Part shown: positions 1-64,000 of the stretch, one piece after another
How positions within the stretch are numbered: the stretch's first letter is position 1
Layout of the letters: each line of letters begins with the position of its first letter
IMG/VR virus record: IMGVR_UViG_3300034175_000060
Span: 22,209-86,208 of that record
DNA: 64,000 nt
Source: a virus
Direction: 5' to 3' (one strand)
Program-made: the position numbers and the translations under genes
The notes under the pieces: model-generated
What the model saw: only the letters and a program-made list of their open reading frames with translations
What the model was told of the DNA's origin: nothing
Database searches by the model: none

Positions 1-1729
1 ACAAGTTGTAAGCTGTAAGGGCAACAATCGCTGCACCAACTACAGCTAACAAAGGAGGGAAAAGGGTAGTCAGGGTTACTGTCCCCGCTGCAAGACCCGC
101 AACCGCAGTAGTGATAGAGGCAAAGATTCCCGGCAACATCTGGAGTAATGGGACAATTCCCAGCGCAACTTTAATTGCCACAAAAGTTGCTGCCAATTTA
201 GCCAACAAAGGTAAATTTTCTGCAACCGAAATTGCCAAAGAGGCAAAACTTTCTGCCAATCCAATAATACCATCTTTAAATTCTTTTGAGTTAAAGATAC
301 CTTTCATTCGAGCCGTAAAGGCAATCAACTCTGGCTCAATGCTTGTGAAAGTATCTGCAAAGCTTGATTTCAATGTGTTGAACATAGAATCAATTTGGCT
401 CTTGGCTGTCAAAGCCATCTGTGCAGCACCTTTAGCCGCAAAGCCGTAACTGTTATCTACATTCTTGCGGAATCGCTCAAGAGCATTCTCGCCATTACCA
501 AGCTCTGTGTTGTACTCACCAAGCAACTGTGTAAGCAAGCGTTGACCACGTTCATTACTAATACGGCCTTGCGCCAACTTAGATTCGCTAGCACTGAGAG
601 ATTTAAGCGCACCATCAACTAATTCAACAACTTCTAACAAAGGTTTAAAATTGCCCTCTGTGTCTTTCAACATGGCTTGTGTAATTCCCATGTCTCGGAA
701 TGTGCCACCAACTTTATCAGACTCTGCTGCCAATTCTTTATAGAAGTTCTTCAGCGCCGTACCTGCTGCTGTGCCTTTAATGCCCAGATTAGACAACACA
801 CCCAAGCTTGTACCGATATCTTCCAGTGAAACACCATACAGACGATTTACTGACGATGCAGACTTAAATGCTTCTGACAAACTCTCAACTGAAGACATGG
901 ACAATGCTGCTGTTTTAGCAATCACATCCCCTACGCGTCCAAAACCTTCTGCCACATAACCTACAGCCGTACCAACGGATACCAGAGTGGTTGCAGCTTT
1001 CTCAATACTAACTCCACCAACTGTTGCAAGATTTAAAGCTGCACCAATTGATGAAGCAGCCTGACTTGCATTCAAACCCGCCAGAACCAGAGTTTCAAGT
1101 GCTTTGGCAACTTCTTGTGGTCCGTACACACCTTTACCCAAGTCTTGCACAACTTCACGAAGATTTTTAATAGACTCTACAGTTTCATTACCGCGAACAC
1201 GGATACCTTCAAGAGTGTGCTCAACATCCACACCAACAGTCACAATACCCTTCAGGGAAGCTCCAATTGCCAAGCCTACAGCCATGCCAGCAAAGTTACC
1301 ATACGTCAGCCACAGAGCGCCTAGCGAGCCTGACAAGCCTCGTGCGAGTGCATGAGCTTCACGCATCTCATTATTGTGGCGGCGCTGGACAACTTCTGCA
1401 CGTTGCAAGTTTTGATTCATTAAGTTGAGTGACGTGGAGAGCAAAGTCATAGCTGCTGCTAAGTCTGCTGTACCTCTTGCTGCTACACGTGAATTTGCAG
1501 CCATGTTACCGAGTAATGCATCTTGCTCGCGCAGACGTGTTACAATGCTTTGAGTTGATTTAGCAGCCAACTCATTAGCCACGTTCATCTTCTTTGTAGC
1601 TTCGATAAGGGAGTTGATGCGACGTTCTGCGTTAGCTGCGGACGTGCCAAGGCCAGAAAGCGCCGTAGACGCCTCCTTAATTCCTACTGATTTTACTTCT
1701 ACAATTAACGATGTGATGTCTGCTGCCAT
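1..1729 (-). CDS. Tail tape measure protein (5' part; runs off the window), TP901-like
   Basis: ATG at 1729 after an AAGGA SD. Translation begins MAADITSLIVEVKSVGIKEA and is Ala/Gly/Ser-rich, with a TP901-type segment (LGVLSNLGIKGTAAGTALKN). Lies directly after the chaperone genes. Absent from the ORF track because it has no stop in the window. Confidence 0.9.
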   Translation of the reverse strand, partial: MAADITSLIVEVKSVGIKEASTALSGLGTSAANAERRINSLIEATKKMNVANELAAKSTQSIVTRLREQDALLGNMAANSRVAARGTADLAAAMTLLSTSLNLMNQNLQRAEVVQRRHNNEMREAHALARGLSGSLGALWLTYGNFAGMAVGLAIGASLKGIVTVGVDVEHTLEGIRVRGNETVESIKNLREVVQDLGKGVYGPQEVAKALETLVLAGLNASQAASSIGAALNLATVGGVSIEKAATTLVSVGTAVGYVAEGFGRVGDVIAKTAALSMSSVESLSEAFKSASSVNRLYGVSLEDIGTSLGVLSNLGIKGTAAGTALKNFYKELAAESDKVGGTFRDMGITQAMLKDTEGNFKPLLEVVELVDGALKSLSASESKLAQGRISNERGQRLLTQLLGEYNTELGNGENALERFRKNVDNSYGFAAKGAAQMALTAKSQIDSMFNTLKSSFADTFTSIEPELIAFTARMKGIFNSKEFKDGIIGLAESFASLAISVAENLPLLAKLAATFVAIKVALGIVPLLQMLPGIFASITTAVAGLAAGTVTLTTLFPPLLAVVGAAIVALTAYNL

Positions 1730-1738
1730 GTTATTCCT

Positions 1739-2305
1739 TTATGATTCTAGGTGGAAACCCATGGCTTTCATTCTCGTAAGAATGTCATCTGCCATTGCTT
1801 CTTCTTCATCCTCAGTGAGTTCTACTTCAGCTAAATCTTCTATATCCAAAGGACACATACAACGAGGGTCTGTAGCTTCTTGCGCCATCCAACAATACTC
1901 TTGACTCATCTGACGAATCATTTGTAAATCAATGTCAGGGAGTGTGCAATATTTAATAACTATTGGAACAGGCTTGTGACGTTTATTCTCAGGGTTCTTT
2001 ACCCATTCAATTACTGTTTCAGAGTAGAAGCGCTCAGACCAAGCAATGAGAACATCCCAATCGAGAGCGTCTATTCCCATGCCTTTTTGTGACACTGTTC
2101 CAGCTTCTCTCCACAAACCTACAAGATACTCTTCGTAGCTTGACAGTTGTGGGGGTTCTAGGATAGGATCATTAGCGGCACGTTGCTCTCTTCGGGATTT
2201 AGGCTCTCCCGGCTGACCGTCTGGAGTGGCATTAAGCCAAGCACTGTGACGAACATACCGGGAGAGGTTTTCTTTTACTTCTGCATAAAAGATTCCGTAT
2301 TTCCC
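1739..2305 (-). CDS. Tail assembly chaperone, -1 frameshift extension (gpT-like)
   Basis: The -1 frame is open from slippery G GGA AAT (2305-2299) through EVKENLSRYVRHSAWLNATP...LWREAG to the stop at 1739. No good independent start. Confidence 0.75.
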   Translation of the reverse strand, partial: GKYGIFYAEVKENLSRYVRHSAWLNATPDGQPGEPKSRREQRAANDPILEPPQLSSYEEYLVGLWREAGTVSQKGMGIDALDWDVLIAWSERFYSETVIEWVKNPENKRHKPVPIVIKYCTLPDIDLQMIRQMSQEYCWMAQEATDPRCMCPLDIEDLAEVELTEDEEEAMADDILTRMKAMGFHLES

Positions 2306-2676
2306 AGATTTTCACTAAGAATGTCGGTGATCCAGTACAGTGCAGGGTTCATGTACAGTTCTTTGAAGTGTGCCTGAGTGGTCAGCGGGCCGTTACCCAA
2401 ATCGAAATTACGAATAGATTTAGTAATTGCAGCGAAGAATTCTGCATTGTCTTCTTGGGACTCTTCGGGGGTAGCAACCCGCTTGCCCCGCTTAGCTTTT
2501 TTCTTCTCCGCACCGATCAGGTAGTTACGCATCTGCTTGGACGAGCGGCCGTACACTTCAATTTCCAGTGGCTCTTTCTCAGCTTCATCAGCATAGAGGT
2601 AAGTGCCATCTGGACCTTGCAGGTGCAGTACAGTTGTATCTTGCAGCGCGAGTGCGTTAATGTTAAAATTTGCCAT
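2275..2676 (-). CDS. Tail assembly chaperone (gpG-like)
   Basis: 133 aa with an AAGGA SD, positioned between tail tube and tape measure, with a slippery heptamer near its 3' end. Confidence 0.8.
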   Translation of the reverse strand: MANFNINALALQDTTVLHLQGPDGTYLYADEAEKEPLEIEVYGRSSKQMRNYLIGAEKKKAKRGKRVATPEESQEDNAEFFAAITKSIRNFDLGNGPLTTQAHFKELYMNPALYWITDILSENLGNTESFMQK

Positions 2677-2716
2677 GATTATATTTCCTTTGGTAGATTA
2701 TGCGGAATTCCGCGAT

Positions 2717-3649
2717 TTAAGCTCTGTATTCAGAGTCTAGTTTTGAAATTAGTTTAATAAAGTCTTCTTGTGTTACATCCACGAAGCATTCTGTATATCC
2801 GTCGAATTTGTAGTCAGGTGATTTAAAATTCATCCTTAAATTCGATAATTGTTTCTGTTCTATATCTCTTGCGCGATTACCGTCGTCAAACTCATAAATA
2901 GCAACTTTTTCGAAAGGTATTCCTGATGACATTCTTATTTCTCGCAGGCGGCTTTCAGGGCGTTTATTAGTGATCCCTATCTTGATAGTTTCATTAGATT
3001 TCAACACATAGAGAGATGCAGGCTTACCTTGACTAAACCCAGATTTGTTACATCTGGTGCAACCACAACCTCGTAAATGTGTACAAGGAGTCTGACTGAA
3101 GGTATAATCACAACGATTACATTTTATCTTTCCAGCGTCTTTAGCAGAGATATACTCAAATTCTGAATAATCATAAGTACCAATACCGTGTTCTTCCTCA
3201 GCCTCTTCTACAAATTTTTCTTTAGTTTTTGCTTGAGTAGGGCCAATGCGCTCCAAACCACACTTAGGACAACCATTACCTTCACAGAGATTCTGTGCTG
3301 TCGTTTCCACAATACCGTGTTTTAAGCAAACGAAACTGATCTTATTCTTACCTTTGGTGTAAATTGAATTAGAGAAATCATACAAATCTGAGTAATGGTT
3401 TATCATCTCAACCAAGAACTGTTCTTGTGTTTTGGTCTGAGATTTGCCACACTGAATGTCTCCACAGACAGGGCAACCATAACCTTGTTGCAGACTGTTA
3501 GGCCGGGTTTCAAAATCACCGTGCTCATAACAACCCACTGTAACTTTTATGTGAGCATATTCATAAACTACTCTGGAGAGGTCATACCTGTCTCCATGAA
3601 TCTTTATAATATTCTCTTTAAACTTTTCTGTTGTAAGTCTAGGTGGCAT
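2717..3649 (-). CDS. Freestanding homing-endonuclease-like protein (Cys/His repeats plus C-terminal GIY-YIG/T5orf172-like domain)
   Basis: Three repeats of YD.S...Y.....K..I.C..HG.F......GCP.C, then LYVL...IKIGIT...R..E...DGYTECF. Confidence 0.75.
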   Translation of the reverse strand: MPPRLTTEKFKENIIKIHGDRYDLSRVVYEYAHIKVTVGCYEHGDFETRPNSLQQGYGCPVCGDIQCGKSQTKTQEQFLVEMINHYSDLYDFSNSIYTKGKNKISFVCLKHGIVETTAQNLCEGNGCPKCGLERIGPTQAKTKEKFVEEAEEEHGIGTYDYSEFEYISAKDAGKIKCNRCDYTFSQTPCTHLRGCGCTRCNKSGFSQGKPASLYVLKSNETIKIGITNKRPESRLREIRMSSGIPFEKVAIYEFDDGNRARDIEQKQLSNLRMNFKSPDYKFDGYTECFVDVTQEDFIKLISKLDSEYRA

Positions 3650-3713
3650 GTGTATCCTTCATAAGATACACTAGATGGGAAGCGGATAAATGTCCGCAAT
3701 TCCCGTAGTGTTG

Positions 3714-3749
3714 AAAATTAAAGCCACCAAGTATTTCTACTAAGTGGCT
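3714..3749 (-). terminator. Probable intrinsic terminator after the tail tube gene
   Basis: AGCCAC-TTAGTAGAAATACTTG-GTGGCT followed by TTAATTTT on the - strand. Confidence 0.6.
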
Positions 3750-3756
3750 AATTTGT

Positions 3757-4227
3757 TTACGCTGCTTGGTAGAAGTTACCGCTAATTTCCACGTTCGTAT
3801 CGAACGAAGTAATCTGGTTGACCGAGCCAACGTTAATTGGAGCAGACATAACTTGACCTTGGAAATACAGAGTAGCTTGTGGCAGACCTGTAGCACCACC
3901 ACCAATTGTCAGCTTAAACGAGTAAGCCAGTGGATCATCAAGAGCGATCAGAAGCTTAGCTTGACCCGGATCACTAGGAGCATAAGCACCTTGCAGAGCC
4001 AGTTGACCTGAGTTCGACGTACCCTTAAATTTATATGTTGTCGGATCGGCAACAGGTTCGTGTGTAATCAGCGAGAACACTTTACCGATAACACCAATGT
4101 TGGTCAGTTCTTTGACTTGAACGTAAGTTTGGGCAGCAAAGCCCGCAGCGTCAAAGGTTGCTGGAACAGCGTTGGAAGTGCAGATGTACAGTTTTGAACC
4201 TGCACTGGGGAAGGCTAGAGTAGCAAT
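3757..4227 (-). CDS. Major tail (tube) protein, 156 aa, apparent ATT start codon
   Basis: The frame extends 49 codons upstream of the track ORF: (M)ATLAFPSAGSKLYICTSNAVPATFDAAGFAAQTYVQVKELTNIGVIGKVFSLITHEP...KFKGTSNSG, a siphovirus tail-tube-like sequence. AGAGGT SD lies 7 nt before ATT. Confidence 0.8.
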   Translation of the reverse strand: MATLAFPSAGSKLYICTSNAVPATFDAAGFAAQTYVQVKELTNIGVIGKVFSLITHEPVADPTTYKFKGTSNSGQLALQGAYAPSDPGQAKLLIALDDPLAYSFKLTIGGGATGLPQATLYFQGQVMSAPINVGSVNQITSFDTNVEISGNFYQAA

Positions 4228-4246
4228 TTTGGGTACCTCTTTATAG

Positions 4247-4969
4247 TTAAGTTTTATTTGCGGAGATTATCTCTCCAAATGTCTCTGTAATTTTTAGGTA
4301 CAGATCGGAGCGGTCAACATCCACAAATGTTTCTGTGTAACCGTCAAAAGTTTTATTGATATTCTTATAGGTTTTCCTGAGATAACGCAGAACTATTGTC
4401 TCTATATCTAAGGCCGTTTTGCCTTCAAAGAACTTAAGCTCTAATAGAACATCAAAATTTAGTCCGGAGTCTCTTGAGACTAGACCACACCTTTTCTTAA
4501 CAGTGCGGTTAGTTATTCCGAGTTTGGTGTAATCATCACCGCAACCAAGTACATACAACGATCCGGGCCGCCCACTTTTGAAACCTGATTTAGCGCAATC
4601 AGGACAATTCTGCCCTTGTCGATGGTTGTCAGGTGTCTGATGGAAAATGCCGTGTAATGGGCAAATGATCTTGATTTTCGTAATCTTGTCTAAGTAGTCA
4701 ACCAAAGAATAGTCATAAAAGTCTCCCCGAATCTCTCGGGTTTTCTCAACCCATTCCTCTGTAGTTGGACTGTAAGTAGGACTACATTTATCACAACCTC
4801 TCCCCATCATATGAGAATCAGCATTTTGTTCAAAGTCACCATGCACAGGACAAGTAATAGTAACCAAGCTCCTACGGTTCTTATAAACTGTCCTATCATA
4901 TGAAAACTTAGCACCATTTATTACTTTACTTCTTCGAATAAATTCCTCTGTGGTAAGCTTTCGACCCAT
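4247..4969 (-). CDS. Freestanding homing-endonuclease-like protein, paralog of 2717-3649
   Basis: RKLTTEEFI...TITCPVHGDF...GCDKC repeats plus LYVL...KLGITNR...FDGYTETF. Confidence 0.75.
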   Translation of the reverse strand: MGRKLTTEEFIRRSKVINGAKFSYDRTVYKNRRSLVTITCPVHGDFEQNADSHMMGRGCDKCSPTYSPTTEEWVEKTREIRGDFYDYSLVDYLDKITKIKIICPLHGIFHQTPDNHRQGQNCPDCAKSGFKSGRPGSLYVLGCGDDYTKLGITNRTVKKRCGLVSRDSGLNFDVLLELKFFEGKTALDIETIVLRYLRKTYKNINKTFDGYTETFVDVDRSDLYLKITETFGEIISANKT

Positions 4970-4978
4970 TTGCAACCT

Positions 4979-5335
4979 TTATTGAATGATGGCAGCTTTG
5001 ACCACTGCACCTGTTGCTGCTGAAATTGCCACAACACCTTGCAAGAAGCTGCTAATGGAATCCAACTGAACGACTGACATACCACTTGCAGGAACCGTGA
5101 CGGCATAACCAGAAGCGACTGAGAAGACTGCACCACCTGTGCCGGGAACAGCAATTGTCGTACCGCCTGCCCCATCAATTGTGACCACAACAGCACTAAC
5201 GCTCGTATTCGTCAGAATAAGTTCTTGACTTGCATTAGCTACATATGACAGAGTGTCGCCAGAAGTGCCAAGAGTGACTTGGGCAGGATTGATTGCGCCG
5301 GGGACGCCTTTTTGAGTATTTTGAATAGCAGCCAT
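4979..5335 (-). CDS. Virion structural protein, beta-rich
   Basis: 118 aa rich in Ala/Gly/Val/Thr, strong TAAGGA SD, located in the tail module. Confidence 0.65.
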   Translation of the reverse strand: MAAIQNTQKGVPGAINPAQVTLGTSGDTLSYVANASQELILTNTSVSAVVVTIDGAGGTTIAVPGTGGAVFSVASGYAVTVPASGMSVVQLDSISSFLQGVVAISAATGAVVKAAIIQ

Positions 5336-5362
5336 TTGATTTCCTTAAATGTGTGACCACCG

Positions 5363-5776
5363 TCAGGTGGGAACAACTTCGCCTTCTTGGCGATAATTAA
5401 TTGTGACAGGAACAATTCTCCAGCCACTCTCATCCTTGATTGCCCTTGACTTGAACGGAGTTTGTGTTATACTCACTGTTCCAGAAATAGGGACAACAGG
5501 GAAGTGGGCGATAACTTTGTTTGCTAGTGCTTCACCCTTGCCAGCACCTTGCCCGGAGGGATACCAAACATTCACTTGCATAACTCCAAGTTCTCTGATA
5601 CGATTACCGTCAACAGTAACATTGACAGTGATAGCAGGAACAATTACACATTCAAGGAATGGGGAGTTTGTAGGCTTAGTGAAGGGGGAGTCCTCAAAAG
5701 CAATCGGTAGAATCGGAACTTGTGCATCAGCAAAAGCTTTAAGTTTTGTTTCTAATTCTGCGCGAACCGTAATCAT
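5363..5776 (-). CDS. Tail terminator / tail completion protein
   Basis: IAFEDSPFTKP...GVMQVNVWYPSGQG...VPVTINYR pattern and synteny. Confidence 0.7.
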   Translation of the reverse strand: MITVRAELETKLKAFADAQVPILPIAFEDSPFTKPTNSPFLECVIVPAITVNVTVDGNRIRELGVMQVNVWYPSGQGAGKGEALANKVIAHFPVVPISGTVSITQTPFKSRAIKDESGWRIVPVTINYRQEGEVVPT

Positions 5777-6228
5777 GTTTTGTACCCCATAATGTAAGCT
5801 TTAGCTAAACTCGTCATCATGTACGGGCCGACATTACCTGTCCAGTTCCAACCTGTTGCAGCATCTAGTCCACGAGGCCAACCTACTTTATCGGCCCTGT
5901 AGGCGTAGCTTACGTTATTCGCCAGAGTAACTGTATTGTCATTTCCCCAAAAAGGGTTCTGAGCAAGCATAGCGTCAATCCGCCCAATACTTGCAGAACC
6001 AGAATGGTCTTGTGTAGAGTCAATAGCTTTACTTGGGGATTTTCCGATAGAAGGGAACCAATTATTAATCAAGGTTCCTTGGGAGTAGTAAGCTTCAGGA
6101 GTGCTGTTCTTACTTGGGGAGTAGTCTACATGCTTTACAAAATATTCTCGTACTATTTTATTCGTACTAGAAGAAGCTTGTATTGTTGCCTTTGTGGCGA
6201 ACTTACTTATTCCGTGTGAAAGAGACAT
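5773..6228 (-). CDS. Neck / tail completion protein (HK97 gp10-like)
   Basis: GTLINNW...TLANNVSYA motifs and synteny. Confidence 0.6.
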   Translation of the reverse strand: MSLSHGISKFATKATIQASSSTNKIVREYFVKHVDYSPSKNSTPEAYYSQGTLINNWFPSIGKSPSKAIDSTQDHSGSASIGRIDAMLAQNPFWGNDNTVTLANNVSYAYRADKVGWPRGLDAATGWNWTGNVGPYMMTSLAKAYIMGYKT

Positions 6229-6250
6229 ATGCTCCTTTCTTATAGAGAGT

Positions 6251-6278
6251 ATTATACACCATATTTGTCCACTGTCAA
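6251..6278 (-). promoter_or_regulatory. sigma70-type promoter of the shared late class
   Basis: TTGACA-GTGGACAAATATGGTG(16)-TATAAT. Confidence 0.8.
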
Positions 6279-6282
6279 TAGC

Positions 6283-6681
6283 TTAGCGGCGCAACATAAA
6301 GTTATATAACAGGGGCGCATTCATCTGAGGATTGGCCTCTTTCATGACTACAATTTTGTACGTTACGCCTGCTACGGTGATACGATCACTTGTTGGATTA
6401 GGTACGAGCAGAGGAGCAAGAACATCGGCCTTATTTGTGGGATACATATAGCAATCTTTATCGCCTTGCAGGATGTCAGTGCCAAACTTTGAAGACTGCC
6501 CATTCACCATTCTGTCAAAATCTAGGAAGATTAATTGCACAGGAATTTGAGTCTCAGAGGTTGTACTCTCTCCGGTTGTGGTGTCATACACAGGAGTGCC
6601 ATATTGGATGTAAGTTCCGAATAGAGCGTCATCGTTAAAGAACTCCCGGATCATATTGTCGAATTCGGAAGCTGCGCTCAT
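6283..6681 (-). CDS. Head closure / head-tail joining protein
   Basis: 132 aa, YDTTTGE...GTDILQGDK...LYNFMLRR, and synteny. Confidence 0.65.
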   Translation of the reverse strand: MSAASEFDNMIREFFNDDALFGTYIQYGTPVYDTTTGESTTSETQIPVQLIFLDFDRMVNGQSSKFGTDILQGDKDCYMYPTNKADVLAPLLVPNPTSDRITVAGVTYKIVVMKEANPQMNAPLLYNFMLRR

Positions 6682-7157
6682 GGCACTTCCCAGCCTGCGG
6701 AATTACTTCCCAAAGGCCCGTAACGCGAACCGTCATTAGGTCCGATGTCCGCTGCAACAGCCATGGCTTGACTCTGAGTTCCATTATAATAACAACGGTT
6801 CCAGTCGGAGACAAACTCTTCCAACATATCTCGTTGAGTGGTATCGAGGCTTTGATAAGGAATTGGAGAATAATCGACAAAAGCAGGATTGTTGACAGCT
6901 AGCATCAAGAAATCCCTGTAATGCGCGTAAGCTTGCGATCCTTTGACCTCTAATTGAAGTCCCATCCTACGGTCTGTCTTTTGTGACAAAATACCTAGAA
7001 TGTAGTACGCACATGTTTTAGCAGCAGCGTTCAAGTTGTCATTACTATCAATAAGTGCTTGCAGGTAAACGCTGTCAGGTAGGTGGGAGATATCTCCAAA
7101 ATCTGCTACCCTAAGTCGCAGTTTACCTAAATTTGTGGTGGGGTCAATAAGTGCCAT
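6678..7157 (-). CDS. Head-tail adaptor protein
   Basis: DPTTNLGKLRLRVADFGD start; first structural gene after the capsid gene and its HNH. Confidence 0.65.
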   Translation of the reverse strand: MALIDPTTNLGKLRLRVADFGDISHLPDSVYLQALIDSNDNLNAAAKTCAYYILGILSQKTDRRMGLQLEVKGSQAYAHYRDFLMLAVNNPAFVDYSPIPYQSLDTTQRDMLEEFVSDWNRCYYNGTQSQAMAVAADIGPNDGSRYGPLGSNSAGWEVP

Positions 7158-7169
7158 TAATTCTCCTTG

Positions 7170-7847
7170 TTACCACATATCAGACCAGTGGCGATTACCT
7201 TTAGAAATGTTAGACAATCTGTCTATAACTCTGAGATTGCTTGAACAGTGAAGCCCGCAAACCTTCTCTGAAATTAACGGAACAATATGATCTACGTTAT
7301 ATTTTACACCTGTTACTTCTGACCTGACGCGTGACAAGTGGTATATCTCATCCACAAAGAATTGGTCGTCAACGCAATTCGCCCACGCCGGAATAGCCCG
7401 CTTCTTAGAAGCCTGCCTTCTTGTCTGGTATTGCGTCAGGCTATGCCTGTTGGCCTGCCGCCAAGATTTGTTAACCTCGGCAATACGCTCTTTATTTATC
7501 TCCCGATATTTAATGCCGGAGGTTCTTATAGATTCTCTATTTTGTTTGTGGTAATCAAGAATATAATCTTTATTAATGTAATAATAGTTATTCGCGTACT
7601 CTAGGCGAACCTCTCGGTTAGCTTCGTAATTTAAATTGTTTGCTAATCTGATTTTGTCCCTGTTTGCAGCAGAGTATTCTCGCTGACGAGCAACTGTATC
7701 TTCTCTAAATTGTGGGTCGGTCGCGTATTTAAGCTTCTTCTGCTTATTGCAACATACTTTGCAAGTATTTACACGGCTGTCTCTATTCTTGGCAAATTCT
7801 TCCAATTTTTTGTCAACACCACAAACTTTACAGACTTTCGATTCCAT
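7170..7847 (-). CDS. HNH endonuclease (freestanding)
   Basis: N-terminal CxxC...CxxC, helical repeats, and C-terminal VDHIVPL...VCGLHCSSNLRVI...N..KGN. Confidence 0.85.
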   Translation of the reverse strand: MESKVCKVCGVDKKLEEFAKNRDSRVNTCKVCCNKQKKLKYATDPQFREDTVARQREYSAANRDKIRLANNLNYEANREVRLEYANNYYYINKDYILDYHKQNRESIRTSGIKYREINKERIAEVNKSWRQANRHSLTQYQTRRQASKKRAIPAWANCVDDQFFVDEIYHLSRVRSEVTGVKYNVDHIVPLISEKVCGLHCSSNLRVIDRLSNISKGNRHWSDMW

Positions 7848-7851
7848 AATT

Positions 7852-7905
7852 CTCCTTATGAGTACAATCTCCCATTATACATGAAGAGATTGTACAAGTA
7901 AAGAG
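7852..7905 (-). promoter_or_regulatory. SD-sequestering hairpin with an embedded promoter, upstream of the HNH gene
   Basis: CTCTTTA/TAAGGAG (7 bp) plus GTACAATCTC/GAGATTGTAC (10 bp), with TTTACT-17-TATAAT inside. Confidence 0.7.
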
Positions 7906-7937
7906 GCTAGTAGTTATCTAGCTATCTTAATTTATAA

Positions 7938-8978
7938 TTACACACCAGTGCTGCTGAACAGACGCACAACTGCCTGAGGGCGCAGCAACGCACTGATGTG
8001 ATTGCTCTCGGTTTCGATGTCAATCTTAGTACCATTCTGTGCGGCTTGTTCGAATGCGTACATTTTCTCGCCTTGAGTATTCACCAGACCAAAACGTTCT
8101 GCTGGAGCAAAGTAAGTTTTGAAGGTATCGGAACCTTGTGGAACCGCAACGCCTTCGTTCGCGGTAACAATCTTCGAACCGTTGTACGAGTCACGCACTT
8201 CACGGAAAGTGATACCACCGTAGTAGAACTCACGGCCACGTGGCATTGGGCTACCACCAGCAGCAAGGCGGCCGCGCATTGGATCAAAACCAGCGGCAGT
8301 GTTTTGCGAATACTGATAAGCTGCGATAACTGAAGGATGCTTAATCAGTGCATTGAAGAAGCCAGTATCAACAGGTGCGATAATACCGTCAAACGCTCCA
8401 TTGCCGCCCATACCATCTTGTACAAACTGAATCACCAGTTCAATCGATGCCAGAACCTGCGAAGTCGAACTACCGAACAGGAAGTCCACTGCGTTACGGG
8501 TCACAGAAAATTCAGAGTTCCAGTCTTGCACCACAGTACCGTTAGGTGCATATGCAGTACCTGAGAACAGAGCTTGTGCGCGTGCTTTATTCAGAGTCCA
8601 ATCGTGGTTCTGACGCATGCGATCCAGCTTGCGCATACGGACAGCATCCAGTTGCTCAACTTCATTGAAGCTGTCATAAGCCGATTTGTTTTGCAAATCT
8701 TTTGGCGAGATATGGTCATCCAGCGGGAAGTGTGGCACAGCAAAGGTGTGCAGCTTACGCTGGCCGTCTTTGTTAACCAGATTCTTTTCACCACGGACGC
8801 GATCCAGAATCAGCGCACCGTCAACGGTAGTTTCTTCAAACATCACGGTATCGGAAGCAACGCCTTCTTCGGTAAAGATGCCCAGTTGGTTAAAAGTACC
8901 CCACTGGATAGGCATGTTGCGGACTGCGGACGTAAGGTCAACTACGTCAAAATTATTAAGGGGGCTACGAACCAGCAT
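7938..8978 (-). CDS. Major capsid protein (lambda gpE-like family)
   Basis: 346 aa; LTSAVRNMP...LGIF...HFPLDDHISPKDLQ...ETESNHISALLRPQAVVRL; strong codon bias. Confidence 0.9.
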   Translation of the reverse strand: MLVRSPLNNFDVVDLTSAVRNMPIQWGTFNQLGIFTEEGVASDTVMFEETTVDGALILDRVRGEKNLVNKDGQRKLHTFAVPHFPLDDHISPKDLQNKSAYDSFNEVEQLDAVRMRKLDRMRQNHDWTLNKARAQALFSGTAYAPNGTVVQDWNSEFSVTRNAVDFLFGSSTSQVLASIELVIQFVQDGMGGNGAFDGIIAPVDTGFFNALIKHPSVIAAYQYSQNTAAGFDPMRGRLAAGGSPMPRGREFYYGGITFREVRDSYNGSKIVTANEGVAVPQGSDTFKTYFAPAERFGLVNTQGEKMYAFEQAAQNGTKIDIETESNHISALLRPQAVVRLFSSTGV

Positions 8979-9042
8979 ATTTATTTCCTTTAATTGTCAG
9001 AGAGAGCGCCCCTTTCGGGGCTTGTGTTGTCAAAGACAACTA

Positions 9043-9462
9043 TTAGATTTGAGTCAGAACGTCGATACCGGAATTGGTAGTCAGAGCAGCCATGGCGGTG
9101 TTACGGACAGCACCAGCGGTAACGCTTGCACCGAACGTCAGAGCTTGGTCAGCGACGCCGCATGGGCCGCGATATACAACCAGAAACTTCGTGTCCGTGG
9201 TGGCAGGAACAACAGTCGAAACAGGGCGACCAAAAGCGTCACCAACGACTACGACTGAAGGGTTTTGTGAACCATCTGTAGCAGAGGTTTCCGTCAGTTT
9301 ATACTTACCAGTGGCAGTTACCAGACCCAGAACTGAGCCGATTGGCAGAGTAGCAGCCGGACCATTCAAGGTAATAACTTTTTTGCAGTAGCCCCACTCT
9401 GGTTCGTGTTCCCGTTTGATAAGAGCAGAGTAGTGCATAGTTTCAGTAGCAATAATTGCCAT
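9043..9462 (-). CDS. Head decoration protein (gpD-like)
   Basis: LPIGSVLGLVTATGKY...ATDGSQ motif; immediately upstream of the capsid gene. Confidence 0.85.
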   Translation of the reverse strand: MAIIATETMHYSALIKREHEPEWGYCKKVITLNGPAATLPIGSVLGLVTATGKYKLTETSATDGSQNPSVVVVGDAFGRPVSTVVPATTDTKFLVVYRGPCGVADQALTFGASVTAGAVRNTAMAALTTNSGIDVLTQI

Positions 9463-9480
9463 AATATTTCCTTTGTGTTT

Positions 9481-10161
9481 TTAAATTGGCGAAATGCCGG
9501 ATTGAATCGACTTATCCCCAGAAGCATCTGGTGTAAGCTTACCGCTGAAAATAAGCCATTCTGTATCCTCGTTTGGATTCCAGCCTGCCTTAATCTTTTT
9601 GAACATGGTAGATAGCTGATCTTTAGTTACACCGAGAGCAGTAGCTGCCTTGCTATAACCGTGAGTGGGGTTCTCAACAAAATACTTGTAAACTTCGTCT
9701 GCCATCTTCCAAACACTCTTGTTGGAGAACTGGCACAACCACGCAACTTTTTTAGAATTAGTCTTCGCAGAGTTATCTAAAGCCGCTTGATTAGGTTTTC
9801 GACCTTGGGCTTTAGCGATAAAACTTAATTTTTGACGAGTGTCTTCTGATAACTTTGAACCTAATCTATTACAATTACCGCCAGCATCACAGTTATAGCC
9901 TATCCGAGGTGTTGGACGTAGTTTGTTTTCTAACTCGTAACAATATTTAACATCTGCAAGAATAACTTCTTCAATAATTAACAGTTCACCGTATTTTCTA
10001 ATAGCATTGTGTATTGGTAATTTACTACCTCCTCGTGCTTTAGATTGGTGTTCTTTAAATCGGTGAACAGCGCCTTTTGCTGCTACACCAATATATCCTT
10101 GTGAGAACATATCAGTGTGCTCCGGGAGGTGTATCCAGTAGACACAACTCTTACTTAGCAT
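9481..10161 (-). CDS. GIY-YIG homing endonuclease with NUMOD3-like motif
   Basis: CVYWI...GYIG...RFKEH...NAIRKYG...GYNCDAGG...LSEDTRQKLS. The ATG overlaps the end of the scaffold gene. Confidence 0.8.
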   Translation of the reverse strand: MLSKSCVYWIHLPEHTDMFSQGYIGVAAKGAVHRFKEHQSKARGGSKLPIHNAIRKYGELLIIEEVILADVKYCYELENKLRPTPRIGYNCDAGGNCNRLGSKLSEDTRQKLSFIAKAQGRKPNQAALDNSAKTNSKKVAWLCQFSNKSVWKMADEVYKYFVENPTHGYSKAATALGVTKDQLSTMFKKIKAGWNPNEDTEWLIFSGKLTPDASGDKSIQSGISPI

Positions 10162-10690
10162 CTGCACTCTTGTATTGAGCAGCAAATTTTGCTGCGAGGC
10201 GGGTTGCAGTATCGGCTTCGTCTACAGGTGTTTCCACCGTCGCAGCTACGCCTTTTTCTTGGAACATTTCTGATTTACTTTCAGCTTCACGGTTGACAGC
10301 AAATGCACTCAACACAGTATTGAAAGTGGTGTCATCGGCACCTTCCAGCGATGCCAGAACAGGAGCAGCGCCAATAGTACCCAGCACAGCTTCCAGTTTT
10401 TCTTTACGAGCAGCAATCACAACAGCTTTAGCTTGTGCAGCGAATTCAGCTTGAGCCGTTTCCGATGCAGCCAGTGCGGCGGACATTTTCTCAACTTGTG
10501 CAGCCATAGCTACAAAAGCGTCTTCTTTGGTTGCCAGAGCGGCTGTAGCCTGTTCGAGACTAGCAGTAAGCTCTGCAATAGTTGCGGCAGTTGCTAGTGC
10601 AGTCGCCTCAGTGGTTTCAGTCATTTCGACTTCCTCTTGAATAGCAGCTTGCACTGCTGGTTTAAAATACTTCTGAAGATGTTTAAGCAT
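10151..10690 (-). CDS. Capsid scaffolding protein
   Basis: Ala/Glu-rich coiled coil between the protease and decoration genes. An alternative start at 10624 has its own GAGGA SD. Confidence 0.75.
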   Translation of the reverse strand: MLKHLQKYFKPAVQAAIQEEVEMTETTEATALATAATIAELTASLEQATAALATKEDAFVAMAAQVEKMSAALAASETAQAEFAAQAKAVVIAARKEKLEAVLGTIGAAPVLASLEGADDTTFNTVLSAFAVNREAESKSEMFQEKGVAATVETPVDEADTATRLAAKFAAQYKSADAK

Positions 10691-11528
10691 TCTTCTGTCC
10701 TTTTTGTTGTGCCAGATAAGCAGCAAATTGTTTATGATCCATTACACCATTAGCCAGCCCAACTTCTACAGCTTTCGTGGCACTAAACATCTTCGCATCC
10801 ATTGCTAAAATAGTCTCTTTAGGGATGCCTGTGAATTTAGTTACATGCTCTGCAAATTGATCGCCGAGGTTGGTGACTTCTTCTTGCAGAGTTTTAAGGA
10901 AGTTTTCAGAGAAACTTCCGTCTGGATTGAAAGCAGTTTTGCCGGGTGTGCTGCTGATATAGATTGGCTTGATACCTGCATCTGCCAGAGCTTTACTTTG
11001 ATCTACGACACAACAGACACAACCTACAGAACCCGTTGTAGCGGATGGGTGGATGTAAACTTCATCAGCAATAACACTCAGCGCCAGAGCAGCGCTTGCG
11101 GCCATCTCATCTATATAGCTAATCAGTTTTACGTTGTTGTCATCTGCTATATCGCGCAGTTCTTGGCAAGTAGTGAAGCAATGAGCGGCAGCGCCGCCCG
11201 GTGAGCTAAACGTCATGAGGATAGTGTCTACGCCCTCATCAATAAGCTCTTGTGCTTGCTCTAGGATACCTGTGTAGGAAGTTCCTGACGGACCGCACAA
11301 ACCCTCAACAGGTTTGTATGAGATTGCACCATCAATACAGATTTCACCAATACCACCAACTTGTTCTAGCTTCTTCTTTGTGTCTGCTGATTTGGTATCA
11401 GGGACAAAAGAAAAGCTTGCAGAGTTCCGTTCTTTCAGGTATTCTACGATTGGCTTAAGTGCAGTAGCTGTGATAAGCTGAGGGGAGTTGTATATCGAAT
11501 CAAGGAGACGATGGAGTTTGTGTGACAA
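10683..11528 (-). CDS. Prohead protease, S49 (ClpP/SppA-like)
   Basis: SSPGG, MAASAA, GSVG and AVEVGLANGV motifs. TTG start after AAGGAG. Confidence 0.9.
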   Translation of the reverse strand: MSHKLHRLLDSIYNSPQLITATALKPIVEYLKERNSASFSFVPDTKSADTKKKLEQVGGIGEICIDGAISYKPVEGLCGPSGTSYTGILEQAQELIDEGVDTILMTFSSPGGAAAHCFTTCQELRDIADDNNVKLISYIDEMAASAALALSVIADEVYIHPSATTGSVGCVCCVVDQSKALADAGIKPIYISSTPGKTAFNPDGSFSENFLKTLQEEVTNLGDQFAEHVTKFTGIPKETILAMDAKMFSATKAVEVGLANGVMDHKQFAAYLAQQKGQKNA

Positions 11529-11538
11529 TTGTATCTCC

Positions 11539-13038
11539 TTACTTATTGTTTACGTTTGCGGCAGAAGCATCACCTTTGCCCATAGGGCTTTTAGATGTTC
11601 CTTCCCCTGCTGTTTGCATACCTTCACCAGCGTTAGACTCAACACCTGCCATTGCGGTAGAAAGTTCTTCTTTATCCACAGGCTTGTCATCTGGAAGTTC
11701 AGCAACACCGAATGCGCGGCGAATACGGTTCATTACAGGTCGGTCCATCTCAATACCTCCGACACTGAAGATTTGTTGCACAGCTTTTGCGAATTCTGAC
11801 AAATTAATGTCTTCGATATCCTCATAGACAAACTTAGCCATGTTTTCTTGTGACCAACCATTTGCGCTGTAAATAGACGACATCAAGTCTTCGTTAAGAA
11901 CTGTTGCAATTTCACGCAAGCGGTAATCAATAGCCAGTGTGAGGATAGAAGTTTTACTTTCAGCTAAACTGAAACTACCTCCGCCATCGGCACCCATCTT
12001 AAGAACGTCTACACTCAGCGCTGAAAGAACATCCGATTGCAAACGTTTGATGATGTTCTCTACGTCATACTTAGCACTACCTTTAGCTTCCATCAAGTCA
12101 TACGTAAACAAAGGATTTTTACCTTCGTCGTACATTCCGGGAACTAGTAGACCGCGCTGAGTACCAGCATTGTAGTTATCAATAATTTGTTGGAAAGCAG
12201 CTACCGTAGCTTTGTCAGCATCACTGCCAGCAGGATCAAGGTACTTTGGAGGTATGGTAATCTTCAAGATTCCTTGGACATCTTTAGAGATACCAATCAG
12301 TTCACTTTCTTGAAGAAGACTTAATGTCTTGACAGCCAAGTAAATTGACTTGTATAATGAGTTACCTTGGGGATTACCTTTATTGCCAGATGCTGTGAAC
12401 AAGAGGAACTTCTCACGGTCAATTGGCACTAGTCCAGTTTTTTCATCCTTACGGCTTGCGTAACGATAACTGTTTTCGACGTTTGAAATGTTTTGTTGTA
12501 CACCCAACAGATTTGATCCAGAATCATCAAATATCCATTTTTCAATAGTATCTTGATTCCGTGGAGCTAACTTCTTAATACCGACAAGGCCATCATTGTA
12601 CTTGGAGCCATTGCGGAATAACCTTCGACGCAACACCTTCTCATGAATACCAAAACCGTACTCAAGGTACGGGACAACTTCTTCAATAAAACCCTTCCAA
12701 CTACCTTCCATGTCGTCTGTCATAGTACTAACAAGACGTGCACGTTCTTTCTCAATGTCACTAGCATCTTTAGGGGGTTCAACCCGCCAATTAACACGAG
12801 AAATCATCATGCGGTAAACATTCATAGCCCCACCAACTGTAGGGTTATTTCTTACTTCGTTTACTGTGCGGATAAAAGCGGGGTATTGAAAAGCTGCGTT
12901 AGCTTCTGCATAGATTTGCCCGTTACGAGACTTAAGGCCGACAAAGCCTTGTTCCGTAAGAGAAATTCGTGGTATAGTAATGTCTTTGTCGGGGGAAGCT
13001 GCGGAATTTTCGCCAGATGGCGTATTTGTATCAGCCAT
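11539..13038 (-). CDS. Portal protein
   Basis: 499 aa; YGFGIHEKV, KLAPRNQ, NPQGNSL, GSFSLAESK; follows terminase. Confidence 0.9.
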   Translation of the reverse strand: MADTNTPSGENSAASPDKDITIPRISLTEQGFVGLKSRNGQIYAEANAAFQYPAFIRTVNEVRNNPTVGGAMNVYRMMISRVNWRVEPPKDASDIEKERARLVSTMTDDMEGSWKGFIEEVVPYLEYGFGIHEKVLRRRLFRNGSKYNDGLVGIKKLAPRNQDTIEKWIFDDSGSNLLGVQQNISNVENSYRYASRKDEKTGLVPIDREKFLLFTASGNKGNPQGNSLYKSIYLAVKTLSLLQESELIGISKDVQGILKITIPPKYLDPAGSDADKATVAAFQQIIDNYNAGTQRGLLVPGMYDEGKNPLFTYDLMEAKGSAKYDVENIIKRLQSDVLSALSVDVLKMGADGGGSFSLAESKTSILTLAIDYRLREIATVLNEDLMSSIYSANGWSQENMAKFVYEDIEDINLSEFAKAVQQIFSVGGIEMDRPVMNRIRRAFGVAELPDDKPVDKEELSTAMAGVESNAGEGMQTAGEGTSKSPMGKGDASAANVNNK

Positions 13039-13068
13039 AGTGGGCGCTCTCCTTCGTATTTAGAGGTT

Positions 13069-13096
13069 ATTATACACCAGATTTGTCTCTTGTCAA
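13069..13096 (-). promoter_or_regulatory. sigma70-type promoter of the shared late class, upstream of portal
   Basis: TTGACA-AGAGACAAATCTGGTG(16)-TATAAT. Confidence 0.8.
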
Positions 13097-13140
13097 TAGG
13101 TAATATGTATAAAGACCGTTGTAAGTGTATAATAACGTTA

Positions 13141-14661
13141 TTAGATTGTCGGGACTGGCGACTTCATAACCAGACTTGGAATGCTAAATGTTGGGATAGT
13201 GACAGAGCGACAGAGATGATTAAACGCATCTGAGCAACTATCGACCATGTCATCTTTTTGATTTTTCTGTATTTTCATATCAGAAGTGAAATTCTCAAGT
13301 TCTCGGAAGAAGTCGTCATTCCAATCACCCCTAACCACTTTAACCGCACCAGCTTCCGCCATCGAACAAAAAGGCAAGAATCGAGTTAGTTTAGCTTTTC
13401 CTGCCGTTGTGGGGGCAGTTTTAACAGGCACGCCATTTTCAGCAAGAGTGGTTTTAAAGAAATAAACTGCCGTCTTCCCACTGGCAGCAGGATCAAGAGG
13501 AATGACAACTTGACAACTTTCTACGTCATCTTCATGCGCAGTTTTTGCTACAAGCTTCAAAACTTGGTCAGTTGTTACTTGTGCACGAATAACATCTTCT
13601 ATGTAGTATGTACCAAATTTATCTCTACTAACCTTTACACCAGCGGTATGATCCGGGTTATTCGTCTTAGTTTTAGTTTCTGACGCAAAGTCCCAAGCAC
13701 GCACTCTGCCAGTTACTTGTGCAGGAGGTATATCTACAATCTCAACCCACTCTCGATTAAAATACATACTTCCGGCTTCTTTAGCTGTCCACGATCCGTG
13801 TAGGTATTTTAATTGGTTTACGTAGGGTTGCGAAAGGAGACTAGGCAGGTAACTAGTATTCTTAGGTGGTAAGAGGTAAGGATTGTCGAACACATTCGTA
13901 GGAACGAAACGGAAGCTTTTAGGCATACACAGTCGTGTACGTTCTTCCCGACTGAAAGCATTCATTTGATCTTCAGTCATACCATGCGCGTAGATAAGAC
14001 CCTTTTCTCTGCCATATTTCTCGTAACATTCTTCAGGAGTGTCTGCCCACTGAGCTTTATTATCTTCTACCACAAACCAACGGATTTTATTTTCTGTGCC
14101 CTCCATAGGCACACCTGTATCTGGATCGAGAGAATAATCCACCCAAGATTTCAGAAAACTGTTAATATCTGGATTGCAAGTAAGGATCAGTTGAGGGTGA
14201 ATCTTTGATCCTACTGTACGCAGGCGAGACTGCAAGAACAACACTTGCTTTTCTGTCCATTTATCAGCAGCTTCATCCACACAAATTCGAGTTAGCTGAC
14301 TTCCCTGCCAAGAACCTAAGTCGTCGTCGCACGATATAGCGGAGAAAGAGATAGTAGCTCCGCTGGGGAATTCCCACATCTGTGCTTGCGTTTTATAGGG
14401 GATTTTGGTAAAATCTGAGTACACTTGTTTGGACTCGTCTATTAGCCCGCCAGGTCTCTTGAGTTCTGGGGCGTACCGACGTAAGATAGCACAACGAAAA
14501 TTAGGGTCTCTAATTCCGTCTAAGTTTTTCGTCAACGAAATTCTAGATTTGCCGCCACCCGCCCCTCCACCCATTAATATCACATCAGTAGTATTGTCTT
14601 GTAATATAATCTGTTGCTTTACACTGCACGGCCCATAAGAGCGTTTAGCCTGCTTAGCCAT
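13141..14661 (-). CDS. terL: Terminase large subunit
   Basis: Walker A GGGAGGGKS, Walker B ICVDEA, LTCNP, nuclease motifs RAWDFA...DHTAG...DDMVD. Confidence 0.95.
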   Translation of the reverse strand: MAKQAKRSYGPCSVKQQIILQDNTTDVILMGGGAGGGKSRISLTKNLDGIRDPNFRCAILRRYAPELKRPGGLIDESKQVYSDFTKIPYKTQAQMWEFPSGATISFSAISCDDDLGSWQGSQLTRICVDEAADKWTEKQVLFLQSRLRTVGSKIHPQLILTCNPDINSFLKSWVDYSLDPDTGVPMEGTENKIRWFVVEDNKAQWADTPEECYEKYGREKGLIYAHGMTEDQMNAFSREERTRLCMPKSFRFVPTNVFDNPYLLPPKNTSYLPSLLSQPYVNQLKYLHGSWTAKEAGSMYFNREWVEIVDIPPAQVTGRVRAWDFASETKTKTNNPDHTAGVKVSRDKFGTYYIEDVIRAQVTTDQVLKLVAKTAHEDDVESCQVVIPLDPAASGKTAVYFFKTTLAENGVPVKTAPTTAGKAKLTRFLPFCSMAEAGAVKVVRGDWNDDFFRELENFTSDMKIQKNQKDDMVDSCSDAFNHLCRSVTIPTFSIPSLVMKSPVPTI

Positions 14662-14677
14662 TATGATCCTTTATCTG

Positions 14678-14717
14678 AAACAACAAAAACAGGCTTGCCA
14701 TTTCTAGCAAAGCCTGT
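14678..14717 (-). terminator. Terminator between the tRNA cluster and terL
   Basis: ACAGGCTTTGC...GCAAGCCTGT followed by TTTTGTTGTTT. Confidence 0.65.
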
Positions 14718-14729
14718 CCATAAATATTC

Positions 14730-14815
14730 TGGCGGAGGAAGTAGGTTCCGCCCCCAAGCCTGTTCCCAAGCTACTAGTTTTCAAGGCTAGTTCTGCACCT
14801 CGGCAGTCATCCTCC
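14730..14815 (-). tRNA. tRNA-Ser(UGA), atypical
   Basis: GGAGGA/TCCTCC acceptor, G73-CCA, anticodon loop CTTGAAA, long variable arm AGCTTG-GGAA-CAGGCT. The T-loop GGCGGAA is non-canonical. Confidence 0.7.
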
Positions 14816-14973
14816 AGATTTGTAGCTGCCACGCGACCTATGCAGACATACAATGATGAACCTTACTGTCCACCCTCACCACTACTTGCAAATCCTTGGC
14901 GTATCTTATTGACCAAGAGAACCTGTTTCCAAGTTTCTATGCAGAACAATAAGGGCTGTAACTCGCAAATTCT

Positions 14974-15120
14974 TTACGCCACCTTCAACTCCAAAGGTGT
15001 ACTATTAATCTTCTGAATCAACTCATCAACTTTAGAAGCTGCTACAGCTAGCTCCTCTACCAGAGCCTTATACTCTGCAACATTACTCGTCACAGTGATT
15101 TTAATATTTTCTGCGTTCAT
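14974..15120 (-). CDS. Small hypothetical protein (48 aa) inside the tRNA cluster
   Basis: AGGAG SD; MNAENIKITVTSNVAEYKALVEEL... Confidence 0.6.
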   Translation of the reverse strand: MNAENIKITVTSNVAEYKALVEELAVAASKVDELIQKINSTPLELKVA

Positions 15121-15232
15121 ATTTTCTCCTTGTTTGTATTACATGAAAACGTTAATAAACTGAACAACTTGCACAGAAACGTGTAAAATTGTTTCAAAAC
15201 GTTAAAAATACTATTTGCTTCGTACAAAATAC

Positions 15233-15295
15233 TTCCAGCTTCGCTCAACTCAGATACCCGGAGAGGAGGATTCACACTAAGGAGCGAAGCTGGAA
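15233..15295. repeat. Perfect 14-bp inverted repeat with a 35-nt loop (possible small RNA)
   Basis: TTCCAGCTTCGCTC (15233-46) / GAGCGAAGCTGGAA (15282-95). Confidence 0.85.
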
Positions 15296-15306
15296 AGATT
15301 CTGATA

Positions 15307-15375
15307 AGCCTCCGTGGGAAATCGAATCCCAAGAACTTCCTTGGAAGGGAAGACCCACACCTTGTGGACGGAGGC
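15307..15375 (-). tRNA. tRNA-Gly(UCC), short D-arm, no encoded CCA
   Basis: GCCTCCG/CGGAGGC acceptor, U73, CTTCC-CTTCCAA-GGAAG anticodon arm, TGGGA-TTCGATT-TCCCA T-arm; 69 nt. Confidence 0.7.
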
Positions 15376-15482
15376 ACTGATAAATAGTGCCGGTTACGAA
15401 TGTCGCTCTTTTATAAGGAGCTTTCCGGCTGAAGTCCTGTACACTCTGAGGAGTCTCGTCGGTTTGAACACTTCACGAATTC

Positions 15483-15557
15483 TGGAGCCGACTGAGAATT
15501 ACGATATCTCGGCCTAATCATTACAGGTGATTCGCTCTGCCTCTGAGCTAAGTCGGC
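15483..15557 (-). tRNA. tRNA-Thr(UGU), atypical (C33, T-loop ATCGTAA)
   Basis: GCCGACT/AGTCGGC-TCCA acceptor, GCTC/GAGC D-stem, AATCA-CCTGTAA-TGATT anticodon arm. Confidence 0.85.
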
Positions 15558-15659
15558 GGTGTTATTCTCGCTTTGCAGAATCCCTGCACCATAATTTCTC
15601 TATCCAAGCTCGATAGATGGCGGGCCACTGAAGGTAGCGCCTTCATGTCTAATACAACC

Positions 15660-15687
15660 ATTATACTCTAATTCTCAGAATTGTCAA
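15660..15687 (-). promoter_or_regulatory. Promoter of the tRNA cluster
   Basis: TTGACA-16-TATAAT. Confidence 0.8.
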
Positions 15688-15992
15688 CTGATTTTTTGCA
15701 AATTCTCAAAATCAACCTCTGGAGTATCATCCTCTTCTTCCCGCTGAACACCATTACCAGTTTTGTGCTGAACGATCATCAATTGCAATTCCCTCTTCTC
15801 AGCCTTGTCCTGCATGTCATCTCGGATATTCAAGATAGCTTTACAAGCATCCAATTTGATCTTCTCGTCCAAACTCTTAGCCAAAGTGACCAATCCTGCC
15901 ACAGCATCTGGTGCAGCTTTGTCCAAATCCCTGATAATCTTCTCTAGTGCACTAGGCGTTCGACGCCTCTTCACAATCTTCTGTTCTGTCAT
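15684..15992 (-). CDS. Putative terminase small subunit
   Basis: 102 aa helical protein (APDAVAGLVTLAKSLDEKIKLDACKAIL), first gene after a late-class promoter and upstream of terL. Confidence 0.55.
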   Translation of the reverse strand: MTEQKIVKRRRTPSALEKIIRDLDKAAPDAVAGLVTLAKSLDEKIKLDACKAILNIRDDMQDKAEKRELQLMIVQHKTGNGVQREEEDDTPEVDFENLQKIS

Positions 15993-16013
15993 GCTTTCCT
16001 CCTAATTACAAGA

Positions 16014-16041
16014 ATTATACACCAGATTTGCCCCTTGTCAA
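16014..16041 (-). promoter_or_regulatory. sigma70-type promoter of the shared late class
   Basis: TTGACA-AGGGGCAAATCTGGTG(16)-TATAAT. Confidence 0.8.
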
Positions 16042-16330
16042 TACCCTGAGAATGTCTTGCAAATAACACAACATATAAAGTTGTCATTCTGACTGCTTGA
16101 CTGCCAGCAAATATAGTGTAGAATAAATTCCATCGCAGCAAAAATAATTCTTGACAGCACTCAAAATTAAGAATATTCTGAGAACACTTACAACCCAAGG
16201 AGAACCCTATGTTACTGAAATTGAAGTATTCCCTCATACTTACATACGCTGCTTTCCGGCGCAAATCTGTGGTAGACTTATTCGGAGGTACATATGTTGT
16301 CTCAGGAAATTACGTTCGGAGGATTCGCTA

Positions 16331-16492
16331 ATGCTTGTATATTACAAGTCGGACAAGGATAAGCTTTGCGTGACGAAGGTTAGCACAGATAGCCATGAAG
16401 AGGCTTTGGACGAGATGAACCAATGGCTACACATTAATATGGTGTCTTACAAGAAGCCTGTACTTGCCCTGATTCAAGGTGGCAAGCAATGA
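16331..16492 (+). CDS. Hypothetical protein
   Basis: GGAGGA SD; MLVYYKSDKDK...KPVLALIQGGKQ. Confidence 0.6.
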   Translation: MLVYYKSDKDKLCVTKVSTDSHEEALDEMNQWLHINMVSYKKPVLALIQGGKQ

Positions 16493-16601
16493 CAATTATT
16501 GAAGAATTTGTACAAGAGTATGAAGCCAAAGAAGATGCTGAAGATATGCACCACAGTGTCTACTTTATCCCAGAATACTATCAACCTGAAGGAGAATAAT
16601 C

Positions 16602-16868
16602 ATGCAATACAAAACTATTGTTAGTCCAAGCATCCCTGTAGCTATGCTAGAATTCCAAGATGCTCTGCTCGCAGGATGGCGCATTGATGTAGACAATCTG
16701 CCTGTCAGTCACATTATGTACTATGAAATTCAACTTGTCCGAGAAGATGGGGAAGATGTGAAAGAAGTGTTCAACACCGTGCACAATCCAGAGGATACTA
16801 TTACACCTCCTGAGATTACTTCCGCACGTAAAGCTGGTCGTCCTCCGCAGAATAAAGGTGATAAATAA
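16602..16868 (+). CDS. Hypothetical protein
   Basis: AAGGAG SD; 88 aa with a C-terminal RKAGRPP AT-hook-like motif. Confidence 0.65.
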   Translation: MQYKTIVSPSIPVAMLEFQDALLAGWRIDVDNLPVSHIMYYEIQLVREDGEDVKEVFNTVHNPEDTITPPEITSARKAGRPPQNKGDK

Positions 16869-17007
16869 TGACCGTTATGGAATGGACAGTTGAACAGATT
16901 TTGCAGGATTCCGAGTGTTGTGGTAATCCTTTGCGTTGTCATAGTGAAGCTTTGAGTGAGAGGAATGTGTTTCGTAGTTGTGTTGGTGTTGTAGAGGAAG
17001 AAGTTCT

Positions 17008-17784
17008 TTGAAAAATAAGTCTAAAGGAAATAACGTGAGCCGTAATGCTAATCGTTTTGCAAAGAAACAGGTGACTGGGTCTGATGAGGATCGAGTTGTA
17101 AAAGCGAAGTTCCTTGCAGTGTCACGAGAAGAAGTAAAGTTGAAGGCAATTACGCCCCTCAACGAACGACAAGAAGAATATTTTGAAGCTTTGCGTACTA
17201 AGGATTTGGTTGTAGCCAGCGGCATGGCCGGAACCTCAAAAACCTTTGTAGCATGTTGCTTTGCCGCTGATGCCTACCGTGCAGGAGATATCAATAAGAT
17301 TGTTCTGGCTCGTCCCGCTGAGAGTTCTTCCAAATCTCTGGGTTTCGCTAAGGGCGACCAGACAATGAAGATGATGCAATGGGTTATGCCTATGATTTCT
17401 GTGCTGTACACGCGCATGGGCAAGGCTGTAGTTGATCTTGCAATCCTTGAAGGTAATATCATTTTGCAACCTTTGGAGTCTATCAAGGGTATGAGCTTTG
17501 GTAAATACACTTGGGTTATTGCTGACGAAGTGGAGGATTGCACAATTGAAGAAATCAAATCTATTGTTACTCGCAGTGGTGGATGCCGGATGACATTATG
17601 CGGTGACGTCTCCCAAAGCTGCCTGAAAGAGACAAGCGGGTTATTGGCCTTGATGAAGATTATTGAAGGTTCTCCTCGGTTGCAAGAAAGTGCAGCTTTA
17701 ATTGACTTTGACTCGTATGACCACATTGTACGTAGTAAGTTGTGCAAAGACTTCATTATTGCCTATGACAAAGCGGGATATTGA
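17008..17784 (+). CDS. phoH: PhoH-like ATPase
   Basis: PLNERQ..Y, GMAGTSKT, KIVLARP, LCGDVSQ, IVRSKL. Probable TTG start after AGAGGA. Confidence 0.9.
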   Translation: MKNKSKGNNVSRNANRFAKKQVTGSDEDRVVKAKFLAVSREEVKLKAITPLNERQEEYFEALRTKDLVVASGMAGTSKTFVACCFAADAYRAGDINKIVLARPAESSSKSLGFAKGDQTMKMMQWVMPMISVLYTRMGKAVVDLAILEGNIILQPLESIKGMSFGKYTWVIADEVEDCTIEEIKSIVTRSGGCRMTLCGDVSQSCLKETSGLLALMKIIEGSPRLQESAALIDFDSYDHIVRSKLCKDFIIAYDKAGY

Positions 17785-18506
17785 TGGATGAAAATATAGG
17801 TAAAGTGTTTGGTAGACTTACTGTCTTGGAGAAAACAGCCATTAAATCTAAGTACCATTACTCTTGCCAATGCTCTTGTGGCAACGTAAAAGAAATCTCC
17901 TTTGGGAATTTAGTAAAGAAGAACTCTCCAACATTGTCTTGCGGTTGCCTTAGAAATGAAAACATCACTAAAATTTGTGGTAAACATCTCATGGCAAAAA
18001 GTAAGGAGTATAAATCTTGGTCTAAAGTAAAAGAGCGTACAGGAAATCCTAAGACTCATAACTATTGTGATTATGGCGATAAAGGTTTTCTTTTGCAAGA
18101 TTCTTGGCATAGCTTTCAAGCATTCATAGATTATATGGGGTTGATGCCAAAAGACGGTAAGAGGTACACAATTGACAGGATTCAAAATCATCTAGGTTAT
18201 ATAGAAGGTAATGTGCGATGGGCTACCAACCACGAGCAAGCTCGAAATAAAACAAAGCCGAAGAATAACTCGTCAGGATTCGTGGGTGTTGCTTGGCATG
18301 ATAAACCCAGCCGTGATAAAACATCTTCACTACTTTACGCAACAGCTATTTGGTATGCTCTGGAGGGTAAAAAGAAGTCAAAGTGCTTTTCGGTAAAAAC
18401 TTACGGGCTACTCCCAGCCTTCAAACTTGCTGTAGAATATCGTAACAAAATGATTGCAGAGCTAAACTCCCAAGGTGCTGGCTACACTGAACTTCACGGT
18501 AAATAA
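17784..18506 (+). CDS. HNH-like endonuclease with AP2-like C-terminus
   Basis: GKVFGRLTV...CQCSCGN...SCGC, TIDRIQNHLGYIEGNVRWAT...QARN, NSSGFVGV. Confidence 0.8.
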   Translation: MDENIGKVFGRLTVLEKTAIKSKYHYSCQCSCGNVKEISFGNLVKKNSPTLSCGCLRNENITKICGKHLMAKSKEYKSWSKVKERTGNPKTHNYCDYGDKGFLLQDSWHSFQAFIDYMGLMPKDGKRYTIDRIQNHLGYIEGNVRWATNHEQARNKTKPKNNSSGFVGVAWHDKPSRDKTSSLLYATAIWYALEGKKKSKCFSVKTYGLLPAFKLAVEYRNKMIAELNSQGAGYTELHGK

Positions 18507-18514
18507 GGACTAAC

Positions 18515-19204
18515 ATGAAACACAACAAATCTAACGCACAACATCCTTTCCTGTCCTTGGGACAACCTCACGTCTTCACAGTCACAGGTTCTCCTCAGAA
18601 TATGAACTACAAAGTGACCATCAATGATGACTTTGACCATGCATCGCAATTTGAAGAAATTGTAGAAGTTTTGGACAGTGCACAAGAAGGTGACAGCCTG
18701 TATATTTCTCTGGCTACTGATGGTGGCTCTCTGTCTAGTATTCTCCCTCTGCTGGGAGCTATTGACAGTACGGAAGCACATGTGCATATCCACTGCGCCT
18801 CTGATGTAGCCTCTGCCGGTACTATGCTGCTGATGAAAGCTCACAGTATTTCCATTAATGACTATGTGACAGTGATGTTCCATGAGGTGAGCTTCGGTTC
18901 ACAAGGCAATGGTAGCCGTGTTGCTGTGCATGTAGGTCATGTACTGAAATCCTCAGAACGTCTCGTGCGAGAGATGTACAAGCACTTCTTCAACAAAGAG
19001 GAACTTGATAAAATGCTAAGTGGTTTTGAATTCTACATGGACAAAGAAGAGTTCTTGAAACGTTATGTCACACGTATGGAGTTGGAACAGAAGGATCAAG
19101 ATGACTTTGAAATGCAAGCTATGAAAGCATCCCGCCCAAAGCGTGTCAAGAAAGCTGCACCAAAGCTTGAAAAGATTGTTGACACTTCTGACAAACCTGA
19201 GTAA
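18515..19204 (+). CDS. ClpP-like serine protease
   Basis: LATDGGSL, VASAGTML, VMFHE motifs. Confidence 0.8.
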   Translation: MKHNKSNAQHPFLSLGQPHVFTVTGSPQNMNYKVTINDDFDHASQFEEIVEVLDSAQEGDSLYISLATDGGSLSSILPLLGAIDSTEAHVHIHCASDVASAGTMLLMKAHSISINDYVTVMFHEVSFGSQGNGSRVAVHVGHVLKSSERLVREMYKHFFNKEELDKMLSGFEFYMDKEEFLKRYVTRMELEQKDQDDFEMQAMKASRPKRVKKAAPKLEKIVDTSDKPE

Positions 19205-19216
19205 ACTAGATGTATT

Positions 19217-19252
19217 GGCCCTGTTTCAGCGAAGGCTGGCAGGGCTTTTCTT
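19217..19252 (+). terminator. Intrinsic terminator
   Basis: GGCCCTG...CAGGGCT followed by TTTCTT. Confidence 0.65.
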
Positions 19253-20162
19253 ATTTGTAACAAATATTGGAGAATAGAATGAATACGCCACGACCTTTTA
19301 CCAACCCACCTATGCCGGGTGTTGCTGAGAAACTAATCTACAAGAACGACTTGAAATCCGCTGTAGACCGTCTTGACACTTGCTGGAATAAAACTCAACT
19401 AGAAGACATCCTCAACAGTGTGAAATTCTTCGTACAGAAGATGGAGAAATAAATGCCTACCGTAAAAGATGAAGCACAGAAAGAGAAAGACGAAATGTTC
19501 CGCCAAATTAGGCACATGACAAACTTGTGCACTTGTCCAAGTTATATTACAATTACAGAATTGAATTATATTCTTAGTGTTCTGAAGGGTGAGAAATAAT
19601 GCTCCGCAGCCTATTCCAAGCCATCTTCGGAAGCTTCTCACGCAAGGCTGCGCAGGAAGCTAGGCGTATTGGAGATCATGATATGATTATGCGTATGATT
19701 GTCCAAGCTAATGCTATTGCACGTGGGGAGGAGATTTCAAATCCGTCTGGATTTACTCTCCCTAAACCTATTATTCCTGAACGTAGAAAGGTTGCCCGAT
19801 GAATAGTAATTTTGAGCAAGGTGAAGTAGATAGATATTGGCCTAAGAATCACGCTTTGGAATATTACAAGGCAATACTTGAAGGTTTGTTGGAGCGTATA
19901 GAACGTGTTAGAATGAAGATTATTGAATTGGAGAGGAAAGCACCATGAGACATTACCGTAGACACAGTTGCCTTGGGCCAGTTGGTAGCTATGTGCTGCT
20001 GATTCTTTTTGATGGTTGTGCTGATGGGAGGGTGTTGATAGGGTGGCTCTCATAGGAGGGCTTTTCTGTATTAGTAGTGCGCTATTTAGTTGTGTCCAAT
20101 ACAAGCTTGACAACTGTCAGAATTGTTATAAAATGGTAGTTCTACAGAAGAAAGGAATTATC

Positions 20163-20381
20163 ATGGCAAAAGTAAAATTCAGTAAAGACGTGGCACTATC
20201 TTATCGTGAGCAAGGAATGTCTCACCAAGAAATATCTGAAATTATGGGTTGTTCGCTGAAGTGGGTAAACAGTGCCTTGGTGGGAGTACCTAAAGGCAAC
20301 ATGCGTGTCCCTGTTGACGATACGAAGATTCAAGTCATGAATCTAGTTAGAGAACTGCTAGTGAAACTGGAGGCATTGTAA
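20163..20381 (+). CDS. Small HTH DNA-binding protein (paralog of 43340-43555)
   Basis: REQGMSHQEISEIMGCSLKWV; own promoter TTGACA-16-TAAAAT at 20107-20134. Confidence 0.75.
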   Translation: MAKVKFSKDVALSYREQGMSHQEISEIMGCSLKWVNSALVGVPKGNMRVPVDDTKIQVMNLVRELLVKLEAL

Positions 20382-21577
20382 TGTTGGGTACGCGAATTAA
20401 AACTATCAACTTCGGCTGGTGTGAAGCTATCTCTGACATGTATGTAATTGAAGGTAAGAAATCTCGTGGTGGTTGGGTTGATGTCAAGTTTGACAACACC
20501 GGTTATGTGAAGAGAAATGTCATAGTTGATTTCTTCAATCAAGGTTGCGTGCGCGACTCCAGCATACCTATTGTAATCGAGATTGGTCAGATATACCACA
20601 CAAATCTTTCTGGTGATGTGAAGATTATTGGAGGGGATAGAAATCTAAATATCCAGATTGAGTTTCTGGAGAGCGGCAATACTTACAAAGCGCAGAAAGA
20701 CGCACTTCTCACAGGATTTGTTAAGGACAAACCATCTGTTGACAAAAGGCTGGTTAAGGAAGAGGAAGAAAAGCAACACAGGAAGTATGTTGCAGAATGT
20801 GAAGCTTCTGTGAGAAAGAACGCAGAAGAACATGCTAAACGCATCAAACAGGCTAAGAAGGATGAACGTGCGAAGTTAATCAAAGAACACAAAGAATTTG
20901 TTGAAGCTTCTAAGCAGGAACGAAAACATAAGAACGAATCGTTGCTTCAGAAAGCGTTAGATTTCTCTTATGTGCAAATCGACCAAACTACTTACAGTGC
21001 AGGGCTTCTTAACGTTGATTTCAAAGATATAGAGGGTAAGTGGGTGTTGCGATACAGAAATCCTAAGACCAAAGATTTCGTTCAAACTCGCTTAGGTAAA
21101 CTCCATAACAACATGACCCAACGAGGAAAGAAAGATTCTGCACTGCAAGACGTACATAACAAATCCTACAACGGTGTCTCCGTAAGCGAAGAGTTCAAGA
21201 ATGCACAAACATTCTGTGACTGGGCGGTACAGCAACCCGGATGGGGCTTAGGTTATGATCTTGAGAAAGATTTATTGGTAGACGGCAACCGAGAGTACTC
21301 TTCTGAAGCTTGCTGCTTCCTGCCTGCGGACTTGAACATGGTTATTGCTTTCAAAGGTAAAGTTGATTGTATTAAGAGCGGAGAGTGTTATACAGCACGA
21401 GCTTCGGCAAGAGGTGAGAGTTTTGTCCTCGGTAGATTTGAGACTGAGGAAGAGGCAACTTCGGCTTGTCTTGAATACAAACACGAGAGGGCCATGAAAC
21501 TACTTGAGATATTCAAGCCGTACATTTCTCCCAAAGCTGTAGATAAGTTAATTGAGCTATTTGGAAAATCTCATTGA
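20381..21577 (+). CDS. HNH-like ('DKD'-type) endonuclease-domain protein with central coiled coil
   Basis: VSEEFKNAQTFCDWA...DLEKDLL..GNREYSSEACCFLP..LN and AP2-like LGRFETEEEA. Confidence 0.65.
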   Translation: MLGTRIKTINFGWCEAISDMYVIEGKKSRGGWVDVKFDNTGYVKRNVIVDFFNQGCVRDSSIPIVIEIGQIYHTNLSGDVKIIGGDRNLNIQIEFLESGNTYKAQKDALLTGFVKDKPSVDKRLVKEEEEKQHRKYVAECEASVRKNAEEHAKRIKQAKKDERAKLIKEHKEFVEASKQERKHKNESLLQKALDFSYVQIDQTTYSAGLLNVDFKDIEGKWVLRYRNPKTKDFVQTRLGKLHNNMTQRGKKDSALQDVHNKSYNGVSVSEEFKNAQTFCDWAVQQPGWGLGYDLEKDLLVDGNREYSSEACCFLPADLNMVIAFKGKVDCIKSGECYTARASARGESFVLGRFETEEEATSACLEYKHERAMKLLEIFKPYISPKAVDKLIELFGKSH

Positions 21578-21629
21578 CTTTTGAGACAGCTATCTATATA
21601 ATTACTACATCAACTTACAAGGAGAATTC

Positions 21630-22295
21630 ATGAAACGTTTTGCTTATCTTCGTTGCAGTAGTGACGTACAAAGTACGGATCACCAAAAGAATACTATCAT
21701 TCAGAGTGGGTATGTTCCAGATGTTTGGTATTCAGAAGACGGTGTATCTGGTACTACGTCTGCTAGTAAACGCCCAGAGTTTCAGAAGATGATGCTAGAG
21801 GCAGTGGAAGGAGACGAAGTTTTGGTATTTGCTGTAGATCGCCTTGGTAGGAGGGCTGCTGACATCCTTCAAACGGTAGAATTATTCATCGAAAAGAAGA
21901 TCAAACTACGTATCCATGCTTTCGACAATCTAGACATCACAAGTATGTATGGCAAAGTTTTGGTGCAGTTCTTGGCTGTGTTCGCGGAACTGGATCGTGC
22001 TCAGATCATTGCACGCTGTGTCAGCGGAAATCAAAAGAAGAAAGATGCTGGTGTTATCCTTGGCAGAGGCTTCACTATTCCGCCTGAAATTTTGGAAAAT
22101 TTAAAAATCGATCAAGATTCTGGTATGACTCTAAATGAACTGGCGGGGAAATATGACATCAATCGAGCCACAATCAGTCGGAATCTTATTGAATGGGGAA
22201 GCAATCTCAGTGAGTACGAAACCCGCTGGAATACATTCCAACAGCAGAAAGAAGATCGTCGTTTGAGTAAGATTGCCAAGCTTCAAAACACGTAA
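21630..22295 (+). CDS. Small serine recombinase (resolvase/invertase family)
   Basis: FAYLRCSS (catalytic Ser), SG...RPEF, VDRLGR, AELDR...GVILGR, C-terminal HTH. Promoter TTGACT-17-TATAAT upstream. Confidence 0.92.
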   Translation: MKRFAYLRCSSDVQSTDHQKNTIIQSGYVPDVWYSEDGVSGTTSASKRPEFQKMMLEAVEGDEVLVFAVDRLGRRAADILQTVELFIEKKIKLRIHAFDNLDITSMYGKVLVQFLAVFAELDRAQIIARCVSGNQKKKDAGVILGRGFTIPPEILENLKIDQDSGMTLNELAGKYDINRATISRNLIEWGSNLSEYETRWNTFQQQKEDRRLSKIAKLQNT

Positions 22296-22310
22296 TTATA
22301 AATTCATTCG

Positions 22311-22345
22311 AGGGAGACACTTACACAGTGGACTCCCTTTATTTT
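22311..22345 (+). terminator. Terminator after the resolvase gene
   Basis: AGGGAG-ACACT...AGTG-GA-CTCCCT followed by TTATTTT. Confidence 0.65.
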
Positions 22346-22999
22346 CGCCCAAATTTCTCTATAAAATTTTTTTAGAATCACCCTCCCAATCCCACCTCAA
22401 ATAACCCTTAATAGAACTTATTTTGTAGGTTATTCCACCATTTATACCACTTATTTTCTCTTAAATAGTGCCATTTTGGTGCGATTATTTCAGTAAATTA
22501 TTTTCAAATTTAATTGGACAGAAGCTGTCGTGTGGTTTAACAGGCAGGACACCACGGCTGGAATGTTGTCTAAACTGCACCAAATATCTCGTTGAGTAAA
22601 TCCAATGAGATGGAGTGTTGCTTTCAGAGCAATCACCAATACGCATAACACTATCCCTCATAGCACCTCTATCCATCACCCTACCCACCACCTATAATCC
22701 CTTTCTAATCAGCTACATACGCCCCTCTGTGAGCCTCGTGAGCGAAGCGAGCTACCCTCCCACATATACCACTATCACGCCTCCTGTAGCGCCTCTGTCA
22801 ATAACTCCCATCCCATTGTGATAGCAGCCTGACAACTGTTGTTCTCATGTAACTTATTGCACATCGGTAATGTTATCTAGGAGAAACATTATATGATAAC
22901 TAGACTGGTCAGTACAGTTATGAATAAATTCCGCGATAAAGAACACTCTTGTGAATGGGGATGATATTTGAGGGTTTAATACCGAACGGTAAAGAAGAG

Positions 23000-23040
23000 T
23001 TATCCCAAGTTATACACAGGGTTATCCACAGTTGTCACAA
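23000..23040 (+). promoter_or_regulatory. Tandem DnaA-box-like cluster
   Basis: TTATCCCAA, TTATACACA (23010-18), TTATCCACA (23022-30) and TTGTCACAA, all co-oriented in non-coding DNA. Confidence 0.65.
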
Positions 23041-23560
23041 TAGCATGTATTATGTGTGAATACAGGTGTATTGTCAGGCTACCTGATATAGATAGGATAG
23101 GCCACAGATAGGGCCTGTGAGGACTACCACCTGTGTACATACACATAGCCTAGCACAATAACAAAACCCACCGTGTAGGTGGGGCGAGTGTAACGAGAAA
23201 GCGCCCCGTAGGACGCCTTGTATGGATGTTATTGTGAGAGTTGTTAGCCGATCATAACCTTGTGTGCGGTTGCTTCGTCCCACCGCGCTTTGATGTCAGC
23301 ATAAACAGCTTCGGCCAATTCATCGTTGTTCAACACCGCTGCCAATACTTTCAAGTTTGACAAACCGTTATAGCCTTCACCGTTAACCAGCGCTTCTGCA
23401 ATCTCTTCTACATCCATACCGTTGATGATTACTGGATTGTTTGCGTTGTTCATGATGTTTTCCTTTGTTTGGGTTGTTTGCTACTGAGACTTCATAATAC
23501 AACGCATTTAGCCCACATGCAAGCCTTATTTGCACATGAGCGTAAGCGAATGTTGTGTTG

Positions 23561-23893
23561 TTATTTGACCACTTTAACAGAGTAAGTAGCAGTGTCACCC
23601 TTGAATCCGCTATTCTCATTATATTGCTTACGTGCTTGCTTCAGAGCATCATTTCTATCATATGCAACAACTTCCGTCTTATACTCTTCCGAACTCCAGC
23701 CCGAACCGTACGATTGATAGTTAGGAGTAATGGTTACAGAGAAGGTTTTGAAGCTCTTCTTAGGTTTTGCTACCGCTACAGTACCACTAAGCTTTTCTTC
23801 CAGTTGCTGTACAGTTCCTTCAGTATATCCGCCTTCGGTGATGTAGAAGATTTCTTTGCCTTCGCGGGTCAGTTTGCCGATACGTGCGTCCAT
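23561..23893 (-). CDS. Hypothetical early protein
   Basis: AAGGAG SD; MDARIGKLTREGK...; own promoter upstream. Confidence 0.7.
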   Translation of the reverse strand: MDARIGKLTREGKEIFYITEGGYTEGTVQQLEEKLSGTVAVAKPKKSFKTFSVTITPNYQSYGSGWSSEEYKTEVVAYDRNDALKQARKQYNENSGFKGDTATYSVKVVK

Positions 23894-24596
23894 TTGAAAC
23901 TCCTTGTTTTGCTGTGTTTGTTTGCACTTCCAATACAAACCATTCTACACGCTTCCCAGCCGAACACAAGCAATTTCTACACAATCTAATCTTGTCTCTT
24001 CTCTGCAACAGCAAGCGTCGCACCCCTACAACCATACGTCACCCACACTTGTTCCGCCTCATATTCTGGAATAGCTTCTCTATAGATAATTTCATAGAAC
24101 GGGTATGGAGTGTATGCACTTGTCTTTCTAAAGGATTCGTACATATATTCTAACAGTGTTTCATTACTCTGCATAATATTCATCCTTATACCGCCAGTGG
24201 TTGCAATAATGCGGAACAGGCTCATGATAAAAGATAACAGGCACTTTCTTCCACACCCATTGCAGCCACGCTATGCGCCCATCAGCAAGCCGTTTAGGCC
24301 ACAGGGCATACACATGTAGCCTGTTATTGTACAGATGCTCTAAGTGTGCTTGAGAGGCTTTGTATCGTTCTTCTTTAGTTTTACCTAGGAGCATATTATT
24401 CCTCATTCCTCTTCATCAAATAAAACGCATACATATCATTCGTACGTGGCTTAGGGCATTCCCCTTTAGACGGCTTACAAGCTATCTCCACACCCATAAC
24501 CACCTTCACCACTGTAACGGGATAGCCTAACGTGCAGCGAGCTATGTAGCCTGTTTCTAAGGCTTTGCAGCGTGTGCATGTTCGGGCTTTCATAGG

Positions 24597-25088
24597 TTAT
24601 TCCTTTGGGGAATTAGGAAGCTTGCGCCAATGTGTTACAACACCCTCGACAATTTCATGGTCACGTGAATGTTGCCACTTGCCATCTGCAACATAGGCCA
24701 TCATAACACTGCTATCGTCTTTACAGACAATCAAAAAGTCTACCAAATGAGAATCAGGCATCCCATCAGCAACACTATGCCATTTACTCTTCTTAGCCTT
24801 CTTTACAGCAGCTTGGGAATGCTTGGCTATTCCGCGCTCCGCTTGTCCTTCGCTATGGCGTCGGATGAATTTCTCTGTGTCTTTAGTTTCGTATTCTGTG
24901 TATTCTTCAAAACCACCGCCAGCAGGATTGTGAACCAATTCGCCATCACTATCTGCAAAGATATAAGCTGCATTGAGATACTGAGCGTCAGAACCACTAT
25001 ACCAGTGATAGCCTAACGTTTTAATCAGCACACACTGCAACCGCTCAGATTGTTCTGGATTATCTACTTTAAATTTATAAGCTTTCAT
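24597..25088 (-). CDS. DUF551-like domain protein
   Basis: C-terminal WHSVADGMP...VTHWRKLPNSP. Confidence 0.7.
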   Translation of the reverse strand: MKAYKFKVDNPEQSERLQCVLIKTLGYHWYSGSDAQYLNAAYIFADSDGELVHNPAGGGFEEYTEYETKDTEKFIRRHSEGQAERGIAKHSQAAVKKAKKSKWHSVADGMPDSHLVDFLIVCKDDSSVMMAYVADGKWQHSRDHEIVEGVVTHWRKLPNSPKE

Positions 25089-26650
25089 ATCATTCGTCCT
25101 CATACTTAATAAGCGAAGTGCTTTTCAGCAAAGAAACATAAGTGGCATCCTTGTAAGCTTGTTCTTCGCTGGGGAAATACTTTTCAGATAGCTGCTCAGT
25201 TTTATCATTGTACCAAAACCATTTACTGCTGCAAAGTGCTTGTTGGGCAACATAACCAAAACTCTGCGCGTGTTCTTTATAAGTTTTCATGTTATTCCTC
25301 TGTTGTCGATGTATTGATCATAATCTGCTTAGGAAGCTGTGTCAAGGGATTTGTGAGGATTGTTGTTATTGTGTATCACCAAAGATTTTATACACTGTAT
25401 CCGCATCAATTTCCACCAAGCCATCTTCTGCCAGATTGCACGCTGTACGAATCTTTCGATACTCTTCTGTGGCTTCTTTACCCCAATGATTCAGTAATTG
25501 CCACTGTCCCCGATATTCTTTATCCATACGTTTCATAGCCTCAAACCGGCTAGGCTTCCTGAACAGGAAGAATCCAGTAAGATACTTGTCCACAAGCTTA
25601 TTCTGCTCCGCTTGAATCTCTTTGAGCAATGTCTGCTCGTATTTGAAAGCTGCCTCTCGCAGTTTGTAATAGTTTAGTTTTATTGTAATCATTATTGCTC
25701 CACATTTGTTATCTCAGGCGTATCATCAGAATCTAAATGCCAGTATTCATCAACATCATATCCTCCTTCGATACGCACATCAGCCATAGTCCTAGAATTA
25801 GCTATCTCGATGGCTCCCTCTTCGGAATCAGCTTCTACCTCAGTACAGCAGGATACAGTAACGCTTCCGTGTATTTGATAGAGCATGTCAATACCCCATC
25901 AGTAACAACGACTAACAACACTACCACCGGGCATCACATCTGCTGTGCAAGTGGTAGTGTTGCCAAAATAGTCAGTTGACGTAAGCGTGCTTCCCAACGA
26001 ATTGCTTGTAAGCTCCACAGAAGGCTTTTGCACTGTAGCGGCTAGCGCAAGGAAGAGACATAGGGCAATGACAAATGTTACGAGGAGGGTTTCTGGTTTC
26101 ATTTTGCACTCCGTTTAAATGGTTTCATGATAAGGGGTTCCTTTTAGGTGGATTTATACTGCTCTTGTAAATATTGTTCCTGTTCGTGCAGCATGTCAAG
26201 CCATTCTTGTAATTGCTGTTGTTCTGGCGTCATGCAACCTCCAATATAATACTAGGCAAATTCAATTCTACACCCTTCCACCACTTGCACAAGGTTTCTT
26301 TCTCCTTAGCTGTGCAATAGTAGCCTAGAAGCTCCCAAAAAGCATGTAGGCGCTTGTTTGTCTCAACACCGGGCGGATGCTCTATATGGTCTGACAAGAT
26401 GCGCAGGTAGTCGCTAATGAGGACGGCTTTGCACACTTCATATTGTTGATCGTCTGTAAGTTCAATATTCATAATTCCACCACATAGCCAACTTCAATTA
26501 ATCGATTATCCACAGGATGCTGAATATACACATTAGCATCACACGGCTTACCATCTCGCAGACAACGAGTTTTCACCATATCGCGACCTAGGTCGTCTAG
26601 TTCGGCGGGGTCTTGCAATAGCTCTATAACTTCGTATTTCATATCAATCC

Positions 26651-27940
26651 TTATTTAGAACAATCTTCAACTTGCAGAATACCATCTTCTAACCAATTCA
26701 TTTTCATACTCACAACTCTGTCAACCTCGACAACTCGTTTATACGCATAGCTCATAGCGTCCACAAGCTTATCGGCATTCTTACGTTGTACTATAAATGA
26801 ATCGTGCACAACTAAAACAGGCTGTTGAATCTTTACAAACTCATCTAGTACGTAATGAGCAATCCAGCTATCTTTATTCTGTAGCACCAATCCTGTGCAC
26901 TCTTTGTTGCAGAACTTGCTTTTGAATTCCGGCAGCTTCTTATAGACTTCCTTTACAACCTCATCACCGGAGCTATAACAGAATGTTCCTTTCGGTTCCT
27001 CCGCAATTAGATCGTCAATAGCATTCTTTGCTTTGTACTCAGACGTAGCATTGAGCATAATGTTTATGCCAAGCTTTACAAGCCGTCTATTGTCTGTGCT
27101 ATAATTTTGCTTGTCTAGCACATGGTAGTAGATATCCATACCTCTATACTTACTAACACACATTATATCAGAAAGCATGTTAATGTGCAAGCAATCGAAG
27201 TCAATCTCAACAATAGATTCACCGTCAATTGTTGTTCTCAGTCGATCTTTAGTTTTCTTGTTCTTGATCTTGAGAATAGCAGCTTTGAACCACCGACCGC
27301 CAAAGAAGAAAGATTCATTGTTGAATATCCTACCATACATGTTCACCATGAAGCTACCGGCATAGTCTAGGAATATGTGATTAGAATTCAATTGATTGAC
27401 GGCAAATACAACACGCTCGGCCTCTACTAGTTCCTCTGTGAACTCATAAGCTATAGGATTCTTATTCTTGTCTCTTAGTTCGATACTTACATTGGCAAGA
27501 ATATGGTTATCCTCGGCTGTTGTCACTAACTCAGGCTTAGCACAGAACTTATCAATAAAGCTATCGGAGGGAACAACATACGATGACTGCTTATCTCCAA
27601 TGTCACCATATTGCCTAGGAGCAAGGTAATTGAACAGATAGCCTAGCTGTTGTAGTTCAGCCACAGCATTGTATATGTTATAATTAGATAGCTTACGTAC
27701 ATTGTAGATAGAAGGCAAGATACCTGTCTTACCTCTGAGATAGTATAGTCTCTGTCTACGCTTGACACAAGCAATCATATTCATGATGACAACATGTAAA
27801 GCTGATCTATTCTTAGTCTTCCATCGTTCAGTGATCTTCCTCACTCTCTTGTCTATCTCTATGTTTAGCATCATCACCTTACTGTTACTAGTGTATGATT
27901 GTGTGCTTAGTGTTATCCCTTCTTCTGTTACTGTAATCAT
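26651..27940 (-). CDS. Orphan DNA/RNA polymerase-superfamily (PolA-like palm) protein
   Basis: GRIFN...GGRWF, motif A-like IVEIDFDCLH, motif B-like RRLVKLGINIMLNA, LQNKDS and motif C-like VVHDSFIV. Confidence 0.7.
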   Translation of the reverse strand: MITVTEEGITLSTQSYTSNSKVMMLNIEIDKRVRKITERWKTKNRSALHVVIMNMIACVKRRQRLYYLRGKTGILPSIYNVRKLSNYNIYNAVAELQQLGYLFNYLAPRQYGDIGDKQSSYVVPSDSFIDKFCAKPELVTTAEDNHILANVSIELRDKNKNPIAYEFTEELVEAERVVFAVNQLNSNHIFLDYAGSFMVNMYGRIFNNESFFFGGRWFKAAILKIKNKKTKDRLRTTIDGESIVEIDFDCLHINMLSDIMCVSKYRGMDIYYHVLDKQNYSTDNRRLVKLGINIMLNATSEYKAKNAIDDLIAEEPKGTFCYSSGDEVVKEVYKKLPEFKSKFCNKECTGLVLQNKDSWIAHYVLDEFVKIQQPVLVVHDSFIVQRKNADKLVDAMSYAYKRVVEVDRVVSMKMNWLEDGILQVEDCSK

Positions 27941-28111
27941 CTATTCCTCTTGTAGTCTCTTCAGCTAGGCTAGTAGTCCTCCGCAGGTCAGGCGGGCTTA
28001 CTCATTATGGCATGAAATCAACGCCTAAAAGCCCACAAAGCTAGGCTGTATGCGGGTTCTAAGGCATTTCATAGTGGGTTATTGGTGAAAATCACCCTTC
28101 ACATAACGATC

Positions 28112-28139
28112 ATTGTACAGCAAGCCTGCACACAGTCAA
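28112..28139 (-). promoter_or_regulatory. Promoter for the polymerase-like gene, followed by a ~165-nt structured leader
   Basis: TTGACT-16-TACAAT. Confidence 0.7.
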
Positions 28140-28175
28140 GACAATTATAACTATCACCACAATAGCAATCAACTA

Positions 28176-28688
28176 TCATACACCTACCTTATCAGCCATC
28201 CATCGAACAACTTTCTGCACTACAGAATGTTTCACTTTAGCAACAGGTTCAAGCTTCTTAAGAGATTCACTAATCTTGTGCAACACTTGTACAGAATCTT
28301 TCCTGAAGTCTGTTTCAAAGATTGCCTTAATATTATTAGCTGCCAAGCTTACAGAGATGGTATTTTCTACAGTGTAGCCTTTCTCACAGTCAACACGTTC
28401 TAGTGTCAAGTCTGTGGGCCGACGTACGTTATCACTTCCTGTACGAGTAAGCTTGATGCCTGTGTATGCACAATGTTCCACTTTTAACAACTCTTCTACA
28501 TCTTGACGAGTTAAAGAGAAAGCAATCTTACGCGCCCTACTGCTGTTAGCTTTGTTGCGATAGAAATTATCTATACGGTGTTCGGTCCATGGCTCGGAGT
28601 CAGCAGGAGGCAAGTTCTTTACAGTTTCTGCTTTCACTTTCTTCACAGCTTTTCTTTGCACAGCTTTAGGTATTTTAACAGTAGTCAT
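28176..28688 (-). CDS. T4 Srd-like (putative anti-sigma / HNH-fold) protein
   Basis: RKIAFSLT...CAYTG...LTLERVDCEKGYTVENTISV...N resembles my recollection of T4 Srd (CAYSG...LSLERFD...GYIKGNVIAV). Confidence 0.6.
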   Translation of the reverse strand: MTTVKIPKAVQRKAVKKVKAETVKNLPPADSEPWTEHRIDNFYRNKANSSRARKIAFSLTRQDVEELLKVEHCAYTGIKLTRTGSDNVRRPTDLTLERVDCEKGYTVENTISVSLAANNIKAIFETDFRKDSVQVLHKISESLKKLEPVAKVKHSVVQKVVRWMADKVGV

Positions 28689-31136
28689 AATCTCACCCAT
28701 GTTTGATAATCACCCTCACTATACTCCCTGCCATTCACCCTATCCCTAGCCTTCTCAATCTCTACCAGCGCCTCCCTATGCCCCTCACAAGCCCTGTTCG
28801 CTTGATCGTCGCTAAGCCTCCACAGTGCTGGCACGCGAAGCTCTCCTAGAGCCTTACAGAACGTGCAATAGGTGTTTATGTGCTTAGGAATGTGTACATC
28901 AATGCACCTCCACACTATCCACATAATACCTAGTATCCTTCCCTGCCATAGCTTGCAACTCCTTAGCCATCTTCATAGCATCATCTTTCTTAAGGTAACA
29001 GATAATAGTTTTGGAATGGGAGTATTCCGGCTTATTTTGTTGTACTCTATAAATAATCATTTCAAATCCCATTCCAACTGTCTGTTACAAGCGACATATC
29101 CGATGACAATACAATGTGCCACCAGTCCCATTCACACTTACTTTTCCTATCAATGTCCCACTCATGATAGTAACCAGCTTCAAAGAATTCTACAGCTTCA
29201 TCCAAGCTATCAAAGTCTCCTTGGTAATCATTAATACCACCATTGGCGTGGAAGTTGTTTCCAGCAAATAACAAATAAGCTTTCATTAGTCAATCCTTTG
29301 GTTATTAACAGCTTCCAATGCCAAGCAAATACCGTAAAGATTCCCTTTATCCCACTCTGTCCAACCTTCTTTGGCAGAGTATTCTAGAAGTAAGGTTTTT
29401 AATTTGTCTTCCACAGACGTACTACTTTCCTCCAACCTACAAATCATAGCACGAAGCCGCTTAGTTTCATCTAAGAATGTCTCAAGCTTCACATAGGTTC
29501 CTTGCTCAGATTCTACCATGACGGCATAATGCCACTCTGAGGAGGATTCACCACCACCATAACATTGCTCTGTTTCAATAGCAGGGCTAAATTTGCGTAC
29601 CATAGTCATTCCTCAAAAATGATGTGCACCATGACAATCTTCTGCAAAGGTAGTTTGGCTAAAATCATTCCGTAGCTTCACTTCCACACTTGTATTAGCA
29701 TGATTATACTTAGTCTCTGCCGAATATTCCACTTCTACACTAACTTGCAAGTACTTCTCAACAGCAGCCATAACAGCCGCGTCGAAGTCTTCTTGTGTGT
29801 CGAATGTAATCATATCACACCATCCTAGACAGCGCATCACGCGCATCAATTAGAGCATCATAGGCACTATCGCAATCTTCCTTCAAGCTGTTCAAGTCGG
29901 AAATAAACTCATCAAGCTTATCCCGGTCTTGTGCAATCTTTATCATATGCTTGTCAATACCTCTGATAATACTTTTAATCTTAGTTTTAGTTAGCATGTT
30001 ATTCCTGCTCCAATGTTATTCGTTTCACTCAAGCCCTCTCGCTTATTGCTCAAGGGTAATTGTGCCGACAAACTTTGTAAATTCGCTACGCTTCCAAGCT
30101 GTGCAATGTTCTCCGGTTTGGTTGTAAGAGCCTAGCTTTGGCCGATTGATAATAACACCAGCAAAGTAATTCTCGCCCTCATAGACGTTACCATCTGTTA
30201 CCAGCAATAAAAAGTCATGTTGGTCAATCACCAAGCTCCCCGGCTTGAAAATGTCCTCGGAGGAAGCTTCTTTGTGTTCGATTGTTATTTTCATGCTTTA
30301 TTCTCCAATCGTGCAAAAACACCACCTCTGGATGTAATTGATGTCTTACATTGAGACATATACTCTAGCGACATTTTGTAGTTGTTGTATTGTTGTTGAA
30401 ATTTCTCTTCGCCGGTTTCTGCAAAACGTATTGCCGCCGCCTGCATAGAGTCTTTTACCAAACTAATTTTATAGTCAAATTCTTTAATAATTTCTAGGTA
30501 GAGTTCGTGGCCGGTGGTCATTATTTATTCCTTCACACAATGGTCAATACTAAGTTGCAGAGCCAAACACAGCGCCTCTAGCTTATGCTCTGGCAAATCT
30601 TTCAGCAACGAATAATCATCTAAGACACCGGCGATGATTTCGACCAAGTCTTTAGTGCTTACGGTGAGGGTTTTCATAATTATTTCCATTCATTGTAAGA
30701 GCCTCCACGGCTCGATTGACGTTCAGGCTACATACAGACGTATTCGTCAAATAGCGATCCTGAGTGGCTTACAGGCTGTTGTAGAGGTATTCTAAGGCTG
30801 TTCTCCGCACTCAGCAAGGAACTGTGCCATGCTAGCCTCTTGATGTGCCTGCCAAGCTTGCACATAAGCATTGTGATAGAAGTTAAGACCATCTCGATAG
30901 AAAGTGTTTTCAACCTCTTTCCATTTCTTGTATGCTGCTTTGGCTTCCAAGCGTGTACGATGAAATTCCTCTGTGACTGAGAAGTTTACAAGTGTTGGTT
31001 GAATTTTCATGATTTTCCTCGTTTCGTTATGTGCTGCCATGTGTTAAGAATAACCGAATTCAGAACATTACACAAGAATTATTTACAAATTTATTTAACA
31101 GCGCACAAAACTGCCCGCTTGTACGGGCGGGGTTGC

Positions 31137-31334
31137 TTAGGTGGTAGCGACTGGCACGTTATGCGCGGGAATGAATTCCATGCCGTTAAACTGGCGAATC
31201 TTAATTTCCTTGCCGCAGCAGTTGCATATAGTTTTGTCGCCTACTTGCTTGATGCTGTAGAAGTCACGGCCAACAAGGCGGTAGCCGCTGGCTTCACATT
31301 TGTTCCAGTTGGTTTTGCGCTTCGCCATGATCAT
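31137..31334 (-). CDS. Small Cys-containing hypothetical protein (cassette 2)
   Basis: CEASG...ICNCCGK...PAH; flanked by repeats shared with the upstream gene. Confidence 0.65.
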   Translation of the reverse strand: MIMAKRKTNWNKCEASGYRLVGRDFYSIKQVGDKTICNCCGKEIKIRQFNGMEFIPAHNVPVATT

Positions 31335-31370
31335 TTCTCCAATAGATGCCCGATTAACGGGCGGGGTTGA

Positions 31371-31631
31371 TTAGATGATGCGGCCGACAAGCTTAGAAGC
31401 CGCGATTCTGTTAGGTTGAATACTCGCAATAGCGCCGGAAATAGAACCTAAAACCGTCGCATGGGGCGCGCGCGCTTTGAGCGTGTCTTCGGCGCGAATC
31501 AACAATCCGATAAGGTCGGAATAGGTCGGAAGCTCTACGTCAGCTAAGAGCACATCAACTTCAGAAATTGCTTTAGCCCTGTGAAGCCCTGCGAGGTGGG
31601 CAATACGGTCACTTTGTTGAGACATGATCAT
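31371..31631 (-). CDS. Hypothetical protein (cassette 1)
   Basis: LADVELPTYSDL; same 19-nt RBS block as 31137-31334. Confidence 0.65.
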   Translation of the reverse strand: MIMSQQSDRIAHLAGLHRAKAISEVDVLLADVELPTYSDLIGLLIRAEDTLKARAPHATVLGSISGAIASIQPNRIAASKLVGRII

Positions 31632-32910
31632 TTCTCCAATATTCCCTGCCGGGAGTTCCGCCACGCCTGTTTCTACTTTCGTAGTACCTCGCCCATGCTC
31701 GGTTTGCGCTGCTCAATGAACATCACTATAGCACAACTACCAGAACTCGCAACAAGTATTTTAAATTATTTGCACATAAAAGAAAAACCCCTTTCGGAGC
31801 CTTTGCTAACGTACAACTACAACATCTCGACATTGATCTACGGAAATAATTATCTTGACAGCATCAAAACCTTGACACTCTCGCATGAGTTTGTTTTCCG
31901 CATCGTAATTATTTTCTGCCAAGATGTATGCAAGTCTGTTTTCTTTGAATGCTGTGTCAAAGCGGATTCGGTATATGGTCACTTCGTTTTCCTTTCACCG
32001 TTAATTTCTGGCAACTCGTCCCATTGCCAATGCATCATAAGACCTGTAATAAAATTTTCTGCCCGCCAATCTGGCAGATTCCAAAGAGAGTCTAAGCTGT
32101 CTTCCCAATGTCCGCCAACTGGTTTGCAATAGCAACAGATAAACCATTGCCCAAGGCGGACATGTGTGGGTTTTGTCGATATGAATTGGGCGAGAGTCAT
32201 TTCTTATTATCCTTTGTTGCTTTCCACATCAAAGCTAAATCCATAGCACGCCAAATTTCATCGTTGAATTTCCCTGTGGGGATTCCAAGAGTAATGCGAG
32301 CTTGGCAGTATATTACGAGTTCTTCGAAAGTGTAGTCTTTCAGTTCTTTTTGCAGGTTCATATCAAGCTTTCCAAGGGAGAATTTCAATCAATGCGTCTC
32401 TATATTTGAAATTAAACTCTTGCAATTCCTTTTCCCGATGAGCCATCATTTCACGTAGCTGTTTAATCTTCTCTTCGGCCACATCGTCAGGAAGAATAGC
32501 TTCGGGGTTTTTAAACCATCCGTGAAATTGCTCTACAAAAACCTTGTCACCATCTGTTTTAAGAACTTTACCCCAGACAACATAAGGGAACAAATCATAT
32601 TTCATGAATGCAATCATTGCGCAGCCTCCCATGTCATCAAATTCCTATCAGCCGTGCTATATGCCTCAAAGGCGTCAATATAGGCCGTTAGAGCGCTTGT
32701 ACAGACATCAACGGGCATTCCCATTAGGATGGCTTGATTGCACACCCTGAGCGCGTGTATAGCGTCTGCGCGGGTGTTTTGTGCGATGATTGTTAGGGTT
32801 TGTTGTAGGGGATTCATTTTAAGAGCCTTTAAGTAACGATTCTTTATAAGCCCTGAAAGCGGCTAACATTGCCAAGTGCTTGACATACCATTCGTTATAG
32901 GCTTCTTGGT

Positions 32911-33090
32911 TCATACTATCACCTGTTGAATACCAATATCAGAATCACCTTGTGCAACTTGCGTTCCATCTGCGCAGCCGTCCCGCCACTCCATTGCACA
33001 AATACCGAAGTTGTTTTCAATAAAAGGATTATCATCCCAACCTTTACCTTGCGTACCGGCAATAAATCCTGCTAAGTATGCTTTGGTCAT
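32911..33090 (-). CDS. Rmf/CrpP-like small protein
   Basis: AYLAGFIAG..G.....NPF......EWRDG pattern. Confidence 0.55.
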   Translation of the reverse strand: MTKAYLAGFIAGTQGKGWDDNPFIENNFGICAMEWRDGCADGTQVAQGDSDIGIQQVIV

Positions 33091-36000
33091 AATATTATTC
33101 TCCAAAAACTTGAACATGAGTATCAATCCAATTGAAAATGTATTTCAAAGCATGAGCATCTGCGACAATAACGTCGTCACCTTGCACACTACTTTCTGTT
33201 ACATCTTCACCATCACGAAACACACAAATACTGGAACGGCTCAACGAATCATAAGCACCGCAACTATCGTCCATTGCAATACTGATTTCATAGCCCTTAT
33301 AAGGGATTTTGCAGCAAGCTTGCTGTGTGCCGTTTGCAATCTTTGGGGACCAAATGTTATTCATGATATTAACCGTTGGTAGAAATGTTTGTGACTGTAA
33401 TGTACGATTTACGTTTATTTTCAAAATAATACTCAAAATCGCTGTCTTTTTGTTCCATTTTAGCACCCTTTGCAAGAGAAATTGCTACTGTGTAGGCTTC
33501 ATTTTTGGAAGCGAAAGAGCTTTGATAAACGAGTAAAGTTCCGCGATCAACCATTTGAACTTTGTACATAATAATTTTCTCCGTTTCAATATTCCGCCAT
33601 GATGGCTTGTGGGACAACATAAAAGTATTTTACACTAGTTCTTAGGATTGTCAAAGCTTATTACATCAAATCTTGTCTAAGGCTTTCGGGCGAATATTAT
33701 CATTAGCATGTGCTGCCAAGATATCGCACAAAGCACTCTCCAATTCCTCTATGCGCTCGTCAGCCTTGATAACAATTTCTGCGGCGGCATGGCGAGCGTC
33801 TCTGTGCCCTTCCCTGTAGAAATAGTGGTCCATGTTGTCTAAGAAAGTGTCAGCTTTACGAACTTCTGATAAGTTCATGATGGTATCGTGCAAGTTCATT
33901 CCGCTTCCCCTTGTGCTTTGGCAATAGCTTTAGACGCCTTGTAAAGTGCATCACATTGCAACAAGCAGTCATCATCCGCCAGAATCATTTTAAGCGCTTC
34001 TAGCATATCAGGCGCAGCAGAGAACAAACGTGCAGTAGCTTCCAATTCCTCCACAGGCGTATCACGATATCCTTGTACGTTAGCCCATACACGATTGCGA
34101 AGCTGCGCTTCTCCTTTGCGCCAGCTATCGAACTCCAGTTGATAGACAGTGGTGCAGACTACTTCAAAAGATTGTTTCGTTTCCATTCTCAATTCTCCAA
34201 TTTCAAAATTAAAGGGGCATACAGCCAAAGGCGCATCATCAAATCATTATACATGCTAAACGGGCTAACAGCGCTACGAATCGCTGACAAGCATTCTTGT
34301 ACGTCTGTTCCTGTGAGGGCGATTTCCTTGTCAGTGTTTATGACACAGTCGATAGACTTAAACCAGCAGAGGACGATGAAGCAATCCTCTTCGGAGTAGT
34401 TGCCAGAGAGTGATACTTTGGCTTGGAATAGCCATTCGTTGTATTCTGTGGTGGTCATAATACTAGCTCCGGCAAGTGACGATGAATTTAATCAAAGCTG
34501 CTTCCAATTCTGCTACACGGTCGTCTTTAGCAAGACCGGTTATTGCACAGTTCGTGCAAAGCATATCGAAAACATCATCAATCAAATCTTGCTCAGAGCA
34601 ATTAATATGCCCTGCTTCGCGTTGATCCAGCCAGAATTTAGTTTCATTGTTGATAGACATTTTATTCTCCTGTCGACTCGTTGAACTTCCAATAAACATA
34701 TTATTGCACACTCTTAAGCGCAGCGCAAGAGAAGTTCTAAGAATACTGACAACTAGAATGTGCAAGATTTATTTACTGTTGCGTAGAAACTACTGTTGTT
34801 TTATTTCATCAACTCAGCATAATCAACATCTTTGAAATTGCTTTGCTCGACCAATTCAAACCACTGTGCCAGTTCTGCACGATAGCGCGTTGCATAAGCT
34901 TGACCAAGCAAAGCTTCGTGACGAATATCGATCATACTTTCAATCGTGTAAGTGGAGGATTTGCCATCAAACAGATGTTTCACAGTGAAATACTTAGCAG
35001 CTTGACTAACGCTGAAGCCATCAACACTAGGGCGACCACTGCGATGTTTCTTTTCGGCTTCCTTTTCCAGACGCTCCAAGTTATCACGAATCAGGCCAAA
35101 GCCTTGATAGATGTCTGGAATAGCTGCAAACAGAGTGTTGATGATTTTACTAGCTTGGGTTTTGGTCATGTTCATTTTGTGCTTTCTGTATCTGGTTGTG
35201 TTCAAGTGAGTCTATTATTGCAGCTATTCCAAGAATTGTCCAGATTTATTTACACTGGTACACGTTTATGCACAATACGATGACTCCCAATCGTTCCAGC
35301 ATTCTCGCGGTATTCCTTCAGGCGCTGATTAGCTTCCTTGCGCGTTTCTTCGGTGCATTCAACGTCCCAACCATGTCCGTAATTACCTTGAATTTCAAAT
35401 TCATCTTTCAAGACACGACGCACTTTGGTTACAACAATATTCGCATCGTATCCGTCATGGCTTACCAAAGCTTGCTTAACATCTTCCACGGTGAAGCCTT
35501 CATTGTAGAACACACGGTCAATGATTTTACGGCCCAGTTTGATATTGAATGCTTGCATTTTATTTCTCCAAGAGGTTGTTTGCTTCAGTGATTCTGTTAT
35601 CTGCGATTTTCTGACTCAGTGCAAGAACTATTTACATTTATTTTGGATCAATTTGCAACAGCATTTCAATGTCAGCTTGCGGAGTCTTAGCTAGCGCTAG
35701 TTGCCGCACAAGTTCCGCACGCTCGTCGCAATGGTAGAACTTGCGAATATGGTTCATCAGATTACCAGTGTCCGAGCGTACCTGAGCAATCACACATCCC
35801 TGCCGAATAATTTTCACACTAGATTGATAGTGTCGGCTGGCGTTTGATTGGCGAATTGTATATTGTCCGATAATCATGCTTGCACCAATTCCATAGAGTA
35901 TTTACCTGAAGGAAAATCATATTTCTTTGCTTCTTCGTGTACAGCCAATTGCGACACACTGGTAAACACTACATCTTTTTCCTTCATTGGCTCAGAGTCG

Positions 36001-36967
36001 TCATAAATTCCCAAAAACCAGCAGCCAGTGTGATACATTTTCATGTGTTTTGCCAGTGGCGATGATGCATAAGCATAACCAACATTTTTAGTTTTCATAA
36101 TCCAAGCTCCTTAAATAATTCTTCATCGGAAATACTCTCTATTGTGCTATCAGCAATTCCTAAGAATTTCCGTTCTGCTGCAATTTCTTTTTCAAGCTGA
36201 TTTACCCACACTGTACGGAGCTCTTTCTCTTGAGAGGACTTTGCATTAGTTAGCCGTGTGCGCTCGTTAGAGAGGTTTAGATTTAATGCGTCTAGGTGGC
36301 TGTAGTTGTTCATGATTATCTAGCTACGTTTCTAGCAATGATTTAGCTTTGATTATTCGTTTTGCCCCGGCTTGTAATCCTTGCTGTTCATCTTTGCGAA
36401 GTTTTCAAGATATTGAATTGCCATACTCAGGCCAGCAATATCGCTTCCTATCTCTTTATCAACCGCTGTAACGGCTCTGCCGATGACATTGCTATAGTCT
36501 AGTGTAGTGGTCGCCATATGCTTACGAACGCCTAAGAATACGTTCTCTTGCAACAGGTAGCTGTTAGCGCGCTTCAGGTGGTACAGTACAGTTTCGATGC
36601 TGCGTTCTTGTGCTGCTGTAAGCTTTGCCATGATATTTCCTGTTAGTTGCGTTTCAATAGAGCTATCTTAAATCTTCTAACTGGCCTTGTCAATCAATTT
36701 TTCTCCCAAAACCAAAATTGTTCTACAAAGGATTCTACAAACTTAGCCGTAACAGGCCCGCTAGCAAGCAACTTTCCATGACCTTCAAAGCGGAGGCGCT
36801 TACCTTTGATGACAACTTGCACATACATCACTTTGTCATTGCGAGCGATAAAATTCACGTCTGTAAGAGTCGCGCCGTATTGTTGCAGAGCTTGTTTGAT
36901 AAGTTCCATGATTTTCTTCCCTGTAGTTCGTTTCGACAGACAAACTATAGCAAGCCATAATCCAACC

Positions 36968-37445
36968 GTCAAGAACTTTTCAGTCTAATTTCAGATTGGC
37001 TAAGAACATGTCAGATACGAGATAGCAATCGGTGCGGACACTATATAAAGTAGTTCTCAAGCCGTCATCCTCCGAGTGGCACAAGGCGAACAGCTAGCGA
37101 AAAAGGCTAGAGTTGTTGTATTTTGTAGAAAGTGCTTTACAGATTGCCGAAAGTCTGCAATAATATATTCACTTGCATCGGAGATGGTAAGCTAATCCAA
37201 TCCTGCCCGAATGCTTTTTCGATGTCAAACTGACAATTGTTGTCTAGAAACTTGTATTCTGGTAACATTCTGGGTAATTCTGCATGCCCTCAAACCATAG
37301 ATAATATGGTCAAAATACAAAACGACCCTCCAAGATTCGGTGAGATATAGGCAAATCGGCCAAGGCTTTTCAGTTTCGAAAAGACGTTTCACTCTGAGAC
37401 AACATTCTTCTAGATGTGAAAAAGCCACCCGAAAGTGGCTTGTTG
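36968..37445 (+). ncRNA. Candidate large structured ncRNA (~475 nt), on the strand opposite the early gene array
   Basis: Promoter TCGACA-17-CATAAT (36933-36961), more than 10 nested stems whose wobble pairs are G-U on the + strand, terminal hairpin 37422-37441, and no convincing ORF. Confidence 0.55.
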
Positions 37446-37450
37446 TTATT
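37422..37450. terminator. Probably bidirectional terminator
   Basis: AAGCCAC-CCGAAA-GTGGCTT with an A-run on the left and a T-rich tail on the right. Confidence 0.7.
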
Positions 37451-37663
37451 CTTCATATTCAAAAAGAATATACCAATGATCCTCATCATTCCTACGACCA
37501 CCTCCATACATGACATGCTTTGTTAATTCATCAATATGATAATTGTCGTTGTATTTAGACAGAGTGTTTTTGAGTTGGTACCACGTAGGCTTTTTAGCCA
37601 AGCTGCTAAAAAGTATTCACCGTATTGGTCGTATTGATTATGCTCGTCAGTTAGAATCCACAT
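37446..37663 (-). pseudogene. Frameshifted small gene (one base short in an A5 run, or a sequencing error)
   Basis: MWILTDEHNQYDQYGEYFLAAWLK continues in the -1 frame as KPTWYQLK...GGGRRNDEDHWYILFEYEE*. Span is 218 nt (3n-1). Confidence 0.6.
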
Positions 37664-38221
37664 TATTTACCTTTCTCCGGCATTTTATCTACAATAATCT
37701 CACAAATATCACAATAAGCACGCCCATTCTTGGCTCCATGCTTCACAATAGCGATCTTCGAAGCTTCTTGTGCAAGGTCGTACGTGGTATATACGCCTAC
37801 AAAGTATTGACACCAATCGTCATATTCTGCACCATTACAGTACTCTACTAGGAATAGTTTCATGGCAATTCCTCAACAAAATTATCATACTCTGCGTACA
37901 ACTTATTAATCTGTTCCTGATAGTCTTGCAATTCTTCCTCCAAGCTATCCATTTCATCAGCAATATGTTTGATTTGCTGTTGTAGTTCTTCTTTACGTGT
38001 AATATTCATTTCATCTCCGGTATGCAGTATTCTTCAGGATAGCACAAAAAGTGGGTAACAGCAACGTATTCATCAGGCATACTAATACTGTTTGCACCAT
38101 TTGAGACAGCAATTTCCATTACTTCATGTAGAATACTACTTATTTCACACATTGGGATTGGTTTCTTGTAAGTCATTTAAATCGGCCTATTGGGCAACAA
38201 TCCATTTATGCCAGCAGAACA

Positions 38222-38758
38222 TTATGGCTTCTCCGTTGGCTGTGGTTCGGCAGAATTCGCTGCAAGAAGAAGTCGAATAGCATCCGTGGCAAGTATGTAA
38301 CCTCCGTTCTCGATACCATCTCGGTAGAAGTGCGGAAGCGCATTAACTGATGCGTATATGTTATCTAGGTCAGCGTCTGACGCACAGGCGTCTTGAACCA
38401 ACCTCAAGAGTTCTTTTGCATCACTGAACTCCTCTTGGAAATGGAAGAACAATGCAATCAAATCGTCCATTCCTTTTCTATCCCAGAACTCGATGAATTC
38501 TTCAGTGGAATAACACTTCAGAGAGGTGCGCCCGCTGCCATCTGCCATAAGGATTCTTCCCGGTACGCCGGCGGCGCGCTGGGCGAGGGCGCGGGTAATT
38601 ATCAGCGTCAGGTCGGACGTAGTGACCGCAAGCATTTCCTTTTCGTCAAAGTCGTCGTTATATTCCAGTTCGCAAACGTCGCGTAAGATGGTCGAAATTA
38701 CCGCCCGCTCATCCTGCGGCAACTCCCCGCCCTGCTGTACTTCGGTATTGGTGGTCAT
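38222..38758 (-). CDS. Hypothetical protein (mosaic, temperate-phage-like accessory)
   Basis: 178 aa with a GC-rich 5' half. Confidence 0.65.
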   Translation of the reverse strand: MTTNTEVQQGGELPQDERAVISTILRDVCELEYNDDFDEKEMLAVTTSDLTLIITRALAQRAAGVPGRILMADGSGRTSLKCYSTEEFIEFWDRKGMDDLIALFFHFQEEFSDAKELLRLVQDACASDADLDNIYASVNALPHFYRDGIENGGYILATDAIRLLLAANSAEPQPTEKP

Positions 38759-39579
38759 GCTATGGTCCTTGTCATCCAGTTGGCGCAGATTGCGCGCACG
38801 TCAGGTTCTTGGGGGTCGTCGCCCAGGCAGCGGCAATGCTCTTGCAACGTGCAACGGCCTTTCACCTCTGGCTGCGCTGGTGCTGCGGCTGGCTGATGGC
38901 TGGCGGCGAGGATGGAAATTACCTCCTCTAGATGCACCCAAGCGCCCTGCGGATCGTCGCGCATGCCAAAGGAATCGGAGTCGCGAAGATCACAGACATA
39001 ACGTTTGATCCCGCTCAGCGCCACTTGCGCATGCTGCTGTGTGGCGGCTGCAAGAGCTCCGTCGCGCTCAGCCTTCATCTGGTAAAACATGGTCTCGGTT
39101 CCGGCCTTCTGCGCCTTCAGTTCTTCGATATGGTTTTGCTGGTGCGCGGCCACTTCCTCACGCGCTGCCGCCACGGCTCGCGCTGTGTGGGCGTCGACAT
39201 ACTGAATAACCTGCGTCGAGCAGAACACTGTCTCGCCATAGTTGCGAAGCACGTCGCGAAACTCGTCGCTATCCACCGATGCCGCTGGTGTGGCGGATAC
39301 GTAAGTGCCATTCATGACTAGCTCTATTTCTTGCTCTGTGAATCCGCGCCCATTTGGAGAAACAAAGAACCCGTGCTCGTTTCTGATGGAGTCACCGGCT
39401 ACCCAAAGTAATGGACCATGAATTTCCAGCAATGCTTTATGCATTTGACGCTGACTCTCAATTGTAAATTGCACACCACATTCAGTCCCCATCATGTGCA
39501 ACCCTCGCAAAGCATCACGTGCAATATCCTTAGCATCCGCTTGCGTAGCCTTATCAAAATCATTCATAATTCTCTCCAA
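38755..39579 (-). CDS. Hypothetical protein (mosaic, temperate-phage-like accessory)
   Basis: About 270 aa with an AT-rich 5' part, GC-rich 3' part and Ala/Pro/Gln linkers. Confidence 0.65.
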   Translation of the reverse strand: MERIMNDFDKATQADAKDIARDALRGLHMMGTECGVQFTIESQRQMHKALLEIHGPLLWVAGDSIRNEHGFFVSPNGRGFTEQEIELVMNGTYVSATPAASVDSDEFRDVLRNYGETVFCSTQVIQYVDAHTARAVAAAREEVAAHQQNHIEELKAQKAGTETMFYQMKAERDGALAAATQQHAQVALSGIKRYVCDLRDSDSFGMRDDPQGAWVHLEEVISILAASHQPAAAPAQPEVKGRCTLQEHCRCLGDDPQEPDVRAICANWMTRTIA

Positions 39580-42003
39580 TTAATTTGTATGCATCAAGAA
39601 TAACCTACAATGTTAAGAATGTCAAGAATTATCAAGGCTTCCTATCATCTCTCACAACACGCGTTGCAGGAGGTTCTGGAGGTGGTGGAGGAATCTTATC
39701 AGATTTACTAGCCGACTCTCCAGCCGTCAAAAGAAGCTTCAAGGTGGTAAGCTCGGAAAGCTGAATAGGAATGCTACTACCAGATTGGATACCAAGAATC
39801 ATTGAGTCTAGCATCATTAGTGCGATTTGTTTGTTGTTCATTTGTCAGCCTTCAATTTCTCAGTTGCTGCAAGAACGATGGCAAGATTCACCAACTCACG
39901 ATTAGACAGATATCCTTTGTCAGCATAATAAACGCACACAGGAGTGATTCCGTCACGAGCCATTGCTGTAACGTATTTCTCGTAGAAGTGTACGCTAATT
40001 TGCATGTCTTTCATAATATTGAAAGTATAGTCGTCATTGTGTACAATACAAGGTAAATCACCAAATCTGTTGCGAATCCACGCGCAGCAGCCATCGTCAA
40101 ACACTTCAGCAGAAACGTCGTTAGCGTGCCAGTAATCTAGTTCAATTTGGGTAATGTCGTAATTCATACAATCTCCTTCAATGTGAAGCGCTCAAATTGC
40201 CAGCATTGCCACTTAGGCATACCTTCCAACACTAGACAACCATCTCCTGCAAGAGTTTCCACAACATACTCATTACCAAGTGTGAGGCCGTCTACAGGGC
40301 CTGATAGCTCTTTTGTGTAGATTACTTTGTCGCCGGGGTGGAATGTGTTCATTGGAAACCGTCCGCGATCTGAGAGGCTGTGTCATATGCGGCTTGCAAA
40401 CCTGAGATATAATCCCATTCCTCGCCTTCAAGCTCAGCAGCATGTAGGAGTTCTCTCAAAGCATTTACAATTTTATATTCGATTTTCATATATTCTTTCA
40501 GTATGGAACAAGTTCATAAGGGAAATTATTCTAAAAACGCTCACCGAGGATTTTTAAGGCAGCAATCAATTTCTCTGCATTCGCTTTCGTGAGGGACTCT
40601 GGCACATGAATGCTAAAGAATAGGGAGAGGGCTTTATCGTGGCTCATGTTATTCCTTAAAATAAAAGTGGCGACTCTGGAATGAATCATTGTTCATCTTT
40701 CCGGGAATTACAATGCTGCCGAAGTCATCTGTAAAACCTTCAATCGTGTAATGCTTACGGCTGTGAGGCGTTTGATAGGCATGTGGCAGGGATTCTACTA
40801 GGGACTTTAGCGAGTTGTAACCAAGGTGCTCTGGGAAGGTGTAAGGACTCATTTTAAAATCCTTCTGCAATAGATTGAGCTTTAGAGAGCGCGGCTTGAA
40901 TCCCTTTGGCATACCAGATATCTTGTGCCTCTGCGTAAGCACTCGCATTTTCTTTAGCTGCTTCATGCATTTCTTCCAGTGCTTCTACAATTCGTTCTGC
41001 GGTGGTCATTTAGCTCTCCTTTATTTATAAACAGTTTTCGATGGAACTACTTCAGCAGTGATGTATTCATATTTCAACAGCAAATCTACCCAGCGACTGT
41101 CAGGTTGGCTCCATCCTTCGAAGCGCTCTTTGCTGTTTTGCCACCATTCATAATTCAAAGCTACGATATCTTTAATATCTTCAATATCCGTTTTCTGTTG
41201 ATATCTAGCCACAGCACACCAGTTACTTTCGCCAAAGCATGTGATTTCCACACTACCACTTTTGTAGAAGCCATCAACGATGAAAGAATCTTTAGTGAGC
41301 GCTACATTTACGCCAGCTTCCAAAAGTTCTTGGATGAAACTTGGGATGATTCGGTTAGTCATTTGGTTCTTCCACTTGTACACTGAATTCAATATAATTT
41401 GCAGCCCATTCTTCTGCAATTTCGTCAAGCAGCTTTTCACGCTCTTTCGCGTTGAGGTTCTCCCACAGGTCGTCATCAATTTCTTCTATATCCGTCCGTA
41501 CAGCAGTTGGATATCCAATAGATAGGTGCAATTTAATAGTTGGCATTTCGTTTCCTTGTTGTGAGGTAGTGAATCTATTTTAGGACAACTCTCACAACAG
41601 TGCAAGAGTTTTGTGAAGAATTTAGGTCATCGTATGAACATACTCGACAAAGGCTGCACAGGTTCGGTGGTTAGGCATTAACACGAAGCATCCCGCAGTG
41701 GTGTCATACACCTCCACCAAGACACTTTTGATTCTGTGAAGCGTAGGCACGTCCAAGGCTGTCTGAAGCTGATGCAGAGCTTCTATGGCTGTCGGAGCGG
41801 TGACATAGAAGTAGTCCTTTTCCAGAGGATTTGTGAATTTCACTATGATGCAATACATGTTAGACGGCATTTGTTGGGCCAAGTTGAATAAAAGCCTATA
41901 ATACCGCTGGGAAAGGTTGCTGTCAAGGATTTTGTGTTGGTGTTTGATACATTTTGATAAAAAGAAAGAGGCTGCACCTATTTGGTGAGCCTCCATAATA
42001 ATA

Positions 42004-42438
42004 TCATGATATCTTTTCAGGGAGATTAAAGTAGTCAATCAAACTATATTGTAGTTTTCCGTAGAATCCGCAAAAGACACTCTGTCGGTATGTATGGATA
42101 ACGTCTAGTTGGTCACACTCGTACACGGCAAGCATTAACCCAAAGTCATGTAGCTCCACCATCCAATCTCGATATGGCACCCAAGCTAGCAAATCACTTA
42201 CATTTGCGAACGCGAAAAAATAATCCGTCAACGTTTTACCACGAATGGCTATCTCTTTCATCAAGTGTTCGTTACCTGCGGGGCCGGGATGCATATCAGG
42301 CTCGTCCCCACCAAAAACAACGTACGGTGCAACAACACTATTCATCTCGTGGTAAAGCCCCTCACCCCCTAAATACTCTATTCGATACAGGGTTGTTCGG
42401 CCAATAATCTTAACATCTTGTTCATTACATTTTGGCAT
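42004..42438 (-). CDS. Phage hypothetical protein, possible ADP-ribosyltransferase-like fold
   Basis: LYRIE...GLY...HPGP...FFAFA...L..W...LAVYE...QSVF. Confidence 0.5.
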   Translation of the reverse strand: MPKCNEQDVKIIGRTTLYRIEYLGGEGLYHEMNSVVAPYVVFGGDEPDMHPGPAGNEHLMKEIAIRGKTLTDYFFAFANVSDLLAWVPYRDWMVELHDFGLMLAVYECDQLDVIHTYRQSVFCGFYGKLQYSLIDYFNLPEKIS

Positions 42439-42554
42439 AGTACGTCTCCTAGCTAACAAGTTAAAGGGCCAATGCCACCAAACATTAAGTCAGCAGTATC
42501 GGCCCTTGCAGTGTTACGGTCAAGCAAAAAATTGCCTGTTGCTAACATGAGACA

Positions 42555-43085
42555 TTACATGTCTTCGCTATTTACAGCAGCGAAGGCAGCATTGATTGCA
42601 GCGGTCATAGAGATGGTGAGTGCAGCTTGCAGTTTTACCATGTATTCATCTTTGTTCCACTCTTTCTTTGGTGCTTCGACAGGTTGAACTTCTACGGCTG
42701 GTTGGGTATCGGCAGCGCGGCGGAACGTGTCATTGACATTTTTAGCCACTGCCGTTTTATGATCTGCGAAGCTTTTCGACAACCGGTCACGAAGTTTCAG
42801 GCCGTACTTGACATCATACTCTTGTGCAAACTGTTCAGCAGCACGTGCTTTCTCTTCATCGTTCAGTCGAGTGCACGAGTTGTAGAATTCCAAGCTAGTG
42901 ACATGAGTGCGTTTACCACTACCTTCAGCCCACATTTCAACAGACTTGCGGCTCACGTTCAGGCTGTTGACAAAGAATGCGCAGAATTTACCATCTGGAC
43001 CTTTACGGAGAACCACTGGCAGGCTGTTCAGCAGTGCTGGGTTGATCGAAGCGTTAGCGGTGTTTTGGGCGGTAGCATTCATCAT
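42555..43085 (-). CDS. First gene of the early array, hypothetical
   Basis: AAGGA SD, promoter at 43187-43214, codon bias similar to the capsid gene. Confidence 0.75.
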   Translation of the reverse strand: MMNATAQNTANASINPALLNSLPVVLRKGPDGKFCAFFVNSLNVSRKSVEMWAEGSGKRTHVTSLEFYNSCTRLNDEEKARAAEQFAQEYDVKYGLKLRDRLSKSFADHKTAVAKNVNDTFRRAADTQPAVEVQPVEAPKKEWNKDEYMVKLQAALTISMTAAINAAFAAVNSEDM

Positions 43086-43339
43086 TTTGAGTATTCCTTT
43101 AAGTTTAGAGAGAAGTTTCATTTTAAGTTCCCGTTAGTGGGTGGCTAGAGCAACGTTTGTTTGGTTGTCTCGCTGCCATGTGAAGAAGCATAACATAACC
43201 AAGACAGATGTCAACAACAAAACAGTGAAATTCTCAAAATATTTTGAAAAAAGGCCCTTTACTTGTAAAAACTGTAAGAAAAGTGTTGACAAATAGCATC
43301 TTTTGTGCTATAATAGTTCTTTGAGATATAGGAGTTACC

Positions 43340-43555
43340 ATGATTGATCTACAAAAGGCTATCGAACTACGAGAAGCGGGACACACGTACCCACAGATAG
43401 CCCACAAGCTAGGTATCAGTAAGGCGTGGTGTGCAGCTAACTTAAAGGGTGTGCATAAGGGTAAGTTGACATTGACCCCTTCCAGCGAGTCTGACTACAG
43501 AGCGCAGGTAGCCAACATACTAGAGGAGATGCTAGAGAGAGTACGAGCACTATGA
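43340..43555 (+). CDS. Small HTH DNA-binding protein (paralog of 20163-20381)
   Basis: REAGHTYPQIAHKLGISKAWC; promoter TTGACA-17-TATAAT at 43286-43314. Confidence 0.8.
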   Translation: MIDLQKAIELREAGHTYPQIAHKLGISKAWCAANLKGVHKGKLTLTPSSESDYRAQVANILEEMLERVRAL

Positions 43556-44703
43556 TTGACGAGTACATTGGGACGTTGCAGGAAGGTAAGTACGAAATTT
43601 TGGAGTGGACAGGTGAGAAGTCTCACGGGCAGTTGATCTATAGAGTCAGATGCCTCAAGTGTGCTGCACAGCCTAATCTCATTGGAGATGCCCTCTTCAC
43701 TGCAACTAAGCGGCTGATAGGGAAAGGGAATTTCTGTGACTGTAGAAGCAACCAAAGAGCAGCAGAGGAACTACAAACACTCGAAGATATCCAAAAACTC
43801 TTGGAAGACAATAATTTTGAGCTTATCCACCATTGCGGATCGTTCAGGTTGCGAGTGTTCGACAAGTTACACAACTGCTGTGTAAAAATAGTGACAGGGA
43901 AGAATTTATTGAATCCAGATTACGATTGGGAAAGCCTCAGATGTTACGCAGCCAATCGTACTGTAGAAAGACTAAACAACCTTGTTGGAACAATGTTCCC
44001 TGTAGGCACTAAATTTTTTAAGGACTTTGGCAATAAGAAACACAGCTTAATGTTTTGCCCCATATGTGCTGAAGATGATTACTCTAAAGCTGGTACTTGC
44101 AATGGGTTGTTTAGCGCACAAAGTGGTGTCTTACTCAAAGGGGCTAGACCCTGTAGATGTGCGAGAAATCATCAACTAACAGAAGTACAAGAAGAACTAA
44201 GAGTGAGAAATTTATCAAAAGACACTCCTTACACTTACTTGCACAGTCACAAAGTTGATGGAAAGATGTTGTACAAATTCCGTTGTGATCTACATGGAGA
44301 GTTTGACAAGAACAGGACAAGTGTACTTCAAGGCAGGTATTGCAGAGAGTGCTCTCCCGGTGGATTTAAGACTGAGAAACCTGCACTAGTTTACGTGTTG
44401 AAAATAGAACATGATAGCGGTCAAGTCTTCACTGGTTATGGTATCTCAAATAACTACACCACCCGACGAAAAGAACATGTCCGCTATCTCTGTGAAAAAG
44501 GCTATGAAATAATTGATGAGTCATTATATCACATGAGCGGCGTATCTGCACAAGAAACAGAGTATCTAGTGAAACAAAACTTTCCCTTAGCTTCGATCAA
44601 TGTTACAGGTTTTATAACCGAGACAACTTTAGGAAATCTTTTTGAACATGTAAAAAATTTCGTTGAATCATCGCCATTTTACCATGAACAAACCATAGCA
44701 TAG
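43552..44703 (+). CDS. Cys-rich endonuclease-like protein (same C-terminal domain as 2717 and 4247)
   Basis: Multiple CxxC motifs, CDLHGEF...CREC, GFKTEKPALVYVL...GYGISNN...R...E...GFITET. Confidence 0.7.
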   Translation: MIDEYIGTLQEGKYEILEWTGEKSHGQLIYRVRCLKCAAQPNLIGDALFTATKRLIGKGNFCDCRSNQRAAEELQTLEDIQKLLEDNNFELIHHCGSFRLRVFDKLHNCCVKIVTGKNLLNPDYDWESLRCYAANRTVERLNNLVGTMFPVGTKFFKDFGNKKHSLMFCPICAEDDYSKAGTCNGLFSAQSGVLLKGARPCRCARNHQLTEVQEELRVRNLSKDTPYTYLHSHKVDGKMLYKFRCDLHGEFDKNRTSVLQGRYCRECSPGGFKTEKPALVYVLKIEHDSGQVFTGYGISNNYTTRRKEHVRYLCEKGYEIIDESLYHMSGVSAQETEYLVKQNFPLASINVTGFITETTLGNLFEHVKNFVESSPFYHEQTIA

Positions 44704-44761
44704 AACGGTGCTGTTGGGTAGGTTTATTTCATGTGGATTACCTTGAACCCTCCTATCTGTG

Positions 44762-45100
44762 CTACTCTGTTCTAGTTGGCAGAGGATTGTAACCAGCATC
44801 CTTGCACTTCACTTCAGCACGAGTAACAGGGTTCTTACATGAAGGCTCTACACGCTCCACAGGACCATTGACAGGCTTACTAGGCCCATCACCGTCAGGA
44901 TTGTAATCATATGATGCAGCCATACACCGCAAACGAGGGGAAATCTGTTCTTCCAGAGGCTCGTTCTTTTCACCTTCTGCCACCTTGGCGATTATTTCTA
45001 AACACACAGGCAAATCACTGAGCTTATCGACAAACCGAACATGGACAATCGGAGTAGTTGACACTAAGTAGACGAGGACGATACTTGTTAAGATAGTCAT
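44762..45100 (-). CDS. Hypothetical protein with hydrophobic N-terminus
   Basis: TAAGGA SD; MTILTSIVLVYLVS; 4 Cys. Confidence 0.6.
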   Translation of the reverse strand: MTILTSIVLVYLVSTTPIVHVRFVDKLSDLPVCLEIIAKVAEGEKNEPLEEQISPRLRCMAASYDYNPDGDGPSKPVNGPVERVEPSCKNPVTRAEVKCKDAGYNPLPTRTE

Positions 45101-45319
45101 TTTGATTCCTTAATTTATTTTGAGAAATATTCTCAGGGACAATGCTGTGCATTGCCTGTATAAAAACACAGCCCGTTTCCTGAGAGAAATAAACAGGCTT
45201 GTCAACTACTCCTTACTCCCAGACTCCCAGAAAATCTCCCACAAGAATAAATGTAAATTTCTGGTAGAGTTTCTGGAAAATCTGGAATTCAATCTGAAAC
45301 GCTAATCCTATTTCTCAGT

Positions 45320-45667
45320 TTACCTAACGGTGCCATCACGATTGTACTTAGCCAAATACTTTTCAGCATCACCGCTAGAAACATACAGCGCAATGGCTTT
45401 CTCTGTGAATTTCAACAGACTTGAATTCTTCTGTCGAAGGTCTTTCAACATATCTTCACCAAAACTCCAAGTAGGTTCAACACGCTTAGGAGTATGCACT
45501 AACGTAAGCTCCACAGCGCAATACATGGAGTGTTGTACAGATAAGCTCAAACTCATCACGGTATAATTTTCTCCTACCATTTCAAGTTTCATACCATCTT
45601 CTTGAAGCTTATAGTAAAATTTCTTAGCAGCTTCGTAGTTATTGAATTCAATTCGCATATCAATCAC
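45320..45667 (-). CDS. Hypothetical protein
   Basis: 115-aa ORF overlapping the upstream stop. Confidence 0.6.
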   Translation of the reverse strand: MIDMRIEFNNYEAAKKFYYKLQEDGMKLEMVGENYTVMSLSLSVQHSMYCAVELTLVHTPKRVEPTWSFGEDMLKDLRQKNSSLLKFTEKAIALYVSSGDAEKYLAKYNRDGTVR

Positions 45668-47055
45668 CCTTGCTTAATCAAAGTAGCAAACACAGTGGAT
45701 TCAATACCTTCAGCACCACTCTCTGCATAGAATGTAGACCACCAACCATCTGGCAAGACAAACGTAGAAGTTTGACCATTACCAAGCTTACCAGTGTTGA
45801 CAACTTCTTGATTCTTCCCTTTCACCCACCCCCACACAGACAGACAAACTTTAGCACCACCAGTTGCTGTAACCTTAAGCTCGACTTTATCACCAGATTT
45901 AAGTTCTGCCCAAGTAACTTTACTAATACCTCGACTACCGCTGTTAATCAATTTAATTGGTGTTTTAGAAGCAGGGAACTTCAAACACTGCTCCCATGTG
46001 TCGTAGAAAGCACCTCCAGCATTCACAGACCTATAATCAGTCTCACTTTCAAGCCGCCACGGCCCGCGCATAGACAAGACATTCTGCGCCACTTTAGGAG
46101 GCACTGGTGCTTCCACTCCGTTGATAGAGCCAGCTACCCACTTCTCAGCACCAGTCACCATACGCAAAGCTTCACGGATAGTGTCCATATCGTCTGCCAC
46201 AGCTTGATTCCAACCACCTTTTGCGGTTCCCATGATATTAAAGCCGCTACCATTTTCTACATAAATGGAAAAAGGTGTACCTGAATTCTGGTCAATAACA
46301 TAAGCACCATACTTCTTTAATGTGTTAGCAATCTTACGCAATTGATGTGTGCACAGCTTACTCGTGTCAAAACTCGGAGGTAGCATAAGCAGAGCGCCTT
46401 CAGGAATGCCCCCGAAATTCACCGAATCTGCATATTGATCTGCTGAAGTGGCAGGGTAGATGTACGCTGGATGATGTCCCAGTCCGCTGAAAGTGAGGGA
46501 CATGGAAAGAGCATGCTCATAATTAGCTTTCTTGTCATTTACTTCATGTTTGCGAATCAATCCCCCAATAGGAGGGACCGCCGCAGCACGTGCACCTTGA
46601 TAATGGTGGGCAGGATTGCCCCAGCCTGTGCCAGTGATATGCGACCAAGCGTATTGAGCACACACCCACTCACTATCTACTTTCTTCAAGCACCAGAAAG
46701 AGTGGATAATGCCGGTGGTTGAGTCAACAACATCACAATGGCCGTCACCACTAGTAGAAGGGACAGCACTAGCAGGCCAGTGAGGAATAGTGACAGAAGG
46801 TTTATCAACCTCTGAATCAGGGTCATTAATACCTTTCCATCCGGGTAGAGGGTAGAATGTCATAGGAGGGTCGCTCTCTACAGCTTCAAAAACGCCAGTT
46901 GAATATGCACCTTCACCGATGCTTGGATAATAGCTATCTTTTGGAATTACAAAGCTGCCAAACTGAGGATTGATTGGCCTAGAGTTCCAAGGGGAGTAGG
47001 AGATGAAGGGTTTGTAGAAATTACCAAACAAAGTTTTATTGTCGTAAGCAGCCAT
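45664..47055 (-). CDS. Bacterial-type hypothetical protein of 463 aa, possibly carbohydrate/surface active
   Basis: DGHCDVVD...GARAAAVPPIGGLIR...HAL...YPATSAD...IPEGALLML...LKKYGAYVID; Trp/Gly/Pro-rich. Confidence 0.7.
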   Translation of the reverse strand: MAAYDNKTLFGNFYKPFISYSPWNSRPINPQFGSFVIPKDSYYPSIGEGAYSTGVFEAVESDPPMTFYPLPGWKGINDPDSEVDKPSVTIPHWPASAVPSTSGDGHCDVVDSTTGIIHSFWCLKKVDSEWVCAQYAWSHITGTGWGNPAHHYQGARAAAVPPIGGLIRKHEVNDKKANYEHALSMSLTFSGLGHHPAYIYPATSADQYADSVNFGGIPEGALLMLPPSFDTSKLCTHQLRKIANTLKKYGAYVIDQNSGTPFSIYVENGSGFNIMGTAKGGWNQAVADDMDTIREALRMVTGAEKWVAGSINGVEAPVPPKVAQNVLSMRGPWRLESETDYRSVNAGGAFYDTWEQCLKFPASKTPIKLINSGSRGISKVTWAELKSGDKVELKVTATGGAKVCLSVWGWVKGKNQEVVNTGKLGNGQTSTFVLPDGWWSTFYAESGAEGIESTVFATLIKQG

Positions 47056-47504
47056 TATTTTTCCATTTCTTTAAGCAGGTTGAAGAGGTTTACAATTTGT
47101 ACAACTTCTTGTTCTGTAATTTGTTTGCCAGACAAATTGTTGAAGTTGTCAGAGACAAGAGATTCGGTAGATTTCTTAGTTACAGTGATTTCTTTGGTTG
47201 TAGGATATTTATATTTCACATGAGTGAAATCAAGGTATTCGATAGTTTCTGTCCAATGAACGCTGTCAGGCTCGTCAAAGGCATCTTCAAGTGTCATTTC
47301 AGGTTTGTGCAAGCGCCAGTGAGTAATGTCATAGTCACACAAGTCATTTTCCCAAAAACACTCACTGGTGTCTGGTATATCATTCGTATAATTTAGCGCA
47401 GGAACAGCAAAATACTCTTCTCCGCACCTGTACATAATATCAACAAGAGTTCCTTCTGCTACAGGGCATACACCAGTAGTATTCTCAATCCATTTATCAC
47501 TCAT
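47055..47504 (-). CDS. Phage hypothetical protein
   Basis: WIENTTGVCPV..GTLVD..YR.G...W......DITHWR, a common small phage domain. Confidence 0.65.
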   Translation of the reverse strand: MSDKWIENTTGVCPVAEGTLVDIMYRCGEEYFAVPALNYTNDIPDTSECFWENDLCDYDITHWRLHKPEMTLEDAFDEPDSVHWTETIEYLDFTHVKYKYPTTKEITVTKKSTESLVSDNFNNLSGKQITEQEVVQIVNLFNLLKEMEK

Positions 47505-48116
47505 CCACAACTCCCAACGATTTAAGATTATTAAAAATAGCCAACCTGCTCTCTGCGATATCAAGCTTGAAGCTCAACTCAGAAATCATTTTCCTCTGTG
47601 CGTTCAAATACTCCGACACGAAAATTACCAACACATCGTCTTTGCTCGGGCAATCACTGGCAAGATTTGTTCGATGTTGATCCACGTACAATTTAAACTC
47701 TGCCAGCAAATGATCTTCTTCATCCCTCATTATTCTCTCCATTGTGTGCTGCTTCGATTGATGTGTTCATTGCACGCCAGTCTTTCATGCTAACGTTGAA
47801 AGTTGTGGAAACATCGTGCCACACATCCATAACAACTAACTCTACCATTCCGGGGTAATAGGACACAACAAATTTATCCATCCCGCTTTCACGCTCAAAA
47901 ACTATCATTTTTCTCTCCTTTAATAATCAAATACATAATATCAAACAACAAATATACAGCAACTACCAAAGTTGCTACAAGTAAACCTTCTATCACAATT
48001 TTAGGAGGAACATAGCAGACAACTAGCAAGAGCACTATAACAGTGCAAACAATCATTATAACATTTACAAGCTTCATAACTCCTCCAAGATTTGTGAGAA
48101 TTCTGTGTGTAAGATC

Positions 48117-48196
48117 ATTGTACGCCTGAATTGTGCACTGTCAAGAATTTTGTGAGAATTGTTTGCTATTGACACCTCACGGATTTGTGATAGAAT
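48117..48196. promoter_or_regulatory. Divergent promoter pair
   Basis: - strand TTGACA-16-TACAAT (48117-48144) and + strand TTGACA-16-TAGAAT (48169-48196). Confidence 0.7.
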
Positions 48197-48303
48197 AGAA
48201 TTTCTACAATTACGCCCAACACCTCTGCGTAATTCTCTCTGGCTGTGCACAGCCCCTCTTCTCAATCCTGAGAAAATTTAATTAAATTGAAAGAATAATA
48301 AAT

Positions 48304-50391
48304 ATGGCAATTGATCCAATTAGCGAAGTATTTGGCTTCCCTGTGAATAATGCCGGCGAGATAGTTGCGAAAGCCGGGTCGAATGATACAGTTATTGTTG
48401 GTCAGCTTAATCCTAACATGATTCCAGTGGATGTTGCAACTGGCGCTCTGATTATCGCAGGTTTGGGTGGTGCTCAAGCAACTATTTCTGGCACTTACCG
48501 TGTCGGCCAAGTTCTGACAGCAGCACCTTCTCCGGGTTATACATTTACTGCTGGTGTCTGGAAGCGTGACGGTGTTGCTATTTCTGGTGCAACGTCCCTC
48601 CAGTATACGCAAGTTTTGGCCGATCTGAACAAGGTTATTAGCTTCACTCCAACAAACCCAGTCTACGCAGCCATCGGCGGTGTTACAGGTTCCGCAGAAG
48701 CCACACCTATCACTGTTCCGGGCGCACCTACTATCGGTTCCTTGGTAGCAGGTAATAGTAAGGCTACAGCAAACTGGACAGCCCCAGCAAGTAACGGTGG
48801 TGCAGCTATCACTGGCTACAAAGTAACGGCTTCGAATGGTCAAATTGTTACAGCCGCTGCTAACGCTACATCTATTGATGTTCCGGGTACTAATGGTAAT
48901 GCATTCACGGTAGTTGTGCAAGCGCTTAATAGCATTGGCTACGGTCCTGCTTCTGCAACCTCTAACAGTGCTACTCCTGTTGCTGCTGGAGAGGTTGCTA
49001 CATTGCGACAAGTGGCAGACCGTTCGTTCTTCCCAACAGACGTTGCTACACAGACCAAAGCGCTGTTTAGCTCGGTGCACACTGCAATGGATGATTTGAC
49101 CGCGCTCGACATCGGTTACGCGCTGTTCACCACACAAGACGAAACCACCACCGACATCGGTAATGTGGAAATGTCCCTTGTAGTCGAATTCCCTGTTGCA
49201 TCGGGTACGCAGGTCACGCTGACTACTAGTGCTACTGGTGCTCCGGGCGGTGTTGTTCGCACTGGGTTGCAGCCGCTGGGCTTTACCATTCCCAAAGGAT
49301 CACGCTTCAAGATCAAAGGGGCGTTCAACTGCACAGGTGCTCGCTTCCCCTACTGCAAGATGGGTTCGGGCCGCACGTACGGCAGCACCTACGAACTGTT
49401 CGCACAACAGTCCACAACGAATGTGCTGACCAAGCCGTATACCGATAGTGCTGCCACATGGAACGCTCGCGTAAACGACTTCGGTACTAACGTGCAGGCG
49501 CAATATGCAGTTATGCCAACGTTCATCCTCGGTATGAGCACTTGCAAATCGGTGTTTATCATGGGTGACTCGCGCTCGGCTGGTGGATCGCAGGACTTCG
49601 TCAACGACGAGACACTTCAGGCCGGTGCAGCATGCCGCTTCCTGAACGGCAAGATTGCATATATCAATGCCAGTATGAACGGGGACAAGGCGATTCAGTG
49701 GGCTAGTGGCGAACACGGCACCAAGCGTAAAAATACCGCCCTGCAATACTGCACAGGCTTTATGAATGCTATGGGAACGAACGACTATCCAGCAGCATCG
49801 GATGCTAATGCCCTGATCGCGCTTGATGCGCAAATCAAGACGAACGTTGCGGGTACAGCAGTTAATCCGTACTATGGTGTGACTGTCCCTCCAACCACAA
49901 CTGATTCGACCAATCGTTACTATATCGAGTCCGCGCAAACAGGCAATGTGTTCAGCCCCGCCCGCCGCTCGTTGAATTCGTATCGTATGGGTCAAGTTGG
50001 TCAAATGTACACGAAAGTGTTTGACCAAGCTGCAACATTCGAAGGTGTGGCTTTGGATAAGTGGGCAGTGGCTTCCACTGCGCGTGCACAGAACGTCACT
50101 ACTGTAGCGGGCAGTGAAGTCATCACAGGCACATTCACTCCTGCTGATGATGGTCTGTTCTGTTCAATTATTGGTGCTGATGCCGGTGCTGATTTCTTGT
50201 TCTATCTCAAGTACATCAATGCTACCACTTGTCATGCGCTGGGCGGCACCGGCGCAATCAAGCCAGTAACAACAGCAGGAACATTCAACACGTACTTTGG
50301 CTTCAACTACAACACGTACGACGGTATCCACGAAACAGTGGGTGGTGGCAAGCGTATGGCAGCGCTGGGCCTGACTGCAATGGTTGTATAA
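48304..50391 (+). CDS. Ig-like/FN3 plus SGNH (GDSL) hydrolase-domain protein
   Basis: WKRDGVAISGAT Ig-like segment; VPGAPT...WTAPASNGGAAITGY...VQALNSIGYGPAS FN3; SGNH blocks GDSR, NG, GTND and DGIH. Confidence 0.85.
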   Translation: MAIDPISEVFGFPVNNAGEIVAKAGSNDTVIVGQLNPNMIPVDVATGALIIAGLGGAQATISGTYRVGQVLTAAPSPGYTFTAGVWKRDGVAISGATSLQYTQVLADLNKVISFTPTNPVYAAIGGVTGSAEATPITVPGAPTIGSLVAGNSKATANWTAPASNGGAAITGYKVTASNGQIVTAAANATSIDVPGTNGNAFTVVVQALNSIGYGPASATSNSATPVAAGEVATLRQVADRSFFPTDVATQTKALFSSVHTAMDDLTALDIGYALFTTQDETTTDIGNVEMSLVVEFPVASGTQVTLTTSATGAPGGVVRTGLQPLGFTIPKGSRFKIKGAFNCTGARFPYCKMGSGRTYGSTYELFAQQSTTNVLTKPYTDSAATWNARVNDFGTNVQAQYAVMPTFILGMSTCKSVFIMGDSRSAGGSQDFVNDETLQAGAACRFLNGKIAYINASMNGDKAIQWASGEHGTKRKNTALQYCTGFMNAMGTNDYPAASDANALIALDAQIKTNVAGTAVNPYYGVTVPPTTTDSTNRYYIESAQTGNVFSPARRSLNSYRMGQVGQMYTKVFDQAATFEGVALDKWAVASTARAQNVTTVAGSEVITGTFTPADDGLFCSIIGADAGADFLFYLKYINATTCHALGGTGAIKPVTTAGTFNTYFGFNYNTYDGIHETVGGGKRMAALGLTAMVV

Positions 50392-50407
50392 CACGTAGCA
50401 TCAACAG

Positions 50408-50443
50408 AAGCCCTTCCTTGCTCATGCTTGGCGGGGCTTTTTT
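50408..50443 (+). terminator. Intrinsic terminator
   Basis: AAGCCC...GGGCTT followed by TTTT. Confidence 0.7.
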
Positions 50444-51116
50444 ACGTCTAAACATTTGTGGTGACAGTTCTGAGAAATGTGTTGACAGACGAACGAAGTG
50501 AGCCTATCATGTAGGCTTCACATAGGAGAAAACATGTTAAATTATTTTGAAGGCAAATGGTATGCAAAATAAACAAGATTATCCGAAATGGGCAAATGCT
50601 AACATTGTTGGTTTTGGCACAAATGATTATGGACCAGTGTACGAATCACCATATGATGAAGCTGTATGGGAAGCTCGTGAAGATTTGATGGGGCTTGAAG
50701 AGGAATACGACGGAGAAGAATATCACACTGCTTTTGCCAAATATTCTCATTTATTTGATATGCAAGATGCCACAAAAGTAAAAGTATCAGACGGCCCAAG
50801 TATCTTTGAAAATATAGCAATTTTTGATAAATTCATGAAAGATAATACTATTGATACGAGTTTTATTTGTAAGACTGTACCAGCTACATTTCTTGTAGGC
50901 AACAAATACTTTTACACAACTTCGAGTGAGGGTGATAATGGATGACCATGACAAATTGACCGAGTTCTTGTGGGGCAAGGTAAGACATTATGGAATAGAA
51001 AGTTTCAATCTACACGAACTAAAAGAGCTTCGAGAACTCTGTACATATGCTATTATCCAGAGGTTGGAGGAGAGCGCACCGTTGGTGTATCGGGAGATTT
51101 TTCAGGAGAGGGAGAA

Positions 51117-51431
51117 ATGCTTACCAAAGACTTAGTAGAAAAACTACCTATCGGTGCTCTAGTACATCATTACCTGCTCGCCTCTTTTTCGTATTACATT
51201 ATGCACACGTCACCAATGACAGATGACGCTTTCGACTACGTTTGTGAGAAGTTGTTGCAGGAGTATGACAACTTTGAGCATCAGCACAAGAAGTACATTA
51301 ACAAAGAAGCTTTGAAAGCAGGGACAGCCTACCACATGAAGGAGAGAGATTACCCGTTGATTGTGCAACACAGTGCTGATTTGTATATGCAAGCTTGTTT
51401 ATCTGGTGCACTCTTTAAGGAGGAGAAGTGA
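51117..51431 (+). CDS. Protein resembling the N-terminal (Ia) domain of NAD-dependent DNA ligase
   Basis: SFSYYIMHTSPMTDDAFD matches the YY....P.ISD..YD pattern. Confidence 0.6.
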   Translation: MLTKDLVEKLPIGALVHHYLLASFSYYIMHTSPMTDDAFDYVCEKLLQEYDNFEHQHKKYINKEALKAGTAYHMKERDYPLIVQHSADLYMQACLSGALFKEEK

Positions 51432-52016
51432 CAACTCACACAATTACATTACCTTGTAAAATAACCTACACATACAATCCAGAGGAAGAGGAGACACGAT
51501 TCTCTCCAAAGATTGAAGAAGAATTCACTGTAGAGCATATGTATTTTGGTAAGACAGACATACTTCCATTGTTTGATGCAGAATTCTGGGATACAATTGA
51601 TGCTGTGATTTCTAATTACATTTTGGAGCTAGGGAAAGATGAATAATATTGAATATAAGATGCTGACACGGGAGCAACTGTTAGCGCATTACGAGGCTCT
51701 TTTCACGTACACTCAGCAGCTTGAGAGTCAAGTGAAAGCGTTGGAAGGTGACGCAGACTATTGGGAGAGTCAGTATTACAAGGCTAATGAAGCTCCTAGT
51801 TACGATGGCGGATACAATGATGGTTATGCTGCTGGTCGTGGTTATGACTGAAGACAACCTTCACAACAGCACTCGCCCACCCTACCTGATGTATGACGTT
51901 GGTAGCGTACTCATTCCCGTTCCAGAAGAGGCTCTTGCATACTGGACAGATCATATCAAAGCTTTGATGGAGAAGCATATGAAGGCACCGCAAGTTAATA
52001 TCTGGAAGGACGTGAT

Positions 52017-52394
52017 TTGAAATGGTTGTTGTGCTTGCTGTTTTGTGGTAATGTGTACGCAAAGGAAAGTTCAACAAATTGTCTCGCAACAGCATTGTAC
52101 AGAGAGTGTTCTGGATGTTCAGCAAGGGGACAGAAGGCAGTACTAGAAGTAATTGAGAATCGTGCACACTATGACAGGAAAAGTATTTGTGCGGTTGTGA
52201 AGAGTTCTGCTTTCCCTTGGTCGGCTAGGCAACAAAATTGGAAGCCTTCGCAAGAAGCCTTGACAATATTCTTTAGAGCGCGCAGAATGACACCTGTAGT
52301 GGGGAAAGGTGTGTATTATTTCAATAATGAGAAGATGTCCTATGGCAGGTTTGCTGTAAGGATTGAAGATCATTTATTTTATTATAGGATTTAG
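52017..52394 (+). CDS. SleB-like cell wall hydrolase (Hydrolase_2)
   Basis: Signal-like N-terminus; CLATALYRE...GQKAVLEVIENR...SICAVV...FPW...IEDHLFY. Confidence 0.85.
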   Translation: MKWLLCLLFCGNVYAKESSTNCLATALYRECSGCSARGQKAVLEVIENRAHYDRKSICAVVKSSAFPWSARQQNWKPSQEALTIFFRARRMTPVVGKGVYYFNNEKMSYGRFAVRIEDHLFYYRI

Positions 52395-52395
52395 T

Positions 52396-53004
52396 ATGAC
52401 TAGAGGAAAGAGCAAAAACTTCGATCCAGAAAAGTTATCAGTTTTTGGTGTAGGTTGCATAGGTTCAGGAGACTACACAACAGGAGGTGATAATAAAACT
52501 AGAGTTTACAGGGTTTGGCAGGGTATGATGTGGAGATGTTATAGCAGTTCGCAACCAGTGTCTTATGCTGGGTGCACGGTTCATGATGACTGGTTAAATT
52601 TTCAGAACTTTGCTAGAGACTACTTCAAGATGTTTGACCACGCCGAGGACGACTGGCAACTGGACAAAGACATACTTGTTAAAAATAATAAAATTTACTC
52701 TGTCGAAACTTGTGTAGCGTGCCCCTCTGAGATTAATAAAATATTTCAGAGAAGTAGAGGGTCAAGGGGTAAGTACCCATTAGGTGTATCTTGGCATAAA
52801 AACCATGACGTATTTTCCGCGAATATGCAAGTTGAAGGTAGAACTAAATTCTTAGGGCATTATATTAATGTAGGAGATGCATTTATGGCCTATAAAACTT
52901 TCAAAGAACGTTATATAAAAGAGGTCGCGGAAGAGTATAAAGAAATAATCTCTGACAAGTTGTATGAAGCACTTTTAAATTATGAAATTTCTATTAATGA
53001 TTGA
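52396..53004 (+). CDS. HNH-like ('DKD') endonuclease with AP2-like domain
   Basis: WQGMMWRCY...WLNFQNF...QLDKDIL...YSVETC...PLGVSW. Confidence 0.8.
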   Translation: MTRGKSKNFDPEKLSVFGVGCIGSGDYTTGGDNKTRVYRVWQGMMWRCYSSSQPVSYAGCTVHDDWLNFQNFARDYFKMFDHAEDDWQLDKDILVKNNKIYSVETCVACPSEINKIFQRSRGSRGKYPLGVSWHKNHDVFSANMQVEGRTKFLGHYINVGDAFMAYKTFKERYIKEVAEEYKEIISDKLYEALLNYEISIND

Positions 53005-53207
53005 GGGTTACCAAATGACTAAAGTAAATACTACCAAAGAATTGATTCAAAAATGTCTGACCGAATGGGATCGTCGCTATCGTGAAGACCCTGAAGCGTT
53101 TATGAATGAGGCTGCACGATTGTTGCAAAGTGATGCTGAGAGTTATGGTGAATGTGCTACGCCGTATTTTCTGAGTGTCTTGGCTGATGTTACTAAGGGA
53201 GAATAAT

Positions 53208-53381
53208 ATGATTGAAATTAGTGACGATACTGTAACGATGACTGTTGCAGAATATGATAATCTCTACGATGATTCTATTTTGCTAAATTGTCTGCGGAAC
53301 GCTGGAGTAGATAATTGGGATGGATGGGAGTATGCTGTAGAGGCTTACGAAGAGATTATGAATGGGGAGATGGACCAATGA
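53208..53381 (+). CDS. Small phage protein with GVDNW motif
   Basis: LNCLRNAGVDNWDGWEYA, a motif widespread in lytic phages. Confidence 0.6.
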   Translation: MIEISDDTVTMTVAEYDNLYDDSILLNCLRNAGVDNWDGWEYAVEAYEEIMNGEMDQ

Positions 53382-54404
53382 ATTTCGAAGAACGCATGGA
53401 AGCACGCAAGCTGAAAGAATCTCAAGAACAATCCGAACGTCTGAAAGAAATGTCTCTGGACAAATATCCCGTGGCAATCAAATTTAACATCCTTGCCAAG
53501 TCTGCACAAGATGCAGCAGAGGCTTTGAAGATGTTTACGGAGAGCATGGAGGGTTTTAGTGATATTTCTGATGTGGAAGCTTTGGAGGTATAATGACTAC
53601 AATTCAATCTAACACGGGATTTTTCAATGTCCTAGTGAATAAAGAGGCACCAGTTGTAACCTTTACAGAGCACCCTATTCTTGGTTGGGAAGCTGCTGAG
53701 GATGGTGTTTATGCAATCACAGTAATTGGGAAGGTTATTCCTAAGTATGTTGTGTACCCCGCAGCAGCCATGACAGGTGCAGTTCCCACTGTTGTGCGAG
53801 TGGCTGACGGTTTGATTTACAAGAGTCGGCAATGGTTTTATGATATGATTAAGCAAGAGTGGCTTGACGAGCAGAATTCTGGAGGCGAGATATAATGACG
53901 ACAATTGAACAAGTGTTCCTAGACACTAAAGCAATCTTTGAGAAGCAAGCTGCTGAGGCTATGGAAGCTGTTATGTCAAAGATTTATTCTGAGTATTTGC
54001 CACACATTGAAAACGATAACTATTTCAACGTTCGCACACAATGCCGAGATTGGCTGGAACGTTTCATGAACGATTCCTTGCGAGAAGATGACATTAGTAT
54101 TAAGAGTGTTACAGAATTCTACTCTGGTAAAGACATTCGTGCTAAGATGTTCCAAGACAATAAAGAGGAGCTTACGAAGATTATTGGCAAGGATATTGTG
54201 GAGCGAGTGTACGAGTTGGAGCAACGTGTGGCACAACATTGGGAGAAGCGTTATGGCTAAATGGATTTGTGAATATCGCGTAGTAATCGAAGCTGAAGAC
54301 TTTGATGAAGCAGAGTTGGTATCAGTTGATCTTGAGGGAGATATTCGACATTGTAACAAGAGAGTGGTTAGTGTAGACTGCGATCCTTACATCGAGAGTT
54401 TGAG

Positions 54405-54974
54405 TTGAAGCCTTGTATGACTCTTGCGGAAGCCAAGGAAGTATTTTACCTAGACGGCACTAGTCCTTCTGGCATCCGGTGGAAGATAGATAAATTCTGC
54501 GGTAAGTATAACCAGTTTCACTGTGTTGTAAAAGGTTCTGTTGCCGGTTGCCAAGATAAATACTGGAGAGTCACATACAACTACAAAAATTACCACTGCC
54601 ATAGAATTGTAATAATGCTTGCAGAAAATTTAGAAGCATGTGAGGTTGATGTTGTAGATCATGTAGATGGGGACGGTTTAAATAATAAGTTGGAGAATTT
54701 AATATTGTCAGGTACTGCTAAAAACATGAGAAATAGAAAGCGAATGACATCCAACAAAAGTGGAGTTACAGGTGCATTTGTAGTCAGCATCCATGGTAGG
54801 CTATATGCACGAGCACAGTGGTACGATATAGACGGCTCTCGCAGAACTAAGAACTTCTCCCACAATAAATACGGAGAAGCAGTAGCTTGGCAAATGGCAA
54901 TTGATCTTAGAGATGAAAAATTTAAAATGTTGCAAGAACAAGGTGCAGGTTATTCTGACAGACACGGTAAATGA
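54405..54974 (+). CDS. HNH endonuclease with AP2-like C-terminus
   Basis: HRIV...VDHVDGDGLNNKLENL...N.RN...NKSGVTG. Confidence 0.85.
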   Translation: MKPCMTLAEAKEVFYLDGTSPSGIRWKIDKFCGKYNQFHCVVKGSVAGCQDKYWRVTYNYKNYHCHRIVIMLAENLEACEVDVVDHVDGDGLNNKLENLILSGTAKNMRNRKRMTSNKSGVTGAFVVSIHGRLYARAQWYDIDGSRRTKNFSHNKYGEAVAWQMAIDLRDEKFKMLQEQGAGYSDRHGK

Positions 54975-55477
54975 CAAATAAGGAGATTTGATATGTACAA
55001 TCTAGTATTTAGTGGCTTTGCCACAAAAGAGCAAGCTGAAGAATTTCTTTCTTGGTATGACAACTCTGGTGAGCAAGATTTTGGTACTCACTTGGATTGT
55101 CAAGAATGCCCTGAGTCGTTCATGCCTGTGAATTATAGTAAAATACCAGAGTGGTTCGGGGATAACTACGTAGCGCACTTGCAAGTCTTTATGAAGGATA
55201 AATCTAATGACTAAAATCTACGAACCACAAGAACGCTGGGACAATTTCTGGAAAGAAATCCTTATTCTTCCAGACGGCTCAATTGACGTAGAACAATTGA
55301 AGAAAGAGTTGTGTGATTTCTCTGTGCTGATTAACAATATCCCTAAGATATTTGATGCTATCACTGGAGGGATGGTTAGTAAGCCTATGACTGACCCTGA
55401 CGTAGTTATCTCGTTGCATGATGATTATGTTGATCGCATGGTTGAGCAGGCTGTTGAAGATTATAAGGAAGAGAATA

Positions 55478-56140
55478 ATGCTTAAAGCAAAAGTAATTGC
55501 AGTAACTAAAGGTGTTGTAGAAGGTATTGAGTCTGCACAAGATTTGATTTCTTATTGTGCACGTGTATCTAATCCAACTAATCAACTGAACATGGACACA
55601 TCTCAGAAGCTTATTGATTACCTCCGCAAGCATAAGCATTGGAGTCCTCTGGATATGGCAAACGTTGTGGTAGAAGTGGAATGTCCACGAGACATCATGC
55701 GTCAATTGTTACGCCATGCTTCCCTGAAGCCACAAGAGTTTTCCCAGCGTTATGCAGATGTGACAGCCTTGGGTGATTGCTTTGTGTTGCGTGAAGCGCG
55801 TCTACAAGACGCAAAGAACCGCCAGAACAGCATTGCTTCGGAAGATGAAGAGTTGCAACAATGGTGGAAAGAGTCTCAACAAGAAATTATTGATCTTGTG
55901 TCCAAGAAGTACAAAGAAGGTTTGGAACGAGGGATGGCTAAAGAGTGTGTACGAGTTATCTTACCAGAAGGTAACACGATGTCTCGTGCATACTTCAATG
56001 GTACTATCCGAAGCTGGATTCATTATCTGGAAGTCCGTCTGGAAGAAGGTGTTACTCAAGCGGAGCATGTGTGGCTCGCTCGCATCATTACAGAAGCTGT
56101 CAACAAGACGTTTGTTGTCGCAGAGGAAACTTGGAAATGA
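55478..56140 (+). CDS. thyX: Flavin-dependent thymidylate synthase
   Basis: CARVSNP, HWSPLD, RQLLRH...QEFSQRY, GMAKECVRVILP, RSWIHY...R. Confidence 0.95.
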   Translation: MLKAKVIAVTKGVVEGIESAQDLISYCARVSNPTNQLNMDTSQKLIDYLRKHKHWSPLDMANVVVEVECPRDIMRQLLRHASLKPQEFSQRYADVTALGDCFVLREARLQDAKNRQNSIASEDEELQQWWKESQQEIIDLVSKKYKEGLERGMAKECVRVILPEGNTMSRAYFNGTIRSWIHYLEVRLEEGVTQAEHVWLARIITEAVNKTFVVAEETWK

Positions 56141-56350
56141 AGAAACTCTTAGGCTACACTCTGCTAGCATCACCTCTCGCCCTATTCCTAACACATGCTG
56201 TTTACAAGCACGGATGGCTTGTTGTTACGGTGAGCTTGGTGACAACTGCGATAGTTGCTGGAATGGTTTATTTGGGACTTCGGCTTGTAATCGATTGACA
56301 CAAGCCTGAGAAGAATTTACAATAGGTCATCACATTAATTAGGAAATGTA

Positions 56351-57682
56351 ATGAAGATCGAGTACAACCAAGAGAAGAACGTCATCACAGTGGGTAAGGC
56401 TGAGTTTAGCTCGTTCACAAACTTTGATAATGCTTTGCAATTTGCTTACAACATATTTGACAGTAATGGTGTGAGCATTGCAGAGATGAAGGATTACAAA
56501 GTTGTAGAACGTAAGAAGACACATGATTCGCTTGATGTGTACAACTTTGAAGACGAACCCACCTACAAATACTTGTACACTCAGAAACAACGGTATAAGG
56601 CAATTGGTGATGTTCTTGGTTGCTCTCTTTCGGTGTTCTATAAGAATTTCCAAGCACTACAGCGCAAAGCTTTCATTGTGCCTGTTTACGGGATTTACCA
56701 GAAGCTATCTGACCACAGACCTTGGCGGAAACTGACAGGTAATAAATGGAATACATCACTACTTGATGAAATCTATGCTAAGAAAGACAAGCTCGTAGCT
56801 GTCTACGAAGATGGTTTGTACCCACTATTACCTCTGGTTTACACTCTCAACCGTACACCACAAGAATTGAGAGCACTACTTAAAAGTAATTGGAAAGTAT
56901 TAGCTAATAACAGTTTGCACAAGAACAAGAAGATTTCACAATGCATTCCAAAAAATGTGCTTGACGGAAAAGATAGTCGTGCTGCACAGCGTCAAGTTAA
57001 TGCGATGGAAACCTTGTGCACAGACCTACCAACAAGCTTGCTAGAGTATTTGTCACAACAATACTATTCTAAAAACTCTTTGCAGTATGTTAAGCTAAAT
57101 CTACGAGGGAATTGGGGTAAGAAAGACGTGATTCAGAAAGAGCTACGAATTTTCATGGATGCTGAGCGTATGGCAGAGAGCCTTGGTGAGAAAGTTAACA
57201 TGAAATGGACTCCCCGCCGTTTGAAAGAAGAACATGACAGGATGTCTAAGGAAATCACAGCACGTAAATATTCTAGAGACTTGTTTGATTCTGTGAAGGA
57301 CGTTTCTGTCAAATCTCTCAATGTTGGCGAGTACACAGCAACCCTTCTTGACAATGCTTTCTCCATTGCTGACGAGGGGAACGCTATGGGGCATTGTGTG
57401 GCAGGGTACGCTGATAGTGTTCGTCAAGGGAATTACTTGGTGTACTCTGTAACGAAAGCAGGTGAGCGTAGTAGCACGATTGGTCTGAACAAGGGTAGGG
57501 GTTACAGTTACCATAATCAGAATACTGGCAAGACTTTTGAAGACGTAGCTGAGTGGAAGATGCAACAACAATACGGTCGCTACAACGCATCTGTCAAAGA
57601 CCAAGATGAGAAGGATTTGGCAGACAACATTGTGAAGTTGCTGAACGAGAAGAAGCTTGACAACTCTGACAAACCTCTGTAA
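56351..57682 (+). CDS. PcfJ-like domain protein
   Basis: LKEEHD...EGNAMGHCVAGY...YLVYSV...STI...QQYGRYN. Confidence 0.75.
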   Translation: MKIEYNQEKNVITVGKAEFSSFTNFDNALQFAYNIFDSNGVSIAEMKDYKVVERKKTHDSLDVYNFEDEPTYKYLYTQKQRYKAIGDVLGCSLSVFYKNFQALQRKAFIVPVYGIYQKLSDHRPWRKLTGNKWNTSLLDEIYAKKDKLVAVYEDGLYPLLPLVYTLNRTPQELRALLKSNWKVLANNSLHKNKKISQCIPKNVLDGKDSRAAQRQVNAMETLCTDLPTSLLEYLSQQYYSKNSLQYVKLNLRGNWGKKDVIQKELRIFMDAERMAESLGEKVNMKWTPRRLKEEHDRMSKEITARKYSRDLFDSVKDVSVKSLNVGEYTATLLDNAFSIADEGNAMGHCVAGYADSVRQGNYLVYSVTKAGERSSTIGLNKGRGYSYHNQNTGKTFEDVAEWKMQQQYGRYNASVKDQDEKDLADNIVKLLNEKKLDNSDKPL

Positions 57683-57710
57683 AATAATTGAATACAACTA
57701 GGAGAACAAC

Positions 57711-57956
57711 ATGAACAAATTTATCCCAATCGCAATCCTTCTGTCCCTGACAGCTTGCTCACAACCTGACAAGGCTCAACAAGTGTTATCTAAAGCAGGC
57801 TACACAGATATCCAAACTGGCGGATATGGAATGTTTAGTTGCTCTGACGATGACACGTTCAAGACTAAATTCACTGCCAAGGGTCCGAGTGGGCAAACTG
57901 TTGAGGGTGTTGTTTGCAGCGGCTTGTTCAAAGGCAGCACCATTCGTATTGATTAA
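57711..57956 (+). CDS. Small lipoprotein
   Basis: MNKFIPIAILLSLTAC lipobox; GY..I...G...F.CS.DD...F.A..P.G..V.G.VC.G..KG.TIR. Confidence 0.8.
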   Translation: MNKFIPIAILLSLTACSQPDKAQQVLSKAGYTDIQTGGYGMFSCSDDDTFKTKFTAKGPSGQTVEGVVCSGLFKGSTIRID

Positions 57957-59181
57957 TAATAAGTATTGGAGAACACATGAAACATCTAGCCGCAATTCAA
58001 TCGCAATTGGCAATTAATAAACAGGTTATCAAGATTCTACAAGAAGATATTACTGTGGCACGTGATAGAAAGACTATGTGTGACTACGAAGGATATTTGG
58101 ATGCTGAGCATTATTGGCACAAGACGTTGAAAAATCTTCGATCACAATTGAAAAATTATGTCCGTCTTCAGCAAGCATTGAAACAATTGTGCAAAGGGAA
58201 TGTATAATGGATAGTCGAATTCTACAAAGCCTCATCCAAATTAATTCTGACAATATCAGTCGTGTTCAGAGTTTTTATCAAAGCTTCAAAGACATTTCCA
58301 AGAATGCCTTCCACGCTGGCAAGGATGAAGAACATAAGAAGTATCTGAAGCTTGCTAAGAAGGAGTTGGCTAAGATGCATTTGCTTGAACGTAATCAGAA
58401 AATTTTGAAACAGACTCTTGATGATAAGTATTACAATGAGCTTATGGATAAATTGACTGACGATTATGATCTTCTGGAGATGAGTTATGACTAACCGTCA
58501 CGGACTAGACACAGACTATTTCTCCAAGAAGCTGAAGCTTGTATTGGAAGGCATCAACAGCTATACTCCTGACGAGATGGCGCGAGAGCTTGCTAGGTTG
58601 GCTATTACGGCTGATGCTAGGAGTGCTGGTGTGGAGTTTATCAGGTATAATGAGCAATGTAATTATGGGAATAAATAATGGTAGCCCTATTTGCGTTTAC
58701 TGTGTGTTGTGCTAATGATAGCCCATGGTATGTATTTCTTATTGGGTTCTTGCTGTTATTGATGGAGGGTAAGTGATGGCTATTACTTATAGAAATATGC
58801 TTGTAGCAATTGATGATGAAAATTTCACAGCACGAATCATGGACAGTTATGACGCACAGTTTGAAATTGAGCAGGAAGGTGACTGGTTTATTGTGACCGA
58901 GAAAATCGGTGATATGGATCATCTTGTGTTGGAGACTGACAGTTTGTTTACAGCATTTCAGTTTGTGAAGGACTGGACATGATGAAATACCTAGAGTGGT
59001 CTGAGCCTTGGCAATACGGAGACGAACCTACTGAGTGGGTGGAAGTGTTGTCACGTATGACTGTCAAGGATGCCATTAAATACCAGCGTGGGCTTTATAC
59101 TAACGTGTATAAGGATAAATGTGATGATTATCCTTTGGAGGATTTCATTGCAGATCGGTGGGCTAAGATTGTGGAGGGTTG

Positions 59182-60825
59182 ATGGGATATTGGAAAAAGG
59201 ATGATATGAGCGAAAAAGAAGACGAAGGTAGTAAGTTTGTACCTAAAGAAACGATGAAAGATGTTGAGAAGTATCCTTTTGTCGATATTCCTGATCGTGG
59301 AATCCGCAAGGAAACGTGTGAACGGTTTGGTGTCAAAGGATGCGTCAACAATGGAAAGCTTGAAGCAATTTACTTTCCATATTACGACCAAAAAGGTGTT
59401 CTTACTGCTTACAAAAAGCAAGATGTCACAAAGCACAAATCGGAAAAAGGTCACTGGGGAGTTATTGGTACGCTGACGATTTCCAATAAGCTGTTTGGTC
59501 AAGATGTTGCTGAGAAAATAAATCGGAAAAAGAATAACATCTTTGTCACCGAAGGATGTCACGATGCAATGGCAGCTTTTCAGGCAATGAAGGACCAAGT
59601 TAAAGGGACCAAGTTTGACGGTATGGAACCTTTTGTTGTCAGTATTTCGATGGGTACTGCAAATGCTGTTGAAGCAATGCTACACAACGAAGATTTTATT
59701 CAAGGTCATGAAAAGATAACTCTTGCTTTTGATGGAGACTCTACGACTCCCGCTGAAAAACTAAAAGGTATCATGAAAGGACTTGAGGCAACAGAAGCAG
59801 TTGCTGGTGCTTTTGTTGGAGATAATCTGTATGTTGTGCCATACGAAAATGGTTACAAAGATTGTAGTGATTATCTTCAAGATGGTAAGAGTAATGAGCT
59901 TGCCAAACTGCTTCAGTTCGGGACTAAGCGATTTGTCACCGAGAAAATTAGTTATGCTTCAGATGTGACTTTTGAGGATTTGATTAAAAAACGAGAAGAG
60001 GGTTTGTATTGCCCAAGCTTCCCAAAACTGATGAGCAAGATTCGTGGTTTTCGCAAATCGGAATTGATCCTATTGACGTCAGGTGTTGGTGTTGGTAAAT
60101 CAACTGTGACAGCATCTTTTGCTGCTGACTTTATCTCAGCAGGGGAACGAGTAGGACTTATCTTCCTAGAGGAAACTCAGAAAGAAACTCTTCAGCGTAT
60201 GGTTGCTCACCATTTGAAGGTGAATTTCAATAATTTCAAGAATGATCCTTTGTCTTGTGCATCTGAGGAAGCAATTCGAGAAGCTTACGATTTCATTGTC
60301 AATGATGACAAAGCAGTTTTCCTTTCTCATTTTGGTCACATGTCAATTGAAGAACTGATGCCGAAGATTAAGCACATGCATCTTGTCAGCAAGTGCGACC
60401 GAATCATCATCGATCATTTGACCCTCGTGACAGCATCAGGAAGTTCTGATATTGATGAGCGTAAAGAGATTGACAAGTGTATGACAATGCTAGCAGCATT
60501 CTGCGCTAGTAATCCGGTGACAATTATTGCAATCAGTCACATCAATCGTGGTGGATTTGCAGATAACAAGCCTCCTAAAGACGCTGAGACAGAAGCATAC
60601 TGGGTGAAGGTAGATAAGAGCCACATGCGAGGTTCTAGTGCCTTGGAAGCACTGTCTTGGATCATTCTAGGTCTTGAGGGACAAGTGATGCCAGATCGTA
60701 GTCGGGGTAATGCTCGACTTACCGTTTTGAAGAATAGACCATTCGGCAACCTCGGGGTATGTGATGAGTTCTGCCTCGACCCTACGACATGGGAAGTTTT
60801 GCTGGTTGAGGATAGGAGTAACTGA
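59182..60825 (+). CDS. T7 gp4-like primase-helicase, lacking the N-terminal Zn-binding domain
   Basis: RGIRKET..RFGV, YFPYY, LFGQ, Toprim EGCHD / FDGD / KDCSD; SF4 helicase GVGVGKST, LEE, IIDHL, ISHINR, RGS, LKNR. The start may instead be 59206. Confidence 0.92.
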   Translation: MGYWKKDDMSEKEDEGSKFVPKETMKDVEKYPFVDIPDRGIRKETCERFGVKGCVNNGKLEAIYFPYYDQKGVLTAYKKQDVTKHKSEKGHWGVIGTLTISNKLFGQDVAEKINRKKNNIFVTEGCHDAMAAFQAMKDQVKGTKFDGMEPFVVSISMGTANAVEAMLHNEDFIQGHEKITLAFDGDSTTPAEKLKGIMKGLEATEAVAGAFVGDNLYVVPYENGYKDCSDYLQDGKSNELAKLLQFGTKRFVTEKISYASDVTFEDLIKKREEGLYCPSFPKLMSKIRGFRKSELILLTSGVGVGKSTVTASFAADFISAGERVGLIFLEETQKETLQRMVAHHLKVNFNNFKNDPLSCASEEAIREAYDFIVNDDKAVFLSHFGHMSIEELMPKIKHMHLVSKCDRIIIDHLTLVTASGSSDIDERKEIDKCMTMLAAFCASNPVTIIAISHINRGGFADNKPPKDAETEAYWVKVDKSHMRGSSALEALSWIILGLEGQVMPDRSRGNARLTVLKNRPFGNLGVCDEFCLDPTTWEVLLVEDRSN

Positions 60826-61403
60826 TGGTTTACGGAAAAGGATTTTATTTAGCAGGTAAATATGTTGCTAGAATTTCCAGAACAGAAATGAGCAGAGAAT
60901 ATGATGTGTGGACAAAAATGCTTGAGAGGTGTTATGATGACAAATTCCAGACCAAGTGTCCAACATATAAAGGATGCGAGGTTTCTGACTATTTTCTCAA
61001 TTTCCAGAACTTTGCCGAGTGGTGTAATACTCAGGTAGGTTTCTCACAAAAGTTTCAATTGGACAAGGACTTGCTTCATAAATCTAACAAACTTTACTGT
61101 CCTACCAAGTGTGTATTTCTCCCTCAAGAGGTAAATAAGTTCTTGATTGGTTCCGATGCAAGTCGTGGAGATTTACCGAAAGGTGTATCGTTTCACAAGG
61201 TCACAGGAAAGTATCAAGTGAGAGTTCGGGAAGATGGAAAATCACACTATTTGGGGTTGTTCACAGATATTGATTTGGCTAAGAACATTTACAAGTCAAA
61301 TAAAGAACGTATTGCTAAGAAACTTGCGTTAAAATGGCAAGATGAAATCGATAGCAAAGCTTTCTATTCTCTCTTTAACTACGAAGAGGAATTTATTAAT
61401 TAA
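60825..61403 (+). CDS. HNH-like ('DKD') endonuclease with AP2-like domain
   Basis: WTKMLERCY...NFQNFAEW...QLDKDLL...YCPTKCVFLP...LPKGVSF. Confidence 0.8.
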   Translation: MVYGKGFYLAGKYVARISRTEMSREYDVWTKMLERCYDDKFQTKCPTYKGCEVSDYFLNFQNFAEWCNTQVGFSQKFQLDKDLLHKSNKLYCPTKCVFLPQEVNKFLIGSDASRGDLPKGVSFHKVTGKYQVRVREDGKSHYLGLFTDIDLAKNIYKSNKERIAKKLALKWQDEIDSKAFYSLFNYEEEFIN

Positions 61404-61408
61404 GGAAT

Positions 61409-63481
61409 GTGATGAATAGCAAATGGATTATGGATGAGGAAAATTATCCAAATATTTTTACCGTAGCACTCATTCGAGAGGATGAGAAGTTTGAGAATGT
61501 CTTTGAGGTAAGTGCTCGTGTGAACCAAATTGACAGAATTCTCGCTTTTGTAGACCATCTTGAAAAAGAAGATGACTACATGGTAGGGTTCAACAACCTT
61601 AACTGGGATTATCCCATCCTTCATAAGATTCTTGCTATTCGTCACAAACTTCCGAAATGTGGTGAGGAATGTGCACGATTGTTTTACACGTTTGCTGAGG
61701 AACAAATTGCTAGTATGAAGGGTGAATTCGCCAACACTGTAAAAACGTCTGATCGAATTGTGAAGCAGATAGACCTCTTTAAGCTAAACCACTTCGATAA
61801 CAAAGCGAAGATGACAAGTCTGAAGATGCTTGAATTCAACATGCGTGAAAATAACATTGAAGACTTACCTTTTCCTGTTGGTAAAGATTTGACATTTGAA
61901 GAAATGGATGTGTTGAAGAAATATAACCAACATGACGTTCGTATGACACTTGCTTTCTATCGGCATTGCAAATCACAGATCGAATTCCGTGAGAAGCTTA
62001 CTGTACAGTTCGGTAAAGATTTTATGAATCACAGCGATAGTAAAATCGGTGGTGACTTCTTCCAGATTAAGCTTCAAGAAGCAGGAATCCCAATTTATAA
62101 ACAAGTTGGCAAACATCGCAAACTAAATCAAACCATTCGTCCGCATATTAAACTGAGAGATTGTCTCTTTGATTATTATGATTTCCAACGTCCAGAGTTT
62201 GTTGCAATTAAGAATTGGTTTGCTAAACAAATTATCAAAGAGACTAAAGGTGTTTTCACAGACATCGAAGAACACCGTTTGTATGATGTTGCTCAATATG
62301 CTGAAATGGTTGTCAAGAAAAAGAAATGTCCGAACGGTGAACCTAGTCGTTCTGAGTATGATGAATTTAAGCGAGAACATCCTTGTGGATGGGTCGAAAA
62401 GATTCAGCTTAAAGCGAAAAAGAAAGGTGAGTTCCAACACTCTTATTATTACAAATGGAAAATTGCAGAAACGTTGAATGTTGTTATTGACGGACTCCGT
62501 TATGATTTCGGAGTAGGTGGTATTCATGCAAGTATTCAAAATTCGGTTGTCTCTAATGACGAAGAATATGAAATCATCGATGCAGATGTAAGTAGTATGT
62601 ATCCAAACATCTCTATCAGCAACGATGTTTATCCTCAACACTTGACCAGTAAGTTCTGTGAGTTGTATTCTGATTTGTATGAGCAGAGGAAGTCGTATGA
62701 TAAGAAGTCAGCAGAGAATGCCATGTTGAAATTGGCGTTGAATGCAACATACGGTAACTCAAACAATGAATATAGTGTATTCTTCGATTCGCAGTACACT
62801 ATGAAGATCACTATCAACGGACAGCTTTCCTTGTGTCTGCTGGCAGAAAAGCTTATGAAGATTGACGGTCTGATTATGTTGGCCTGCAATACTGATGGTC
62901 TTACTGTAAAACTCCCACGGAAGAAAAGGGAACAGTATAACGAGATTTGTATTGCTTGGCAAAAACAAGTAAAGCTTGATCTTGAGTTTGTTGAGTACCA
63001 GAAAATGTGGGTGAGAGATATCAACAATTATTCTGCATTATATACTGATGGTAAGGTCAAACAGAAAGGGGCTTACGAGTACAAAGATTTAGGATGGCAC
63101 AAAAACCATAGCTCTTTGGTTATTCCGATGGCTGCTGAAGCTGCAATGCTTCGTGGTGAAGATGTTCGAGAGTTTATCATGAACCATAAAGAGAAATTTG
63201 ACTTTATGTTGCGTACCAAAGTCCCTCGCAGCAGTCGTCTGGTGCTGGTGAACCAAGATGGAACTGAAACAGCCTTGCAAAATATCTGTCGTTATTATCC
63301 GTGCAAATCTGGAGGCAAACTGATTAAAATCATGCCACCTCTTGAAGAAGGTGGAGAAGAACGGCGACTTGGTATCGATACAATGTGGGATGTAAAACCG
63401 TGTAATTCGATGGATGATTATGTAGGTGATATCGATTACGACTATTTTGTTACTGAAGCAGAAAAACTGGTGATTAAATGA
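61409..63481 (+). CDS. Family B DNA polymerase with 3'-5' exonuclease
   Basis: Exonuclease motifs DEE, GFNNLNWD, YNQHDV; polymerase motifs DVSSMYP, KLALNATYG, NTDG, K.KG. Confidence 0.93.
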   Translation: MMNSKWIMDEENYPNIFTVALIREDEKFENVFEVSARVNQIDRILAFVDHLEKEDDYMVGFNNLNWDYPILHKILAIRHKLPKCGEECARLFYTFAEEQIASMKGEFANTVKTSDRIVKQIDLFKLNHFDNKAKMTSLKMLEFNMRENNIEDLPFPVGKDLTFEEMDVLKKYNQHDVRMTLAFYRHCKSQIEFREKLTVQFGKDFMNHSDSKIGGDFFQIKLQEAGIPIYKQVGKHRKLNQTIRPHIKLRDCLFDYYDFQRPEFVAIKNWFAKQIIKETKGVFTDIEEHRLYDVAQYAEMVVKKKKCPNGEPSRSEYDEFKREHPCGWVEKIQLKAKKKGEFQHSYYYKWKIAETLNVVIDGLRYDFGVGGIHASIQNSVVSNDEEYEIIDADVSSMYPNISISNDVYPQHLTSKFCELYSDLYEQRKSYDKKSAENAMLKLALNATYGNSNNEYSVFFDSQYTMKITINGQLSLCLLAEKLMKIDGLIMLACNTDGLTVKLPRKKREQYNEICIAWQKQVKLDLEFVEYQKMWVRDINNYSALYTDGKVKQKGAYEYKDLGWHKNHSSLVIPMAAEAAMLRGEDVREFIMNHKEKFDFMLRTKVPRSSRLVLVNQDGTETALQNICRYYPCKSGGKLIKIMPPLEEGGEERRLGIDTMWDVKPCNSMDDYVGDIDYDYFVTEAEKLVIK

Positions 63482-63644
63482 ACAAACTATCCCAATTTAA
63501 CGCAACAAAATCCAGCAACTTCATAGCATCCACAAACCTGTCCAAACAAACACCAGAATGCGATGAAGTTTTCACAGGATCGGGACGTTATCCGTGGCAG
63601 GTAGTTCCTGCTAAATACTTTCTAACACAACAGGAGAATGAGCA

Positions 63645-63830
63645 ATGACCTACCCTTGACAACAAGGCTATGAAGCCTTCGAGAACGGTTTGCCACGAGG
63701 TGTTAATCCTTATACTTGTGACTGGCAAGACGAGTGGAACTTAGGATATTGGGCAGCTTGTGACGATGAGACATCTTACCAAGAATTTTTAGCAGAGGAA
63801 GAAGCAAATGAGCAAACTAGCAATCTCTAA
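63645..63830 (+). pseudogene. Rmf/CrpP-like small gene with in-frame TGA at codon 5
   Basis: MTYP*QQGYEAFENG...NPY....DEWNLGY; SD and overlapping start/stop context are intact. Confidence 0.55.
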
Positions 63831-64000
63831 GAACAGCATGGCACACGCAGAAGGTAAACAAGCTTTCCATGACGGCCTTGACATTATCAATGACAACCCT
63901 TATCATGAGAAGAACATGTTCGGTGCTCTGCCTCTTGCTTGGTTCGAATGGATGGATGGGCATGAAGAGGAGTACCAGAAAGCTAAGAAGGTTCTGGATG
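63808..64000 (+). CDS. Rmf/CrpP-like small protein (partial)
   Basis: AHAEGKQAFHDG.....NPY......EWMDG; runs off the window. Confidence 0.55.
   Translation, partial: MSKLAISKNSMAHAEGKQAFHDGLDIINDNPYHEKNMFGALPLAWFEWMDGHEEEYQKAKKVLD

Follow-up and report, generated by a model that had tools for sequence, protein, structure and literature searches.

The window analysed here, a stretch of 64,000 nucleotides, is part of a complete phage genome of 86,208 bp in which a divPolA2-family polymerase gene occurs as a single copy. The gene lies behind a leader that holds promoter-like sites, a hairpin, a repeated 9-mer and a short conserved word, as follows.

26651..27940, minus strand: divPolA2-family polymerase gene, a genuine ORF of 429 aa
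27940, minus strand: start codon of the polymerase gene, with AGAGGA 5 nt upstream
27491..27853, minus strand: N-terminal domain, residues ~30-150, probable winged helix (model and structural matches)
26663..27502, minus strand: family-A palm and fingers, residues ~147-426, without canonical thumb or exonuclease (structural matches)
28112..28139, minus strand: promoter-like site of the sigma-70 type, TTGACT-16-TACAAT, 10/12 matches
28144..28172, minus strand: second promoter-like site, TTGATT-17-TATAAT, upstream of the first
28012..28072, minus strand: imperfect hairpin of 61 nt, specific to the window genome (fold energy)
28037..28065, minus strand: diverged copy of a widespread element, GCCTTAGAACCCGCATACAGCCTAGCTTT (register match to the 115-instance consensus)
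28050-28058, minus strand: invariant word AACCCGCAT, inside the 61-nt hairpin
28039-28047, minus strand: 9-mer AGCCTAGCT, first copy, overlapping the 3' flank of the conserved element
27963..27971, minus strand: 9-mer AGCCTAGCT, second leader copy
27640-27648, plus strand: 9-mer AGCCTAGCT, inverted, in the polymerase coding sequence on the QLGY codons
30129-30137, plus strand: 9-mer AGCCTAGCT, fourth copy

Fifteen homologs with 46-85% identity align with the 429-aa protein over its full length, from residue 1. The public gene call for the protein (P0004) covers only 337 aa. The gene sits among small ORFs, about 33 kb from the gene for PolB and 31 kb from that for a gp4-like primase/helicase (59179-60825), and its neighbors are an HNH/Srd-like gene and further small ORFs, in which no D5-like helicase, resolvase, integrase or transposase domains were found. 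The full PolB that a preliminary description of this DNA had placed at 61409 is indeed there (phrog_1252, 61409-63481, E 2e-173). Curvibacter P26059A and Limnohabitans DC31, the phages whose PolB is closest to that of the window, do not have a divPolA2 gene, and thus the gene is dispensable for a replication module of this kind. The GC skew does not flip at the polymerase gene; it tracks the direction of transcription and gives no sign of an origin. Two DNA sequencing runs, of biocrust and soil metagenomes, contain this DNA, and no RNA run is listed.

The palm motifs named in the preliminary description, EIDFDCLH, RLVKLGINIMLN and VHDS, are all present (residues 245-252, 286-297 and 378-381, respectively). 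An AF2 model of the 429-aa protein has a pLDDT of 94.5 and a pTM of 0.91, and it places the catalytic motifs on the expected elements, namely a strand at 241-248, a helix at 282-297 and the turn that joins strands 376-378 and 381-385. VIA-align matched the model with apPol (9qsc; Z 15.9, 243 aa, 3.7 A), with the DNA polymerases Pol nu (Z 14.9), Klenow (14.6) and T7 DNAP (13.2), and with the RNA polymerases (RNAPs) of yeast mitochondria (13.9) and phage T7 (3e2e; 12.1); with that of N4 included, the RNAP matches span Z 8-14. A Foldseek search, which had been proposed as a check, pointed to a polymerase palm with 143 PDB matches at E <= 0.001, and the best rows listed are family-A DNA polymerases. 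The earlier remark that the protein has no exonuclease domain holds: family-A polymerases match from about residue 147 onwards, and a small domain of another kind occupies residues 30-150. A set of 117 sequences, with identity as low as 20%, shows no variation at G215, R216, E245, D247, Y271, K289, H379 or D380, and conservation of at least 90% at R285, N297 and S381. The mapping of residues onto Klenow and T7 RNAP draws on motif order, the secondary structure of the model and two non-significant local hhalign alignments, of which that with E. coli PolA covers 47 columns (probability 0.4%) and that with T7 RNAP only 32 columns around HDSF (probability 1.2%), with HDSF placed on the T7 IHDSF. 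The position of the motif-B tyrosine is Asn297 in the 429-aa protein, and for this reason the sugar-selecting chemistry cannot be deduced from known enzymes.

No Pfam family matched the protein at E <= 1, neither DNA_pol_A nor RNA_pol (PF00940); the RNAP of Erwinia phage Y2, taken as a control, does match PF00940. NCBIfam gave a sub-threshold match to the chi subunit only, PADLOC gave no match, and phmmer against the PDB gave only a chance match to a P450 (E 0.61). In PHROGs the protein is phrog_4756, function unknown, and Pfam found no extra domains in ten longer relatives. On the strength of the model and its structural matches, the protein is predicted with high confidence to have the PolA/T7-RNAP fold and a complete catalytic set, without an exonuclease domain.

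The N-terminal domain has a pLDDT of 91-98 in the full model and of 94.5 when folded alone. Nearly all of the best 50 VIA matches of the isolated domain are winged helices (MarR, GntR, PadR, ORC, ScpB and others). The top match is 2obp, with a Z of 6.7 (74 residues, rmsd 2.9 A); Foldseek reaches an E of 0.019 at best, and a profile has weak matches to PadR chains (E 0.02). The domain is thus probably a winged helix, with all Z values below 8.

The preliminary description had called the protein an orphan. This does not hold, since a search of cluster representatives with the 429-aa protein gave 2229 matches at E <= 0.001 and the protein belongs, by sequence profile, to divPolA2, which counts over 2,000 clusters. 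That family was named by Yutin, Tolstoy, Mutz, Wolf, Krupovic and Koonin (2024, Virol J 21:200; PMC11348598), who treat it as previously undetected; its founders are the barbaviruses (the Rheinheimera phage Barba18A group), and its modelled representative is AUR84708 of Vibrio phage 1.063.O (PMC11348598). The protein's A2 profile aligns with AUR84708 in hhalign over 326 columns (probability 99.7, E 1.1e-26), while a pairwise BLASTP comparison reaches no better than E 4e-5, over 107 residues. The A2 HMM matches Barba1A (E 2.7e-62) and MG592441 (E 9.6e-45), and Foldseek against BFVD gave 'DNA polymerase [Rheinheimera phage Barba31A]' (E 1.5e-19). Among cultured phages, Barba phages, Vibrio phage HNL01 and ICP1 are examples with a relative of the protein. 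Yutin et al. consider the enzymes probably not to be replicases and to be possibly repair DNA polymerases (their first option) or RNAPs (PMC11348598). In the sections of that paper drawn on here divPolA2 is described by computation only, and two of its sections contain no discussion of a linked DNA element (PMC11348598). The 2024 paper and its preprint were the only literature found under the name divPolA2.

The leader was compared with those of related loci, of which L001 and L002 are, together with the window, alignable descendants of one ancestor, and only L007 is fairly independent. Leader DNA was examined for 2 of the 15 close homologs (P0001-P0016 other than P0004), namely P0002, which is L001, and P0015, which is L002/L010. 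The promoter that had been proposed at 28112-39 is upheld; the site is conserved in L001 and L002 and resembles a repeated promoter-like family in the window (D1/D4). The second promoter-like site is nearly identical in L002 despite proteins that are only 52% identical. Sigma-70-like promoters are also found at structural and replication genes of the window.

The description of the leader as long and structured stands in part. The 61-nt hairpin is unusual (-21.1 kcal/mol, z = -3.23, equalled by 2 of 200 shuffles), but the fold of the whole 191-nt leader is not (z = -0.70, equalled by 47 of 200), and the two small hairpins that had been reported do not rise above chance, with z = +1.43 for the 71 nt that separate the hairpin from the gene start. 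A similar hairpin upstream of homologs, proposed as a further check, did not appear: L001 has a different hairpin (z -1.55), L002 has none (z +1.65), and the consensus fold of the three alignable leaders reaches only -5.7 kcal/mol. The distant relatives L003-L006 have a terminator-like hairpin upstream of the gene instead. Rfam gave nothing for the leader at E <= 1. The 61-nt hairpin is probably a local feature of the window genome and not a functional unit. The repeat of the loop 9-mer AGCCTAGCT at 27971-27963 is confirmed, and the four copies compare with 0.5 expected, a number that none of 100 shuffles reaches; the 9-mer was not found in the leaders of L001, L002 and L007. A purine-skewed tract does run into the gene start, as had been noted, but it is in line with a strand bias that extends over the entire 22-42 kb block.

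The word AACCCGCAT inside the hairpin is conserved. It occurs once each in the window genome and in G001, G002 and G003, i.e., in all four related genomes examined, always 84-130 nt upstream of the polymerase gene and, in L007, inverted. This linkage persists down to 39% protein identity and across an inversion. Only 18 of 20,000 shuffled L007 leaders contain the word, and L001 and L007 have a common 15-mer in opposite orientations. Another idea was that the word belongs to a very small ORF in the leader, which in the window and in L001 would begin MKCLRTR..; it was rejected as the main reading on the grounds that the 9 bases are invariant at third codon positions too and that the L007 segment is inverted. 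When the 15-mer was sought with up to three mismatches in Barba1A, HNL01, G004, Curvibacter P26059A and Limnohabitans DC31, the matches were at noise level and none was near a divPolA2 gene; thus, among the genomes examined, the linkage between element and divPolA2 was not found outside the clade. The earlier proposal of a polymerase with a cognate cis element is therefore supported by sequence as linkage in this clade, but the term 'cognate' is unproven, as the element occurs in at least 117 loci that have no divPolA2 relative within ~7 kb.

In those loci AACCCGCAT is the core of an element of ~25 nt, ccTGaAACCCGCATGGATACTGGcTTT, which a 15-mer scan located in at least 117 other viral contigs. 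The element loci reach at most ~7 kb to each side of the core, and none of those listed (1.03 Mb) has a divPolA2 relative within ~7 kb. Support for the matches of the 15-mer scan comes from their non-random flanks, with T at +1 in 82% of instances and G at +3 in 74%. A consensus was built from 115 instances. The window copy agrees with it in register over core bases 1-9 and again over TAGCTTT in the 3' flank, and is diverged in its center, with 4 changes in the last 6 core bases.

The surroundings of the element suggest a role in replication. Of 113 loci, 49 have an 8-mer with at least three occurrences no farther than 150 nt from the core, which compares with 18 of 308 control windows, and such repeats are genome-specific and often present. 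Some loci have a gene for a primase plus D5-like helicase just before the core, and in 20 of the 25 instances beside a primase-helicase the core follows the stop of that gene by 33-331 nt. Copies also occur in other contexts and in either orientation, and some loci have paired, inverted copies around AT-rich DNA. Two cultured phages have a single copy each, even when 3 mismatches in 18 are allowed. Erwinia phage Y2 and Pseudomonas phage YMC11/02/R656 are cultured phages with the element alone. No consensus RNA fold emerges from the 115 instances, and excess hairpin stability around the core was seen in only 29 of 123; as both consensus folds failed, that of the three leaders and that of the 115 instances, the idea of a conserved RNA structure was dropped. 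Rfam gave nothing at E <= 0.1 for 14 element-bearing loci, and no paper was found when the motif words of the element were sought in full-text literature. A sigma-54 promoter, an extended -10, a DnaA box, an IHF site and an RP4-type nick site were each compared by eye with the core, and none of their consensus sequences fits it in register. From its layout, which is that of a replication origin in many phages, an origin-type role for the element is plausible.

What, then, does the polymerase do beside this element? The analysis has shown the fold and the conserved motifs, that the protein belongs to divPolA2, that the element exists and that, in this clade, it is linked to the gene. The reading that we favor, to which we assign a probability of roughly 0.45, is that the divPolA2 enzyme is an accessory that helps to start phage replication at or near the adjacent element, so that the locus would be a priming or replication-initiation module of the kind that the preliminary description had in mind. 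Host RNA polymerase would most likely transcribe the gene from one or both of the sigma-70-type promoters, with a leader of ~165 nt, and the product would be an active, template-dependent nucleotidyl transferase. The winged helix may then bring the enzyme to a specific DNA site, where a short chain would be started or extended, and PolB together with the gp4-like primase-helicase would perform the bulk of synthesis. The presence of a primase-helicase in the phage means that no priming function is missing, and the loci that lack divPolA2 within ~7 kb indicate that the element does not need this enzyme. Their adjacency here could reflect a shared 'origin region' or a coincidence of descent.

An alternative is that the enzyme is a dedicated miniature T7-type RNAP, which either transcribes a set of phage genes or makes one transcript from the element as its promoter. 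This possibility was raised by Yutin et al. (PMC11348598) and would suit the RNAPs among the structural matches, one look-alike Atlas cluster that was automatically named 'DNA-directed RNA polymerase family protein', and a motif C of HDS(F), as in T7 RNAP, with its well-conserved S381. An element of ~25 nt has the size of a promoter for a single-subunit RNAP, and in Erwinia phage Y2 it lies 730 nt after the gene for a 631-aa T7-like RNAP. Even so, an element with one copy per genome cannot be a general promoter, the sigma-70-like promoters of the structural and replication genes in the window speak against such a transcriptional role, and family-A DNA polymerases score equal to or above RNAPs. 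The divPolA2 reference AUR84708 has FDE at motif C, not HDS, and a protein of 429 aa is too small for an N-terminal promoter-melting domain or a specificity loop. In T7 RNAP the motif-B tyrosine selects NTPs, and that residue is Asn here. We regard an RNAP as unlikely.

Repair, gap filling or lesion bypass is another function that a DNA polymerase of this type might have, in which case the element would be an unrelated neighbor, such as an origin or a site for a host factor. The first option of Yutin et al. was of this kind (PMC11348598). It accords with an accessory gene in a variable neighborhood that is absent from the two closest-PolB phages, and with an element that is widespread in the absence of a divPolA2 gene. 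A DNA-binding domain of a sequence-specific type in place of the thumb is not expected of a repair polymerase, however, and the gene is located among small early genes rather than repair genes. Moreover, the element is found within 130 nt of the gene in four of four genomes, to 39% protein identity and despite the inversion, and a repair function seems doubtful to us.

It is still less probable that the leader serves to control expression, either as an operator for the protein's own winged helix or as a hairpin that holds the polymerase level down by acting as a leaky terminator or attenuator. A precedent is T4 DNA polymerase, which represses its own mRNA. In the window, L001 and L002 the element is placed downstream of the promoter and ahead of the start codon, a GC stem CCCG...CGGG followed by a T-rich run is present in three of four genomes (the window, L001 and, inverted, L007), and the window hairpin is thermodynamically unusual. 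But the element also occurs in other contexts and behind primase-helicase genes, and does so in both orientations, which argues that it does not serve this gene as a leader device. The 115 instances yield no consensus RNA structure, L002 has no hairpin, and a terminator scan of 26000-29500 found none.

The reading of the enzyme as an accessory in replication initiation can be carried further. divPolA2 enzymes in general might be site-specific starter polymerases for phage replication origins, with ccTGaAACCCGCATGGATACTGGcTTT as a previously undescribed, single-copy origin core that hundreds of phages and satellites, not otherwise related, would have in common, and that a winged-helix mini-polymerase, a fusion of primase and D5-like helicase, or a small T7-like RNAP (Chaseviridae) could serve interchangeably; this is a long shot. 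The protein itself is not new, being one more divPolA2 member and a predicted polymerase. What is new here is a concrete candidate substrate, a short single-copy element that the gene has kept through deep divergence and an inversion, and this candidate makes directly testable both the site of action and the question of whether the enzyme is a DNAP, an RNAP or a primase. Should the element prove to be an origin core that unrelated phages have in common, it would also offer a practical marker with which to find phage origins in metagenomes.

Among known systems, divPolA2 as described by Yutin et al. is the same in its length of ~430 aa, in palm and fingers with motifs A, B and C, in having an N-terminal globular domain instead of an exonuclease or canonical thumb, and in structural neighbors that include mitochondrial and N4 RNAPs (PMC11348598). 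As in that family, the gene described here encodes a polymerase additional to the regular replicative one, PolB, and lies away from the replication module of its 86-kb phage. AUR84708 differs in its motif C, and identity with it is very low.

The TV-Pol family (Iyer, Abhiman and Aravind 2008, Biol Direct 3:39; PMC2579912) comprises minimal PolA relatives of viruses and mobile elements that replace prim-pol modules and are predicted to prime and polymerize; a nuclease domain is never present, the thumb has two helices, and some members have an extra N-terminal domain (PMC2579912). The minimal PolA/T7-RNAP-like core is common to both: its beta-hairpin Arg is found here as GGR216 on strand 214-218, its two catalytic Asp as D247 and D380, and its RxxxK of the fingers as R285-x3-K289 on helix 282-297. 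The first example given in that paper is from the genus Loktanella, and Ma-LMM01 is listed as a host (PMC2579912); the A2 profile has a full-length homolog in a Loktanella sp. protein (hhalign E 2e-53) and no match in the genome of Microcystis phage Ma-LMM01. Unlike TV-Pol, the gene studied here has no adjoining D5-like helicase, resolvase, integrase or transposase. By its description, CcPol-MP of SCCmec is likewise a trimmed A-family polymerase on a mobile element, and it is the only enzyme of this sort known to have biochemistry behind it, de novo priming having been shown (Bebel et al. 2020, eLife, PMC7581432; Rice 2023, PMC10061031). CcPol retains a shortened thumb and requires an adjacently encoded small OB-fold partner (PMC7581432; PMC10061031). 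Downstream of the polymerase gene lies a 57-aa ORF (26469-26642) that is conserved in L001 and L002 and absent in L007.

Pol I-type DNA polymerases differ from the 429-aa protein, which has no DNA_pol_A match, no canonical thumb and Asn at position 297. T7-type RNAPs have the same palm and fingers fold (Z 12.1) and the HDSF motif C, whereas the protein is half their size, does not have an N-terminal domain of the T7 kind, a specificity loop or a thumb, carries Asn in place of the motif-B Tyr and has no Pfam RNA_pol match. As for the element, satellite phage P4 has an iteron-type origin, ori/crr, beside the gene for its alpha primase-helicase, whose DNA-binding domain is a winged helix. P4-type origins and the element family are alike in the genome-specific repeats around a core just after a gene for a primase plus D5-like helicase, and the locus described here is alike in that the element lies beside the gene for a probable winged-helix polymerase. 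The window's own copy differs in that there is no repeat enrichment around it, with no 8-mer found more than twice, and to our knowledge a core of ~20 nt that is common to very different phages is no feature of P4-type origins. At the primary origin of T7, promoters for the phage RNAP prime replication, and the likeness to that origin is one of idea, namely that of a polymerase which recognizes one DNA site and supplies the first primer there.

The polymerase gene lies within a long series of small minus-strand ORFs, in a complete phage genome of 86,208 bp with direct terminal repeats at its ends; the window corresponds to genome bases 22209-86208. Its reading frame is longer than the public gene call for the same sequence (P0004, 337 aa); the longer frame's start codon is supported by 15 homologs (46-85% identity) that can be aligned from residue 1 and by AGAGGA 5 nt 5' of the ATG. 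Loci L001, L002 and L007, which come from relatives with readable leaders, are used for comparison. The genes concerned, in window coordinates, are:

26651-27940, minus strand: polymerase ORF, 429 aa
28176-28700, minus strand: upstream neighbour, HNH/Srd-like, 174 aa (PHROG matches 'HNH endonuclease', 'Srd anti-sigma factor' and 'decoy of host sigma70')
26469-26642, minus strand: downstream ORF, 57 aa, conserved in L001 and L002
26230-26472, minus strand: downstream ORF, 80 aa, conserved in L002
52363-53004, plus strand: HNH endonuclease gene, nucleotide-metabolism/replication region
54405-54974, plus strand: HNH endonuclease gene, same region
59179-60825: gp4-like primase/helicase of the replication module, far from the polymerase gene
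60825-61403, plus strand: HNH endonuclease gene separating primase/helicase from PolB
61409-63481: PolB, replication module

The 174-aa gene looks like an insertion, since L001 and L002 hold different, shorter ORFs in its place; conserved promoters lie directly downstream of it. The 57-aa and 80-aa ORFs keep their order in L002 and have no counterpart in L007. Two of the three HNH genes in the nucleotide-metabolism/replication region are paralogs (phrog_953), and an HNH gene adjoins PolB in the closest-PolB relatives too.

The 429-aa protein matched no named family in the sequence libraries searched, and PHROGs assigns it to phrog_4756, of unknown function. The preliminary description took it for an orphan with a PolA-type palm. 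It is no orphan, given its divPolA2 membership and the 2229 relatives at E <= 0.001 (407 at E <= 1e-10) in a full scan of cluster representatives, and the palm is upheld by the predicted structure. An AlphaFold2 model made with A2, an alignment of 117 homologs (pLDDT 94.5, pTM 0.91), matches family-A polymerases of DNA and RNA kinds over residues ~147-426: apicoplast Pol (Z 15.9, 243 residues, 3.7 A), Pol nu (Z 14.9), Klenow (Z 14.6), yeast mitochondrial RNAP (Z 13.9), T7 DNAP (Z 13.2), T7 RNAP (Z 12.1) and the N4 enzymes (Z 8-9). Foldseek with the full model against the PDB gave 143 matches at E <= 0.001, the top ones listed being family-A DNA polymerases. Across A2, G215, R216, E245, D247, Y271, K289, H379 and D380 are invariant (117/117 sequences), and N182, R233, H252, D269, R285, N297, L353, S358, S381 and M396 are at least 90% conserved. 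In the model the conserved residues are placed where family-A motifs sit:

beta-hairpin, strand 214-218: GGR
end of strand 241-248: motif A, D247
helix 282-297: motif B, R285-x3-K289-x3-N293-x3-N297
turn between strands 376-378 and 381-385: motif C, H379-D380-S381

Local hhalign places GGR and D247 opposite TGR and DYSQIE of Klenow, and HDSF opposite IHDSF of T7, in alignments that are non-significant alone; the residue-level correspondence with Klenow and T7 is tentative. His252, five residues after the motif-A Asp, differs from both known classes, and Asn297 stands at the position of a Tyr in both, so that sugar preference is not readable from sequence. An RNA polymerase with one promoter is a less probable alternative to the starter polymerase proposed below.

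The N-terminal domain is a probable winged helix, a grade set by match values below the level safe for a shared fold. The A2 profile gives weak PadR-family matches at residues 37-127 (E 0.02), and residues 30-150 of the full model match winged-helix proteins (Z 5.5-6.4). When residues 16-152 were folded alone (pLDDT 94.5), winged helices made up nearly all of the best 50 structural matches, the best having Z 6.7 and an rmsd of 2.9 A over 74 residues; the best Foldseek E was 0.019, with MarR-family chains.

The protein very probably belongs to divPolA2. By hhalign, A2 matches the modelled divPolA2 representative AUR84708 with a probability of 99.7 (E 1.1e-26), and the A2 HMM finds matches in Barba1A (E 2.7e-62), MG592441 (E 9.6e-45), HNL01 (E 1.6e-126) and ICP1_2006_D (E 2.3e-52, a hypothetical protein of 553 aa). 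According to Yutin et al. 2024 (PMC11348598), divPolA2 came to light in 110 barbaviruses with genomes of 80-85 kb, all of which also encode PolB; its palm looks active, both thumb and exonuclease are missing, the globular domain at its N-terminus is 'without detectable similarity', its gene neighbourhood is variable, and its role may be that of a repair DNAP or an RNAP. A repair polymerase beside an unrelated site is likewise a less probable alternative for the window protein. Curvibacter phage P26059A and Limnohabitans phage DC31, the holders of the closest PolB, lack the gene. A full-length 509-aa homolog (E 2e-53) is encoded on a chromosome contig of Loktanella sp. Alg231-35 (L058:2506-4035), flanked by genes for an SRAP-domain protein and a KAP-family NTPase; ten more matching loci occur in MAGs of Ignavibacteria, Bacteroidetes, Desulfovibrionaceae, Geoanaerobacter and Pelagibacteraceae.

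The promoter proposed for the gene was borne out at the level of sequence. Two sigma-70-like sites lie 5' of it; both are kept in L002 despite only 52% protein identity, and the inner one in L001 too. The inner one belongs with a near-consensus family with conserved flanks (6243-6281, 13061-13099, 16006-16044, 48109-48147 and 28108-28141; reverse complement TTGACA..N17..TATAAT). This family precedes structural and other genes in the window, which suggests that the phage depends on host RNA polymerase throughout.

The structured leader fared less well. Its 61-nt hairpin is present and unusually stable (z -3.23; whole leader, z -0.70, not unusual), but relatives do not keep it: L001 has a different fold (z -1.55), L007 a different hairpin (z -2.46) and L002 no fold (z +1.65), and it does not appear in the consensus fold (-5.7 kcal/mol) computed from the three leaders that can be aligned. 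The repeated loop 9-mer, AGCCTAGCT, is indeed commoner in the window than expected (4 copies, expectation 0.5), but nothing corresponding to it is present in the leaders of the relatives. In more distant relatives of 30-34% identity (L004-L006:3860-3900, L003:2590-2630), a terminator-like hairpin, GCTACAGGC...GCCTGTAGC, and a T run precede the gene. A perfect 11-nt inverted repeat, TAGCCTAGCTG / CAGCTAGGCTA, at 27639-27649 (plus strand) and 27962-27972, has arms 312 nt apart, one just 5' of the ribosome-binding site and the other at codons ~97-100; by a rough estimate 0.07 would be expected by chance, and it was not seen in relatives. That the leader is an expression-control device is a further alternative of low probability.

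What L001, L002 and L007 do share with the window upstream of the gene is a word. AACCCGCAT is the only word of at least 9 bases common to all four leaders. It precedes the start codon by 118 nt in the window, 103 nt in L001, 130 nt in L002 and, inverted, 84 nt in L007; when the L007 leader was shuffled 20,000 times, only 18 of the shuffled sequences contained it. The leader copy is the sole one in our genome (86 kb) and in the related G001 (84 kb), G002 (87 kb) and G003 (33-kb fragment). A 15-mer, AACCCGCATGGATAC, is common to L001 and L007 but oppositely oriented in the two, and ~45 nt around it in L007 align in reverse. We read the word as a DNA-level site because it is conserved at every base and in either orientation. 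A short ATG frame runs through it (window 28072-28025, minus strand, peptide MKCLRTRIQPSFVGF; L001:3884-3958, MKCLRTRMDT...; L002:3849-3914); it has no ribosome-binding site and probably exists only because the DNA word is conserved.

The word is part of a wider element, which the more distant relatives with the terminator-like hairpin lack at this place. A scan of a viral collection with the 15-mer gave at least 117 loci (L073-L189), and further sites are at L190:2855-2872 and in L191. The flanks of 125 instances are non-random (T at +1 82%, G at +3 74%, G at -2 62%), and 115 distinct instances yield a consensus of ~25 nt, ccTGaAACCCGCATGGATACTGGcTTT. The window copy is:

28065-28037, minus strand: GCCTTAGAACCCGCATACAGCCTAGCTTT

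Read by eye, it agrees in register with the consensus over both flanks and the first nine bases of the core, but departs from it at four of the core's last six; the loop 9-mer overlaps the conserved 3' flank. The element instances have no consensus fold, an Rfam search of 14 element-bearing loci gave no match at E <= 0.1, and a full-text literature search did not find the word in any searchable paper. A 44-nt instance has intergenic matches in cultured Pseudomonas, Erwinia, Pantoea and Escherichia phages. Erwinia phage Y2, where the copy lies 730 nt downstream of a 631-aa T7-like RNAP gene, and Pseudomonas phage YMC11/02/R656 have exactly one copy each, even with 3 mismatches in 18, and the element is single-copy in every whole genome checked (our own, G001-G003 and these two).

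Around the masked core, an 8-mer recurs at least three times within 150 nt in 49/113 loci against 18/308 control windows, and at least four times in 21/113 against 4/308; the repeated words differ in each genome. Several contigs carry two copies at a spacing of 76-190 nt; the pairs in L077, L095, L120, L122 and L182 are inverted and enclose AT-rich DNA, and those in L156 and L178 are direct. The neighbour most often found close by (24/117 loci listed) belongs to a family of ORFs reaching ~1,080 aa, a representative of which has matches to DNA-primase families of PHROG and to Pfam DUF5906. In 20/25 instances the core follows the stop of a primase plus D5-like helicase ORF by 33-331 nt, in either orientation; a terminase lies ~1.9 kb away in 23 of the loci listed.

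A plausible reading of this layout is a replication origin or similar unique cis site, because the element is single-copy and orientation-free, has repeats peculiar to each genome around it, in some cases forms pairs that enclose AT-rich DNA, and in many comes where a primase-helicase gene ends. The best single explanation of the enzyme is that it may act as a starter polymerase at an origin, to which we give a probability of about 0.45; we prefer it because the element is tightly linked to the divPolA2 gene in this clade and because of the enzyme's architecture. Of the earlier proposal of a polymerase with a cognate cis element, the linkage stands, but 'cognate' is weakened. The element is mostly found without the enzyme (tblastn and hmmsearch with A2 found no divPolA2 relative in the 117 loci listed, each extending no more than ~7 kb either way), the copy in the window has diverged and is not surrounded by a repeat array, GC skew is uninformative, and the phage has its own primase.

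Two known systems can be compared with the enzyme. The broader TV-Pol idea, with a predicted primase-polymerase activity, was set out by Iyer et al. 2008 (PMC2579912). The TV-Pol core motifs fit the window protein, but the helicase/recombinase linkage of TV-Pol is not seen at the polymerase locus and the A2 profile found no match in Ma-LMM01, so that the protein is no more than a possible TV-Pol member. To our knowledge, CcPol-MP is the only trimmed A-family polymerase with biochemistry. CcPol-MP is reported to prime de novo with an OB-fold partner (Rice 2023, PMC10061031).
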